DNA from: Alloascoidea hylecoeti
Lineage: Eukaryota
Assembly: GCA_001600815.1 (NCBI GenBank)
Contig: BCKZ01000021.1
Location: 372,001 to 436,000, forward strand
Direction of reading: 5' to 3'
Length of the DNA stretch: 64,000 bases
Shown here: piece after piece, positions 1 to 64,000 of the stretch
Layout of the letters: each line of letters begins with the position of its first letter
Position numbering within the stretch: position 1 is the first letter of the stretch
Made by a program: the position numbers and the translations under genes
The notes under the pieces: model-generated
Told to the model about the DNA's origin: nothing
What the model saw: the letters and a program-made list of their open reading frames with translations, nothing else
Database searches by the model: none

Positions 1-334
1 TATATATGGAAGTCATTTGTATAATATTACTGAATGGGTTACGTAGATCTAGAGAATATATTGCTTTTATCAAATATGTATTAATGCTATCTATATTAAC
101 CCACAAAGCGTAAACAATATAATAATAGACAAAATATTCAGTTATGCAACATAATATTGCAATATGCTCTTATAAATTCACCATTCGGCCAATCACAGAA
201 CGTTCGATGCAAAGGAAGCGCGATGTTCGGCACAATTTTCTTAAGCGTTTTATTTCTACTGTGGAGAACATTGAAAATTTAGATCCTTCGAAATTATATA
301 TTAAACCTCATTCTGCCGATTATTTTCCAAAGGA

Positions 335-1939
335 ATGATAAAATTTAAACCTGCTGCAAATTTATTTTTGTATCAACAGAAATGTTCGTTTAGTACTATA
401 AATTCTCAACTTTATAAATCCTTTGCAAAAACAATATTGAATCCTACCGCTACTGATAGTACTAATTTAGGTGTATTACGATATTTGGAACAATTGAAGG
501 GTAGAGATAATTCTTTCACTCCACAATCATTGCTTTTATTCACCACAATTAATAATTCTGTTAAATTGGTCGATGAATCAATAGAAATATCAAATAGATA
601 TCCAAATTTACAAATAATTTCTGGTGTTGTAGATACTATACCAGTTAACAATAAGACTACAAGCAATAATGATACGACAAGTTATAATGATGCAGTATCA
701 ATGATGATAACAGATCAAAGCATCACAATCAATGATCTTAAACCAATTGAAGATTTAGATAATCAAGATCAACTAATTCGTGATAATAACATGGAACATC
801 GAGGAATTTATCCTGTTTTTGGTAGAAGTAATTGGAAATCATTTGATTCAGAAATAAAGATTTATTTTGAAGATAATCAAGTTGAAGGACCTAGGGCTGT
901 TTTGAAAATACCCGTTGCAAGCACACTATTTACAGAATTACAGGAGCCATCAACATTATTTTATATAACAGGAAAAAATAATCAAACTAATCAAATTGAT
1001 AATAATAATATTATTAATGATCAACGATCAAGTCGCAATGAAATTAAACTCAAAGAGGGGGAAAATGATTTAGGTTCAAAATTAATTTCAAATTTATCAA
1101 CAAAAATTATAAAACATAGTGGAGAATTCTTATCATCTTTATCAATTACACTACCGTTGTCAATTAATTCAATACAAAAAAATAATAAATTAGAAAAAAT
1201 TACACCATTCTTAAAAATAACATCATGTAAGCAAAATTTAGTGAAAACAATTAATGATGGACCAGCTTCTTATTATCTTGAAGAAAATGATATTATTAAA
1301 AAATTGGCATCAAAGGAGACCCGAGTTTTCGTTCATATTAAACAACAAGAAGGAGATACCTCTGATGAAGAATTACAGTTTGAAGTTATTGCTGGTGGTG
1401 GTGGTTGGGGTGTAAAGGCCGGTATTTTGGCCCTTTCTCCCGAAGCGAAAATAAGACCAGGCATGTTTGCGTCATTTTCAATTATCCGACCTGAATCAAA
1501 TGTGAAAGTGATATCCAAACGGAATTATACGGAGGAGAACCAAACAAACGTTACTGATGATGATATTAATAATGAAGATCTGGTATGTGCTCATACCGAT
1601 GAGACCGCTTCCGCTGCTTCTGTGCAAACGACTACATATCAATCTGTTGGGAAATCTGCTGGAAAAAAAGAGGAGGAATCGGAAATATCATTACGGCTGT
1701 GTGTTGAAAGTTCTAGACAGGAGACAAATTATGCAAACCTTCAAGCTTCTGAGGTACCAAATATCATAGCACAAGGAATCAGGCACGAGGAGGGAAAAGG
1801 AACAATTTCAACAACCACCACAGCATCAAATGTTGTAGAAATTGATGGTTTATTGGCATTAGGAAGTGAAAAGGGTTATTTTATTAACGAATCAAGACAC
1901 AATTCTCCAGGAGAAACTGGTATATTTATTCTATCATGA
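335..1939 (+). CDS. Uncharacterised fungal protein (534 aa), possibly mitochondrial
   Basis: Long uninterrupted ORF. The N-terminus is basic/hydroxylated and acid-poor. It carries the motif FEVIAGGGGWGVKAGILALSPE, which I recall from uncharacterised (possibly FIST-like) ascomycete proteins. Function not assignable. Confidence 0.7.
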   Translation: MIKFKPAANLFLYQQKCSFSTINSQLYKSFAKTILNPTATDSTNLGVLRYLEQLKGRDNSFTPQSLLLFTTINNSVKLVDESIEISNRYPNLQIISGVVDTIPVNNKTTSNNDTTSYNDAVSMMITDQSITINDLKPIEDLDNQDQLIRDNNMEHRGIYPVFGRSNWKSFDSEIKIYFEDNQVEGPRAVLKIPVASTLFTELQEPSTLFYITGKNNQTNQIDNNNIINDQRSSRNEIKLKEGENDLGSKLISNLSTKIIKHSGEFLSSLSITLPLSINSIQKNNKLEKITPFLKITSCKQNLVKTINDGPASYYLEENDIIKKLASKETRVFVHIKQQEGDTSDEELQFEVIAGGGGWGVKAGILALSPEAKIRPGMFASFSIIRPESNVKVISKRNYTEENQTNVTDDDINNEDLVCAHTDETASAASVQTTTYQSVGKSAGKKEEESEISLRLCVESSRQETNYANLQASEVPNIIAQGIRHEEGKGTISTTTTASNVVEIDGLLALGSEKGYFINESRHNSPGETGIFILS

Positions 1940-4644
1940 CATCGCACTCTAACCTTCGAATTCTCATAATCAATATATAAAATTCTAATTATAAATCTCC
2001 AATGTTAGAATAATTTTAAAGCACAAACAAATAATAATTTACAAAAATATCTCTTCAGTTACCCCTTGGCCCGGAGATACCACCAAGAAGTTCCTGGTAC
2101 GACTAATGTATAAAACGTTGATAACAAACGAACGATCCACCTTTTACTATTCAATGTTTTTGTTTTCCCTTTAATATGTAATGTAATGATTATAAACCAA
2201 GCAAAAATTTGCATATTTCGGAAATATAAGGAACTGAGAAATCATTTCAAAATTTTTTCACCCGGCTGAAAACTGTAATTAGAATGCATCCCCGGTACCG
2301 GGTCCTTAAGTATGCATAAGATTCAACAATAATATAATTATGAGTTTTAAGAATTTTGAGCACAAGGATGACTATTAATACTAACTACAGCTTAAATTTG
2401 AATTGTTCAATGATTTTGAAAACGTTAATTGGAACCAATCAATTCATATATGATATGTATATAAGGATATCGATAGGAGTGAATAACTGGATTCAAAGCT
2501 CTCTTTTATCATATATAATAACTAACAATATCCGAATACCCCAGGTATTAATATGATAGCGATTATGTTAAAAACACTCACAAAATAAGAAAGGAAATTT
2601 AAAAGGATAACGGAAAGGCCGTTAATAATTCATGGATGATAAATCTTAAAGATACTAACACTAATACTAAATACGCGCTCAGTTGATCACAAATTTTGAA
2701 CTTGTATCGTTATCAAAACACACTTAAAGTTGATCATGATACCTTAGGAGCTGGTTATTGTGATACAGTCACTCATATTTCTAAATACCAATGAAAATTT
2801 CAACTATCAATACAGTTGCAATTAATCATATGGTTTTACAATAACTAAACGATTTATTGTTTTTATTGCTATATCACTATATGATAAAACAATAGTGTGA
2901 TCGTATACTCTCGTTATATTCCAAGATCAAGACCATTAATATTGAAACCGGATTGTCTCTTTAAATAGCCTTATTCAGATCAGTTCAATTAATAGGAATG
3001 ATTATTATGAATGATATTAAATGTTAACAACCTGTCGATAAAGGGTAATTCATATTTGGAATAACATTATATATCGAATTTGAAAACCATACCTACCGGT
3101 AGGCCTTTATTAAAGAGTATGTAGATGTATATAGGTCCTCCTCTTTTCAGTAACCTCAAGCTTATAATTGGAATATTAAAAAATTTTAGTGGTTTCAGCT
3201 ATAAATCTTTTTCATGTTTTGGCATGTGGTCCTGTAGAAAATGAATTAATTATTTATTAAATGTTTAAGGAAGGAGGACAATTGCAAGCTTCTTGATGAT
3301 TATTACGCATTTGCGAATGTATTTTTAGTTATAGTAGAATTATTAATATGATGGAGTCCGAATATTAATATTGAACTCATCTCATCTCGTTATAATTACG
3401 TAAACGGCTTGACATCAAATTTTGGTGTCAGCCGCGGTTAATCCAGGCATCTCTCGAGCCCCTCTATCTTACATCATTAATAATACATTTGTGTTATGAT
3501 CAACAGTACCATAGTGTGAACTTTGAAGACATTGAAGAGCAAATATGTCAGCTTAAGGGCTATATTTATAATGAACAAACTAAAGAGAGTTTATCTAAAA
3601 AATATTTCTTCTATTCAAAAAATATCATCTAGATCTATAGAATAGTATAGATAGATATCACCAAACCCACATGGCCTTTGCATAAAGTTTAGGGATTTCT
3701 GAAGATAAGGAAGGTTATGAGAGTCAAACAAAATTGGGGTGACTTTTTTTTCTTGTTAATTTAGTTCTCCTTACCCTTAATCATACCGAAATAGCGTCGT
3801 GGTGAAGAGTGCCAACAGGTGATTCCAACAATTATGAGTAATCTCTTTTCTGCAGCTAATATAACACAAACCCACACCTCTCGGGATGTCTGTTGTTGAA
3901 ATGTGGGGCGGAGCGTCAGCCTATACCCATAGTTTTGATATCTGTGGTTTCGATATGAAAGATTATAGTGGATAATTGGACAAAGATAAAGGATGATAAC
4001 AAATTTATGTCAATGATTTACATCATTGAAGAGATTAATATTGAAGCTTCAGTACTGACATTTTAAATAATATAATTAATATTATAAGATAATAATGCAG
4101 ATTTAAGTTACAGGACCCGACACGGCTGCATGAGGCTCGGGTCAAATAACAACGATGCTGGAAACGGGCCACCCGAGTCTCAAGCATTTAAGTCTCCACA
4201 TTTTCATCTCCTTGTGCTGCCAATTGAGACCAGATGAGAACTTCAGCCCGTGAGGGTCAAGCTGGCATAAGGCGTTCTGGCCACACTGAAAAGAGACCTT
4301 CACGCTGAGTCCCCAAAAGAGTGTGAAGGAGCGTAGAATAAATATATAAGAACTGAAAAGTCTGAAAAGTTCCACAAAACACGGTAAAAAACTTAGTCCA
4401 AAACTTTTTCACTATTTAATTTTATGACACATACCCAGCGGCCGGTTTTCTCCATTTTATAAATCGCATTATAATTAATATATTTCTTAATCTGCAATTG
4501 ATATACCGCTTGGTTTATTATCAAGAAGTCTTTCATTTATATTATTAATCATTTTTGGGGATTTTGGTGTCCTATCCATTTTAATTAAAAACAAAATACA
4601 AAATAAAAATATAAATACCCTCACATTTCCCTTTCTTTTTCGAA

Positions 4645-6459
4645 ATGTTAAGATTGTCTTCATCCCATCTTATAATAAGAAGCAATTGCAAAAGATTATC
4701 AACTTCGTCACTTCAATTAATTGCAAAAATGTCAACAAATATAGCAAGGCTTTCCGTTCAAGGTCCAATTAAAACAAATTTAGTTGGAATGAAACTTTTG
4801 AACTCGGGTTTATTAAACAAAGGTTCGGCTTTTACTCCTGAAGAAAGAAAAGAATTCGGATTAAACGGTTTATTACCACCTATTTATAACACTCTTGATG
4901 AACAAATTAAACGTGCCTATGCCCAATTTAATGCTTTAGGAACAGATCTTGAAAAAAATCAATTCTGTACTTCTTTAAGAATCCAAAATAAGGTTCTGTT
5001 CTTTGAATTGGTTAGGAGACATATCAAGGAGATCTTCCATATCATTTATACTCCAACTGTTGGTGATGCAATTATTCAGTATTCAGAGCTTTTCAGAAAA
5101 CCAGAAGGCTGTTTCTTAAGCATTACCGCTCCATCTGAAGAAGAAATCGAAGAAAGATTAATACCTTTTGGTACTGACAAAGATATCGACTATATTGTTG
5201 TCTCTGATGGTGAGGGTGTCCTGGGAATTGGTGATCAAGGTGTTGGCGGTATCGGAATTGTGATTGGTAAATTGGCTCTTATGACTGCTTGTGGTGGTAT
5301 CCACCCTGGTCGTGGTATTCCAATCACTTTGGACGTTGGTACAAATAATCAAGATTTAATAAATGATCCTTTATACATGGGAAATCGATTCCCAAGAGTT
5401 GAAGGTGATGAGTACAATGCATTCATCAAGAATTTTATTGCTGTTGTTAAAAGAAGATTTCCAAGCTGTGTTTTACATTTTGAAGATTTTGGTAAAAATA
5501 ATGCGAGATATAATCTAAACACCTATAGAAATGAATTGTCTTGTTTCAATGATGACATTCAAGGTACTGGTGCTGTTGTTATGTCTTCAATTACTGCTGC
5601 TTTAAAAGTTACAAAGACTGAGTTACGTGACTTAAAAGTCGTTGTTTTCGGTGCAGGATCATCTGGTATTGGTATCTCACAACAGATCGTTAATAATATG
5701 ATTGCTGAAGGCTTAACCCCGGAAGAAGCTCATAATCAAATCTATGTTTTAAATTCAAAGGGTCTTTTGGTAGAATCAACTAAATCAACTTTACTAGATG
5801 ATCAAAAAGTATTTTGCAAGCGTGATGAAGATTGGGAAGATGTTAATACAAAGAGTTTATTAGAAATTGTTAGAGCTGTTAAACCACATGTTTTGATTGG
5901 TTGTTCAACTAGACCAAAATCTTTCACAAAAGAAATTGTACAAGAAATGCATAAGCATGTACCAAGACCAATCATTTTTCCTTTATCAAATCCCACTAGA
6001 CTTCACGAAGCAACTCCAGAAGAACTAATTGAATGGACAAATGGTGATGTTTTAGTTGCAACTGGTTCTCCATTCGCACCTGTAAATGGTAGAGAGATTT
6101 CAGAGAATAACAACTGTTTCAGTTTCCCAGGAATCGGTCTTGGTTCTGTCTTATGTCGTTCATCAAGAATTTCTGATAAAATGATTGCCGCCTCTGTCAC
6201 TGAATTAGCTTCATTATCGCCATATTTTGATAATGAAAATGCTGGTTTATTACCTGATGTTTCTCAAATTAGATTTGTTGCTAGTCGTGTTGCTACTGCT
6301 GTTATTCTAGCTGCTGTTGAGGAAGGTGTTGCAACTGTACCAAAAGAGGAAATTCCTCAAGATTTTGATGAATGTTTGAAATGGGTCGAGAGTCAAATGT
6401 GGAATTCAGAATATAGACCATTAGTTAAGACTGATGAAGAGCATACTTATCAACTATAA
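4645..6459 (+). CDS. MAE1: Malic enzyme, paralog A, with mitochondrial presequence (604 aa)
   Basis: Motifs NKGSAF, IIYTPTVG, VSDGEGVLGIGDQG, HFEDF, FNDDIQGTG, GAGSSG, IFPLSNPT, ATGSPF, ENNNCFSFPGIGLG. N-terminus MLRLSSSHLIIRSNCKRLSTSS is Arg/Ser-rich and acid-free. Confidence 0.95.
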   Translation: MLRLSSSHLIIRSNCKRLSTSSLQLIAKMSTNIARLSVQGPIKTNLVGMKLLNSGLLNKGSAFTPEERKEFGLNGLLPPIYNTLDEQIKRAYAQFNALGTDLEKNQFCTSLRIQNKVLFFELVRRHIKEIFHIIYTPTVGDAIIQYSELFRKPEGCFLSITAPSEEEIEERLIPFGTDKDIDYIVVSDGEGVLGIGDQGVGGIGIVIGKLALMTACGGIHPGRGIPITLDVGTNNQDLINDPLYMGNRFPRVEGDEYNAFIKNFIAVVKRRFPSCVLHFEDFGKNNARYNLNTYRNELSCFNDDIQGTGAVVMSSITAALKVTKTELRDLKVVVFGAGSSGIGISQQIVNNMIAEGLTPEEAHNQIYVLNSKGLLVESTKSTLLDDQKVFCKRDEDWEDVNTKSLLEIVRAVKPHVLIGCSTRPKSFTKEIVQEMHKHVPRPIIFPLSNPTRLHEATPEELIEWTNGDVLVATGSPFAPVNGREISENNNCFSFPGIGLGSVLCRSSRISDKMIAASVTELASLSPYFDNENAGLLPDVSQIRFVASRVATAVILAAVEEGVATVPKEEIPQDFDECLKWVESQMWNSEYRPLVKTDEEHTYQL

Positions 6460-9368
6460 ATTTATTAATTTATTTTGAATTGCAGTATTATAGTACATAT
6501 GTTATACTATAGAGTAAAAATGCTAAAATTTGGGAAAATGAGAATATCAATAATAATAACGATAGACTAACTAAACAAGAGATGCAATTTGCATTGATAT
6601 TTCTGAATGTTTTTTATTTCTGTTGATGATGTTGAACTTTATAGCTATTACGTTCACGATTTTTATATTTAAATATAAATAAAAAAGTACTTTGTTTTTA
6701 AAATCAAATTTGTAACATTGGAACATTTCGTAGCTAGTGCTATATTTTAATTACAATGGTAATGGTTTTTATAATGAATCCATCCTTACTGATAGCCATA
6801 TATATATATATATATCTATTATCCATCTATCGACATCCTTATCATCTTACCAGTGCTACATATTATATTTGTACATAGTACGGGGTAATAATTATCACTT
6901 GGCAAAAGCTTAATTTTAAGTAATTATAACCATGGCCAGTTGTAATTTCAACTAGGTTGATAATCTCATATACTTTACATAAATTCCCATATAACTATAG
7001 GTATAGCATATAGTGCTAGTAAGTAGTAAACAACTAAAGAACTGATTGTTATAATAGCTACGGTCTCGATTGCAAGGACATCAAAATTATACACTGAGGT
7101 CACTAAGTATTGGTGAAAATATACAAAATGAATTCGTCATCCGCGATAAACGTCAACCAAAATTAATGCATTTTAAATTTTAATGATCGCAAAGGATGAA
7201 AGGATCCTATATGAGTCGAAAAGGAAAATACCTGTCCAAAATTAAGTAATGAAATATCTGTCGCATCTATTACGTGAAGTTTTTGATAAATAATGGTTGA
7301 GAAAAAATATTAATTGCGATGACCAGTATGAATCGCAGACAGCTAAATGCTGCTCTCAAAAACAAGAAGAAAACAAGAAGCTCATAATGATAAGAAATTT
7401 CATAACTCGAGATAGATAGATCAGATTTATTATCTGCATTTTTTTTAAAAATATTCAGCTGATAATTAAATATAATTAAGCTTGATTATGCTCCGTTATT
7501 AATCTAGCGAATGTGGAGGTACGTTATCAGATCGAATTCAAAGATGAAAAGTCCGACACATATGCTAGGTGCAGACAAGTATTACATACAATAAGTCTTA
7601 TACGGCATAAATAGTAAACTATTGGATAATCTTTTTTTTTTTTTGGTTCAGACAAACTACATGTATGTATTTATAATTTGATATACCACCAGAAAGGAAA
7701 TTTAGTGGTAGAAGCTTATAAGATCCACATCTATCGCGTAAATATAGAGTCCCATCACCAAGACAAAAACCCCCAAATTTAATGCTAACGGACAGTGTAT
7801 AAATTCAAAATGAGCTTAAAGTTTTCTTGATAGGAATCCACGGATAATAAATGTTAGAGCTCCCACACACTGGATGAATACTGGTTTCTCTGCATCTATG
7901 ATGATGATCTTGAATCTTGACATGACACCCTTGAAGGTTTGATTAACGAACACCACTACAAACCAATTAATATTTATAGTTTTGATTCAACTGTATTCTA
8001 CCCTGGTGAGACGGCTAATAATTGGAAAGTTCTCATGTGGGGCGAGATGGGAGAATCAAAATGACGGTAATTGGGATACGCGCAATTTGATTCCTATAAT
8101 ATTTAAAACTGAATATTGATTACATAAGAAATAAATTGAATAATAGAATAATAGTAATAATCAATTGACCAGTTATTAGCAGATGAATTTTCTTAAACTT
8201 TCAGAAAATCGCTCTCTTAATCTTTATATCTAAAACTCTTCATAACTTCTATAACTACTTATAATCTTTATTTCACCATTTCATATTTTATTTAATCTTT
8301 CGCGATATTCTATTCCATATCTTAATTCTCTGTGTTCAATTCCCATTCTCTAATGTAATGATTGCTTTAGGATTTGTAAAAAGCTCTTATGTATGCAGCA
8401 GCCACTTCGTTAGAATGTGTCACTCATAAATCTGTGGCGCAAAAATGGAAAACTTCATCAAGACAGTTGTCTGCACTAGAAAATTACATATGACACAAAA
8501 AACACCATTGTCGGTCTACTGGCACACACCCCTTTAATTTAGTATTGTTTAGGCAGTATTGGTTGATAAAGAACCAACCCAAAACGATGTAGAATATTTG
8601 GATCAGGAATTACATAGAACCCCCCAATTAATTAATGAAATGGATGTTCATAAGACAAAAATCACTGGTATGATGTGAGGGATCCCCAAAAATCTTGATT
8701 CGCTGCCTGAAATTACGCGCTGTGCACAAGCCGCGAGGGTTGTAAAGAAGAATACTGCACGGAACCCAGAAGGATCTGATTCGGTTTCCTATAAAGGGAA
8801 TTACTTTTAGAAGGGCAGAAGAGGTTAATCTAAAAGTTTCCACAACTCCTGCTGCTGACCCACAGAACAGGAAAAGGCCGCCAAATCGTGAGGCGAGTAG
8901 AAGGTCGCTCAAAACAAAAGTGTAACAAACGGGGGGAAAGAACTTTGCAATACATTGAGGGTAATAAATAGAATATAAGGTATTAAGTAGAATATATATA
9001 TTCAAAAAAAAAAAGATTAAAGAAGAAATTGATGATCATCGTGAAATTTTTAGTTGGATGGTCCGGATGGTGTCCAAATGCCTCTCATAGCACAAACTTA
9101 GTATGGGCGGCCCTATGTTTGTCCTTTTGTTGCGGAGGTTCATTAGATATCTTATAGCAGTATGCATATACGATATACGATAAATAAAAGAAAAATAGAC
9201 GGGTGGTTCAGCTGTCAGTGAATTTCTGGAGGACATTTTTCCTACTGGCTATCAAGCATCCTAATGAGGGCCGAGGTCTAAAACTTGACGAGTGTGATTG
9301 CTATATTATTTACTTATAATAGATTATATTTACGTAATTTAACTCAGTGTGAGTAAACTTACTTACTA

Positions 9369-9404
9369 TATATGTGTATCATACATATATATGATACACA
9401 TATA
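9369..9404. repeat. Perfect 15-bp inverted repeat with 6-nt spacer
   Basis: TATATGTGTATCATA (9369-9383) / TATGATACACATATA (9390-9404). Confidence 0.9.
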
Positions 9405-9708
9405 CGATAAATATAACCTGCAACATATTGTATGCATATATCGCAAGCTTTGAAATAGTGATCATGATTATTGCGATATTGAAATATAATTTAAAGTTAA
9501 AACTTTACATAGGTAAGTTTGAAGTTTTCAATCTTGAATAATGGTATCAGCCTTAGTAAATTTAGTTATAGATATATGTAATACCAGCCATACATGTATA
9601 GCTTTTCATATACTTTTGTTTTCAGTGAGGCTTTTATTTTCCCTTTGTGAAGCCTTGAAGCCTGAAACTTCGTCAAATTCCCCTTAAGCATCGATGTATC
9701 TTAACAAC

Positions 9709-9759
9709 GGTCGGACTCCTACAAAATAATAAATGTTCATGATTTTGTAGGTTCCGACC
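9709..9759. repeat. Imperfect inverted repeat (about 50-nt hairpin)
   Basis: GGTCGGA-CT-CCTACAAAAT ... ATTTTGTAGG-T-TCCGACC. Confidence 0.85.
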
Positions 9760-12412
9760 TTCTCCGGTTTGTCCCGAGGCGTTATATTATTATTATTTTT
9801 TCTATAAAAATGGTGATAACCATAAATTATAATAATATCATTTTAATTTGCATTATATACCGCGGAACGAAACACTGGAACATATTTGAGTGTTATGAAT
9901 CTTATGATGGTATTTTTGAGCTTTCAAAATCAAAAAGTTTGTTGTATATATTTTTTTATTTCAACTTTAACTTCTACAACACATTAAGAAAAAATTTATA
10001 TATTATAAGTTATATACAGAAAGGCTGTCAGTAAAATTAAACGTGGGGAACAATCACTAAACTAATATTGTTGCAACTTGTCTCATATGCAGGTGGATTC
10101 GTAAATATAATTATAATATCAATTGATATCTTGAATGGAAGGTTGATTGGAAGGTGTCGAAAATTTCATGTGATGTCAACATTTGCATACTTAATACTTA
10201 TCGGTATCGAAAAATATAGACTACCATCACAATAGATCCATAATAAAAGACTCCAAATTCGTGATTAACCTTTAAATCTCAATAGAACTAAGTACTGTCT
10301 ATGTATATATATATGTATAAGGTAGATCTAATTCTTATCCATGTATGATAGTATAAAACATTTGATACTTTTTCAAAGATCTTCATAATAGTCATATTTA
10401 TATATGACAGATAGCTGTAAATAGCGTTTTTGTGTTATTGAGAACTTATTGGTGATATGGCAATTCTGTCATAATCATAGTATAATGTTGTTGAAATGAC
10501 CTGCCTATTCCGAGTTTTAGGTAATGTGCCATTTTGTTCGTCGGATATTTAGTACATATACTTGCATAAAGAAAATTAAATATATCGATATATCATATAG
10601 AGGTATTTAATCTGCAATTGTACTTATAGTTTTCCCGATTTCGGGTTATGTTTATTACCAAAAGCTTCTGGTGTGGTTAACAAACTATAGCGACCGAATA
10701 GTTTATCATTGCTTTTATAATTGCAAGAAATACTGTACTAATTATTATAATCAATATTTCACAATTTGGCACCCAAATCAAACAATCACTTCTTTTTTGT
10801 GGGGATATGTTCACGATATATATCGATTGCAAATTTGCAATACAGTTTTTAACTCTATACAATTACGTGTATTTTAGCATGAATAAGAGGTACACTAACA
10901 CTACTGTAATAGTGTTAGTAGTTACATTTCAACACCGGTATAGGTAAGCATATACCTATAGTTGCTGTGACCATGAGGATAATAATTATTGACGACAAAA
11001 ACTTGCAAAGGGTTATCTTCTAAGTTCTAATCCTCCTCCTAGCCTCCTTATCAAAGTACAAGGGGCGGCAGGGCTAACTAGACTATCCTATAAGGTAGAT
11101 TGTCCGTGTTCGGAACATAATTAGTATGTGTAAATAAGTTATATAGGCTAATAAATTAATAGTTATTAGTTAATTCATAGTTAATTGCAATTGCAGATAT
11201 AAATGGACGAATTGGTGTGCCTATAGGAAACACTTACTTTCAACAACCCTGTCTTGTCCTTTTCTATACTAAATTACGTATCGATACTGTTCATCTATAT
11301 AATAAAATTATATATCGATATATGCAATATGTACATTTTTACATTTTTGTTTTATCAAATGTAATGCCTCAAGTATTATCCCTAAAGGTAACACCATGTA
11401 GGTTATGATACCAGGTATTAGTCTTGTGAGTCAAATCTATGAGAAACACTTTATAAAAAATAGTTTTCTATTTCATTAATACTGTGGTTTTGGCTAAACT
11501 TTTATTACATATGGTATTATCTAATACGGAAAGAATATCGAAATTCTTCTATAAATTAGATAAATTATATCTTTGTTTAATGTCAATATCAATATCACGT
11601 ACACCTAATTAGCCATACAAATTAACTTATATATGGTATAAGCTATATAACCAAAAAAGATCGTGTTTGTAAGTTGAGAGCAAATATTCAATCTGCAATT
11701 CCGAATTTCCATATAAATTTCTCTCTAAAAACTCTGAAACCTTATGGTGAGTTCTAATATTACTCTTAATTATCGGATATATATATATAAATATCATGAT
11801 CATTATGAATGAGGTGTATATTCTTGCAACAGATGGCTTCTTTTGTTGCATCCTTGGTTCCGAAGCTGTATTATATGAATCCGAGTTGTTCCGCGAAACC
11901 CTGCCTTCTGGCAGCTGCCTGCATTACCAGTAAAAACAACATTAAAATATATTGTAGATCCAGACTCTCTTCTTTTTTTTTTTTTAATTAAATCCCTCAA
12001 AGAGTCTATGATTTGGAGTAATAATCACAGTTACATCATTGGTTATAAAATTAAAAATAAATTACTTCTCATTATAGAAGTATTTGTCCAATGCATATGC
12101 ATCTAATTGCAGACTCACGCATTCAGGTGCATGCTAATATTGAAATCTTTTAAATTTGCAATTGAAATTGACTTGTGTATCTCATCTTCCCAAATGATAA
12201 TGAGACTATAAATATACCTGATTCCCCCTTGAGTTTTCAGTTTCGATCCATTACTTATAACTATCATCTAAAAAGAGTAGTTTTCCTTGAGCTTAATCTC
12301 AGAACACTAGTGAATGGTTATATTTATACAAACTTCATTACAGCCTTATCCTTATCCTTTAACAACTAGTCATAAATCGTTTGCTACATTTTACATTAAA
12401 CCTACCTTTCCC

Positions 12413-14389
12413 ATGATGATTTCACCCAACTCTGGCTCTAGAAGATCATCAGATTCAGATTCAATTACGGATATCACCAGACTCCCCGAATCGAATCTTA
12501 ATACATTAAGAAGACCATCCCAAAATCATGTTAGTTCTGGTAATCTTAGATCAAATCCAATTGGTAAAAAGTTTTTTATTGGAGGCCATGACTTTGAACA
12601 CCCAAGTTCTAATGATTTTGTACCATTCTTGAAAACAACAAGACTTTCTGTTGAAGGACCAGTTGAATGCGAATTGGAGGGATTTGCTCTTTTAAATTCT
12701 GCTTTATTTAATAAAGGTAGTGCATTTACCTTAGATGAAAGAGAGGAATTCAATTTAACATGTTTATTACCACCAGCTGTTGACACTTTAGATGAGCAAT
12801 TGAATAGAGCTTATAAACAGTTTAAAGCTTTACCCACTGATTTAATGAAAAATGAATTTTGTACTTCTTTAAGATTACAAAATAAAGTTTTGTTCTATGA
12901 ATTAGTCAAAAGACACATTAAAGAAGTATTTCATATCATTTATACTCCAACTGTTGGCGATGCAATTATAAATTATTCCAATCTTTTTAGAAAGCCTGAA
13001 GGTTGCATGCTGGATATAACCAGAAATAATCAGATGCAAATTGAAAAATCTTTAGAACCATTTGGTACAGATGAAGATATTGATTATATTGTTGTTTCTG
13101 ATGGTGAGGGTGTTTTAGGAATTGGTGATCAAGGTGTTGGCGGTATTGGAATTGTAATTGGTAAACTGGCACTCATGACTGCTTGTGCTGGTATACACCC
13201 TGGTCGTGTTATTCCTGTTACTTTGGATGTTGGTACAAATAATCAAAAACTATTGGATGATCCGTTATACCTTGGTAATAGATTTCCAAGAGTTAGAGGT
13301 GAAAAATACGATAGATTTGTCTACAATTTCATTCAAGTTATCAAAAAAAGATTTCCTAGCGCGGTTTTACATTTTGAAGATTTTGGTGTTACTACTGCCA
13401 GGAAAGTCTTGAATTCATATAGAGGTGAACTTCCTTGTTTTAACGATGATATTCAAGGAACTGGTGCTGTTGTGATGTCTTCGATAACTGCCGGTCTCAA
13501 AATCACCAGTCTACCTTTGAATGATATAAAAGTAGTCATATTTGGTGCTGGTAGTGCTGGTCTTGGTATCGCTTTCCAAATTGTCGATAATTTAGTTTCT
13601 AATGGTCTTTCATTAAGAGAGGCGAGAGATAAGATTAATTTAGTTGATAGACAAGGTCTACTTTTGAAATCTCAAAAGGGGTTGATGTCACAGGAACAGG
13701 CCCTATTTGCATGTGAGGATTCAGAATGGGAGGGTATTGATACAACAAAACTAGTTGAGATTATCAAAAAGGTTCAACCACAGGTTTTAGTTGGTTGCTC
13801 GACAAGACCAAAGGCATTTACCGAAGAGGTTGTAAAGGAAATGCATAAATATGTTTCAAGACCAATGATTTTCCCTTTATCAAATCCAACAAGATTACAC
13901 GAAGCGGTTCCCTCAGATTTATTGGCGTGGACAAATGGACAGGCGTTAGTTGCAACCGGCTCACCATTCGCTCCAGTTAATGGAAAAATCATTTCAGAAA
14001 ATAATAACTGTTTTACTTTTCCAGGTATTGGCCTTGGTGCTGTATTATCTAGAGCCAAAATTATTTCTAATGGTATGATTGCCGCTGCTGTTACTGAACT
14101 TGCAAGCATGTCACCATCACTTGAAGACGAAAATGGGGGTCTTCTACCACAAGTAACAAATATTAGAGAAGTAAGTGCGAGAGTCGCAACAGCGGTTGTT
14201 TTAGAAACGGTCAAAGAACAATCAGCAAGAGTTATTCATGAAACAAGACCACAATCTTCAAGAAGAGTTGAGATTCCAGATAATTTTGACGACTGTTTAA
14301 AATGGGTTAAAACACAAATGTGGGACTCGAATTATAGACCAATGGTTAAGCCACCATTAGGAAGAAGTCCTTCGACACATCAATTTTAG
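12413..14389 (+). CDS. MAE1: Malic enzyme, paralog B, with Ser/Arg-rich N-terminal extension (probably cytosolic)
   Basis: Same malic enzyme motifs (NKGSAF, GIGDQG, HFEDF, FNDDIQGTG, GAGSAG, LSNPT). Start is uncertain: in-frame ATG at 12314, or MMISP at 12413 (preferred). Confidence 0.93.
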   Translation: MMISPNSGSRRSSDSDSITDITRLPESNLNTLRRPSQNHVSSGNLRSNPIGKKFFIGGHDFEHPSSNDFVPFLKTTRLSVEGPVECELEGFALLNSALFNKGSAFTLDEREEFNLTCLLPPAVDTLDEQLNRAYKQFKALPTDLMKNEFCTSLRLQNKVLFYELVKRHIKEVFHIIYTPTVGDAIINYSNLFRKPEGCMLDITRNNQMQIEKSLEPFGTDEDIDYIVVSDGEGVLGIGDQGVGGIGIVIGKLALMTACAGIHPGRVIPVTLDVGTNNQKLLDDPLYLGNRFPRVRGEKYDRFVYNFIQVIKKRFPSAVLHFEDFGVTTARKVLNSYRGELPCFNDDIQGTGAVVMSSITAGLKITSLPLNDIKVVIFGAGSAGLGIAFQIVDNLVSNGLSLREARDKINLVDRQGLLLKSQKGLMSQEQALFACEDSEWEGIDTTKLVEIIKKVQPQVLVGCSTRPKAFTEEVVKEMHKYVSRPMIFPLSNPTRLHEAVPSDLLAWTNGQALVATGSPFAPVNGKIISENNNCFTFPGIGLGAVLSRAKIISNGMIAAAVTELASMSPSLEDENGGLLPQVTNIREVSARVATAVVLETVKEQSARVIHETRPQSSRRVEIPDNFDDCLKWVKTQMWDSNYRPMVKPPLGRSPSTHQF

Positions 14390-14460
14390 AGCTAACTATT
14401 ATTTATATTATTGGAGTTGTGTAAATTGTTGATATTTTAATATCGCGATTGCGATCATTA

Positions 14461-14502
14461 TATTTATTATTTATTATTTATTATTTATTATTTATTATTT
14501 AT
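14461..14502. repeat. Microsatellite (TATTTAT)x6
   Basis: Read directly; lies just 3' of malic enzyme B. Confidence 0.9.
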
Positions 14503-14870
14503 TATTACTATAGCGCCACATAGTTATATACTAGCAGTTAATTATTAGCTACATAGTGAAAAACTTATTTATTATATCTTGATTCATGTTTAATTTGAAG
14601 TATCGCACAATGTACTATATAAGGTCTTATAATATTTATTATTGGATGTAGGTAGATTGTAGAATATCAATGAATAAATGTAAGCTCATAGTTGTAGATC
14701 TAGAAAAAAAAAAACGGTTATATAGTACATATTAACGTATAGATCTATTGACACAATGAGATGAGATATCAAATGGAGTTAACCTCAACTTATTCATGCT
14801 TCAACGACTTAAACAAAGATTAGTATAAGCCTTACAGATTTCCGCATCTTAATATACTGTATATAAGATC

Positions 14871-14954
14871 TTATAGTTATAGTTATAGTTATAGTTATAG
14901 TTATAGTTATAGTTATAGTTATAGTTATAGTTATAGTTATAGTTATAGTTATAG
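14871..14954. repeat. Microsatellite (TTATAG)x14
   Basis: 84 bp perfect hexamer array. Confidence 0.95.
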
Positions 14955-15329
14955 GTGTTGTACTTAACGTTATTGATCCATAGCATTATAACTGTCTTGT
15001 TTTTCGAGTTTAAGCTTTTAATAATGGACTATGATTCAGGAAAACATAACATGAAAACTTTTAAAACTTATAATTAATCGATTAGAGCATTAATTGGAAA
15101 TAGAATAGATTTTGATATATGCCTTACACTCATCTTTGTAATTAACCAATTTGCAACTTGTACCAGGTACATATCCATAAATTAAATTATTAATTAAATT
15201 ATACAATATTAATTGTAATAGTAGGGCTTTCAACTTTCAACTTTCCTTTTCAACTGAATTCCCCACAATATATGTATACTATTTTAATCATATAAATAAA
15301 GTTATTCCTAGTAACAACAAATAATATAT

Positions 15330-18300
15330 CTAGAAACTAATTATTATAAATTTATCACTTCTTGGGATTTTCTGGAAGGAACTATTATTCTGTTTCTCGT
15401 TGATATTATCATTACCATATGCATGTTCATATTTAAATTTAGCCTTTTCCATTTCTAGCCATAGAGTGTCACCAGCAATATTATCAAATGACTCTAATAG
15501 TTCATTTTTTATACTTGGTTTGATCGTAATTAAGGGTGGAACTTGACGATCCAGGGTTAACAAAGGAATAAGGAGAGTAATCAGTTCGGTGATTTTTGAT
15601 TTAGAGAGATTTAGACCACAGTTACTTTTTAATATTATTGATAAACTTTTACAAATTGCTGTTAAAAGTCTTGAATTATAAGTAAATTTTGAAATCCATT
15701 TTTGGTTTTCTGTGGGATTAGTGATTGAATCTGAATCAGAATTATAAGTTTTAGTAATTTTCTGTTGGGAATTGTTAGTATGATGATTATAATTTGAATC
15801 CTTCTTTAATGATGTTGCCGATAATGTAATGATATCATTTAAGTTATCCATATTATTAAAGGTATATTCCGGTATACCATTATTAATAATTGAAACTGAT
15901 GATTTTCTAGTGATAATATCTTTTCCGATATTTTCCTTTGAACTATTTAATAACAATAATTGTTTCTTAACATGTTCATCTATAAGACCTTCGATTCTAT
16001 TTACCATAAAATCACCTGCGTATTTAGTTAGGGACGCCACACATTCAAATAAAGATTCTAGTACAAATATTTCATTTTTATTTTCGTTAAAATTTGTGAT
16101 TAGCGTTGGCCAAATTTCATTAACATGGGGTAAAAATTTATCAGGATTTGTTGAAAGTATAGGAGCCGCGAGGCTAATTAATTTAATGATATTATTTTTA
16201 ATAAATATTGACTCGTGAGTTAAGAAATTTTGAGCATATTTAGCTATTTTCAAAACAAGGTTATACTGAAGATCTGNGATAGGACATTTGGGATCATAAT
16301 CATCAGATTCATTTTCTTGTGGGGAAATAAGACTTTCATCCATTGGTTCTTCAAATAGTTCGGAATCTTCATCTTCATCATCGGAATCAACTTCACGAAT
16401 ATTTCCTTCTTTAATCTCATCATTTCCTCGGGCAAAGGGTTTATTATGATGGTTCCATATTTTCCCGTCAGTTTTAATAGGCTCCTCTAGATCTATTTTT
16501 GGTTTTGTGTTTAACATTTCAATTAATTGATTTTGTGTAGTAATATGAACCGATGATAATAATTTTTGCCTCTTGTCCTCTTCTTTTTTCTTTGTTTCAT
16601 TATAATTATCGATTTCCTGTTTATATTGAATTTGTATTTGTTCGATTAATTCTTTAAAAATAATGAAAAAATTATCAACCAATTTGTTATAACCATGATA
16701 ATCATCTAGAATAACAAACATCGTATCAATTACATCATCAATATACGGACTTAATGAAGCGCCAGCTAATTTAATCAGGACCATTAAAACGCCAGTTGAT
16801 TGCGGAGAGATTTCTAAGGTTGAAAATCTAATTGAGATTGCATCAATTAAATAATCGGCATTGCTCACCAATAAATCAGTTAATGATTCATAATTACATT
16901 CTTTTATAATTTTTGAAATCGTATTTTGAGCAGAGGATCGAACTAGTTGATTTGTTGATGCTAATGAATTAACAATTGGAAATAGATGGTCGATTAATTC
17001 AGATTTAAAGGCTGGACCCATAAAATTAATGACACTTCCAATTCCGTCAATTGCAATAGCTGAATATGCATTAAAAGTCTCGCCAGCTTTTGTTTCTATA
17101 AATTTTAATGGTGCTGATATTATTATGCCACATGTTGTTAGAAAATCATATATTATTGAAGGATCAATTTTAGTACTATTATTATTATCATCATCATCAC
17201 TAATATTAATAAAAGATTCAAGACCTTCTTTATCATTATCATTAACATTATTCATATAACCTTTCATTAGCTGTGAATACATCCAAAATGAAATCAAATT
17301 ATTTGTCGAAGATAATGTTGATTCAAGTGTATAATCCCTTTGTGATAACACCCGTAGAGTTAAATTTCCGGATTTATATTTACTTATTTGGCGAAGCAAT
17401 AAATAAAGTGAATTTGTTACTTTTTCTGATGGACCATTCTCAATGCCGAACTGTTTAAAATCATAATTATTTACAATATCATCATTTGAGTTTAAATTTG
17501 AATTTGACTTTGAAATTGTTGTTACACTCGATGGTGATAATGTAGAAATGACATAATTTAACGATTCATCATTATTAGTTTGTATCATTTTTTGTTTATT
17601 TATCGTTGCTCTTAAATTTATTGAAGTCTCTAAAATATTAATTAATGAATTAGTTAGAAAATTTAAGGATTCATCGTCATCATCAATTTCAGATATTATA
17701 CCAATCGTTATCTTTATAAGATTGATAGTAGTAATCGTATAATCTTCATCGTTTGATAGCATTAAATTTGATAATGAATTAATCCAATTAAATAATTTAT
17801 CTTTCAGAATATTTTTAAAATTCTTTTTAGAATGTGAATATAGCTCAATATCAATTTTGATTCTATCATGTAATTCATAATCCAAATCAGTTTTTGAATT
17901 GTATGATAAAAGAAATGCCATTGTGTCAATTGCAATCGGTAAGCAATTATCTAATGATACATTACAATGAGTTATTAATTTTTCATAAAGGGATAATAGT
18001 GACATTCGAACCTCTGAATTAGAATGTGTTCGGATTGGTATTATTGAACTTAATGACATTTTAACTTGCTCTTTTGTTGCTTTTAACCAACTGTTTGTTC
18101 GATGAATTTTCTTATCGTTATCGTTATCATTATTAATAGTTCCCACTTGTTGTTTTAAAATATCGTTAACGGTAGTTGATTCTAGTATCTCATCATTTTT
18201 GATTCCTAAGTCATAGTCATCAAACACTTTTTGTAATAACGAACCCATTAGTAAAAGTGATTTTTCCAAGATTTTATGATGCCTTTTAATACCTGATCTT

Positions 18301-19100
18301 GGAGATATTGTTTTACATAGACTTGACATAAAACCAGGTAAAACATTTGATAATAACTCCCCATCGTTTATCAATATTGATACTAGTATATGTAAAGCAT
18401 CTAATGATGATAATTGTGCCTCAATTGAATCCGACGAGGTTACTAAGACATTTAATAATACACTAATAACATGAGCTAAAGGAGGTAAATTTTCAACATT
18501 TTTGAAAAAATCAAAAAGATGAGGATTTGAAGAGCTTGACATTGATTGAAATAAGGAATATAATGCTTTTGAGCCCTCATTTTTTAATTCGTCTGATTTA
18601 GTTCTATCGTCATATTCTTTTGTATTACTATTAATATTACTTTTGTTAGTATTTGAAGACCCAGGAGGTGAACCGCCAGTTAGAAAAGTGATCAAGATTA
18701 CTAGTTGTTTTGCCATGTTGCTACTCATTCCATCGTTATTCCAGCAACATCTAATTAAGAAACCTATTATATTTAATACTAGCTCAATAGCTCTATCACT
18801 TGGTAATTTATTTTGCTTCAAAAGCTGAGATATTGGGAAGAAGACATAATCTGCAAATGGGGGGGTAAGACTATCTTCATTTTGCCCATATTCCTGTTCC
18901 AATGAATGGAATATATTAGAGAGACCTTCAAGTTCATTTATTATATCACGGGATTGTGGGTTATATGAAGATTGTGGGACTAATATTAGTTTTGATAAAG
19001 CGACACAATGAGGTTGGACCTAAATATAAATGTTAAAAGACAAACCGAACACTTAAATATTGATGTTAATTACCTTTTGGAAAATTTGTCTTTTTGTCAT
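15330..19100 (-). CDS. TTI1: TEL2-interacting protein 1 (TTT complex), about 1238 aa; exons 19100-19074 and 19019-15330
   Basis: Spliced N-terminus MTKRQIFQK|VQPHCVALSK across a 54-nt GTAATT..TAG intron. Motifs FADYVFFPISQLLK, HRTNSWLKATKEQV, NADYLIDAIS and FLPHVNEIWP; HEAT-like helical composition. Confidence 0.9.
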
Positions 19101-19745
19101 TTTCTATTGAAATCCAAGAAGGTTAATCGATATCCTAATTAAGGGGTAGTTGTGAGACTGTGTCGAGGGTAAATCCAGTCACGGAGTATTTCACATTTTT
19201 TTTTCTCCTTTCCTTCTTTCCTCTTATTTATTTACCTTTATAATTGAAACATAAATATTTGCATATAATGATGATTTTTAATTAAGATGAATATAATTTT
19301 GTATTTTTATTTTGTATTTTACCTTATTTCTTGCTTTTTATATTTTATTTTACTAACCGGGTTATAACTGGATGAATTGAAGTTTATTAAGTCTTTGTTT
19401 GTCTTTTAAATATCCGGAATATTAAAGGGAATTTTACAGAAGTTAATGCAGCCGATTATGAAATATTATTTATTTTATTACAGGACTATATTGTTTAGCT
19501 TTTTTAAAGGTTCACGACATTTAATTTTGCAAATGAATCAACATTTTTCATCTTGATTGGATATCATCTTTTGTGTAACTTATATATTCATGTTAATTAT
19601 ACGATTTTTTGTTTTACAATTGACTGGTTATTGCCATTGGCAAGATCAAATGTGGTTAAATAAGTAACTAGAGGCCAACTATATTATTTTAACTAACCAA
19701 CAATATTCACAGGTATACAAATCCAATATATAACAATAGTTTTTT

Positions 19746-21744
19746 TTAGAACATTAAACTTTCCTCATTAATTGCGAACAAAGTACTAGTTATCCAGCAT
19801 CCAATAATTGCGAATAAAGAAAGGATCCATATATTTTTATTTTCTTTAATAAATAAACCATCTGAATTTTTTTTAATATTCTGATGACCTTTGGTGGTGC
19901 CAGAAACTGCGGTATTAGCATTACCATTCTTAGTTGGGGTCGAAATTGACTTAGTTCCTATATTTTTATTCGGGTTTGTTTGTTCAGAAACCTGTTTAGG
20001 ACTTGAATCTAAACCTGTTGAATTATGTGAATATGAACCTGTTTTACCTCCAGCAAAATTTGGACCTGCTGAACCTCCGGTTGAACTTTGACCTGAATTT
20101 GAAGGTTTTAGATCTAAGTTATTGTTTAAATTAGATCCTAAATCAGAATATTCATCCGAATTTGAACCACAATTTGAGTTAGGTGTAATACAATCAATAT
20201 CAACTAGAATTTTTAATTTGGGATCAATCTCCTCTTTATTGGTACCCACAATTTTAAATGAAGTCCGTAAATCACTTTCAAGTAATTCAACATATTCCCC
20301 ATGATGGTCAACATTTCTAAGTGACTTCATTTTGATAAATGCGGCGAGGGCCTTTGGTAAATTTGTTGAAACAACTAAATTTTGATAAAAGTGTTTGCAT
20401 TTGATTATTTCATCATCATTCTTCGTTAGATCTTTTTCAACCAAGTTCAAATCAGTCATAATTTCATTTTCTTTAATTAAATTATACTGATATTGTAAGG
20501 CATCAAAATCATCTCTGATTGCAGCGTTTCCGTTCGAATCAAGGTCCACAAGACCATAGTTATTGGGTTCCTGAGAAAATTCATAAATCAACCCACCGGA
20601 AAAAACATGAGACATTTGAGTTGAATATAAAGCTTGAACTTCTTGAAATAACCTTGGTGTAACAGCATTACAACCATACCTAACAGGAAAAAAAAACATT
20701 AGTACACATGATGAATATAACTGTTGAATGTTCAAACATACTCAGATAAGAATACAGGCTTGCTATAGTTCTCATGGTCTTTTACTAAATTTTCATATCC
20801 ACTTGTTTTCATAGTCTGTTCACCACACCATTGATAAGAGTTAAGACCATAAAAATCGACAGAAACACTGGGATCACCACATTCTAAAAACTTTGATAAG
20901 GAAACACGATAAGTTAAATCATCTGAAGCAGAATAACCAACGGGTATCTTTCGAGGTGAATTTTCAGAAATATATGATTTCAAATCCCTTATGACTGCTT
21001 TAGTGTAAACAGTACTAACCTATGGAAAGAGTGGAATTAGCTATAAGATCAAGCGATATTAATATTCATATATTATAACTTACTGTAGCAGATTCTTGAT
21101 CATTTATAATTTCGTTACCAGCAAAGAAACCCAAAGTATTATTATAATAAGAGAATCTTTCAACAACTTTAAAGATATGCTTCAAATAACTTGACAAGTA
21201 AGTACTCGATGGATCTATACGATTTAAGTGCTGTCCCTGAATTGGTGAATTCACATCTAGAACCAAATATATGCCGGAAGCAGCTAACATTGTCATACAT
21301 TTATCGTGGTTTAAATCAGGATTAATTGAGTAGATCCTGACAGTCTATTGTATATAAAATAGATAATGAATTAGCGCCAATATTTAAAGTAACCAAGAAA
21401 AATGAAAAACATTACATTTATTCCTAATTCTTGAAACAAAAAGATGTCTCTTGCACAAACATCGGGATTTGATAAAGGATCTTCATTTCCACCCATAGCA
21501 CCAGTAGAGCCACCCGGTTGATAATCGACTCCTTTGATGAAGAACTGAATAATTTATTTGTTAACCACATCATCGACAAGAAAAAAGTTCAAAAAAAGCT
21601 TAGCGCTTGCAATTATAGATCAATTACCGGTTTTTTAGTTACAGAGTCGTAAAAATGACGACCTCTTATTTCAATTGGATGAACCTGACAAAGCACATAG
21701 GAAAAGCAGAGGAATGGAAATGTCAAAAAAGATAACAACATCAT
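19746..21744 (-). CDS. GAS4: GH72 1,3-beta-glucanosyltransferase, Gas4-like, GPI-type C-terminus (572 aa); exons 21744-21628, 21544-21416, 21344-21084, 21019-20742, 20679-19746
   Basis: Signal peptide, then VHPIEIRG, FFIKGVDYQPGG, CARDI, TVRIYSINPDLNHDKCM, catalytic FAGNE and FLSEYGCN, SGGLIYEFSQEPNNYGLV. No Cys-box/X8 domain. Four GT-AG introns keep the frame. Confidence 0.9.
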
Positions 21745-22144
21745 TTTTGGAGTTTTTGCCCGAGAAACGATGAGGAAGAAGAAAAACAAAAGGTTTGGTA
21801 AATTTATGATCCGATGGCAATCAGGGCCCGGGAATCATCACTTTAACGACCCGAATCATTAAGAATTAAATATGACTACTAAACAACAATCTAATATTAT
21901 TGATCGAATATATTAAACAATACAGAAGAGTTAAAATTCGATCTTAATTATATATTTATATTTACATTTATATAAATCTGTACCAACTTAGCAATTTGTG
22001 GTTATTATTCCGGACCGGCCAATAATTTAATTAATATTTGTTCCCCCACGCTTTCTGACACCTTTCCACCTTTTCCACCATAAGAATATAAATACAGAGA
22101 TTTCTCATATTTTCTACATTGCTCTGAATTTTTCGAGTTATATA

Positions 22145-22915
22145 ATGTTATCTTCACTTTTCTCTCTTGAAGGTAAAGTTGCTCTCGTAACTGGCGGAAC
22201 ACGCGGTATTGGAGGAGCAATTGCAACAGGTCTAGCCCAAGCAGGTGCTGATGTGATTTTAGTGCAACGAGAATCAGCTTCGACACAAACTTATGAAGAA
22301 ATCAAAAAAATTGGTAAAAAGACCTTTATAATCCACGCCGAATTGGATAAAAGAGAGCAAGTTGATGAAATTGTACCAAAAGCAATTGAAATATCTCCAA
22401 CTAATCAAATTGATATATTGGTCAATTGTGCTGGAATTCAAAGAAGAAGTCCTTCTCATAAATTTTCAACAAAAGATTGGGATGATGTCATACAAGTAAA
22501 TTTAACAGCCCCGTTTATTTTAGCAAGAGAAGTTGGCGCACATATGATTGAAAAAAATATAAAGGGTAAAATCATCAATATTGCTTCTTTAATAACATTC
22601 CAAGGAGGTATAACTATTCCTGCCTATGCAGCTTCAAAAGGTGGTATCGGCCAATTCACAAAAACTTTATCAAATGAATGGGCATCCAAAGGTATCAATG
22701 TAAATGCAATTGCTCCGGGTTATATCGAAACAGAGATGAATACTGGATTAATTTCGGATCCTGTTAGATCAAAACAAATTCTTGAAAGAATCCCCGCCGG
22801 AAGATGGGGCAAACCTGAGGATTTTGTCGGGCCTGCGGTGTTTTTAGCCAGTTCTTCTTCGAATTATGTTGATGGAGAAATCTTGGTTGTTGATGGAGGT
22901 TGGATGGGCAGATAA
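22145..22915 (+). CDS. Short-chain dehydrogenase, 2-deoxy-D-gluconate 3-dehydrogenase (KduD-like)
   Basis: TGGTRGIG, NCAGIQRR, YAASKGG, VNAIAPGY, RIPAGRWG and C-terminal VDGGWMGR, typical of the KduD subfamily. Confidence 0.88.
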   Translation: MLSSLFSLEGKVALVTGGTRGIGGAIATGLAQAGADVILVQRESASTQTYEEIKKIGKKTFIIHAELDKREQVDEIVPKAIEISPTNQIDILVNCAGIQRRSPSHKFSTKDWDDVIQVNLTAPFILAREVGAHMIEKNIKGKIINIASLITFQGGITIPAYAASKGGIGQFTKTLSNEWASKGINVNAIAPGYIETEMNTGLISDPVRSKQILERIPAGRWGKPEDFVGPAVFLASSSSNYVDGEILVVDGGWMGR

Positions 22916-22920
22916 GCCCA

Positions 22921-22927
22921 CACGTGA
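22921..22927 (-). promoter_or_regulatory. Cbf1-type E-box (TCACGTG) upstream of TSR3
   Basis: CACGTGA on + within the 84-bp gap between the SDR gene and TSR3. Confidence 0.45.
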
Positions 22928-22999
22928 TGCAATGGAGGTTTGGATGTAAAACTTTTTATTTCCTTTTTTTCGAAATTTAGATTTGTATAGAAATATAAA

Positions 23000-23758
23000 A
23001 TGAAAGACAAAAATAAACCTATAAAAGGGCATTCAAAGGGTCATGGTGGTCGTAAACATAACATTTCTCATAAGCCTGTACATGTTAATTTTCCAACTCC
23101 ATTAGCCATGTGGGATTTCGAACAATGTGATCCAAAAAGATGTTCAGGGAAGAAACTTGAAAGACTAGGCTTAATTAGGTCCTTAAAAATTGGTCAAAAA
23201 TTTCAAGGTATTGTTGTTTCATCAAATGGTAAACAAGTCGTATCTCCTGCTGATTTAGAAATTGTTGAATCATTTGGTGTTTCTGTTATTGAATGTAGTT
23301 GGGCAAAAGTTGATGAAATACCGTGGAATAAAATTGGCGGAAAACATGAAAGATTATTACCTTATTTGGTTGCCGCAAATCCAGTTAATTATGGAAAACC
23401 TTGGAGATTAAACTGTGTTGAAGCAATTGCAGCATGTTTAGTTATTGTTGGAAAATACGAATGGGCAGAACAATTGCTTGAAGGTTTTGAATACGGCAAA
23501 ACTTTTTTGCACATCAACGGGGATTTATGGGGGATTTATCAGGATTGTCGAGATAGTGAAGAAATATTATTGAAACAGCAGGAATATTTGGAGATGATTG
23601 AAAAAGAGGCACGTGAGAGACGCGAAGAGACAGATGATGTATGGATGTTAGGGAACACAAATAGAGTCGAACTTGCTTCTTCTTCTGAAGATGATGAAGA
23701 ATCAGATATCGAGAGTGAATTAGAATACGATACTCTTGGAAATAAAATAGAAAATTAA
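23000..23758 (+). CDS. TSR3: 18S rRNA aminocarboxypropyltransferase
   Basis: LAMWDFEQCDPKRCSGKKL, ECSWA, RLLPYLVAANPVNYGKPWRLNCVEA, acidic tail. Confidence 0.97.
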   Translation: MKDKNKPIKGHSKGHGGRKHNISHKPVHVNFPTPLAMWDFEQCDPKRCSGKKLERLGLIRSLKIGQKFQGIVVSSNGKQVVSPADLEIVESFGVSVIECSWAKVDEIPWNKIGGKHERLLPYLVAANPVNYGKPWRLNCVEAIAACLVIVGKYEWAEQLLEGFEYGKTFLHINGDLWGIYQDCRDSEEILLKQQEYLEMIEKEARERREETDDVWMLGNTNRVELASSSEDDEESDIESELEYDTLGNKIEN

Positions 23759-23791
23759 AGATATAAAATTAATTTGTACTACGTAGTATAT

Positions 23792-26700
23792 ATGACATTA
23801 CAAAAAGAATCTGGCTCAGACACAACGTTGTCGTTTCAAGAATTAATCACAACACTATTGCAACCGCTCACAACATCGATATCAGTTAGTCATGGTAGAA
23901 CTAAAAGTGAAATTAAATCGACCATTGTATTAAATTTTATCAAAGAATGGAAATCCAAAACCGAGATAAACATTTATCCGGCTTTTAGACTCTTGCTGCC
24001 CGATAAAGATACAAGACAATATAAAATAAAGGAAACAAACCTCGCTAAATTAATATTAAAAATTTGGGGTATACCACAAGACTCAATTGATGCTAAAAAA
24101 TTAATGGATAAGAAAAATGGTCATTTTATGGAGAGATGTGAACCGATAATTATGAAACGAAATTTCAATGAAAAATATAGTAATTTATCAATTAAGAATA
24201 TAAATGACGATTTAGATGAATTATCTTTATGCTTAGAACAATCTGATCAATTAACTATATTTAAAAATTGGTCAAAAAATTTAAACGGAAAAGAGTTATA
24301 TTGGTTATTTAAAATTATTTTAAAACAATTGAATTTAGGTATTAGTGAAAAAACAGTTCTTTCAATTTATCATCCTGATGCTTTACAATTATTTTCAATA
24401 TCACAAGATTTAAATCGTGTTTGCGATGAGCTTCAGGATGTAAATGTAAGGTTAAATGAAAAAGAACAAAAAATTCAAATAAATAGCTGTTTTCAACCAA
24501 TGACTGCATCAAGTTTTGGGAAATATGGGTCGTTTGATGCTGTTGTGGAACAGATGAAAAAAAATTGGGATCCGGTTGTAGCAGCTCAAAAGGAACAACA
24601 ATCTCAATCAACTTCAAACACTTCAACTAATGAATATGGTACTTTCTATATTGAAGAAAAAATGGATGGTGAACGAATTCAGCTTCACATGTTTAACTCT
24701 GGTAAATCATTTAAATTTTTTTCACGAAATAATCATGATTATACATCATCATATGGTTCAACAATTGATGCTCCATCACCTGCATTAACCCGACACTTGA
24801 AAAATGCTTTTCATCCGAAAGTTAATAATTGTATTCTTGATGGAGAAATGGTTGCTTATGATCCAAATACCAATAAGATTTTTCCATTTGGTACTTTAAA
24901 AACAATTGCTTCTGATCTAAATGAAAAAAATATATGGCCATTATTTTTAATATTTGATGTTGTGTTATTAAATGATCAATCTTTAATTAACTATCCTTTA
25001 AAAGAAAGAAAAAAAACTCTAGAGTTTATAATTAATCCTAATAAATCACATTTTGAAATATTACCATATGTTACCGCTTCATCTGCTTTAGAAATTGAAA
25101 AAAATTTAAGTACTGTCATTTTTGAACAAAGTGAAGGATTGGTGATAAAATATCCTAATTCGGATTATAAGATCAATACCAGAGGTGATTATTGGATTAA
25201 GGTAAAACCTGAATTTGTTGATGGATTAAGTGAAAATTTGGATTTAATCATTTTAGGCGGCTATTATGGTAAAGGACAACGAAATGGTAAACAATTGGTT
25301 AGTTTTTTATGTGGTATTCGAGATTATAAAGATAATAATAATAATAATAATAATAATAATCAAAACGCAAGTTCAGCTTCAGCTTCAGTTTCAGTTGGTG
25401 ATAAAAGAACCAGTAGTGGTGAAGTTAAGATTAAAAAAGAAAATTCAGATTTAATACCACCAAAAATTGAATGTGAAAGTGTTGATAATTCAAACTTAAT
25501 CCCTGATAATTTCATATTTAAAAGCTTTGCTAAAATAGGTGGTGGATTCACAAAATCTGATTATTTATTTATAAATGATAAACTTTCATCAAAATGGATA
25601 AATTTTAAATCAAAGAAAGATCCTGAACTTTTAAAATATATTGATGTTGGTGATAAATTATCAAAAGCTGATGAACCAGAAGTTTGGATAAAACCTGTTG
25701 ATTCGTTAGTTATTGAAGTTAAAGCAAGTCAAATTGTGCCCACAACATCATATTCAACAAAATGGACAATAAGATTTCCAAGATTTAAAGGTTTCAGAAA
25801 TGATAAGGATTGGAGTAATTGTTTAAATTCAAATGAACTTGATGATTTACAAAAAAACTTTTATAAAATGGAAGTGAAAAATGAAGAAGATAATAAATTT
25901 TTAAAAAATTCTATTGTTGATGAAGATGGATCCAAAATGAAGAAGAAAAGAAGAACAATTAGATCTAGACCAACATTAAAAGAAATGTTTGTATTAGAAA
26001 CCTCGAAAATAAATATTTATGATGTTGATAAATGGGGACCAAAAACAAATATTCTTCAAAGGAATTATTTTCATGTTATGACTGGAATGAAAACAGAAAA
26101 CAGCGACCATCTTAAGCTTTCAAAAGTTGATTTAGAAAGTATAATTAAACACCACGGTGGGAATATTCGTCAATCGTTACAACTAACAGAAGAAGAGAAA
26201 CATTCGAAATCGTTTATATTTATAAAGATTGCAGATAAGGAAACAATTCGAACACAAGCATTAATTAAATCATATAATATATGTGATGATAATGATAATA
26301 ATTTTTTTATTATAAGACCTCAGTGGTTATTAGACTCAATTAGTCTACTTCGAATGGTGCCATTTGAACCAAAGCACTTATTTTTTGCAGATAAATTAAC
26401 AACAGAGTCTGTGAAACTTAATGTTGATAGATACAATGACAGCTGGTGTGTTAAAATTAATATGACTGAATTAGAATCATTGATCGAAAATATTGATTTA
26501 GATATTGAAAGAAAAGAAGGAAGAGGGGAATCAGAACTTGATTTGACAAAATATTTATCAGATGCTGAGATTTATGGTGAATTAGGTGGTACTTTTGTTT
26601 ATTTCTTCACATCGTCAGTAAATAAATTATCACTAGCAAATAAATTTCGAATTCAAAAGGCAAAGAACTATATAAAATTCTTCAATGGTAATGTCAGTTC

Positions 26701-26890
26701 TGATNTTAATGAATCTGTTGGCATTGTCATAATTGTTGATGATGAAATTGAAGAATTTGAAGAGATTTGGAGCCTAAATTCAAAAAGAGAAAAAAAAGCA
26801 TACTTTTTAAAAATCGAATGGATTGAGGAATGTTGGAAGGAAAATACAAGAGTTCCTGAAGAAAACTTTCAAATCCAAATTTCTAAATAA
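23792..26890 (+). CDS. DNL4: DNA ligase IV (NHEJ)
   Basis: Adenylation motif EEKMDGERIQLH, ILDGEMV, EGLVIK, WIKVKPE, TIRFPRF and C-terminal tandem BRCT-like repeats (EWIEECW). First ATG is at 23792; the track start at 23774 is TTG. Contains (AAT)x9 at 25334-25360. Confidence 0.95.
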   Translation: MTLQKESGSDTTLSFQELITTLLQPLTTSISVSHGRTKSEIKSTIVLNFIKEWKSKTEINIYPAFRLLLPDKDTRQYKIKETNLAKLILKIWGIPQDSIDAKKLMDKKNGHFMERCEPIIMKRNFNEKYSNLSIKNINDDLDELSLCLEQSDQLTIFKNWSKNLNGKELYWLFKIILKQLNLGISEKTVLSIYHPDALQLFSISQDLNRVCDELQDVNVRLNEKEQKIQINSCFQPMTASSFGKYGSFDAVVEQMKKNWDPVVAAQKEQQSQSTSNTSTNEYGTFYIEEKMDGERIQLHMFNSGKSFKFFSRNNHDYTSSYGSTIDAPSPALTRHLKNAFHPKVNNCILDGEMVAYDPNTNKIFPFGTLKTIASDLNEKNIWPLFLIFDVVLLNDQSLINYPLKERKKTLEFIINPNKSHFEILPYVTASSALEIEKNLSTVIFEQSEGLVIKYPNSDYKINTRGDYWIKVKPEFVDGLSENLDLIILGGYYGKGQRNGKQLVSFLCGIRDYKDNNNNNNNNNQNASSASASVSVGDKRTSSGEVKIKKENSDLIPPKIECESVDNSNLIPDNFIFKSFAKIGGGFTKSDYLFINDKLSSKWINFKSKKDPELLKYIDVGDKLSKADEPEVWIKPVDSLVIEVKASQIVPTTSYSTKWTIRFPRFKGFRNDKDWSNCLNSNELDDLQKNFYKMEVKNEEDNKFLKNSIVDEDGSKMKKKRRTIRSRPTLKEMFVLETSKINIYDVDKWGPKTNILQRNYFHVMTGMKTENSDHLKLSKVDLESIIKHHGGNIRQSLQLTEEEKHSKSFIFIKIADKETIRTQALIKSYNICDDNDNNFFIIRPQWLLDSISLLRMVPFEPKHLFFADKLTTESVKLNVDRYNDSWCVKINMTELESLIENIDLDIERKEGRGESELDLTKYLSDAEIYGELGGTFVYFFTSSVNKLSLANKFRIQKAKNYIKFFNGNVSSDXNESVGIVIIVDDEIEEFEEIWSLNSKREKKAYFLKIEWIEECWKENTRVPEENFQIQISK

Positions 26891-27599
26891 TTTGTTTATG
26901 TCTATGGTTGATTATAAGATTAAATTTATAGAAGTCAGTAGTATATTCTGTTGATCGTCTGCGTTCTGTTTTTCTTTAAGTGTTAGCTGGTGATTAAGTT
27001 GTTTGGTTTTCAACCTTAAATCTTCGATCTTGGTGTCTGATAATGCAACCATATCTAGCATTATACCATATCAATTGAAGTTGGTTTGAACCTCTATAGT
27101 CAGTCATTTTGTGATATATATGATAATAGATTTGTTCAGTTTGTGGTTCTAAGATATCATCTAATCTTAATAACCGACTCCACTCTGTAATAATACAATA
27201 ATTGGTTGTAAATAAATACTAAACTAATCAACAAACAGAAAAGACACAATCCGGGTAATGTGACCAAGACACAAACACCATGCCAAAAAGAACCCATTCA
27301 AAGCAAGAAAAGGGCAACATATAGGTAAGATCGACTATAAAGGTTTCCTACTACGTGGTAACGAAATAAGATCTTATAAGGCTTACAACGATCACCGTTT
27401 TTTAGATTTGACATGAATCATAATAAGATCAACCTATAACATTAATATTAATGTGACAAGGAAAACTGAATAGAATTGTATGCTATAACAATGGTTTTGT
27501 ATTTATATTTGTTTTGCTCGTATATTGAACATAAGATAAGATAAAAAAAAGTATATCAAATTAAATATATAACATTATTTTTAGGCAATAATAACAATT

Positions 27600-28583
27600 T
27601 TATTTATTACCTTTGAAGAAACTAGTGGCCAAATTTTGAACCATTGGATTATTAACTAAATCAGATAGTCCATCTCCACCAGAAGATTGATGTTGTTGTT
27701 GCTGTTGCTGATGAGATTGAGAACTACTTGAGTTCTCAGTGAAACTTGAAATAATTGATCCTATGCCTGAGTCTTGAGATTTTATATTTGAGGTTTTTTG
27801 GGATGATCCAGTTAATCCTGATATAATCCCTCCAAATCCAGAAGATGAGTTTGTAGTAGTTGAAGTTTGTTGAGATGAGCCAGTTAGTCCAGATATAATT
27901 CCTCCAAATCCAGAGGAAGATGATTCTTGTTTTTTAGCACCACCACCAGAAAGCATTCCAACTAAACTACCAAGACCACTTTGTTCCTGTTTTCCCCCTC
28001 CAATTAACGAGACTAACCCTTTTGCACCGAAATTTTTTAATACGTATTCTAATACTTTTGGATTTGAAAGTAATTTTTGTGCCATTGATGACGTTGCGGG
28101 ATTCGATAACAAAGTAGCGAAACTAAGCCCCCTTTCTTGATCACCAGAAGCTAGGTCTCTGGAACCAGTACCTTCACCAGCTTTGTTAGAAGTGCTAAAA
28201 GAATTAATAGCAGAGCTCAATGCAGATAAATCAAACGAATCATTTTCATTTTGTTGTTGAGAAATACCTCTTGTTGTTTTTGATTGACTATAGGCATCTC
28301 CACTTTTAGGATTATAACCTCTAATTTCTTCTTTTCTCTCATAAGTATTATACTGTTGATTTTGATTTTGATTATTTAAAGTAGATAGTAAAGACTCTCC
28401 ATTAAGCAATTCATTTGATTTTCTTTCTGAATTTCTGCTATTTACATTAAATAATGATTCTAATCCATTAATGACATTTTCAAAATCTCTTGAATTTGAA
28501 TTAATGTTACCTTTCTCTACTTCTGAGTTTAAGAAGGAAATGAATAATAATGAAAGATCTTGGGAGGTAACTGTGCTTGGCAT
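27600..28583 (-). CDS. Sgt2-like co-chaperone derivative: N-terminal dimerisation domain plus STI1-like helices and Gly/Ser repeats, no TPR
   Basis: N-terminus SQDLSLLFISFLNSEVEKGNI..FENVINGLESLF resembles the Sgt2/SGTA dimerisation domain. LLSNPATSSMAQKLLSNP and LSDLVNNPMVQNLATSFF resemble the Sgt2 C-terminal NP motifs. Lies next to DNL4/TSR3. Confidence 0.7.
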   Translation of the reverse strand: MPSTVTSQDLSLLFISFLNSEVEKGNINSNSRDFENVINGLESLFNVNSRNSERKSNELLNGESLLSTLNNQNQNQQYNTYERKEEIRGYNPKSGDAYSQSKTTRGISQQQNENDSFDLSALSSAINSFSTSNKAGEGTGSRDLASGDQERGLSFATLLSNPATSSMAQKLLSNPKVLEYVLKNFGAKGLVSLIGGGKQEQSGLGSLVGMLSGGGAKKQESSSSGFGGIISGLTGSSQQTSTTTNSSSGFGGIISGLTGSSQKTSNIKSQDSGIGSIISSFTENSSSSQSHQQQQQQHQSSGGDGLSDLVNNPMVQNLATSFFKGNK

Positions 28584-30373
28584 TTTAAGATGTAAATTCC
28601 AGAGAAGTTTATAAATATAATTGATGTTAAGATTGTCGTCGAAGAAGTTCAGGAAGTTTTTTAATCTCCGTTTTATAAATTACAAACCCAACGAAGATCC
28701 CAGTCGATTGTTATGATAAACTGTAGGGTAACACAAATGGACTAGATAAAACAATAATGCACAGCACGAAGACAAGCCAATTGGATACAAACAAATGAGA
28801 TTTACAAGATGGGAATAGTCCCATATCAGTTCAGTTATTTTGTTCAGATCATACCATTTATCCTTTAATGTTCATGGCAGAAAATAATTAACTATAGTGG
28901 CCATGCCCCGACTGCATGACTTTGGTAGATCCGGATCCACCATATTTAAGAATGACGGTAAACAGTGGACAAAGAGCATACAATGGAGTGGACAGTAAAT
29001 AGAGGTGCGATAATCAGTCTGTTTTAGTTTAATGTTATAATATTAATATTTATATGTAGCTGTTTAAATGCTTTTCTTTAAAGTGCAGACTTCACTTAAA
29101 TTTAAGCTTCTTCTCAGACGTCAAAATACATGTCCAGCACCGTATAAATCTATTGTCATCTAGCTAGATTAGCCATGAATTAATTTTGAAATATTCCAAA
29201 GGATTTATAAATCACAGGATCAGTTCATATCACACACATACATGCCTATATTTTGAGGGTCTGCAAAATATATCGAACATTCATATGCAGGGACCAAACA
29301 CTGATGCTTCGGGCATCTACGTATATCTTGGTCTGTGCTATATATTACACACACGATTAAAATTGAAGATCATTGATTAATTAGATATACGTTTGACAAC
29401 ACAATGTAAACTCTGGATAATCCTCAATAAATCTTTATAAGATCTTATATGTACCGTACAATATTTTCTATATCCATAGCTATACAGTATGTATAGATCT
29501 TGTAGATGGCCGCCTAAATTTAAACAAGACAGTACCCATTTTAATATATATGAGAACAATGTTAACTTGACATCTCAAACCTGTTAGATATTTTAACTTT
29601 CCTACTGACTATAATTACCTATAATATAGCTATGCAAGGATATGACAGTTTTATGATCATTTGGAATAAACTGTGCCAGTCATGAATATTGTGCAATTGT
29701 AGGGGAGTTTATCTTCGACCTTCTTGTTTAAATTTCTCAAAGAGATAACAGTGAACCAGCTTAGCGATTTCATCTTTTCAAGAACGTGGGAACTCCAAAG
29801 CACCAATAAGATGAAATTCATCATAATGAAACACTATACGGTTCTCAACTTCTCACTAAAGAATTGCTGGCGGAATTTGATGACAGGGCCATACGTGTGA
29901 GAAATAACCTCTACAAACTTGGACATGGGATATTTAAGCCCTCTAATAAATTTATAGCCTATATACGCGTATACCTTTTGGGACATTTGTTTTTGGGCGA
30001 GTCATTGTTTCTTTTTCGGTGGCGTTACGCAATGGGACAAAAAGGGTGATAGTCTAGCAATTAAAACAGCAATTAAAACTTATAAAACTTTATATGGTAG
30101 CTATAGGTAATAGGTATAAATTGATCATGAGTTGGAGATGGAAATATGATCAAAATAGATACTAATATTATAGGCACCGGCCTGAGGTGCGCATAATGGT
30201 ATAAGATGAGATTTGGCCTTCGGAAATAAAACTACTACTAATCTACATGGCAATTCCGATTTTCGTAGTTTGTGACGAAAGAAGAGATTTGCTGCAGACC
30301 TAGCTTGCATTTCCCAATGATATCTCCCAATGGTATTCTTCATGTTTTACTTATATGGCAGGCGAAAAATAGA

Positions 30374-30417
30374 GGTGTATGGGTGTCCTCTTCGGGAAAT
30401 CAAAGTCACACCGTGAC
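30374..30417. promoter_or_regulatory. RPL27 upstream elements: Rap1-type RPG box and Homol-D-like GTCAC palindrome
   Basis: ACACCCATACACC on - at 30374-30386. AGTCACA / GTCAC-ACC-GTGAC at 30404-30417. Confidence 0.5.
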
Positions 30418-30548
30418 CATGTATACCCGTATTTTCCCCCATCTCCAACATTCCTGGCGTACATTAAGTCACGTCTAAAAGAACACTTTGCATAGTAACA
30501 AAAGCTATCACGAATTCCTTGATTCTCAAATAAATTAAAAACGTAGAA

Positions 30549-31313
30549 ATGGGTTCAAAGTTCATCAAATCAGGAAAAGTCGGTATGTAGATATGTTGAG
30601 TCAACTTCAATTCAATCGGATTTTTTTGGCATCTTGAAGAACTGGATTCATGTCGTGCGACTTTTCAGAATGTATTTATTTAATCTCATTCAGAATTTTA
30701 TAACAACAATCAAGAGAAATTCATGAACTATTTGCTATGTGGATACAAATTTATTAACTGATGTCACAAAATCAACAATCCTCAAAGTTTGGATCCCACA
30801 AAAATTATAAAAGAATTGAAATTAGATGTTATTGTGACAGACTTTTCTTCAGATATGCCAAAAACATCTCCTTTGATTTACAAATTATTATTATAGTGTA
30901 TATATTCTAACCGTTTTCTTTTTATGAATCTAGCCATTATTGTTCGTGGTAGATATGCCGGTAAAAAGGTTGTCATTGTCAAACCACATGATGAAGGTAC
31001 CAAATCTCACCCATTCCCACATGCCCTAGTTGCTGGTATTGAACGTTACCCATCGAAGGTCACAAAGAATCTTGGCCCAAAGAAGATTGCCAAAAGAACC
31101 AAGATTAAGCCATTTGTGAAATTGGTTAACTACAATCATATTCTGCCAACACGTTACACTTTTGATATTGAATCTTTGAAATCCACTGTTACAACTGAAA
31201 CATTCAAAGAGCCATCACAGAGGGAAGATGCTAAGAAGGAAATCAAGAAAGTATTTGAAGAAAGACATCAAGCTGGTAAGAACAAGTGGTTTTTCACCAA
31301 ACTTAACTTTTAA
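30549..31313 (+). CDS. RPL27: 60S ribosomal protein L27 (eL27), 137 aa; exons 30549-30582 and 30934-31313
   Basis: [26 protein letters not shown]...[12 protein letters not shown]. 351-nt intron GTATGT..TTCTAAC..TAG. Confidence 0.97.
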
Positions 31314-32223
31314 ATATCCTTTTCTCTCCAAAAAAAAAACATGCTCCTTCTCTTCCTTCAAAAGTCCTTTATATATGGTTATGAATGATGTTATTTAGAC
31401 TTGATGAAGCAATGTCCATACTTTTTTAAAAAATAGTGGGGGTGTAAAATATGATGTTCTTACAAAACTTACAATATACTCAAATTCTGTCAAAATGAAT
31501 ATTGTTCATATATATCATGCCTACATTTTTTGGTTTTGTGTGTATATGCTTATTTGCATTATTATTTTAACTTGTTTAATAGTCCGGTGTCTCCTAATTT
31601 ATACCTCATTCCTGTCATCAATTACAATCTTGTGTACAAATTTAAACCAATCCATCAGTAAGCTTAAGTACTATCACCCTGTCCACACAAGTATGTTCTT
31701 CAAATGTATATCCATATTATATCATTATTAAATGTTTTATTTGTAGATACATTACAAAATTACCATTTTTAACCTCTCTCTTAAATTTAAAATTGCATCC
31801 CTAGTATCGGATTTTAATGAGGTAGAAGATGCAGATCTAAGTATGCTCTTGCAATTGTGACTCCTACATAAGTCAAGAAACGGCTATAAATTATAATTAC
31901 ATGTAAATAAACTCTTCGGACTGAGCATTCCCTAAATGGATTTTATAAGATAAGCTGTACAAAAAGCAATGATAATCATGAATTATTTATTTTTTATTAG
32001 AAGCACCTATTTGTTGAATAAAAGGGCAATGATTTATCAGACATAAATGATAAATAAATGTCATTAATATTAATAATACCATAGATGATGATGATGATGA
32101 TAATGCCAATGATCAATATATATGATACACGGAGAAAGTTATTTATGAATATTTGTAATTAACAAATTGCAATGGTTTGTGTATGCTACGAAGCAGATAA
32201 AAAAAGAAGTTATCTAGTGCAGT

Positions 32224-34131
32224 TTAATCAACTAGACCACCAAGAGATTGACCAACTTTTACTTTTTGACCAGCAGTAAGATTAAACCTGAAGTTCTTTG
32301 GAGCTTCAAATACTAAAACAACTGTACTGCCTAATTCAAACCCACCCATTTCATTTCCCTTTATCAATGGAACTCCACCTAATAATCTACTAGCTTTAGC
32401 ATAAGTTGCTTCATAACAAGTGTTTTTGACTTGCTTCTTTTTAGAAAGAGAGGTAGTAGATGCTGTGGAATTAGATGTTGAAATTGAGGAATTCGAAAAA
32501 ATGGAATCTGAATCAGTCAAGCTATTAGATCTTGAATAAATGGGATGTTCATATTTAGTGTTAGTAGTTAGATCTTTATCGAAATTAATCTTAATACTCC
32601 CCACATTTGTTGCACCTACTGGAGTCATACTGAAAAAGCCGTGCTTCCATCTGCCTAATAAAGCAACACGTTCATTTAAAACAAACAAATCCTTAAAATG
32701 TCCTTGAAAATATGGTGCAACGCTATATAATTCCCCGACAAAGTGACGTCGAAGTTTGGCAACCCAATTAGTGGGAGAATGGAATCGATGATAATCACCA
32801 GGTGCAAGATAAATAACTGCAAAAAATAACGCTTTATCGCTCGTCTTTGTAAATTCAGAAGTAATCAGTTCGTTAGAGACAGTGTTAACAGAGGATGATG
32901 ATCCAGATTCAATTGTTGCATCCCCTTCTTGCTTATATGATATATCATTTGCTTTATGATGTAAACTTTGATCGCCGATTAAATCGTCAACTGTATAGCC
33001 GATGCCATTGAGTTGCGCGAATTCTTTGTGTCTTTGATGATATTCAGAATCCCCCTGTTTAACTTCATCAAATTCAACATCACAGGAAGGTGCGGCAAGT
33101 TTTGCAATACTCGACTGTGTTGGAGCTGTATCAAGGGATCCCAAAAGAGCTTCTAAAGAATATGTCATCCCTTTAACTTGCTCAATTTCTTTACCCGAAA
33201 TGACACCAAAATGAAATACCTTTCCGTCAGCTGGAGAGACCAATATTGAATTTTCATCTATTGGCCTAGCACCTGGCTTCAGTTTGCGATAGAAGAATTC
33301 ACCAAGGTTTTTATAGGTTTTCAAGTCTTCCTCCTCAATTTCATCAATATTTACTCCAAAAATATAAGAATACAATCTATATCCAGGATCTCTCAACCAA
33401 AGGGGTAGAGTAACGTTGTTGAATTTTCCCCATAAACGTGACATTGATTTTAAAGGAATAACACTATAAACATAGACCTTCCAGGGACCAACTGGTCTAA
33501 CAGCCGCTGGCTTCTCATCCCCATTTTCATCCTTGGAAACACGATGTCTGTAAAAAAGACCTGATAGTATAATACTAAAAGCAGTGAAAGTCCACAATTT
33601 TAATAAACGTCTCTTACGTTTTTGACGGATTTCTTGGTTGGTTCCAGTGTGTCTCCAACGACGAAAACGGAAACGGTTCCCAACTATTATTGGTTTATAT
33701 CTCCATCTTCTAGCTTTTAAAAACAGATTTTTTCCATTAACGGTTCCCAAATGTAATCTTCTAACCTTTTGAGTAAAACTTGGAATTTTTGAAGATGCTG
33801 TCCTAACGATTGGTGGAACAGCTGATTTGATACCATTAAGTTTAAATCCCGATGGACGCAGTTGACTAAAATTTCTGGCAAATTGATTAACTGGAATATA
33901 ATGAGATATGTTTCTTTTAGGTCGAGGGATTTTAGAAAAAGGATAATAATACTGTTGTAAGTTACTTTTCAATGCTTGAGGTCGAGATCTAGTAGGGCCA
34001 TATACAGGCAAATTGTTACTATCGATATCGCATCCTGTAGCAGATGTCAAACGAGTAGACGTGGTTGTGTTTCTTCTCAGACGGGAGGAAGCACTTCCAG
34101 CTTCTTTTAACCAATATCGGGCACTTTTCAT
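32224..34131 (-). CDS. PSD1: Mitochondrial phosphatidylserine decarboxylase proenzyme
   Basis: Basic presequence, TM segment, FFYRKLKPGARP, SPADG, YLAPGDYHRFHSP, NERV, VGATNVGSI and autocleavage motif LGST. Confidence 0.96.
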   Translation of the reverse strand: MKSARYWLKEAGSASSRLRRNTTTSTRLTSATGCDIDSNNLPVYGPTRSRPQALKSNLQQYYYPFSKIPRPKRNISHYIPVNQFARNFSQLRPSGFKLNGIKSAVPPIVRTASSKIPSFTQKVRRLHLGTVNGKNLFLKARRWRYKPIIVGNRFRFRRWRHTGTNQEIRQKRKRRLLKLWTFTAFSIILSGLFYRHRVSKDENGDEKPAAVRPVGPWKVYVYSVIPLKSMSRLWGKFNNVTLPLWLRDPGYRLYSYIFGVNIDEIEEEDLKTYKNLGEFFYRKLKPGARPIDENSILVSPADGKVFHFGVISGKEIEQVKGMTYSLEALLGSLDTAPTQSSIAKLAAPSCDVEFDEVKQGDSEYHQRHKEFAQLNGIGYTVDDLIGDQSLHHKANDISYKQEGDATIESGSSSSVNTVSNELITSEFTKTSDKALFFAVIYLAPGDYHRFHSPTNWVAKLRRHFVGELYSVAPYFQGHFKDLFVLNERVALLGRWKHGFFSMTPVGATNVGSIKINFDKDLTTNTKYEHPIYSRSNSLTDSDSIFSNSSISTSNSTASTTSLSKKKQVKNTCYEATYAKASRLLGGVPLIKGNEMGGFELGSTVVLVFEAPKNFRFNLTAGQKVKVGQSLGGLVD

Positions 34132-35288
34132 TGATCAGAAAAAAGATACTACATTTCTTGAGAAATTCATTCGGTACAGTTGTATGGATGTTTTGAAATC
34201 CATGATTTTCCACTAAATACAGAAGTTTTGTGTTTCACTCTGAAAAATCATATAAACATAAAATCTTGATTGAAGGAGTAATTCTCATCGAAATATTACT
34301 AGTTAAAATATACATAACGTTCTCTAAACTGTCTGAATATCATTGGAGACAATTCCAGTAGAGTAGACCTTTTGCTTGTACTTTGGCATGGCTCGCGATT
34401 AGCATGTGTGATGAGTGATCAAGAAGGGATTGTTCTAGCTGACCCCATATCTCTGGGAATCCTTCTAACAGGTGATTCTTGGCCTTCTTAACACCACCTT
34501 TCATTATAGCTACGTACCTTAGGCAACTTTTAGTGGCTGTTTCCTGGATCAATTTTGAGGTTGTGCCACACGGTTTTCAAAGGGTTTGGGTCTGCAGCCC
34601 AATTTGATTTTTTAGAAATTGGAGAGTTGTCCTATTGAAAAATACCACGTTCAAAAGCTTGAATAAAGTGCATTGCTGCCCGTTATGATACTTTTTTGGT
34701 AGGAGTGTAAATTATTTAGTATTTCTTTATTGGGTTAATGACTGCTACCAGAATCGATATAGAAGGTTTGATTCATTGTAGAGTTCCCAGGAAGATTTTC
34801 CCACATTACCAAAAAAAAAAAAAAAAAAACTAAGTAAAGTATAATAATGCCGCATGTGAATTAAGATTGAAATAAAAATATCAGCTGCAGAGGTAAATTC
34901 CAGCCATATAATTAGTGATACACATAAAGAAAAATATTTATAATAATTAGTACTAGTGTTATACCAAATTTTTGTTCTTGGTAAGAATTATCTTCGACCT
35001 CCATCGAATTGGGAACACCGTAGTGTTGTCGCTAAATAATTCCATATTGATTTGCTAATTAATTTTAGACGTTGGCTAAATAATATTCATCCCAAGTATC
35101 AGTTAACAATTAGCCAATATATCAGCTTTTAAAGATGTTGTTCCGGTTCCCAAAGTTTTGAACTTTTGGTCAATAAGATAGTGCTTGTATTGTAATGAAT
35201 CCCCATACGCTAATATTCTTCTAAAAACAATGCAATCATAGCAAATAGGTGGAAAACTGTACTATAGATAACTAATTAAATTAGTTAA

Positions 35289-36458
35289 TTATTCATGGTC
35301 TTCATACTTAGGACCAGGACAATTATTAATCATATCTTGTTCATCATCATATTTGCAACCACACAAAAAGCAATAATGATAATTATTCCTTAAATTTTCA
35401 TATAAAATTTGATATTTTTCAATATCTTGTAATTCATTAAATTTTGTATAATTTTCATCAATCCCTAATTCTTCAAGTTCTTTAACATAATCATTATATG
35501 TGTTATTATCAATTTCATCATAAAATAATTGTTTTTTAATTATTTTCAACTTTTCTTTTAATTGAATATCAAGAACATAAGATCGGTAATTAATATTAAT
35601 TGTTAAGGGATCAATAGTTAATATATCAATATTTGATGGAATTTCAAGATTTAATGTTATTCTTTGCATTGATTTAATATATCCTAATAATTTCTTGGAA
35701 AAGTCTTCATCTGATAATAATTTTCTATAATAATCAATCTTTTCAGAAGTTATTTCATCACTGTTATCAACATTATCATCAGTATTAATATTGTTCAAAA
35801 ATGATAGTTTTGCTCCAACACCTACTTTTTTTTTAGTATCATTGATCATTAAATGTATAGGAATTGGATCTATTGTTCGATGTTCTTTATCAATAGCAGC
35901 ATTAGTCCTTTCTTCGTATGATCGTACTCCTAATGCTTCTCCTTCACTATATCCCATTTTCCTCATCATTTTTAATCCTATACTACCAATACCGGTTCCA
36001 TTACTCTCGATTGCCGTTTCAAATAATGATTTCCTAAGACCTGACAGCCTTGAATTTGATTGCATTTCATTGTATGGTTTTGGGTGGTGGGAGTCTGTGG
36101 CTTCTTTTTCTATGGATGATGTTGATGACACCGGAAAATTCATATAATCAGGGTCATCTGTAGTATTAACTTCCTTTGTATCTTTTGTCTCTAATTTTGA
36201 GCTATTACTGATTTCCATTAATTTGGGATTTATCTTAGATTCTTCTTCTTCTTTTTCACTTTGGTTTTCGAGCTCTAAGAATGAGAGTTTTGTCTTTAGT
36301 CTTTTTCGCCTAGAACTCGTCGTAAAATTAGGAACCTGTTCTACAGGATTAATATTGTGATCATGGTTTGTGTCCGTTTCGTTGATTTCTATGCTATCAA
36401 ATATATTAGTCCTCTTACGTTTAATTTTCTTCTGTTTGAGTGAAAGAGAGAAGGACAT
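35289..36458 (-). CDS. CMG1: G-patch domain protein with C-terminal Cys motif (Cmg1/GPATCH11-like)
   Basis: G-patch SIGLKMMRKMGYSEGEALG. C-terminal LRNNYHYCFLCGCKYDDEQDMINNCPG (DUF4187-like). Adjacent to DCS1 as in S. cerevisiae. Confidence 0.88.
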   Translation of the reverse strand: MSFSLSLKQKKIKRKRTNIFDSIEINETDTNHDHNINPVEQVPNFTTSSRRKRLKTKLSFLELENQSEKEEEESKINPKLMEISNSSKLETKDTKEVNTTDDPDYMNFPVSSTSSIEKEATDSHHPKPYNEMQSNSRLSGLRKSLFETAIESNGTGIGSIGLKMMRKMGYSEGEALGVRSYEERTNAAIDKEHRTIDPIPIHLMINDTKKKVGVGAKLSFLNNINTDDNVDNSDEITSEKIDYYRKLLSDEDFSKKLLGYIKSMQRITLNLEIPSNIDILTIDPLTININYRSYVLDIQLKEKLKIIKKQLFYDEIDNNTYNDYVKELEELGIDENYTKFNELQDIEKYQILYENLRNNYHYCFLCGCKYDDEQDMINNCPGPKYEDHE

Positions 36459-36616
36459 CAATATTTCTTTGCATATGGAGAATAAAAAGGTTGTAAAGTT
36501 TTAACTCATGCACACAAATATTTATTTACCATGTAAAGCCAAGGTCTATGGTCCTACATTATCATTATCATCATTATTATTCTACTCTATTCTAATTTTT
36601 TTCATCATATTCTCCT

Positions 36617-37591
36617 TCAGTCTTTAATAATTTTTTTTCCATCCTCCAAAAGCTTTTGTCCAATCCCTAATCCCCACAACTCATGAAATTCACCAATTAA
36701 ATAAGTAATATTAATTTTACTTAAATCTGGTACAAAATCAAGCCATTGAATAACTTGTTCCAATGAAATTGCTTTACCAATACTTATGCCATTCCCTAAT
36801 CCGTTATTATTAACATGAACAATATGTATATGAAAATGATAATAAGAAGGTTGATAATGAATAAAGATTTTTAACTCATCGGATGCTATTTTTCCTTTAT
36901 ATAAATTCGGGACGATATCTTTTAAGTTGTCATATATATTCTGTAGCCATGGTTGATCCTTTTTAGTTAAGTCACGAATTGAATGAATATCCGATCTATA
37001 TAAGATTGCAACAAGATACAACGAATCCATTGTTACTGAATCCCATTTCATATCAGGTAATAATACAAATCCTCCATGTTCTGATTCATTCTTATATAAA
37101 ACTTTATCTGATTCAACACCATTAAATAAAATATTGTGAACCCATTTGATCCTACTACCTAATTGAGTTTCGATAAATGGTTTAACAATTTCATTATACA
37201 TTTCAGGAGTTTCTGTAATCATATGAAAAGCTTGAGATGAATATTTTTTTATATGGGCAGAAGTGGCAGGCCAAACGACATTAACTTTTAATTGTGGGTT
37301 ATCATTTAAATCTTGAGAAATGGTTGCTAATGACCAATAATAAATATCATTTGAGTTAATTGACTTAATTTTATCAATGAGCTTTAATAATACATCTTTC
37401 TTGTCATTTTGTTCTTCAGTTTCTTGTTCAAAGCTACTAACGTTAAAATGTGTTTTTTCCAAGGAAACAATAGCAGGTTTTGAATCAATTGAACCTAATA
37501 ATGAAATGCTTTTGGTTGATGGATTGGAATTCAAAATTTTATCAAATTGGAACACGTTGATTAGGTCTTCAATTCTCTTTGAAGTAGACAT
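36617..37591 (-). CDS. DCS1: Scavenger mRNA decapping enzyme (m7GpppX diphosphatase)
   Basis: NDIYYW, WVHNIL, LLPDMKWD, SIRDL and HIT motif HYQPSYYHFHIH. Confidence 0.96.
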   Translation of the reverse strand: MSTSKRIEDLINVFQFDKILNSNPSTKSISLLGSIDSKPAIVSLEKTHFNVSSFEQETEEQNDKKDVLLKLIDKIKSINSNDIYYWSLATISQDLNDNPQLKVNVVWPATSAHIKKYSSQAFHMITETPEMYNEIVKPFIETQLGSRIKWVHNILFNGVESDKVLYKNESEHGGFVLLPDMKWDSVTMDSLYLVAILYRSDIHSIRDLTKKDQPWLQNIYDNLKDIVPNLYKGKIASDELKIFIHYQPSYYHFHIHIVHVNNNGLGNGISIGKAISLEQVIQWLDFVPDLSKINITYLIGEFHELWGLGIGQKLLEDGKKIIKD

Positions 37592-40500
37592 TGTGTTTTA
37601 GGGTGGTTCTGACAAGTTTTATCAGTTAATAAGAAGAAAGAGTCAAATAAATTCAAAAGGGGGTATCTTTTATGATGGAAAAATATTTAATAGGGAGGCC
37701 GATCACCCTTTAAGTATATTATATTTCGCTAATATTGTTTAGTATCCAATGGCGATACTTCATTGAAATTTTATGTTCAGTATGTGGCTCACACATGAGT
37801 GTGTATTTATCATACTGGTCGATATTTCAAAGATATTTGAGTAGTAGTAATGGAACACCAAGAATTAAAGAGATCCTGTAATTACTAAACAGAATACTAT
37901 GCATATAACAGAAATAAATCAAATTTATAGATAGGTAAAATACCCCCAGATCCATATATATATCTGCTATTATTTATCAGCTAAAATCGGTTTATGTTTA
38001 TTAAGATGTGGTACTGCTACAATCGATATCACTGCTAATGCTCTTTGGTTACTTGCATTATGGAAGTTGTATTCGAGCTGTTCTTGATAAGCTTGATAAT
38101 TGAAATCAACGGTCTTTTAAATACATAACAGAGATGCTGTTACAAAATTCGTAATGAACGTATACGTATGACGAAAGAAGAAAAAAAATAAGCACCACAG
38201 AACAATAAATCTCCATTGTTAATCTGGCAATAGACATTTTTATATCAATTAAATTTTATAACAATTTTTGGACTTTTATAAAGCAGTAAAATTATCTGTG
38301 CTTTTGCATTAGTTAATATAAATAGTATGCTTAATAATCACATTTATTCTTAGCTCAATGAGTATTATAACAAATGTTTAAGTTCAGCTACTCTAATTTT
38401 ATCTGTTTGTCCTTAAAAACAGAACTAATTGTGTAATTATTGTCAACGTCATTTACTTAATCCAAAACTAAATTCAAATAGAAGATGCAATAGCTTTTCA
38501 ATTGTCATGAGATGAAATCGTAGAATTTTATAATACTATTTTAACTTTAAAGTATATAAATAGTTTACAATTGTATTTAGATGGCTTAGTTTCTATTTAA
38601 TGTCTCCGATAAATTTGCAACAACGATTTAAAAGAATCAGATTACTAATTTCAACTCCAAACTCAAGAATGTAATCAATTATTTATTCACTGTAATTAAT
38701 ATGTAACTTTTATAGTAATTTAAATTCGAAATCACAATAAAAATACCAATATATAGGTCTGATAAATTGGCGTATATGAATTATACGATAATGAAAATTC
38801 ATATAATTATTCAAGGTTACTGATTATAAAATTAATTTAAACTTAAATTATATCAACATTGATTGAACAATATATAAACAATTTATGATTCCAACAATTG
38901 CAGTATCTAACATTTATTACCTGAGTCAACACAACTAAAAAGTGATGAAGTATATTCTATGGAAATAAATCAGTACGACATAAACTTTCATAGAATAATA
39001 TAATATATTTTAGTTTGAAAGACCAGAGAGTTTAATCGAAACTTACTGTAAGAAGGAGAAATATAGTAGTGATGTTTATAATTTACCACAATTAATCGAT
39101 TCGTTATTAAAATGTAATTTAATTGATAAATCATTCCAAAGAATCTATATTACAAACGGATTGAGAATTGAAGCATGTAATTTAAAGGCTACTTTGATGG
39201 GATATAAACTTTATATAATATATATATTGAAATTGTTGACTTATATCCTACCATTAGGTCCAGGAGTACCAGTAGTAGACGGTGTAAGATTATAGGAGAC
39301 TCCCGAAAAAATTACATTGCTTTAGTACGACAGCTACGGCTGCATCTTAATCATCAGTGTTTAAAGATGATTGGGCATAGATGTCGGCATTGACAACTGA
39401 TTTTGATTACATTAGAATAATCGGATACATTAATCTAATAATCATGTGTAGTGGCCGAAATTAAGTGAAGTGACTGCTCATTAATATTCATCTATATCTA
39501 TAATCAAAAATAGTTCCCTATACCTCGCAATCTTCAGATGATTATAATTGGGAGACCACTCTTATTTTCTTGGTAACATTACTGTAACAGATCTAGTTCT
39601 ATCTGTTTAAATATCCATAATTTAAGTAAACATGACCTGAGAAGCTATAAGTTCTTAGTTACAAAGCAATATCCATGTTTCTATAGACTATAGCTATATG
39701 GTGTCAACGATATAGACAGTACTTATATATACAGTAAAAAATAAACAACAATTTTATTAAAATTAAGAGAATCGGATCCAACATTCAATAATTCAATTCC
39801 CAAAGTTATAAAAATTGTAGACTAATTATATTGAGGCCTCGAGATGTTTTTTTTTTTTTTGGATTCAATCTTCATTTAAGACCTTATATGTACTTAGTTT
39901 TTTCCTTTATTTGTTAATTATTATTAAAGACCATGTTACAACAGTTATGCCAAAAAGTCTCACGACATTTTATTGACTGTTCAAGAATGGATATTAGATA
40001 TCCTAAAATTATCCTTTCCCCGGAGGTTTCTTCACGCAGAAATGTAATATCCGAGATTTATGACTGCATGTATATACATATGTTTTTGGAGATTTTTGTT
40101 CTCTAACATATTTTTCAACAAAATTTAAACATATTATATAAATCATTGTCCTAAACTTATAGATAATAATAATTACATTACTCTAATACAAGTATCTTCA
40201 GTGGTGAATGGCAACTGTTTGTTCAGAAATTCATCTCTACTGAGCGACGCCAAATGTTTTTTAAGATGTATAAAAAAATGCCACCAGATTCTCGTTTATA
40301 TGAGTATCTTTTATATAGGCAATAAATAAATCGTTAATTTTTAAAAAACTTTTAGTTATGTGGTTTTTCAGCTCTATAAGTCCTTACACATATGATCGAT
40401 TATTGTGATGTCGATAATCAACTAATAACAATACATATTTTTCCAATTGCAATGAGTAGCATAAATAGCAATAAGTTATATTATTACCCAAATTGGGTTA

Positions 40501-43500
40501 AAATGTTTTTCTAACAATACTCACTTAAACTAAAAAGTTTAGATTCATGGTATATATATAGCTACCGGCCTTAGTTTCATCATTTCTGAATGCCCACATC
40601 GACCATCGGGTCTACTATAAGAAGAATTTTGAAAAATGATCTATTTGATCCATCAGAAATTAGAATAATGAGACCAATAAAAATTTATGTTTATCATTGT
40701 TTGATCTTCAACCGGATAATTGGATTTTGGCTTGGGATATTTAAGGAATGTCAGTTGTATTAGCTCGTATTATAATGACAGAGAATTCAACAACATTTTC
40801 CACTTCAACTAGTGGGTATGAGCGTGACCATGAGCTTGAACTTGATTTATTAAATGAAAGCCAAAGAATGCGTGCAAGATATTTTAAAATTTGGGATTGT
40901 AAAAATAATGTTTCTGTAACAATTATCTGAATTGGCGATTAATTTGAAATATGTAGAATATCGAATTCGAATGACGTATACCAATTGACATGTCAATAGA
41001 TTATAATTAAATGATATATGTAGTTGATCATAATCATTCATGTTCGATAATAATTGGTATTGATCTTACATATACAATCAATAACGGTGTAGATCTATCA
41101 TTATATGCGTATAGGATTTCTGAAGCATATAACATATAAATAATTATCTCTAAATTTGATACTTATTTGGACAAAGCATCGACAATTATAGATGTCTGCG
41201 ATATTCTATAGATATACTTATATAAAAAACTAACTATATATTACAACTTTGATCTTAAAACCGTTTTTTAAATTCCAATTGCAAAACTGATCAATCATGA
41301 TAATTAAGTAATCTACACATACCTTTATTTAGAGGAAAATTATAACCATTTCAAGTCTCTAATTATATATAAAATAAACGAATATAAAGGATCGAGTATA
41401 ATAAAGGGAGTTATATATTTATGAATATANATCTTTTAATAAAATCAAGAAGCATTCTATTGAATAGGTAAAAGACCTTATAATTATAAGGCATTATAGG
41501 CATACATACACGTATATAATATCATGTATATATTGAATCTGATCGAACTAATATAATTATAATCATCTTATGAAAAATGGAATTTAAAAAGGAAATTAAT
41601 GCCATATTATGATTGTAATACAGGGAATTAATTATATTTCAACTTGCAATTGATCACCGAATTTAATATGATTACCTTATAATTATATAATTATAAATAC
41701 ATTTGAGTGAATTTTGCAATTATCTACTAGTACTACATACCTTATGTAGTAGTACTAGCATACGTAATTGTCATTATTAATACTAATTATATATAGCCAC
41801 ATCATTAGATCTAAAGTAAAAAATAGCCAGACTGCATAATTATAAGTTGGTCATGAGTGGGGAAACTTGTTCAACTGGTATAAGTTGTATATTATTTGAA
41901 TTTGAATTAGAAGATCCAGGTTAACTTTTAATAGAAAGAAAGCCTTCTACTTGATAGACATCCTCAATAGGGTGGAAGCCTTCTGGAAGGCCTAATGTTT
42001 GTTGACAATGTCGATCTTAGTGACCAGCATCAAGCGCTCACTATGTTTCTTTTCACACCCGATATTACTAATACTCCGGATCCTGTCCTCTTTGCTCTTT
42101 GCTCAAGATCTTAATTGAATCGAGCTACCAACGAGGATGTACACACGGTAAGCTGCCATGTTGAAATGATTTCAATATCTAATTTCCAATATCTGATAAT
42201 CCTGATTAAAACATACTTCAACTTTTGTGATACGCTAATTTTTTGCTTAAAGCTAGCATCTGAAATTTCGGCACCAGAAACGAGATCCGTTACCCGGGCT
42301 TTAACAAAATAATAGCTGCGATCATTCGTTAATTCCGATTGGATGATATTTGATTATAATCCCTGATATGAATACCAATATGACCGGATAATTATAATAT
42401 GTATAATATGGATAAAATAGGTATATATTAATGGGGGTTTATGTAAGTATTACTATTTATCCTGGGGTTTAAGATCCTCTTCTTATGCCCGATCCACATA
42501 AATATATGGATATAAGATTGTTAAGATACGTACCAACCGTGAGTGTACTACCTACCGCGTCTTCAAAATCTCGAGCCTGTTCTTGGTTTCTAGGTATTTT
42601 TGTTTTTGTTTTGCTATACGCCATGTTGGTCTGGAGTTAGTATCTTAAAAAGTCAAGCTTTACGGGGCATGGAATCTCGAGATGATTTTCTGAACTTGCG
42701 TTTCGTATAACTTACGCACGTGCTGCTTAAAAAGGATTATACTACATCTATTAGTTGGATTAGATTTTCATAACGATTATGTATTATATGAGGTTATATG
42801 CTGCAATTAAGATTAATGTCAGTGTGGAATAATTAGAAATCTTAATAATTAACATTAACCACCCACATATGCACATTGCACATCGGTAGGGTGATTCATA
42901 TAACAATCGCACACAAACGCAGTGTTTCAAATGTTTCATATGTAAAGAAAAAGTTTTCAGCTGATAAATGTACCATATAAGTTCCACACTTCCCCGTATA
43001 TCTGTATTAATTTTTCAACTATCCTGTAGATTATTTCATTATAAGATTAGGATTAAACAGTGATGTGGCTAACAAAACAGAAATAGAGCATAAATTCAAT
43101 TATGTAAGAGCTTATATATAATTATGTAATACGAGCCATGGATGGCTGTGATGGAGAGTGGCTATATAAGCCTATAATAGTATAATAATAACAAATACAT
43201 GTAAATATTGTAATATCATGTTAATTTTAATTAATACATAATTACGCTATTGCTAGCTAGAAATAGTAGGCAATGGCAAATTTAGCTATGATATGTATTA
43301 AGCCTATTAAAAGAATTATTCAAGCCTTAAATTTCTATGTAGTTCATGTTTTCCATGGTTAACGTTATAACTTATAATTATGCACATCGCTTCCGCGGAA
43401 GCATTTACAATTTTTGAATCACAAATTCACAATCGAGATTCTTTGCAATTGAGAATAAACAAAATCCCAAATGATCTCCATCTTCGTATTTAATAGAATT

Positions 43501-45001
43501 TAATTGAGCTTATATCACCAAATTGAATTGAAAAGCTAATAGTAAATTATTATTAATTGCAAACTTAGCAATTGACATATCAGAGTTGAGGGGCTATAGC
43601 TAAGTAGGAAGGAATCATTGCCATACATAATTATAATATAAATCCATATTTGTAGTCATATGATTTAAATCATTTAACCGTTGGCACACAGCCATCTATC
43701 ATCCAATTTGGAATGTGATATTTAAAACAACGTTCCGCACATTGATAATACATAAAGATAAATTAATAGAAGACAATTGCAACAAATTCAATTTATGTGA
43801 AAAGTACAGATTTACTATAAATGAAGTTGAATACTAATATATAAGCGATCGTGCGCGCAGGATTAACCATTACAATATTATGATAATCACTTTAAGATAT
43901 ATCATAATCAGCCATATAAGTAAATTTAGAATTTAGGGAACTATACTTAAGCATAAATTTATATAATATTCCTGACATCTGTCAGATCCATTAATTTCAA
44001 ATTTTCAATCATAAAGTTACTTTGTGCATACTGACCACTACAGGCCTAATCCATTCGAATTATTTGACTTTTGCAAGCTTGAGAATCAATTGCAAGATAA
44101 TTTATTACTATTTGAGGTTGCATAATTGCTTAATATAACTTAACTCCCTGAGAATTGAAAGTACTATACTTTGAACTTTGCATGGTAGTTATAAGCTCGC
44201 AAATCTATATCAACTGCGAAGATGGTGATTGGGATCTTCAAGTAAGTTATTTACCCTCGCCGTATATGGTAAACCTAAGAGATAATTCAGTTCTTGCAAA
44301 TTAAGGTCAAGCCACTTAAATGAACGATCATAAGAAAAAGACCTGAACAAATGTAGATGAGTATTAATTAAGTTTCTTATCGTTTTTGTGATCAAGACGT
44401 TAATAAAAGACTTGTAAATGTTACATATTCGTACTTATGCCTGCATTTATTTATAAATATGTTTAAAAGAAACTAACTACAGATATAAGATCTTATATAA
44501 TATTTAGATAGTCGAAGATCATGTAAATTTAAAAACTTCAAAATATAACAATTGGATGTTATACCATAATTAACAGTTATATTGAGGTTGATATTACAAA
44601 TATGATAACTTAAAAGGTTCTAGAAGGGCGTCAGACATATAATTAAGAATATTATTAATATTGTTTTCACAACCTCAACGCCTTTGTTTGATTTGAGATT
44701 GAAAAAAGACAGAAAATATAATCTTGAGCATGGATGAGCGTATGTGTTCGAAGCCAAACGGTGCAAGTAAATTTGTGTATACAACGTCGATTGGACCAAC
44801 CAGCCTCAATTTCAACGTTCCAACCCCAATGTCTATTTTCCTGAGCTTAAAAGTTTCTGACAAGCTTATAATTATGCATGTACATGTATGCAGTCCAAAC
44901 GAGTAATAAATCTCGAATTCGCATATCATTCAATATATAAGCATCTATATACTTCTTTTTTCTACTTTCCCACCTCTTTTGATTCCGAAACATAACGAAT
45001 C

Positions 45002-48000
45002 ATGAGTCTCACTAAGAATAACAACACAAACACTAATGCTACAAGTATCTCTCCAATCGTTGATCGGTTGATGAAACTTGTATGTGTCTTCTTCAATTTC
45101 CCATTTTCCGTGATCTGTACTTACCATTAATATTCTATTTTATAGCTCCCCTTTGAAACCGGAAACACAGTTAACGAAACTGAGTCGGATAAACTCTTCC
45201 AGTCTTCAAAATCTACTCTACTTTGTCTAGCAAAAACATCACACCTCCCCGATGTATTACTCAGTTTATCCGTTCTCATGGACCAAATTTCAAAAGTAAG
45301 TCATATTGTTCATTGAATTGTTACCTGCATAAGATCGCTAACGTCAACGTTTTTCCTTAGAGAGACAACTTTGTACCACTAAAGAATAGAAACGAATATT
45401 CCCTGAGGTCGGTTACTGTTATTATAAAATTAATAACCGAATGTATGGAAACTCATTGGGATAATATAGAGCCAACCCCTGTGAGGAGAGGTCGAGTCCC
45501 AGTATCTTTTGGTCAAACTGGCTTCGTGAAACCTTTTCTTAAATATCACACAGTTTTACCTTCGAAAATTGAAGATTCCATTGCTCAAAAACTTTTACTT
45601 TTGGTTTTGGAATTAAGATCAGAATATAATATAAGCGAGGCCCTTGCTATAATTTCGAATGGTAATATTCAGGCTTCTTCACTTCTAATCACAAACGTAA
45701 ATAGGGAATTAATCGAGGAAATTGATGAGCATTGTGCAACAGTGGTCAGATTTGTATCAGCTTCTAACTGGAATACAACATATACTATTATCAAGAAACA
45801 ACTTAACCAAATAAAAGCAACCTCCAATGAAACACCATCAGCCCATGTAGATGTCTTGAGTCACATTTACCTTCATTCTAGTGCTATAAGTATACTGTTA
45901 AAAGATTTACAACTTTTTCTGGTACCGGGAACTAGCTCTACTCAACAAGCATTAATATTTCATTTCTTTTCCGAAAGTTTAGAGTATTGGGCAATTGCAA
46001 GGCCCTCAGAATTTTATAAATCAACAACCGAGAACTCAAGATTATATACAGTTGTTACTGTCTTTTATGATCATATTTATTCATCAGTTGAACACACTAA
46101 ATATTTTGATGTGTTTCTTCCATTTTTATCTATTTTACTTTGTTTAATGCCAAATACTTTTCATTCCTCTATGAAGAAAAAATTACCAATACCTACAACT
46201 TCAAAAAAAGCAAAATTAATTCAATCATTGAAAACTCAACTTCATAATAGAAAAATGAATCTTAAACAAATGGAAAGCATGGCATTAATTTCAACAATAG
46301 GTTCATGTCTTAAACCATTTAATCCTCAAAATCCTATTCTCCAATTTGTTCTTTCTGTTAGAGATGATTTATCTGCAACTTGTTGTAATTCAATTTCAGG
46401 TTTATCTCTTGATGATATTCATTTATTCTGTTCGTTTTTTGTTGCTGATGCACTAACTATTCCTGAACTTTGTTCAAGTGGAATTAAATCAAAGCTGTTA
46501 CAACCAGATATAGATGCAATGTCAATTTGTTCTTTAACTGTTGGATTAAGAGCTCTTGGATCAATTCCATCAGCTAATCATATTTACATGAATTTTATGA
46601 AAACCAGTGGCGCTGTTTTACGTAAATTAATTTGGAAGCATGCAAGATTATTAGCAAAAAGCAGAGCATTAATATCAGCTCAAGCATCAATCCATTCATC
46701 AAGAAGATCACTTTCAACAAGTAATTCTGAATCTGTTAGCATTCCTATTTTAGTGAATGCCTATTATGCATTTATTCCTTATCCTTCCTGTTATTTTGAT
46801 GAATATCAAGCTGCCCAATATAAAACAAATTCATTTACTTATTTCGAAGCTATTTTAGCATCACTAGTGGATTATGATCAACAATTGGTAGAATCTGCTA
46901 CACAATTCATTAATGCTTTCACTTCAAAGAGTCATTTAGATACTTTTAATCCAGATGAAGTTTTTCTTGATAAAGGTCATTTCGTTCTTGTAATATACAC
47001 AGGTTGTGGTTATCTAGTCAAGGAACTTTCAAACACTATAATAAACTCCGATGTGAAAGATTCAAGAGTTCCTGGATTCTTAAGGTGTATTGTTCGATTA
47101 TTAGAAACACGAGTTTACATTGGTGAGAGGTTTCACCTTAAACAAAAGTGTGATAATGATATCACAAATCTTGAACATCTTTACGAGAGGCAAAGTGTGT
47201 TTAACAGTTTAGAAACTGCTTTGATTATTTGCTTATGCAGACCAGATGTCGATACATATAAACTGACAGTAAAAGCATTCTCAGAAGGCATTAATGATGC
47301 ATTGACCACATGTAATATAGAAGCAGCAATTTATGGTTGTCCTTTACTTTATAATGCAGAACAGTATAAAGAACTTAGTTCAGAATCTTTTGTAATAACT
47401 GGTCAAGTAGCACTTCAGAAAAGAATTAGAAGGATTTTGATACAATTAGCTGTTCCAACAGATGGTATAATCGATGCTTGGGAGATATTATATACTTCAT
47501 TGTTGGATGAATTAGAAACAACTGAACCAGCAACATCTCTTTTAACAGAAAAAAGAAATATGATCGGATTGTTGGCTTCTATTTGTGACTGTATTCTTAC
47601 GAGTGATCCAGAAACAAACGCAAGAGTAGCAAATTTATTGCCAAAAGTTCATCAATTTTTTGGTCATATGGTTGGACTTCTTAATTCAACTAATCTACTT
47701 GTCTGCGATTCTTCTAAAGAAGTTTTGTCAAGAGAAGCAAGTAAGCTTTCATTACCACATACATTTGAAGCTATTCAAAAATTGATAGATCGTTCCATCA
47801 AGGTTAATGATATAAAGCGTAATTATCAATTATTTGAAAATATAATTACATTAGCAAAAACAACAATATTGAGAGCAGTAGAGGAAAAATTCCTTGTTGG
47901 TAATATTTTAAGTTGTCTTTGGACTATTGCACAATATCTTGATCAATTAAAGGATGATAATATTCATTGTGTGAAGTTGAGAATACGGGCATGCCGAGCT

Positions 48001-51000
48001 TTTCAATTGTTGGAGAAACATCAAACTGATATAGGAGAAAGGATATCTGTCAACATGTATTTTCCTATTTGTTCTTTATTTGCAACATGGTTTGAGAAAT
48101 CTTCTTTTAGAAGTGATAATTCAAGCGATATTTCCTCCATTTCAGTTAGTGTTTCGGATAGAAAATTGGCCGAACAAGAAAGTATTTATTTGGATCTGTC
48201 TACTGAATCTATAAAAGCAGCTGCTAGTTATTCCAAAAGAACCATTCTTGAAGTCCCACATTCAGTTTCTGAGGATGATTATTTGCAGGCCAAATCTTCT
48301 GTGTGCAGTCGTTTCTTCACAATTGCTGTAAGAGGGTTAGAAAAATATGAGGGAATGAATAATAGATATAACAATGATAACGTCTCCAGCTTCATAGTTG
48401 CAAAAACATTATATTCAACAGCATCAGTTCCTTCTTTCGAATCTACAAGTTCGGTATCAAAACAAAATCAGAGATCAAACGTTATATCTGAACATTTAAT
48501 CATAACACTAACGAATGTGTTACAAAAAAATATAGATGTTGGATTGAAATTTGCTTTACCATTAGGGTTTCATCAACTTCCAAGTATTAGACAAGCATTT
48601 ATCAATGTCTTTATTGGCATCATTCAAAAGACAGCTACACAGGTTTCGGATACAACTGTCGAACAAAGAAATCTGCAGGTGTTAGACTTTTTGAGTGATA
48701 ACTTGGCTGTATGTGTTGCCATTTGTGAGGTTTGTCCTGCATCAGATGTCGATTCTCTTGCTTCAATCTTTTTGAACTTATATGAATCTAAAGGGAAAGG
48801 TCTTGAATTGGTGAAAGCAATTGTAACCAGAGAAATCGAAAACACGCAGAGGGTTGTTCAATTACTTAGAAGAAACAGTGTTGCGACCAAAATGTTAACT
48901 CTTTATGCTAAAAAGTATGGTACTGAATACCTTTACACAACACTTAACCCAGTTCTTCAACAAATTATCAACTCTCCTGATGAGCATGTATTTGAGCTAA
49001 GTGCTGATAAAATTGGAGGACATGAATCTGAAAAGAATGATAACATTGAAAAATTTATGAAATGTCTNTCAAACTTTATGGATGCAATTACCAGTTCTAT
49101 GGATAAATTACCACAATCCTTTAGAGAAATATGTAGTACGATTCAAAGATGTGCTTTACAAAGATTTCCAGAGGCAGTTACAACATCTGTTGGAGCCTTC
49201 TTATTTTTGAGATTTTTTTGTCCAGCAATTGTTGCACCAGATACTGAGAAATTACTAAGCGCTTCCCCAAGAAGAGATGTTAGACGGTCTTTATTGCTCA
49301 TAGCAAAAGTTATTCAAAATATGGCAAATGGATCTTTATATTCTTTGAAACTTCCACTTTTATCAGACAAAATGACAGAATTAAATAAAATAAATTCAGA
49401 TCTTGTCAAATTTTTACATGAAGCAGCAGAAAATGATACTCAAAATGATTTAAGACACGATTTTATTAATTGTTATTCAGTATCAGAATCTAATCAAAAT
49501 GGTGCCAAAAATGAAGAGCCAATTTCCAAAACTGAACTTCTTTTCTTACATGAATATTTATATAACCATTGGTCTGATATTCAAGCTAGAGCTAGATCTT
49601 TTAATAAGGAGGATCCCACAACTAGAGCTTTACTCATTAATAGAGNATCCCTTGATCCATCATATGCTTCAATGACGGAAACATCTACATTAATGACTAT
49701 TGATGCGAGTTCTTTTTCTAAATTAGATGAGTTATTGGAAGCTTTAGGATCGCCTAGAGAAACCACTAAAATTCAGGTTCCTAAAAATATTATTGATTCT
49801 TCAACACACGCTGGTACAGGTTTATATGATTTTATGGCTCGAAATGCATCTAAAGATTTCGGAGTAATGGAGGAATCACGTTTAGTTAGACAAGGCTCTT
49901 CTGGAGATGCCTACGGTTTACCATATTTGATTATCTCCGCTGGCATGTGCGATAAAACCACAGTCACAGATCCAGATTTAGTGGTATATCGATGCTTTCA
50001 AATTTTAAGTAAAATTTGGGATGACAAATGGAGTATTATGCTTGATTGTACTGGATTTGGGCCACATGGTTATTTCCCTTTGGCTATTATTACCAGAATA
50101 CAAGAACTTTTACCACCCCAATATGCTTCGAATTGTGAGGGATTCCACTTCATTAATGTTTCCACTTATTTTGTTTCAACTGTAGAGGGAATTCTTGAGA
50201 CTTCCGCCCGAACCGATATTCTTAGTCCTTATTTTATTCCTTATTATTTCACTTGTACTTTCATTGAACAATTACCTGTGAGCTTATTTGGATTGTCTAA
50301 AAGAACAAAGACGATCATCAAAGACACTCGTGTTTCTTTTAATGATGTCTATCAATATGATGACCNAAATGAAAATGGAACAGAAGTTGATCTAAAATTA
50401 TGTGATAAATATATCCAGACTTGCAAAATTGAGCCTGTTAAACTTCATGTTGGAGGAAGAATTATACATTTGAGATTAATCGATATTGTGTTTATTGGTG
50501 ATGTTACTCAAGCTAGCATGTCAAATCAGATTCCTAATGGTTATGACCTAAAAATAGAGAATTCATCTACACTACATTTTTCAAGTTCTCAGAGAGTCGA
50601 TATCACTTCGATGCTAAACTCTATGATCTTAAGATATAGCGATCATTCATCTTCGACATCTACAACCGAAAGCCCTGTTGTTTCTTTTAATGATGTTGTT
50701 AGCACATTACGTGTTGTTTCATATGCCGGTTTATTCAGAGACGAACCAGAAGTAAGAAATTCTGCTTATAATCTGAAAATTGCTCTCCAGAAATTTACAT
50801 ACTCAACAGGAAATCGTGATACTTCAAGTGCTGGCGGTGAAGTTGTTTACTTTCCCAAAAATGATATTAATTTTCTTTTACGTGATACTGAGTTTATGGC
50901 TAAAAACCATCCTGAATATACTTATGAAATGCTTTCTGCATATTTTATGTCTGTTGAAAATTCGATGTCAAATAAAAAGGATTCTAGTATTTTCTTAGCA

Positions 51001-53031
51001 AACTTTTTAAGAAATGTTTATAAATATGTTTATTCAGTTGATGGTAGAAAGGGTATCAAAAGAACTCAACAAATCATTAAAAAACTTCTTAAAATTCATG
51101 ACATATCTGAAGATCATATTGCTAATTTCCATCAAAATGTATGGAGTCCTCTTTTTGAACAGAAAGAACTTTCACCGATGATTGTTGATGAAGTTATTAG
51201 TGCTTGTATTGATAAAAGATCACAAGGTCAAGATTGTGAAAGTATTTTATCAATTTTAACTATTTCACGTACTCTAGAAGTAACAGAAAAAGTTATTTAT
51301 CGTTTGATAAACACTTCTGCTATTCCAATGGCTTTTGATAATGAAGCAAAAGCTATTGCTAATGCTCAAGCAAATTGGGCAGAACTGATTGTTCTTGTAA
51401 GAGCTTGTGTTGCATTATGCTTCAATAAACCAGAATCATGTTGGAAATACTTGGGTGAAATATGTTTTATTACGACTTCTTATATTGGATTTGGACCACA
51501 AATTTTTAGATTTGCTTTACAAAAGCTAATTATTAACTGTCTTCATACAATTTCTTTGGATAGTGAGGCCAATTTGGACCATAATAAACAAAATGAAGTG
51601 AAATTGACAGTAGAGAGATTTTCAGGAGATAGAGCAAATTTATTATTTGGAATCACAAAATCACTTGGAGAAGACAATGAAAAGAATACTTTAAAACTTG
51701 CATTTTTAGCACCGGGTATTGAAAAATTGGTCGATCATTTACTTGAATTTATGAACATTGTTGGTAATGATGATCAAAAGAAAACCTGGAAATATAAATG
51801 GACAGATTTGGTTAGTGACTCTGCATTTGCAAGATCGTCAGTTATTAAACCCAGATCTATGATTGTTTTAGGTGTCTTATCCACAGATACAAGTGTTGAT
51901 TCAGATATCTTGGTTGGTAGAATTGTGAACTTCCTTGAAAAAGTAATGGACCCAAAGGCAATCCATGATGCTCAATTAGCAGAACTAAGATACTCAATGT
52001 TTGATTGTTTAATTAGGTTAACCGATGCATTATCTTCTATGTCTATTTGGTGGGGTAAATTATTCTGGCTTTCTACTCTTTGTTTCCAAATATCATCCAT
52101 AGATTTGTTTTTAATATCAATCAAGTTATCAGCTAAGATTCTACAAAGAATGGATGAATTAGGTCTTTTTGTAGATGGTGATGTTGTTGGAATATTATCA
52201 AAAGAAAGAGAAATTGTTGGTGCTAAAATTATGGATGAATTTGATGATTTTGTCGGATTGGTATACAAGCCTGATATGTTTGACAATTATATTTGTTCAT
52301 TTTTATTAAAAGGTCTTTTATTGTCTTCTACCCGCCATCCAACTCTAAAAGTTATGGAAACGTTTTTGAATGTAAGAGCAAGAAATACTACAATTTATCT
52401 TTCCAAACATGCAGATAAAGTGGCAGATATTCCAGCATATTCTCTAGCTCCTTCTCCTTATATGACATTTTTATTTTTATTCTCTAGAACACACAGAGAA
52501 AAGAAGAATTTCCTAAAGAATTTTTATAACGAAACAAAATTGGTTCCCGTTGGTGAAGGTTACGCAGTTCCACAAATTTTGATCGATTATTTTGAAAGTG
52601 GAAGTGATAGCAGTATAATTTGTTTATATCAGGCTGCTTCTGTATTAAAATCACCAGGAATTGATGATATTGTTTTAATCAAATTTCTTCGATGGCTTTT
52701 ATATACTGGTACTAAATCGCCAAAACATAAAATTTTGACATATGTTTATATGAGAAGTAAATTGGAAGAAATTTGTATTCAATCTTCATCTTTTGTGTTG
52801 ATACAATCATGTCAAGGTGTTATCACGCAAGTTTTATCACATCGTGACTTCGATTATAGCGATGTCAATGACTATATGAAAGAATTGAGTCGTATCGTAT
52901 CGCTTCATCATTTTGAGCATTTGACTCTCAACGAGTTGGTCAAATCTTCACATGATTTGGAAAAATTTGCTGATCGATATGGATCATTCTTACACAGGTG
53001 CTCTAGTTTAGCAACTAGTTTGGCATCTTGA
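45002..53031 (+). CDS. IRA2: Neurofibromin-like Ras GTPase-activating protein (about 2632 aa); exons 45002-45079, 45146-45295, 45361-53031
   Basis: RasGAP arginine-finger segment LLRRNSVATK, FLFLRFFCPAIVAP, IAKVIQNMAN, ITGQVALQKRIRR, Sec14/PH-like region. Two short GT-AG introns restore the N-terminus IVDRLMKL|LPFETG. Co-ortholog of IRA1/IRA2. Confidence 0.93.
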
Positions 53032-53514
53032 TTAATATTTATGTTAGTATTTTTGTTTTTTTGTCTTTAAGATATAGTTCTTTAGTTAGTATCTGGTTTA
53101 ATGTTTTTGCTTTTTATTTTTAGAACTTGTAATATATTATTATATTTATAATCAATTGTAAGAGATCAGTGTGTACTATCGTACCATGTGTTGTGATTTG
53201 ATAGTTTTGTGTGGCTATTATACCTCTCATATTATAATTATGGTTGAATTTCTAGTGTATTTTACTGCTTTTAAATTATACCAATCCGTCGAGTTGTGAT
53301 CTACATTCTTAAACTTGAGTGTAATACATCTACTTCCTTTTGTAATTGTTAAAAAGGTCTCAAGAAATCATTAATAATCACACACCTAACATATCAATGG
53401 AAATGAGTTTGCAATAGGCTTGATACAACATTTATATAATTTCTGTATGACATTATATTGAAGTAAAACAACTATAACTAGATCTAGAGATATTATCAGT
53501 ATTTACGTATAGGA

Positions 53515-54222
53515 TCATGTTTCTTTGTATACGTAAGGTGGTTCTTTAGCTTCGCAATCGAAATCCAGCTTTTCTACTTGTTTTCCATCAACATCTATAG
53601 CGCACCTAACACGATCACCAGGAACCAATGGACCAACACCCTTAGGGGTTCCTGTTAATATAATATCCCCTTTTTGTAATGTCATAATGGACGATGTGTA
53701 GGATAATATTTTTTGTAAAGGAAACAACATTAATGAAGTTGAATCATCTTGTTTTGGCTTCCCATTAACACTTAATTTCAACGTAACGTTACTTGGATCA
53801 GTTATAATATCTTTACTGATGATTGGAGATAATGGTAAAAATGTATCAAAACCTTTTCCAATTGACCATGGTAAACCTTTTCTTTTTGCTTCATCTTGAA
53901 CATTACGGGCAGTTAAATCGACAGACAATGCGTATCCTGAAATATGATCAATAGCTTCTTTTAAAGTGAAAGTTTCGGGATTCAGATTCTTCATTTCCTT
54001 ACCGATGATTACAGCTAATTCAACTTCATGATGAACTACTACCCCCTTTGGGATTTTGACGTTTCCTTCTTCTGGGAATAAAATCGAACTTGCGGGTTTT
54101 AGGAAGAAAAAAGGTTGAAGAGGAGTTTTATTTCCGAGTTCTGATACATGGGCAGCATAATTTCTACCAATGCAAAGGATTTTACCAGGAGTTTGATATA
54201 GTAGACGTGTCACTGAGCTCAT
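53515..54222 (-). CDS. FMP41: FAH-family hydrolase (FAHD1-like oxaloacetate decarboxylase/tautomerase)
   Basis: KILCIGRNYAAH, FFLKP, HHEVELAVIIG, DLTARNVQ, GLPWSIGKGFDTF, GDIILTGTPKGVG. ATG at 54222. Confidence 0.93.
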   Translation of the reverse strand: MSSVTRLLYQTPGKILCIGRNYAAHVSELGNKTPLQPFFFLKPASSILFPEEGNVKIPKGVVVHHEVELAVIIGKEMKNLNPETFTLKEAIDHISGYALSVDLTARNVQDEAKRKGLPWSIGKGFDTFLPLSPIISKDIITDPSNVTLKLSVNGKPKQDDSTSLMLFPLQKILSYTSSIMTLQKGDIILTGTPKGVGPLVPGDRVRCAIDVDGKQVEKLDFDCEAKEPPYVYKET

Positions 54223-54437
54223 GTCTAATTGGAACCACAAAAGAAGAAGGCGGTAGTGAAGATTGTCCACTGGCTGAGCACTAGCCAATCAGAACGGCCT
54301 ACGATTTATATATTAAATTGACATGTCTCCTAATAATTAATAGCATTCAAATACTCCTTTCCATAAAACTCAGAATTAAAAGTTATTTGGTAACGTTAGC
54401 CTTCAATATAAGAAAATGTTTATCACAATTGTGGTCG

Positions 54438-54941
54438 TCATTATTTAAGAAAGAAATAGAGAGTAATAGCCGGTGTTGGGATAGTATTAAAAATGATGAG
54501 GAGATTTAAAATAAGATATAATGAAGGAGAGGCATTAGCGGTATCATAAGAAGAAAACATTAATCCTACTATTGGGGAAGAACCTAATATAATAGATCCA
54601 TCACCTTTACATTTAATGATCAATGCTACTAAAAAACCGTAGATGTTGGAGCAAAAATATCATTTCTGAACAATATTAATACTCATATCGAACCAACGAT
54701 GATAATATTGATCAAAACAACGTAATAACTTCCGAAAGGATTTATTATTATACAAAATTATTATCAGATGATGAATTTTCCAAGAAATTATCAGGATATA
54801 TTAACTACCTTTAACAACTAACATTATTTGTCGATCTTATTTTCATGAAATTGATAATAACTGATATGATGAATATGTTAAAGAACTCGATAAATTATGA
54901 ATTGATGAAGATTATATAAAAATTGATCAATTACAAGATAT
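54438..54941 (+). pseudogene. Decayed partial copy of the CMG1-like gene, inverted relative to the intact gene
   Basis: Aligns by eye to 36029-35422 (-). Shared blocks include TTAAAAATGATGAGGA, TACATTTAATGATCAATG, TGTTGGAGCAAAA, TGAACAATATTAATACT, AAATTATTATCAGATGA, TTTTCCAAGAAATTAT, ATGAAATTGATAATAAC, TATGTTAAAGAACT and AATTACAAGATAT. Has stops, frameshifts and an internal deletion. Confidence 0.9.
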
Positions 54942-55047
54942 GGTACCAGTTGGTAAATACTATGTAGTCTNGGTACTTAGAATGAATAAGTAATTTCTTT
55001 ATTTAATTATATGATATATAGGTATAGTTACAATATTAATATGATGT

Positions 55048-55938
55048 TCAAAAATCATCCTCATCATCATCAGAATCGAAAAGATCCAATCCACCAATCT
55101 TTTTAGGACCGACGGCAGGTACATTATTTGAAGTAAATGTACTAACACGCCGTGCGTCCTGTTCATGAAATCCTTTGAATTCTTCATATGATTGTTTAGT
55201 TTCCTTATCAGCCTCTTCCTTTTTATCGCCGGCCCCAGTTGGAACTTCAGCTGTTATACTTATTCCTAAAACTTGTGATATTAATCTTTCTTGATTCTCA
55301 GAAGCAATTGCTAACATTCCTTTTCTTAAAGCATCCTCAGCAGGCCATACAAAATTAGCAGGACTTAAAGTATTAGAATCAGCAGTTGGTGGAGCAGTTG
55401 TAAATTTAGCTAACTTCATGGCATATTTTAAAATATCGTCAGCAGATACCGTTTTGATTCTATTTTTATCTTCATTTAATTTTACTTCATATGGTTCTTT
55501 TTTAGTTGGTAATTGCGATAGCATATTTCGACATTCTCCTAATTCAGATATTATATGTCTTATTTTATTATCTAACTCTTTTTCATTTATCTCTAGTGTA
55601 TTGATTTCATCATCACATTTTTCACTTTCTAAAATATATCTAATTGCATCTTTAATATCTTCTTGATTGTTGGTCAACTCCTCACCATAAGTAGGATCTG
55701 TTTGTAATCTCGATACTGAATCAACCAAAGAAGATAAGTTCTTCTCAAAAATCGATACAGTATTTAATATTTGAGTTCTAGGAGTTGGAGATGTGTTTGT
55801 GGTTGGGATTGCTGATATGTTTAAGGGATTAGTTGATAATTTCAGCTTTGAAGGAGAGGTAAGAGGTCTGGGAGATGGAGCAGCACTTAGTGAAGGTTCA
55901 TTTAGCTTTCTGAAGTTGGTTGTCGATGGAAAAGACAT
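55048..55938 (-). CDS. MED4: Mediator subunit 4
   Basis: Coiled coil followed by ILKYAMKLAKFTTAPPT and FVWPAEDALRKGMLA; acidic C-terminus LDLFDSDDDEDDF. ATG at 55938. Confidence 0.92.
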   Translation of the reverse strand: MSFPSTTNFRKLNEPSLSAAPSPRPLTSPSKLKLSTNPLNISAIPTTNTSPTPRTQILNTVSIFEKNLSSLVDSVSRLQTDPTYGEELTNNQEDIKDAIRYILESEKCDDEINTLEINEKELDNKIRHIISELGECRNMLSQLPTKKEPYEVKLNEDKNRIKTVSADDILKYAMKLAKFTTAPPTADSNTLSPANFVWPAEDALRKGMLAIASENQERLISQVLGISITAEVPTGAGDKKEEADKETKQSYEEFKGFHEQDARRVSTFTSNNVPAVGPKKIGGLDLFDSDDDEDDF

Positions 55939-56179
55939 TAAACAACTGTAAATGCTGATATTTGACACTTTTGGCTGTCAGTCTGTCCGGGTAATCGTTA
56001 GTGTTATGTATCTGAATTTTTGAATAAGTTTTCTCTTGCTCTTACGCTGGAATATTGAATATTGAATATATAATATGTTATTTACTATTTAGACTGTTTA
56101 ATGTCACTTCTCAGCTGATATTATTATTATTATTATTTTAGCTATTTTACTGTGTATTTAAAAAGATTGACAGTGAAAA

Positions 56180-56189
56180 GTCATGTGAC
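56180..56189 (-). promoter_or_regulatory. Cbf1-type RTCACRTG site upstream of LIA1
   Basis: GTCATGTGAC on + (GTCACATG on -), about 105 bp upstream of the ATG and followed by a poly-T tract. Confidence 0.35.
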
Positions 56190-56294
56190 CTAAAAAAGCA
56201 TATAAAATATAAACTCCGATGTCTTTTTTTTTTTTCAATAAATTTCAAGATAATTCCGAAAATCCTACTATTTTTTATTCTATAAACATCAAAC

Positions 56295-57320
56295 ATGTCA
56301 GAACAACAACAATCACACGTCGATAAAATTGAAGAGGCAACACCAGAGGACCTTTCTGCTCTCAGGTCAGTGCTTTTAAATGAATCAGGTAAAGTACCTT
56401 TGGCACAACGGTTTCGTGCTTTATTTCATTTAAAATCAATGGGAATTCCTTCTTCAAAGGGTGCTGAAGAAGCTATTGATATTATCTCAGATTGCTTTAG
56501 AGATGATTCTGAGCTTTTAAAACATGAACTGGCCTATTGCTTAGGTCAAACGAAAAACTTATATGCTGCTGATATTCTTCAAATCGTCTTACAGGATAAT
56601 AATCAACAATGTATGGTACGACATGAAGCAGCCGAAGCATTAGGTGCATTGGGTGATAAAGATAGTCTTGATCTACTAAAACATTATTTTGAAAATGATC
56701 CAATGGAAGAAATTAGACAAACTTGTGAGTTAGCAATTGCAAGAATTGAATGGGAAAATAGTGATAAAAGTTCAAAGGAAGTTTTACAGAAATCATTATA
56801 TGAATCAATTGACCCAGCTCCACCATTACCATCGGAAGGTAATGATAAGATAATCAAATTACAAACGGTTTTAAATGATACAAAAGCTCCTTTATTTGAA
56901 AGGTATAGAGCAATGTTTAGACTACGTGATATTGGTACCGATGAAGCTGTTTTGGCTTTAGCTTCTGGCTTCGCTGATGATTCAGCTTTATTTAAACATG
57001 AAATCGCTTACATTTTCGGACAAATGTGTAGTCCTGCTTCCATTCCAGCATTAATTAAAATGTTAAAAGATGAATCACAAGCTGGTATGGTTAGACATGA
57101 AGCCGCTGAAGCACTTGGTTCAATTGCAACTGATGAAGTTTTACCAATTTTAAAAACGTTTTTAAACGATAGTGATCCAGTTGTTCGAGAAAGTGCTATT
57201 GTTGCTCTAGATATGTATGAGTATGAAAACTCAAATCAGCTTGATTTTACTATAGATGTTGCTGATGTTGAAAATGATCATGATCATGAGACAACTCTTG
57301 CATCTACAGTCGCTGTTTAA
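56295..57320 (+). CDS. LIA1: Deoxyhypusine hydroxylase
   Basis: Four HE iron-binding motifs ([34 protein letters not shown]), RFRALF, SIDPAPP. Confidence 0.97.
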
Positions 57321-57648
57321 TTGGTATATATATGACATTGGCTTGTTAATAAAGACGAAGATGGAGATAAAGATGAGGACGAATTCGAAGTAGTTATAAT
57401 TATGTTTTAAGTTTATTAATTTTTATTTTTTTTAAATTGTTTTGCTTCTTCTTTATATTTTGATGTTAATGAATATATATTTACTTTATATTAGGATGAT
57501 AATTTGCAAAATGTAGTTTTGCAATTGTCTAGAAGTTGAAATTTAAATTGAAATTGTTCATAATTACAATTGATTGTTGTACAAAATAAGTATATAAAAA
57601 TATGAATTTATGAAAAATAAAAGCATTCGAGCCAATGTTAATGTTGAT

Positions 57649-58226
57649 TTAATTATTTGTTTTAAATCTATATCCGCATTTCATACACGTATAAAAAACA
57701 GTGGCCTAAAATCAAATAAAAGTTAGCTCACTCATATTAATAAAATCATCAGATGAAAATGAAAACTTACACCTTCATCAGCACTACGTAATTGTAACGT
57801 GTGATATTTCATTTCATCATGTCCACATTCAGGACATTTTTCTTTAATCTATACATATAAATGTTTTTGTTAGTTCATAATCTCTCTTTAAATATTGAAG
57901 TTAAATTGAACATACAGTAGCACCTTCTCCAACTTCATCTTCCCTTAATGTAGTCTTCACCAAAGATCTTTTTGATTTTAACGTAGAAGGAAAGGCATCA
58001 TCAGCAGATGTAGTTGTGACCTTTAAATTTTGATAATCTATAAGAATCCATATATAAAATATTAGTCAATATATTCATGAAATATTTATCAATGAAATAT
58101 ATATTTCATACCTTTAGCTTTGTATGATCTACCACAATCATCGCATATCAAACTTTGCTTATCAGTAATAGCATCTATTAAATTGCCACAATCAAAGCAA
58201 AATATAAGACTTCCAACAACAGACAT
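57649..58226 (-). CDS. RPA12: RNA polymerase I subunit A12.2 (123 aa); exons 58226-58112, 58037-57916, 57848-57771, 57705-57649
   Basis: Spliced translation MSVVGSLIFCFDCGNL..CDDC..AFPSTLKSKRSLVKT..GATIKEKCPECGHDEMKYHTLQLRSADEGATVFYTCMKCGYRFKTNN. Three GT-AG introns with CTAAY branch sites. Not in the ORF track. Confidence 0.96.
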
Positions 58227-58324
58227 TTTTGTATGTTTTTTATGTTTAATAACGTATAATTAATGAGATTTTTTGTTTTTTTACACTTTTTTTTTTCAGC
58301 ATTATGTAATCATCGATGTCCAAC

Positions 58325-58332
58325 ATCACGTG
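58325..58332 (+). promoter_or_regulatory. Cbf1-type E-box ATCACGTG in the RPA12/CCT5 divergent promoter
   Basis: Exact RTCACGTG near the middle of a 229-bp bidirectional promoter. Confidence 0.45.
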
Positions 58333-58455
58333 TATATGTATGGGTGTTATTGAGTTACCCTCTTTGCGAATATTTGAAAACCTCCAATTTTCAGCTTCTT
58401 CAGTGTTCTTAATATTTGCAATTTTTACCTATTTGTTTGCTTATAAATATCAAAA

Positions 58456-60465
58456 ATGGCTCAACAACAGATGATGGCAATGCCAGACCTGTCAAATGCT
58501 ATTGTAGCTCAGGATGAAATGGGAAGGCCCTTTATTATTGTTAGAGAGTATGTTGTCTTCTGATTTGATCTATTGAATATGACACGAATATAATGGAATT
58601 TATTTTTCATATATGTTCAAATCGATCCAAATGTTCTTTCTGATTAAAACTATTTTTTTTGGTGCATCTTAATGGCTCATGAAAAGAAATCAATTAAATT
58701 TGGAATTTGGATCATTGTTGATGATTAATACTAACGTGTATATTTTTTGATTTTATTTAGTCAGGGAAAGAAACAAAGGTATATTTATAATAATTAAGAT
58801 AATCTGATCTGGAATTATGTAAAATTACTTCTTACTAACTTTTTTAAAATTTAGAATACATGGAATTGAAGCTGTTAAGGTAAGAATCATTATATATATT
58901 TTGATTACTGATCATTGATCGTTTAACTGACAAATACATTATAGAGTCATATCCTAGCTGCCCAAGAAGTTTCTAGTATCCTCAAAACTTCATTAGGACC
59001 CCGTGGTCTTGATAAAATTTTAATATCACCAGATGGTGAGATTACAATTACAAATGATGGTGCAACAATTCTTTCTCAAATGCAATTAGATAATCAAATT
59101 GCTAAACTATTAGTTCAATTATCAAAATCTCAAGATGATGAAATTGGAGATGGTACGACTGGTGTTGTTGTTTTAGCAGGTGCTTTATTAGAACAAGCAT
59201 CATCATTAATTGATAAAGGTATTCATCCTATCAAAATTGCAAATGGTTATGATGAAGCTTGTAAAATAGCAGTTGATCATTTAGATGAAATATCCGATGA
59301 AGTACCTTATTCTTTAGAGAANAAAGAAAATTTATATAAAGCTGCTTATACATCCTTAGGTTCAAAAATTGTTTCAAAAGCTCATGAGAAATTTGCTCAT
59401 ATTGCTGTTGATACAGTTTTATCAGTTGCCGATTTAGAAAGAAGAGATGTTGATTTCGAATTAATTAAAGTTGAAGGAAAAGTTGGTGGATCTGTTGAAG
59501 ATACTTCATTAATTAAAGGTGTTATAATTGATAAAGATATGTCACATTCACAAATGCCTAGAAAAATTGAAGATGTTAAAATTGCAATTTTAACTTGTCC
59601 ATTTGAACCACCAAAACCAAAAACAAAACATAAATTAGAAATTTCAACTGTTGAAGAATTTAAAATTTTACAAAATTATGAACAAGAAAAATTTATTGAA
59701 ATGATTAATTTTGTTAAAAAAGCTGGAGCAAATTTAGTTATTTGTCAATGGGGTTTTGATGATGAAGCAAATCATTTATTATTACAAAATAATTTACCTG
59801 CTGTTAGATGGGTTGGTGGACCAGAAATTGAATTAATTGCAATTGCAACAAATGGAAGAATTGTACCAAGATTTGAAGATTTAACACCTGAAAAATTAGG
59901 AACTGCTGGAATTGTACGTGAATTGGAATTTGGCACTACTAGAGATCGAATGTTAGTTATTGAAGAATGTGCAAATACTAGAGCCGTCACTGTATTTGTT
60001 CGTGGATCAAATAGAATGATCGTTGATGAAGCTCGTCGTGCTTTACATGATTCATTATGTGTTGTACGAAATCTTATTAGAGACAATAGAGTTGTTTATG
60101 GAGGCGGTGCAGCAGAAATCACTTGCTCATTGGCAGTTTCTGAAGCCGCTGATAAACAATCGGGCATTGATCAATATGCAATGAGAGCATTTGCAAACGC
60201 TTTAGATGAAATTCCAATGGCATTAGCTGAAAATTCCGGATTACCACCAATTGAAACATTATCAAATATCAAATCAAGACAAGTTAAAGAAAATAATTCA
60301 AGATTAGGTGTTGATTGTTTAGGTAAAGGTACAAATGATATGAGAGAAGCATTCGTTATTGACCCCTTAATTGGTAAAAAGCAACAATTATTATTAGCTA
60401 CACAATTAACACGTATGATTCTGAAGATTAATAATGTTATTATTTCGGGTAAAGAGGATTATTAG
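58456..60465 (+). CDS. CCT5: Chaperonin CCT epsilon subunit (551 aa); exons 58456-58547, 58761-58778, 58855-58879, 58945-60465
   Basis: [82 protein letters not shown]. Confidence 0.97.
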
Positions 60466-60560
60466 TTAATTAATTGTAAGAAAATATACCCTATATAATA
60501 GATGAAGAAATAAAGAAAAAAAANCCCCCAATTGCACAAATATTTCCAAGTAAACTAATA

Positions 60561-61616
60561 TTATATAATACTCCAAGTTTCTGGGTACTTCCAATCCATT
60601 ATATCAATTTCTTGATTAACTGAGATTATTTCTGTACATTTAAGTAGTTCATAAGCTATAATTTCATACTGATTCATTTTAAGAAGCGCTTCCCTGTTAT
60701 AATTCGTGGTGAACTTCGAGCTGGGATCCATATCTGATTTTGTAGTTAGNGAAAGGCCAATAACGTCAGAAAAAGAAGATCTAGAATATATTATATCAGG
60801 GTCCTCTATATCATCTATATCCTCAGGTATTATATTTTTGCCAGACTCTTTTAGTAGCTTTGCCTCGTTCAGTCGGCATAGGAACTTTGCATATGAAGGA
60901 TTGGTACCAGCTGCAATGACATTATGATTATTCGAGAGAGAACCAATATTATTGAANGAGTCTCTTGAGTCTGGGTCCAATATATGATACTGAACAAAAG
61001 GATTAGATAAGGCGGATGATCTAAAATTAAATAAAGTTCCATTGTTAGTTTGAATAATTAGTAGCCAAGCCTATAATGTTCTTACATGTTGACAATTGGA
61101 AGCGAGTCGCTATCAATTAACGCACTGACACCAACCACGATCACTTTGGCGAATTCTGCTTCATCTATGAAGGGAATAATGACTTCGTTAAGAAACTGTG
61201 ATGATCTTCCTGGAATGATAGAGGCCGCTTGTCTCAGAATAGACACACCCAGCCGTTGGCATTGAAATACTAAATTAAAACAGAATTATAATGTTAGTTT
61301 AGCCCTGCGCCCTACAAAATNAAATCTCAGCCCCACCTTCTAAAGATGTGGCCATTTGTGCTCCAACACTCGTACCAAAGCCCAAAATGTCCTGAATGGG
61401 CTGGACCCGGGGGACTAGCTGTCGGTCGTCCAGTCTGGCCACTGGTTTGAAGTGAAATGTTGATATCAGCAAGTCGAGTGCGTTGAGTATGGTTTGGCCA
61501 TTCTGCTTGGTTGTACTTGATCCAGTGGTTATCACAGGAACGATTAAAGTAGTCTGTTGAAACGACAGAAGCGTCTGGATGGAGTTCTTGTGGCCTATTC
61601 CTGAAAAGCAAGACAT
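60561..61616 (-). CDS. ADD66: Proteasome assembly chaperone 2-like (Pba2/Add66/PSMG2), about 307 aa; exons 61616-61337, 61269-61086, 61020-60561
   Basis: TLIVPVI..NGQTILNALDLLISTF..VARLDDRQLVPRVQP..TSLE|VF and C-terminal WKYPETW match the PAC2 pattern. Two introns with ACTAAC branch sites join three fragments in frame. The sequence is divergent and I see no EGDN motif. Confidence 0.65.
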
Positions 61617-61884
61617 TTATAAATTTGGAGTGAATATTGGGTTAGAAAGGGAGGAAAAGAAGAAGTTCAGACATTATTTATATAATATTCAATTAGTTTA
61701 TTTTTTATTTTTTTGTTTTTATTTTTTTATTTTTATTTTTATTTTTATGTTTTATGAGAAGACATAATTATTTGTTATTATGCATACAGCCCAAAAAATT
61801 TCAATCCTTCCACAATATTATAAACCTCCTACCAATTCTAAATATTCTTCACTCACACTTACAAACTACAAAGACAACCAAAAA

Positions 61885-63244
61885 ATGCCCCCTGCAACAA
61901 TCATATGTATAGGAATGGCCGGTATGATCCTAATTATTTTTGTTCTTTGTTTCTTGCCCTCCATCCTAACATTATAATAATCTACCACTAGGTTCCGGCA
62001 AGACAACCTTCATGCAAAGGCTCAACAGTCATCTACACTCTGAGAAGAAACCTCCTTATGTTATTAATCTAGACCCTGCCGTTCTTAAAGTTCCATATGG
62101 TGTAAACATCGATATACGAGACTCCGTAAAGTACAGAAAGGTCATGGAACAGTATGTCTTATGTTTTTATTTTGAGTATTGCGCAGCTTTACTAAACACA
62201 TTTTATAGGTATAATTTAGGCCCTAATGGTGCCATAATGACTTCCTTGAACTTATTCTCTACAAAAATTGATCAGGTTATTCAACTTGTTGAGAAGAGAT
62301 CATCTACTTTAGAGTAAGTCTAATTTTTCAGTTTTTTATTCTTTTTTACAATTGAAACTTCATCTAACAAATTTTTTAGACATGTTTTAATCGATACACC
62401 AGGTCAAATTGAATGTTTTATTTGGTCCGCAAGTGGTTCAATAATAACTGAATCTTTTTCTTCTACCTTCCCAACAGTAATTGCTTATATTGTTGATACN
62501 CCAAGATCTGCTTCACCAACTACTTTTATATCAAATATGTTATATGCATGTTCAATTCTTTACAAAACAAAATTACCAATGATTATAGTATTTAATAAAA
62601 TTGATATAAAAGATGCTTCTTTTGCAAAAGAATGGATGACAGATTTTGAAAAATTCCAAGATGCTATTTCCGAAGATATTAAAACAAATGAATCAAATGG
62701 TGCTGATTCAGGTTATATGGCAAGCTTAGTTAATTCAATGTCTTTAGTATTAGAACAATTTTATAATCATTTGGATATTGTTAATGTCTCTTCTTATACT
62801 GGTGAAGGTTTTGATGAATTTTTAAAAGTCGTTCATGATAAAAAAATTAATGAATATGAAAATGAATACAAAAAGGATAGGGATGAATTAATCAAAAAAA
62901 GAAAGGAAAAAGAAGAAAAGAAAAAACAACATGAATTATCAAAGTTAATGAAAGATATTGGTATCAGTGATGATAAAGAAAAGAAAGAACCAGTCTTTGC
63001 TGATTCTATTTCTGATACTGAAAGTATTGATTCAAATGCTTCCGGGGAAGGTTTATTAGAAAGAGATGAGGATGAATTTGGTTCTGATGAAAGACGGTTT
63101 GATGATAGACAAGAGCAACTGGATACTAGTGATAATTTGCAGCAAAGGTATCAACAAGCTTTAAAGACAAATTCAACTAAGAATAATTCTACGGGGGATG
63201 AAACCATGGAAAAGGTTGCAAAATATTTAAGAGACACAAACTGA
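61885..63244 (+). CDS. NPA3: GPN-loop GTPase 1 (388 aa); exons 61885-61921, 61992-62151, 62209-62313, 62380-63244
   Basis: CIGMA|GSGKTTF P-loop, [44 protein letters not shown]; three GT-AG introns. Confidence 0.96.
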
Positions 63245-63485
63245 TATCACTAAATAATACTACATGTAGTACTATAAGCTTATATAATATAAGAATAAGA
63301 AGTCCTACATTCTTTTTTCTCCATCTAAAGTTACCCTCACATTTAATCAAACTGGGCGTCCAGTTTAGTTCCCAATTTTTTTTCATCTTCTCCTTCTATA
63401 GCTATATCTTTGCTATCATCGTTATGTAGAGATTTTAAGTTACTAGTGAAATATATAAACAATTACAATGTATGACACAACCAAT

Positions 63486-64000
63486 TTAACTTGATGGATT
63501 CCTTGAATTCCTTGAACCAAGAACACCACCAACAACTGNTGCAATGATGATACAGATAATAAGCACTATGATCCAAAAACACCAACACCTCCTCCTTCTT
63601 AAGTTATTTGCACTTATTACAGCTTTAACTGTATGTCCTGTTCCTTTTTCAATATCTTTTTGAGCATCTTCAACTCGTAGGTCAATTTCTTGGATAGGAG
63701 CTTCAAGTTCAGCGGTTAGTTCCTCCATGTCATGAAACAATTGGTTTAGTTCGCCCATTGTTTTCTCCAATTTTTGTAGTTCTCTGTGACGTAATTGAAC
63801 TTCACTAAGAGCCGATCTAGCTTCACCTCGTTTATTTACATTTAACATCGCCTGGGAAAATAATTGAGATCCATTANTGTCTTCAATGGCGTCGTGTACT
63901 CCGGAATCAGATGCTTCAGGACGAATGATTCTATATTGTCTTTCTGCACGTTTCTTACTATGGGCTTTATATTCAACATCTACTTTCCTGTAATCCTGAA
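63486..64000 (-). CDS. SSO1: Plasma-membrane syntaxin (Qa-SNARE), 5'-truncated by the window edge
   Basis: QDYRKVDVEYK..RQYRIIRPEA, FSQAML..RGEARSALSEVQLRHRELQKLEKTMGELNQLFHDM, C-terminal TM. Could equally be called SSO2. Confidence 0.9.
   Translation of the reverse strand, partial: QDYRKVDVEYKAHSKKRAERQYRIIRPEASDSGVHDAIEDXNGSQLFSQAMLNVNKRGEARSALSEVQLRHRELQKLEKTMGELNQLFHDMEELTAELEAPIQEIDLRVEDAQKDIEKGTGHTVKAVISANNLRRRRCWCFWIIVLIICIIIAXVVGGVLGSRNSRNPSS

Follow-up and report, generated by a model that had tools for sequence, protein, structure and literature searches.

An Sgt2 paralog without a TPR domain beside TSR3-DNL4 in the yeast Alloascoidea hylecoeti

What could be the role of a protein that retains both ends of Sgt2, and not its TPR domain? 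The question is raised by a gene at positions 27600..28583 (minus strand) of the window, i.e., the whole 64,000-nucleotide stretch of the Alloascoidea hylecoeti genome that was analysed. A sequence-only reading of the window had taken the gene for an Sgt2 derivative that had lost its TPR next to TSR3-DNL4, and had proposed that it was either the positional SGT2 ortholog, uncoupled from Hsp70/90, or a neofunctionalised paralog, such as a holdase or a dominant-negative dimer partner. The gene is a single-exon ORF of 327 amino acids plus stop, intact in the contigs of three sequencing runs, and, read from 28583 to 27600, it has no CTG codon, so that its translation is unaffected by the code variants of yeasts. 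The link to TSR3 (23000..23758, plus strand; a family match) and DNL4 (23792..26890, plus strand; ORF list and family match), the latter encoding DNA ligase IV with BRCT domains, held up, with the correction that the gene is convergent with DNL4 and lies downstream of TSR3-DNL4. A single N near 26705, inside the DNL4 coding sequence, gives an X in the translation.

Descent of the ORF from Sgt2 was confirmed by a match to the Pfam family SGTA_dimer (PF16546) and by collinear matches to a family profile made from the best 120 of 1,113 homologues of the canonical Sgt2 of the same genome. The profile aligned with residues 4-105, 141-209 and 290-326 of the paralog in order, skipping the TPR columns. 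The loss of the TPR was borne out: a profile of that domain alone scored 189 bits on the canonical copy and -0.3 on the paralog, and detected no TPR-like coding in the six frames of the window, while a Pfam search of the paralog up to an E of 1 returned neither a TPR nor an STI1 family. Helix 2 and the first NP motif are 114 residues apart, compared to a minimum of 189 and a median of 231 in the homologues (115 of the 120 measured), a shortfall of about the length of one TPR. In its place, as had been described, is a low-complexity linker of 78 residues (73-150; 28134..28367, minus strand), delimited by profile, spacing and pattern analyses, of which 29 are Ser, Asn or Gln and whose family-profile score is no better than that of shuffled sequences. 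One amphipathic stretch within the linker (117-130) does not beat shuffles, and an assignment of residues 110-135 to the pre-helix motif of the family was dropped, as 169 of 500 shuffles did as well. Global alignment pushed the linker onto the TPR columns, and for that reason it was not used for the full-length fold. Without a TPR, the paralog has no carboxylate clamp (K106, N110, N141, R171 and R175) for the tails of Hsp70 and Hsp90 (PMC5641545). The closing and loading of Sgt2 are driven by Hsp70 (PMC10761869), a step that should thus be closed to the paralog.

The N-terminal dimerisation domain (residues 7-70; 28374..28565, minus strand) matched PF16546 with an E of 4.9e-7 and 29.9 bits, above the cut-off of 26.8, and residues 1-72 scored 23.3 bits against the Sgt2 family profile, a value reached by none of 500 shuffles, so the resemblance noticed by eye is significant. 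Its identity to the canonical N-domain is 26% (18/69). An alignment-based model of the domain (pLDDT 91) had Sgt2/SGTA N-domains as its six best fold matches in the PDB, none below an E of 0.001 and all partly circular, since the model was built on the family alignment; the only PDB sequence that the paralog matched up to an E of 10 was S. cerevisiae Sgt2 (E 0.027, in three collinear pieces). Judged by the residues themselves, the dimer core is kept, with F17, L18, I27, F45, V47 and L65 at buried positions. The helix-2 strip (residues 29-45; 28449..28499, minus strand), compared with 117 homologues (3 of the 120, with at least 400 residues, being excluded), likewise has hydrophobic residues at its buried positions, and its Get5-contact positions are changed. 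The UBL site of Sgt2 uses D28, D31, D38 and E42 (PMC4240585), the Cys and Val of helix 2 are its main apolar contacts, and one dimer takes one UBL (PMC4683186). At the positions of D28, V35, C39 and E42, the paralog has residues found in 0 of the 117 homologues, which upheld the earlier impression of an altered Cys/acidic strip, and the surface through which Sgt2 feeds ER targeting was probably lost. Helix 2 retains three acids, D31 is either kept or reversed according to the placement of a one-residue deletion (two registers), and the Asn that replaces D38 is tolerated in the family, occurring in 28% of homologues; on these grounds, some Get5 binding may persist.

Of the C-domain, which in Sgt2/SGTA is Met-rich, with six amphipathic helices and NP motifs, two pieces match the family, and the C-terminal likeness to Sgt2 seen at the outset stood. 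Residues 151-195 (27999..28133, minus strand), the first half of the STI1-type domain with two NP motifs, scored 23.6 bits against the family profile, and residues 301-327 (27603..27683, minus strand), comprising the last NP motif and the terminal helix, scored 18.4 bits; each beat all of 500 shuffles, as did the two together at 43.8 bits, and residues 301-327 were also the best BLASTP piece of the paralog against the canonical copy. A Pfam STI1 match was sought in this domain and not found. The NP motifs number three (N161, N174 and N312) rather than the two that had been claimed, and the third NP of the Sgt2 family is lost. There are 3 Met in the domain vs at least 6 in the 120 homologues, two apolar positions of helix 1 are polar, and the first-to-last NP span is 151 compared to at most 89 in 118 homologues. 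By our own mapping onto the helices of PMC8010706, the client-binding region has recognisable counterparts of helices 0-2 and 4-5; there, the C-domain alone captured a client, helices 1-3 being the most important for binding.

Between these pieces is a Gly/Ser/Gln-rich insertion of 105 residues (196-300; 27684..27998, minus strand), delimited by pattern analysis, whose family-profile score is no better than that of shuffles. It includes four amphipathic eight-residue units, starting at residues 204, 226, 250 and 274 (region 204-281), which the sequence-only reading had overlooked. More than two such units occurred in none of 10,000 shuffles, for a pattern that was defined after the units had been seen, and the pattern occurs once in the canonical copy. 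Part of the region arose by an in-frame tandem duplication of 72 nt (27777..27920, minus strand; residues 222-245 and 246-269; 64 nt, 84% alike at a spacing of 72). A single-sequence model of the full-length protein was of low confidence (pLDDT 44.5).

Four matches to PF16546 in the genome were over the cut-off (of five listed). The whole-genome search for a TPR-containing Sgt2 that had been proposed found a canonical copy on contig C8 (C8:695150-696331), which is complete in its three domains and has both clamp residues and Get5 strip intact; it is flanked by lipase-like and ATP synthase alpha-like genes. Two further copies, at C23:255709-257109 and C2:1694346-1696175, have an N-domain and a TPR (79 and 93 bits with the TPR profile, respectively) and no C-domain. 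With an intact clamp, Get5 strip and C-domain on C8, the entry of the cell into the GET pathway is not uncoupled from Hsp70. Get3, Get4 and Get5 were each found once, with a weak second match listed for Get3, and SGT2 alone among these GET genes appears, from these searches, to have multiplied. Get5 was located by its Get5_N domain, and its UBL exon is intact and reads as a normal UBL. A whole-genome search with the Get5_C profile gave no match, so that the C-terminal dimerisation motif of Get5 may be diverged. GET5 (C26:147246-147524) has an apparent intron.

The gene beside TSR3 nevertheless has a claim to be the old one. By accession or locus number, SGT2 and TSR3 are adjacent in Cyberlindnera jadinii, two apart in Kuraishia capsulata, three in Candida subhashii, ten in Yamadazyma tenuis, about 22 genes in Lodderomyces beijingensis and more than 170 in Candida viswanathii, that is, no more than three genes apart in three of the six named yeasts. 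The TSR3 of S. cerevisiae is YOR006C and its SGT2 YOR007C. The proposed positional link was thereby upheld, and since the canonical copy branches as sister to the compared yeasts in our trees, the link to TSR3 was probably present in their common ancestor. Given this neighbourhood of SGT2 in other yeasts, it is the positional ortholog that has diverged; on this comparison, the copy at the ancestral TSR3-DNL4 site is probably the one that changed. The choice that had been offered between positional ortholog and paralog therefore had some truth on both sides, the locus being the positional ortholog and, with a canonical copy on C8, a paralog as well.

Trees of the family place the paralog poorly, due to its long branch, odd composition and alignment in which 49% of columns are filled. 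The end branch is 1.47, vs 0.31 for the canonical copy, and sisterhood of the two was neither found nor rejected (p-AU 0.162). The first tree held 38 of the 120 homologues, and the second was limited to 22 of these and excluded the C23 and C2 copies. Orthologue searches retrieved only the paralog itself from 8,000 scored candidates of lengths 179-573, and itself plus one low-complexity match from 1.84 billion representatives; that second match was Gly-rich, with no Sgt2 features by eye, and was rejected. Metagenome scans with the paralog and with TSR3 as queries yielded no such locus, and neither of two Atlas searches returned a usable match, a result that speaks for neither novelty nor absence. 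A search for RNA runs containing the gene listed none, and the one RNA run aligned does not cover it, neither result bearing on its expression.

Our preferred reading, to which we would give a probability of roughly 0.45 on the sequence evidence, is that the paralog is a dimeric binder of hydrophobic helices outside the Hsp70-Sgt2-Get3 relay, possibly in mixed dimers with canonical Sgt2. SGT2 would have duplicated in this lineage, with the canonical job kept by the copy at another site, on C8; the copy at the old TSR3-DNL4 site, thus freed, would have shed its TPR and diverged at about five times the rate. Its N-domain would still pair as a helical dimer, either with a second copy of itself or with canonical Sgt2, and would bind Get5 weakly or not at all, and the remodelled C-domain, with amphipathic units in flexible spacers, may bind short hydrophobic helices, whether these belong to clients or to its own chain. 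Outside the relay, such a protein would serve as a holdase or sink in dimeric form, and any mixed dimers would halve the dose of TPR and leave canonical Sgt2 with a weaker Get5 site. The C-domain itself speaks against this reading, as it looks worn in its sequence, from its three Met to its lost NP and the polar changes of helix 1. The holdase and dominant-negative roles offered by the sequence-only reading stay conditional. A predicted heterodimer between the N-domains of the paralog and canonical Sgt2 scored 0.57, the best of three controls reaching 0.02, which is weak support by the calibration of the tool: of the 78 solved complexes, 5 passed with a score of up to 0.60, the range that also held all 4 mismatches that passed (of 180), and the overall count was 51 of the 78 solved complexes and 2 of 108 mismatched pairs. 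The runs agreed in at least 89% of contacts, with a partner pLDDT of at least 75 and without alignments, but the pass may reflect the likeness of the model to the solved Sgt2-N homodimer.

It is the loss of the Get5 strip, not that of the TPR, that suggests the paralog left the relay. Engineered Sgt2 from which the TPR had been deleted restored the targeting of GFP-Sed5, and no GET bodies were formed (PMC11959614); TPR loss alone would therefore not remove Sgt2 from GET. The same work found the N and C domains necessary, and these are the domains kept in the paralog. It follows that the paralog could be a TPR-less Sgt2 that is still GET-competent, handing tail-anchored proteins to Get4/5-Get3, alone or mixed, and escaping the GET bodies of starvation, for which the three acids left on helix 2 also speak. 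We consider it unlikely, given that the two chief apolar contacts of the UBL, C39 and V35 (PMC4683186), as well as D28 and E42, have given way to residues seen in none of the 117 homologues, and that the UBL of the only Get5 looks normal, so that no co-evolved partner is apparent.

The amphipathic units point to another role for the protein, that of a self-associating scaffold, in which the groove of the C-domain would bind the repeats of its own chain and dimerisation would double the valency, resulting in condensates as in yeast Dsk2, where phase separation is driven by an STI1 domain to which three transient amphipathic helices bind (PMC13083955). The units lie in Gly/Ser/Gln spacers and are selected at the residue level. 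The case is one of analogy, however, and the units are only eight residues long and Gly-rich, three of the four lack helix in the model of low confidence, and all fall within the C-domain, in the stretch that separates helices 3 and 4, where they may break the groove; we regard a scaffold of this kind as improbable. The likeness to Dsk2/ubiquilin is in the combination of an STI1-type domain with several short amphipathic segments in a disordered chain, and goes no further, as the paralog has no UBL, UBA or sequence match to ubiquilin families.

The gene might also be a duplicate under relaxed selection, with little function left, its frame open through weak constraint, and heading for loss. 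Such decay would fit the end branch of 1.47 compared to 0.31 in the canonical copy, the damage at every known partner surface, the lack of an orthologue among the 8,000 candidates or 1.84 billion representatives and the fact that both coding SNPs of the paralog in run X4 change a residue. The density of SNPs in the gene (2/984) did not differ from that in intergenic DNA (10/2,340; p=0.26), which counts against our preferred reading, though strain SNPs were few. Decay is hard to reconcile with neutral-drift simulations (300 runs in each of six settings), in which not one frame was still open after divergence to 70%, 50% or 30% identity, with changes that spare the buried positions of the N-domain, or with the tandem duplication, whose copies have been under purifying selection since they arose. 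Over 24 codons, these differ with a pS of 0.50 and a pN of 0.12 (pN/pS 0.23, p=0.001), and the 17-codon core has seven synonymous and no replacement changes; with flanks added, the ratio is 0.55 (p=0.04), a weaker result, and the test rests on one 24-codon pair. The codon index of the paralog, 0.656, is within the range of 17 window genes (0.59-0.83), off-frame and intergenic sequence having values of 0.43-0.53. The signs of a pseudogene that were sought are thus absent, with a frame undisrupted in three runs and a divergence that is not neutral by simulation or repeat pN/pS. We therefore think a decaying duplicate rather unlikely and a selected protein-coding paralog of some function highly likely. 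As a normal Sgt2 copy exists elsewhere in the genome, the gene is probably a duplicate turned to a new use, and not the sign of a pathway that has broken down.

The C23 and C2 copies raise the prospect of an Sgt2 split in two, in which the N+C paralog pairs through its N-domain with N+TPR proteins, rebuilding a co-chaperone with other partners. The losses are complementary, and V35 and C39 are replaced in all three non-canonical paralogs. Such a split is very unlikely, however, since in both TPRs K106 is changed and clamp position 171, which is Lys or Arg in 120/120 homologues, is Glu, so that binding of Hsp70 tails is unlikely, the region of the third N-domain helix is remodelled in both, and the grouping of the three in the tree is weak (82.9/70) and on long branches. 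By their sequences, the C23 and C2 proteins are candidate TPR adaptors with new partners. Their genes are part of a duplicated three-gene block (C23:249186-257109 and C2:1694346-1703944; identities of 68%, 42% and 37%), the two large neighbours in which we take to be PKC1-like and SRO7-like, and across the four Sgt2-type neighbourhoods, C23 and C2 alone have paralogs in common, TSR3 having one match in the genome. ATP1, PKC1 and SRO77 are near each other in S. cerevisiae, so the three non-syntenic copies may share one landing region. Also on C2 (1687666-1690573) are two identical 307-aa ORFs, head to head and about 1 kb apart.

That the TPR was merely removed from the record by an assembly gap or hidden exon, as a draft assembly with an N in DNL4 and an X4 break in the linker might suggest, is largely refuted by single 5,701-nt contigs in each of X1 and X2 (two samples, either of which may be the source) that span the gene with no differences, by the X4 break being a two-allele site, by the six-frame search of the window and by the strong divergence of the remainder of the protein. 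In X4, a metagenome run of another strain, three contig pieces cover the gene, differing from it by 2 substitutions and no indels, with one break within the linker. No segment is missing, the absence of a TPR-encoding piece that the sequence-only reading had raised as a concern was not found to be due to the assembly, and the ORF is real. A short X4 joint at 27948/27687 was dismissed as a repeat match, as it sits on a poly-Gln stretch matched by other contigs too. In the spacer upstream of the paralog (29262-30315), X4 differs from the window by deletions of 9 nt and 80 nt and ten substitutions. Farther on is RPL27 (30549-31313), the true start of which is apparently in a short upstream exon preceding an intron; a second copy exists elsewhere, as shown by twofold depth and differing letters in each of the three DNA runs. 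The window also has two malic enzyme genes (4645-6459 and 12314-14389), 67% identical and 6 kb apart, and a 534-aa ORF (335-1939) with no Pfam match up to an E of 1.

Among known systems, the closest is Sgt2/SGTA itself (PDB 9llv, 4asv, 2lxb and 3zdm; PF16546), with which the paralog shares the N-domain and recognisable parts of the NP-punctuated C-domain in the same order, as well as, with the S. cerevisiae protein, the terminal helix motif and the TSR3 neighbourhood. It differs in the missing TPR, the replaced Get5-contact residues, the Met-poor C-domain, the 105-residue repeat insertion and in not being the sole copy in its genome. Since two of the defining features of the family, the TPR clamp and the Get5 strip, are missing, it is better called an Sgt2-derived protein than a canonical member. 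The statement that no example had been described stands for natural proteins, as no natural Sgt2/SGTA without a TPR was found in the open-access literature (subscription journals being mostly outside that scope), but an engineered one has been described (PMC11959614). The two have the same N + C architecture, and the engineered protein has the wild-type Get5 site and C-domain, whereas the paralog is a product of nature with changes in each. PEX38 of Euglenozoa (bioRxiv 10.1101/2025.11.03.686288) is likewise a natural SGT derivative that took another job after domain loss, but its loss was the opposite one, the N-terminal dimerisation domain having gone and the TPR having been kept, and it occurs where most of GET is absent, while GET is intact in this yeast. 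The UCS myosin chaperones (PMC4045384) are also a co-chaperone family with dimerising TPR-less members; they are an unrelated family in which the TPR-less form is widespread, compared to one gene in one species here.

Beyond our preferred reading of a helix binder outside the relay, the four N-domains, three of which would be without a Get5 site, might mix as a combinatorial Sgt2 family whose mixed dimers divert clients from GET, although we hold this to be doubtful on the strength of the sequences. In such a family, the TPR-less subunit would supply an enlarged, multivalent helix-binding arm and the C23 and C2 subunits TPRs with a reversed clamp for partners other than Hsp70, and hydrophobic clients would leave the GET route for a chaperone-independent store or condensate. 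If true, it would be the first natural regulator of Sgt2 made of its own parts.

The weight of the finding is limited by its restriction to one species and by a GET pathway that is itself intact. At this locus, the positional ortholog is not the functional one, a trap for annotation based on synteny. The need for the TPR in tail-anchor targeting is disputed, its role having been called ambiguous (PMC11959614) vs the Hsp70-driven loading of PMC10761869, and a natural N+C protein bears on that question. Together, the N+C protein, a canonical copy and two copies without a C-domain in one genome are a ready set for dissecting Sgt2 function module by module, and the same set is suited to asking whether mixed subunits tune Sgt2 dimers.
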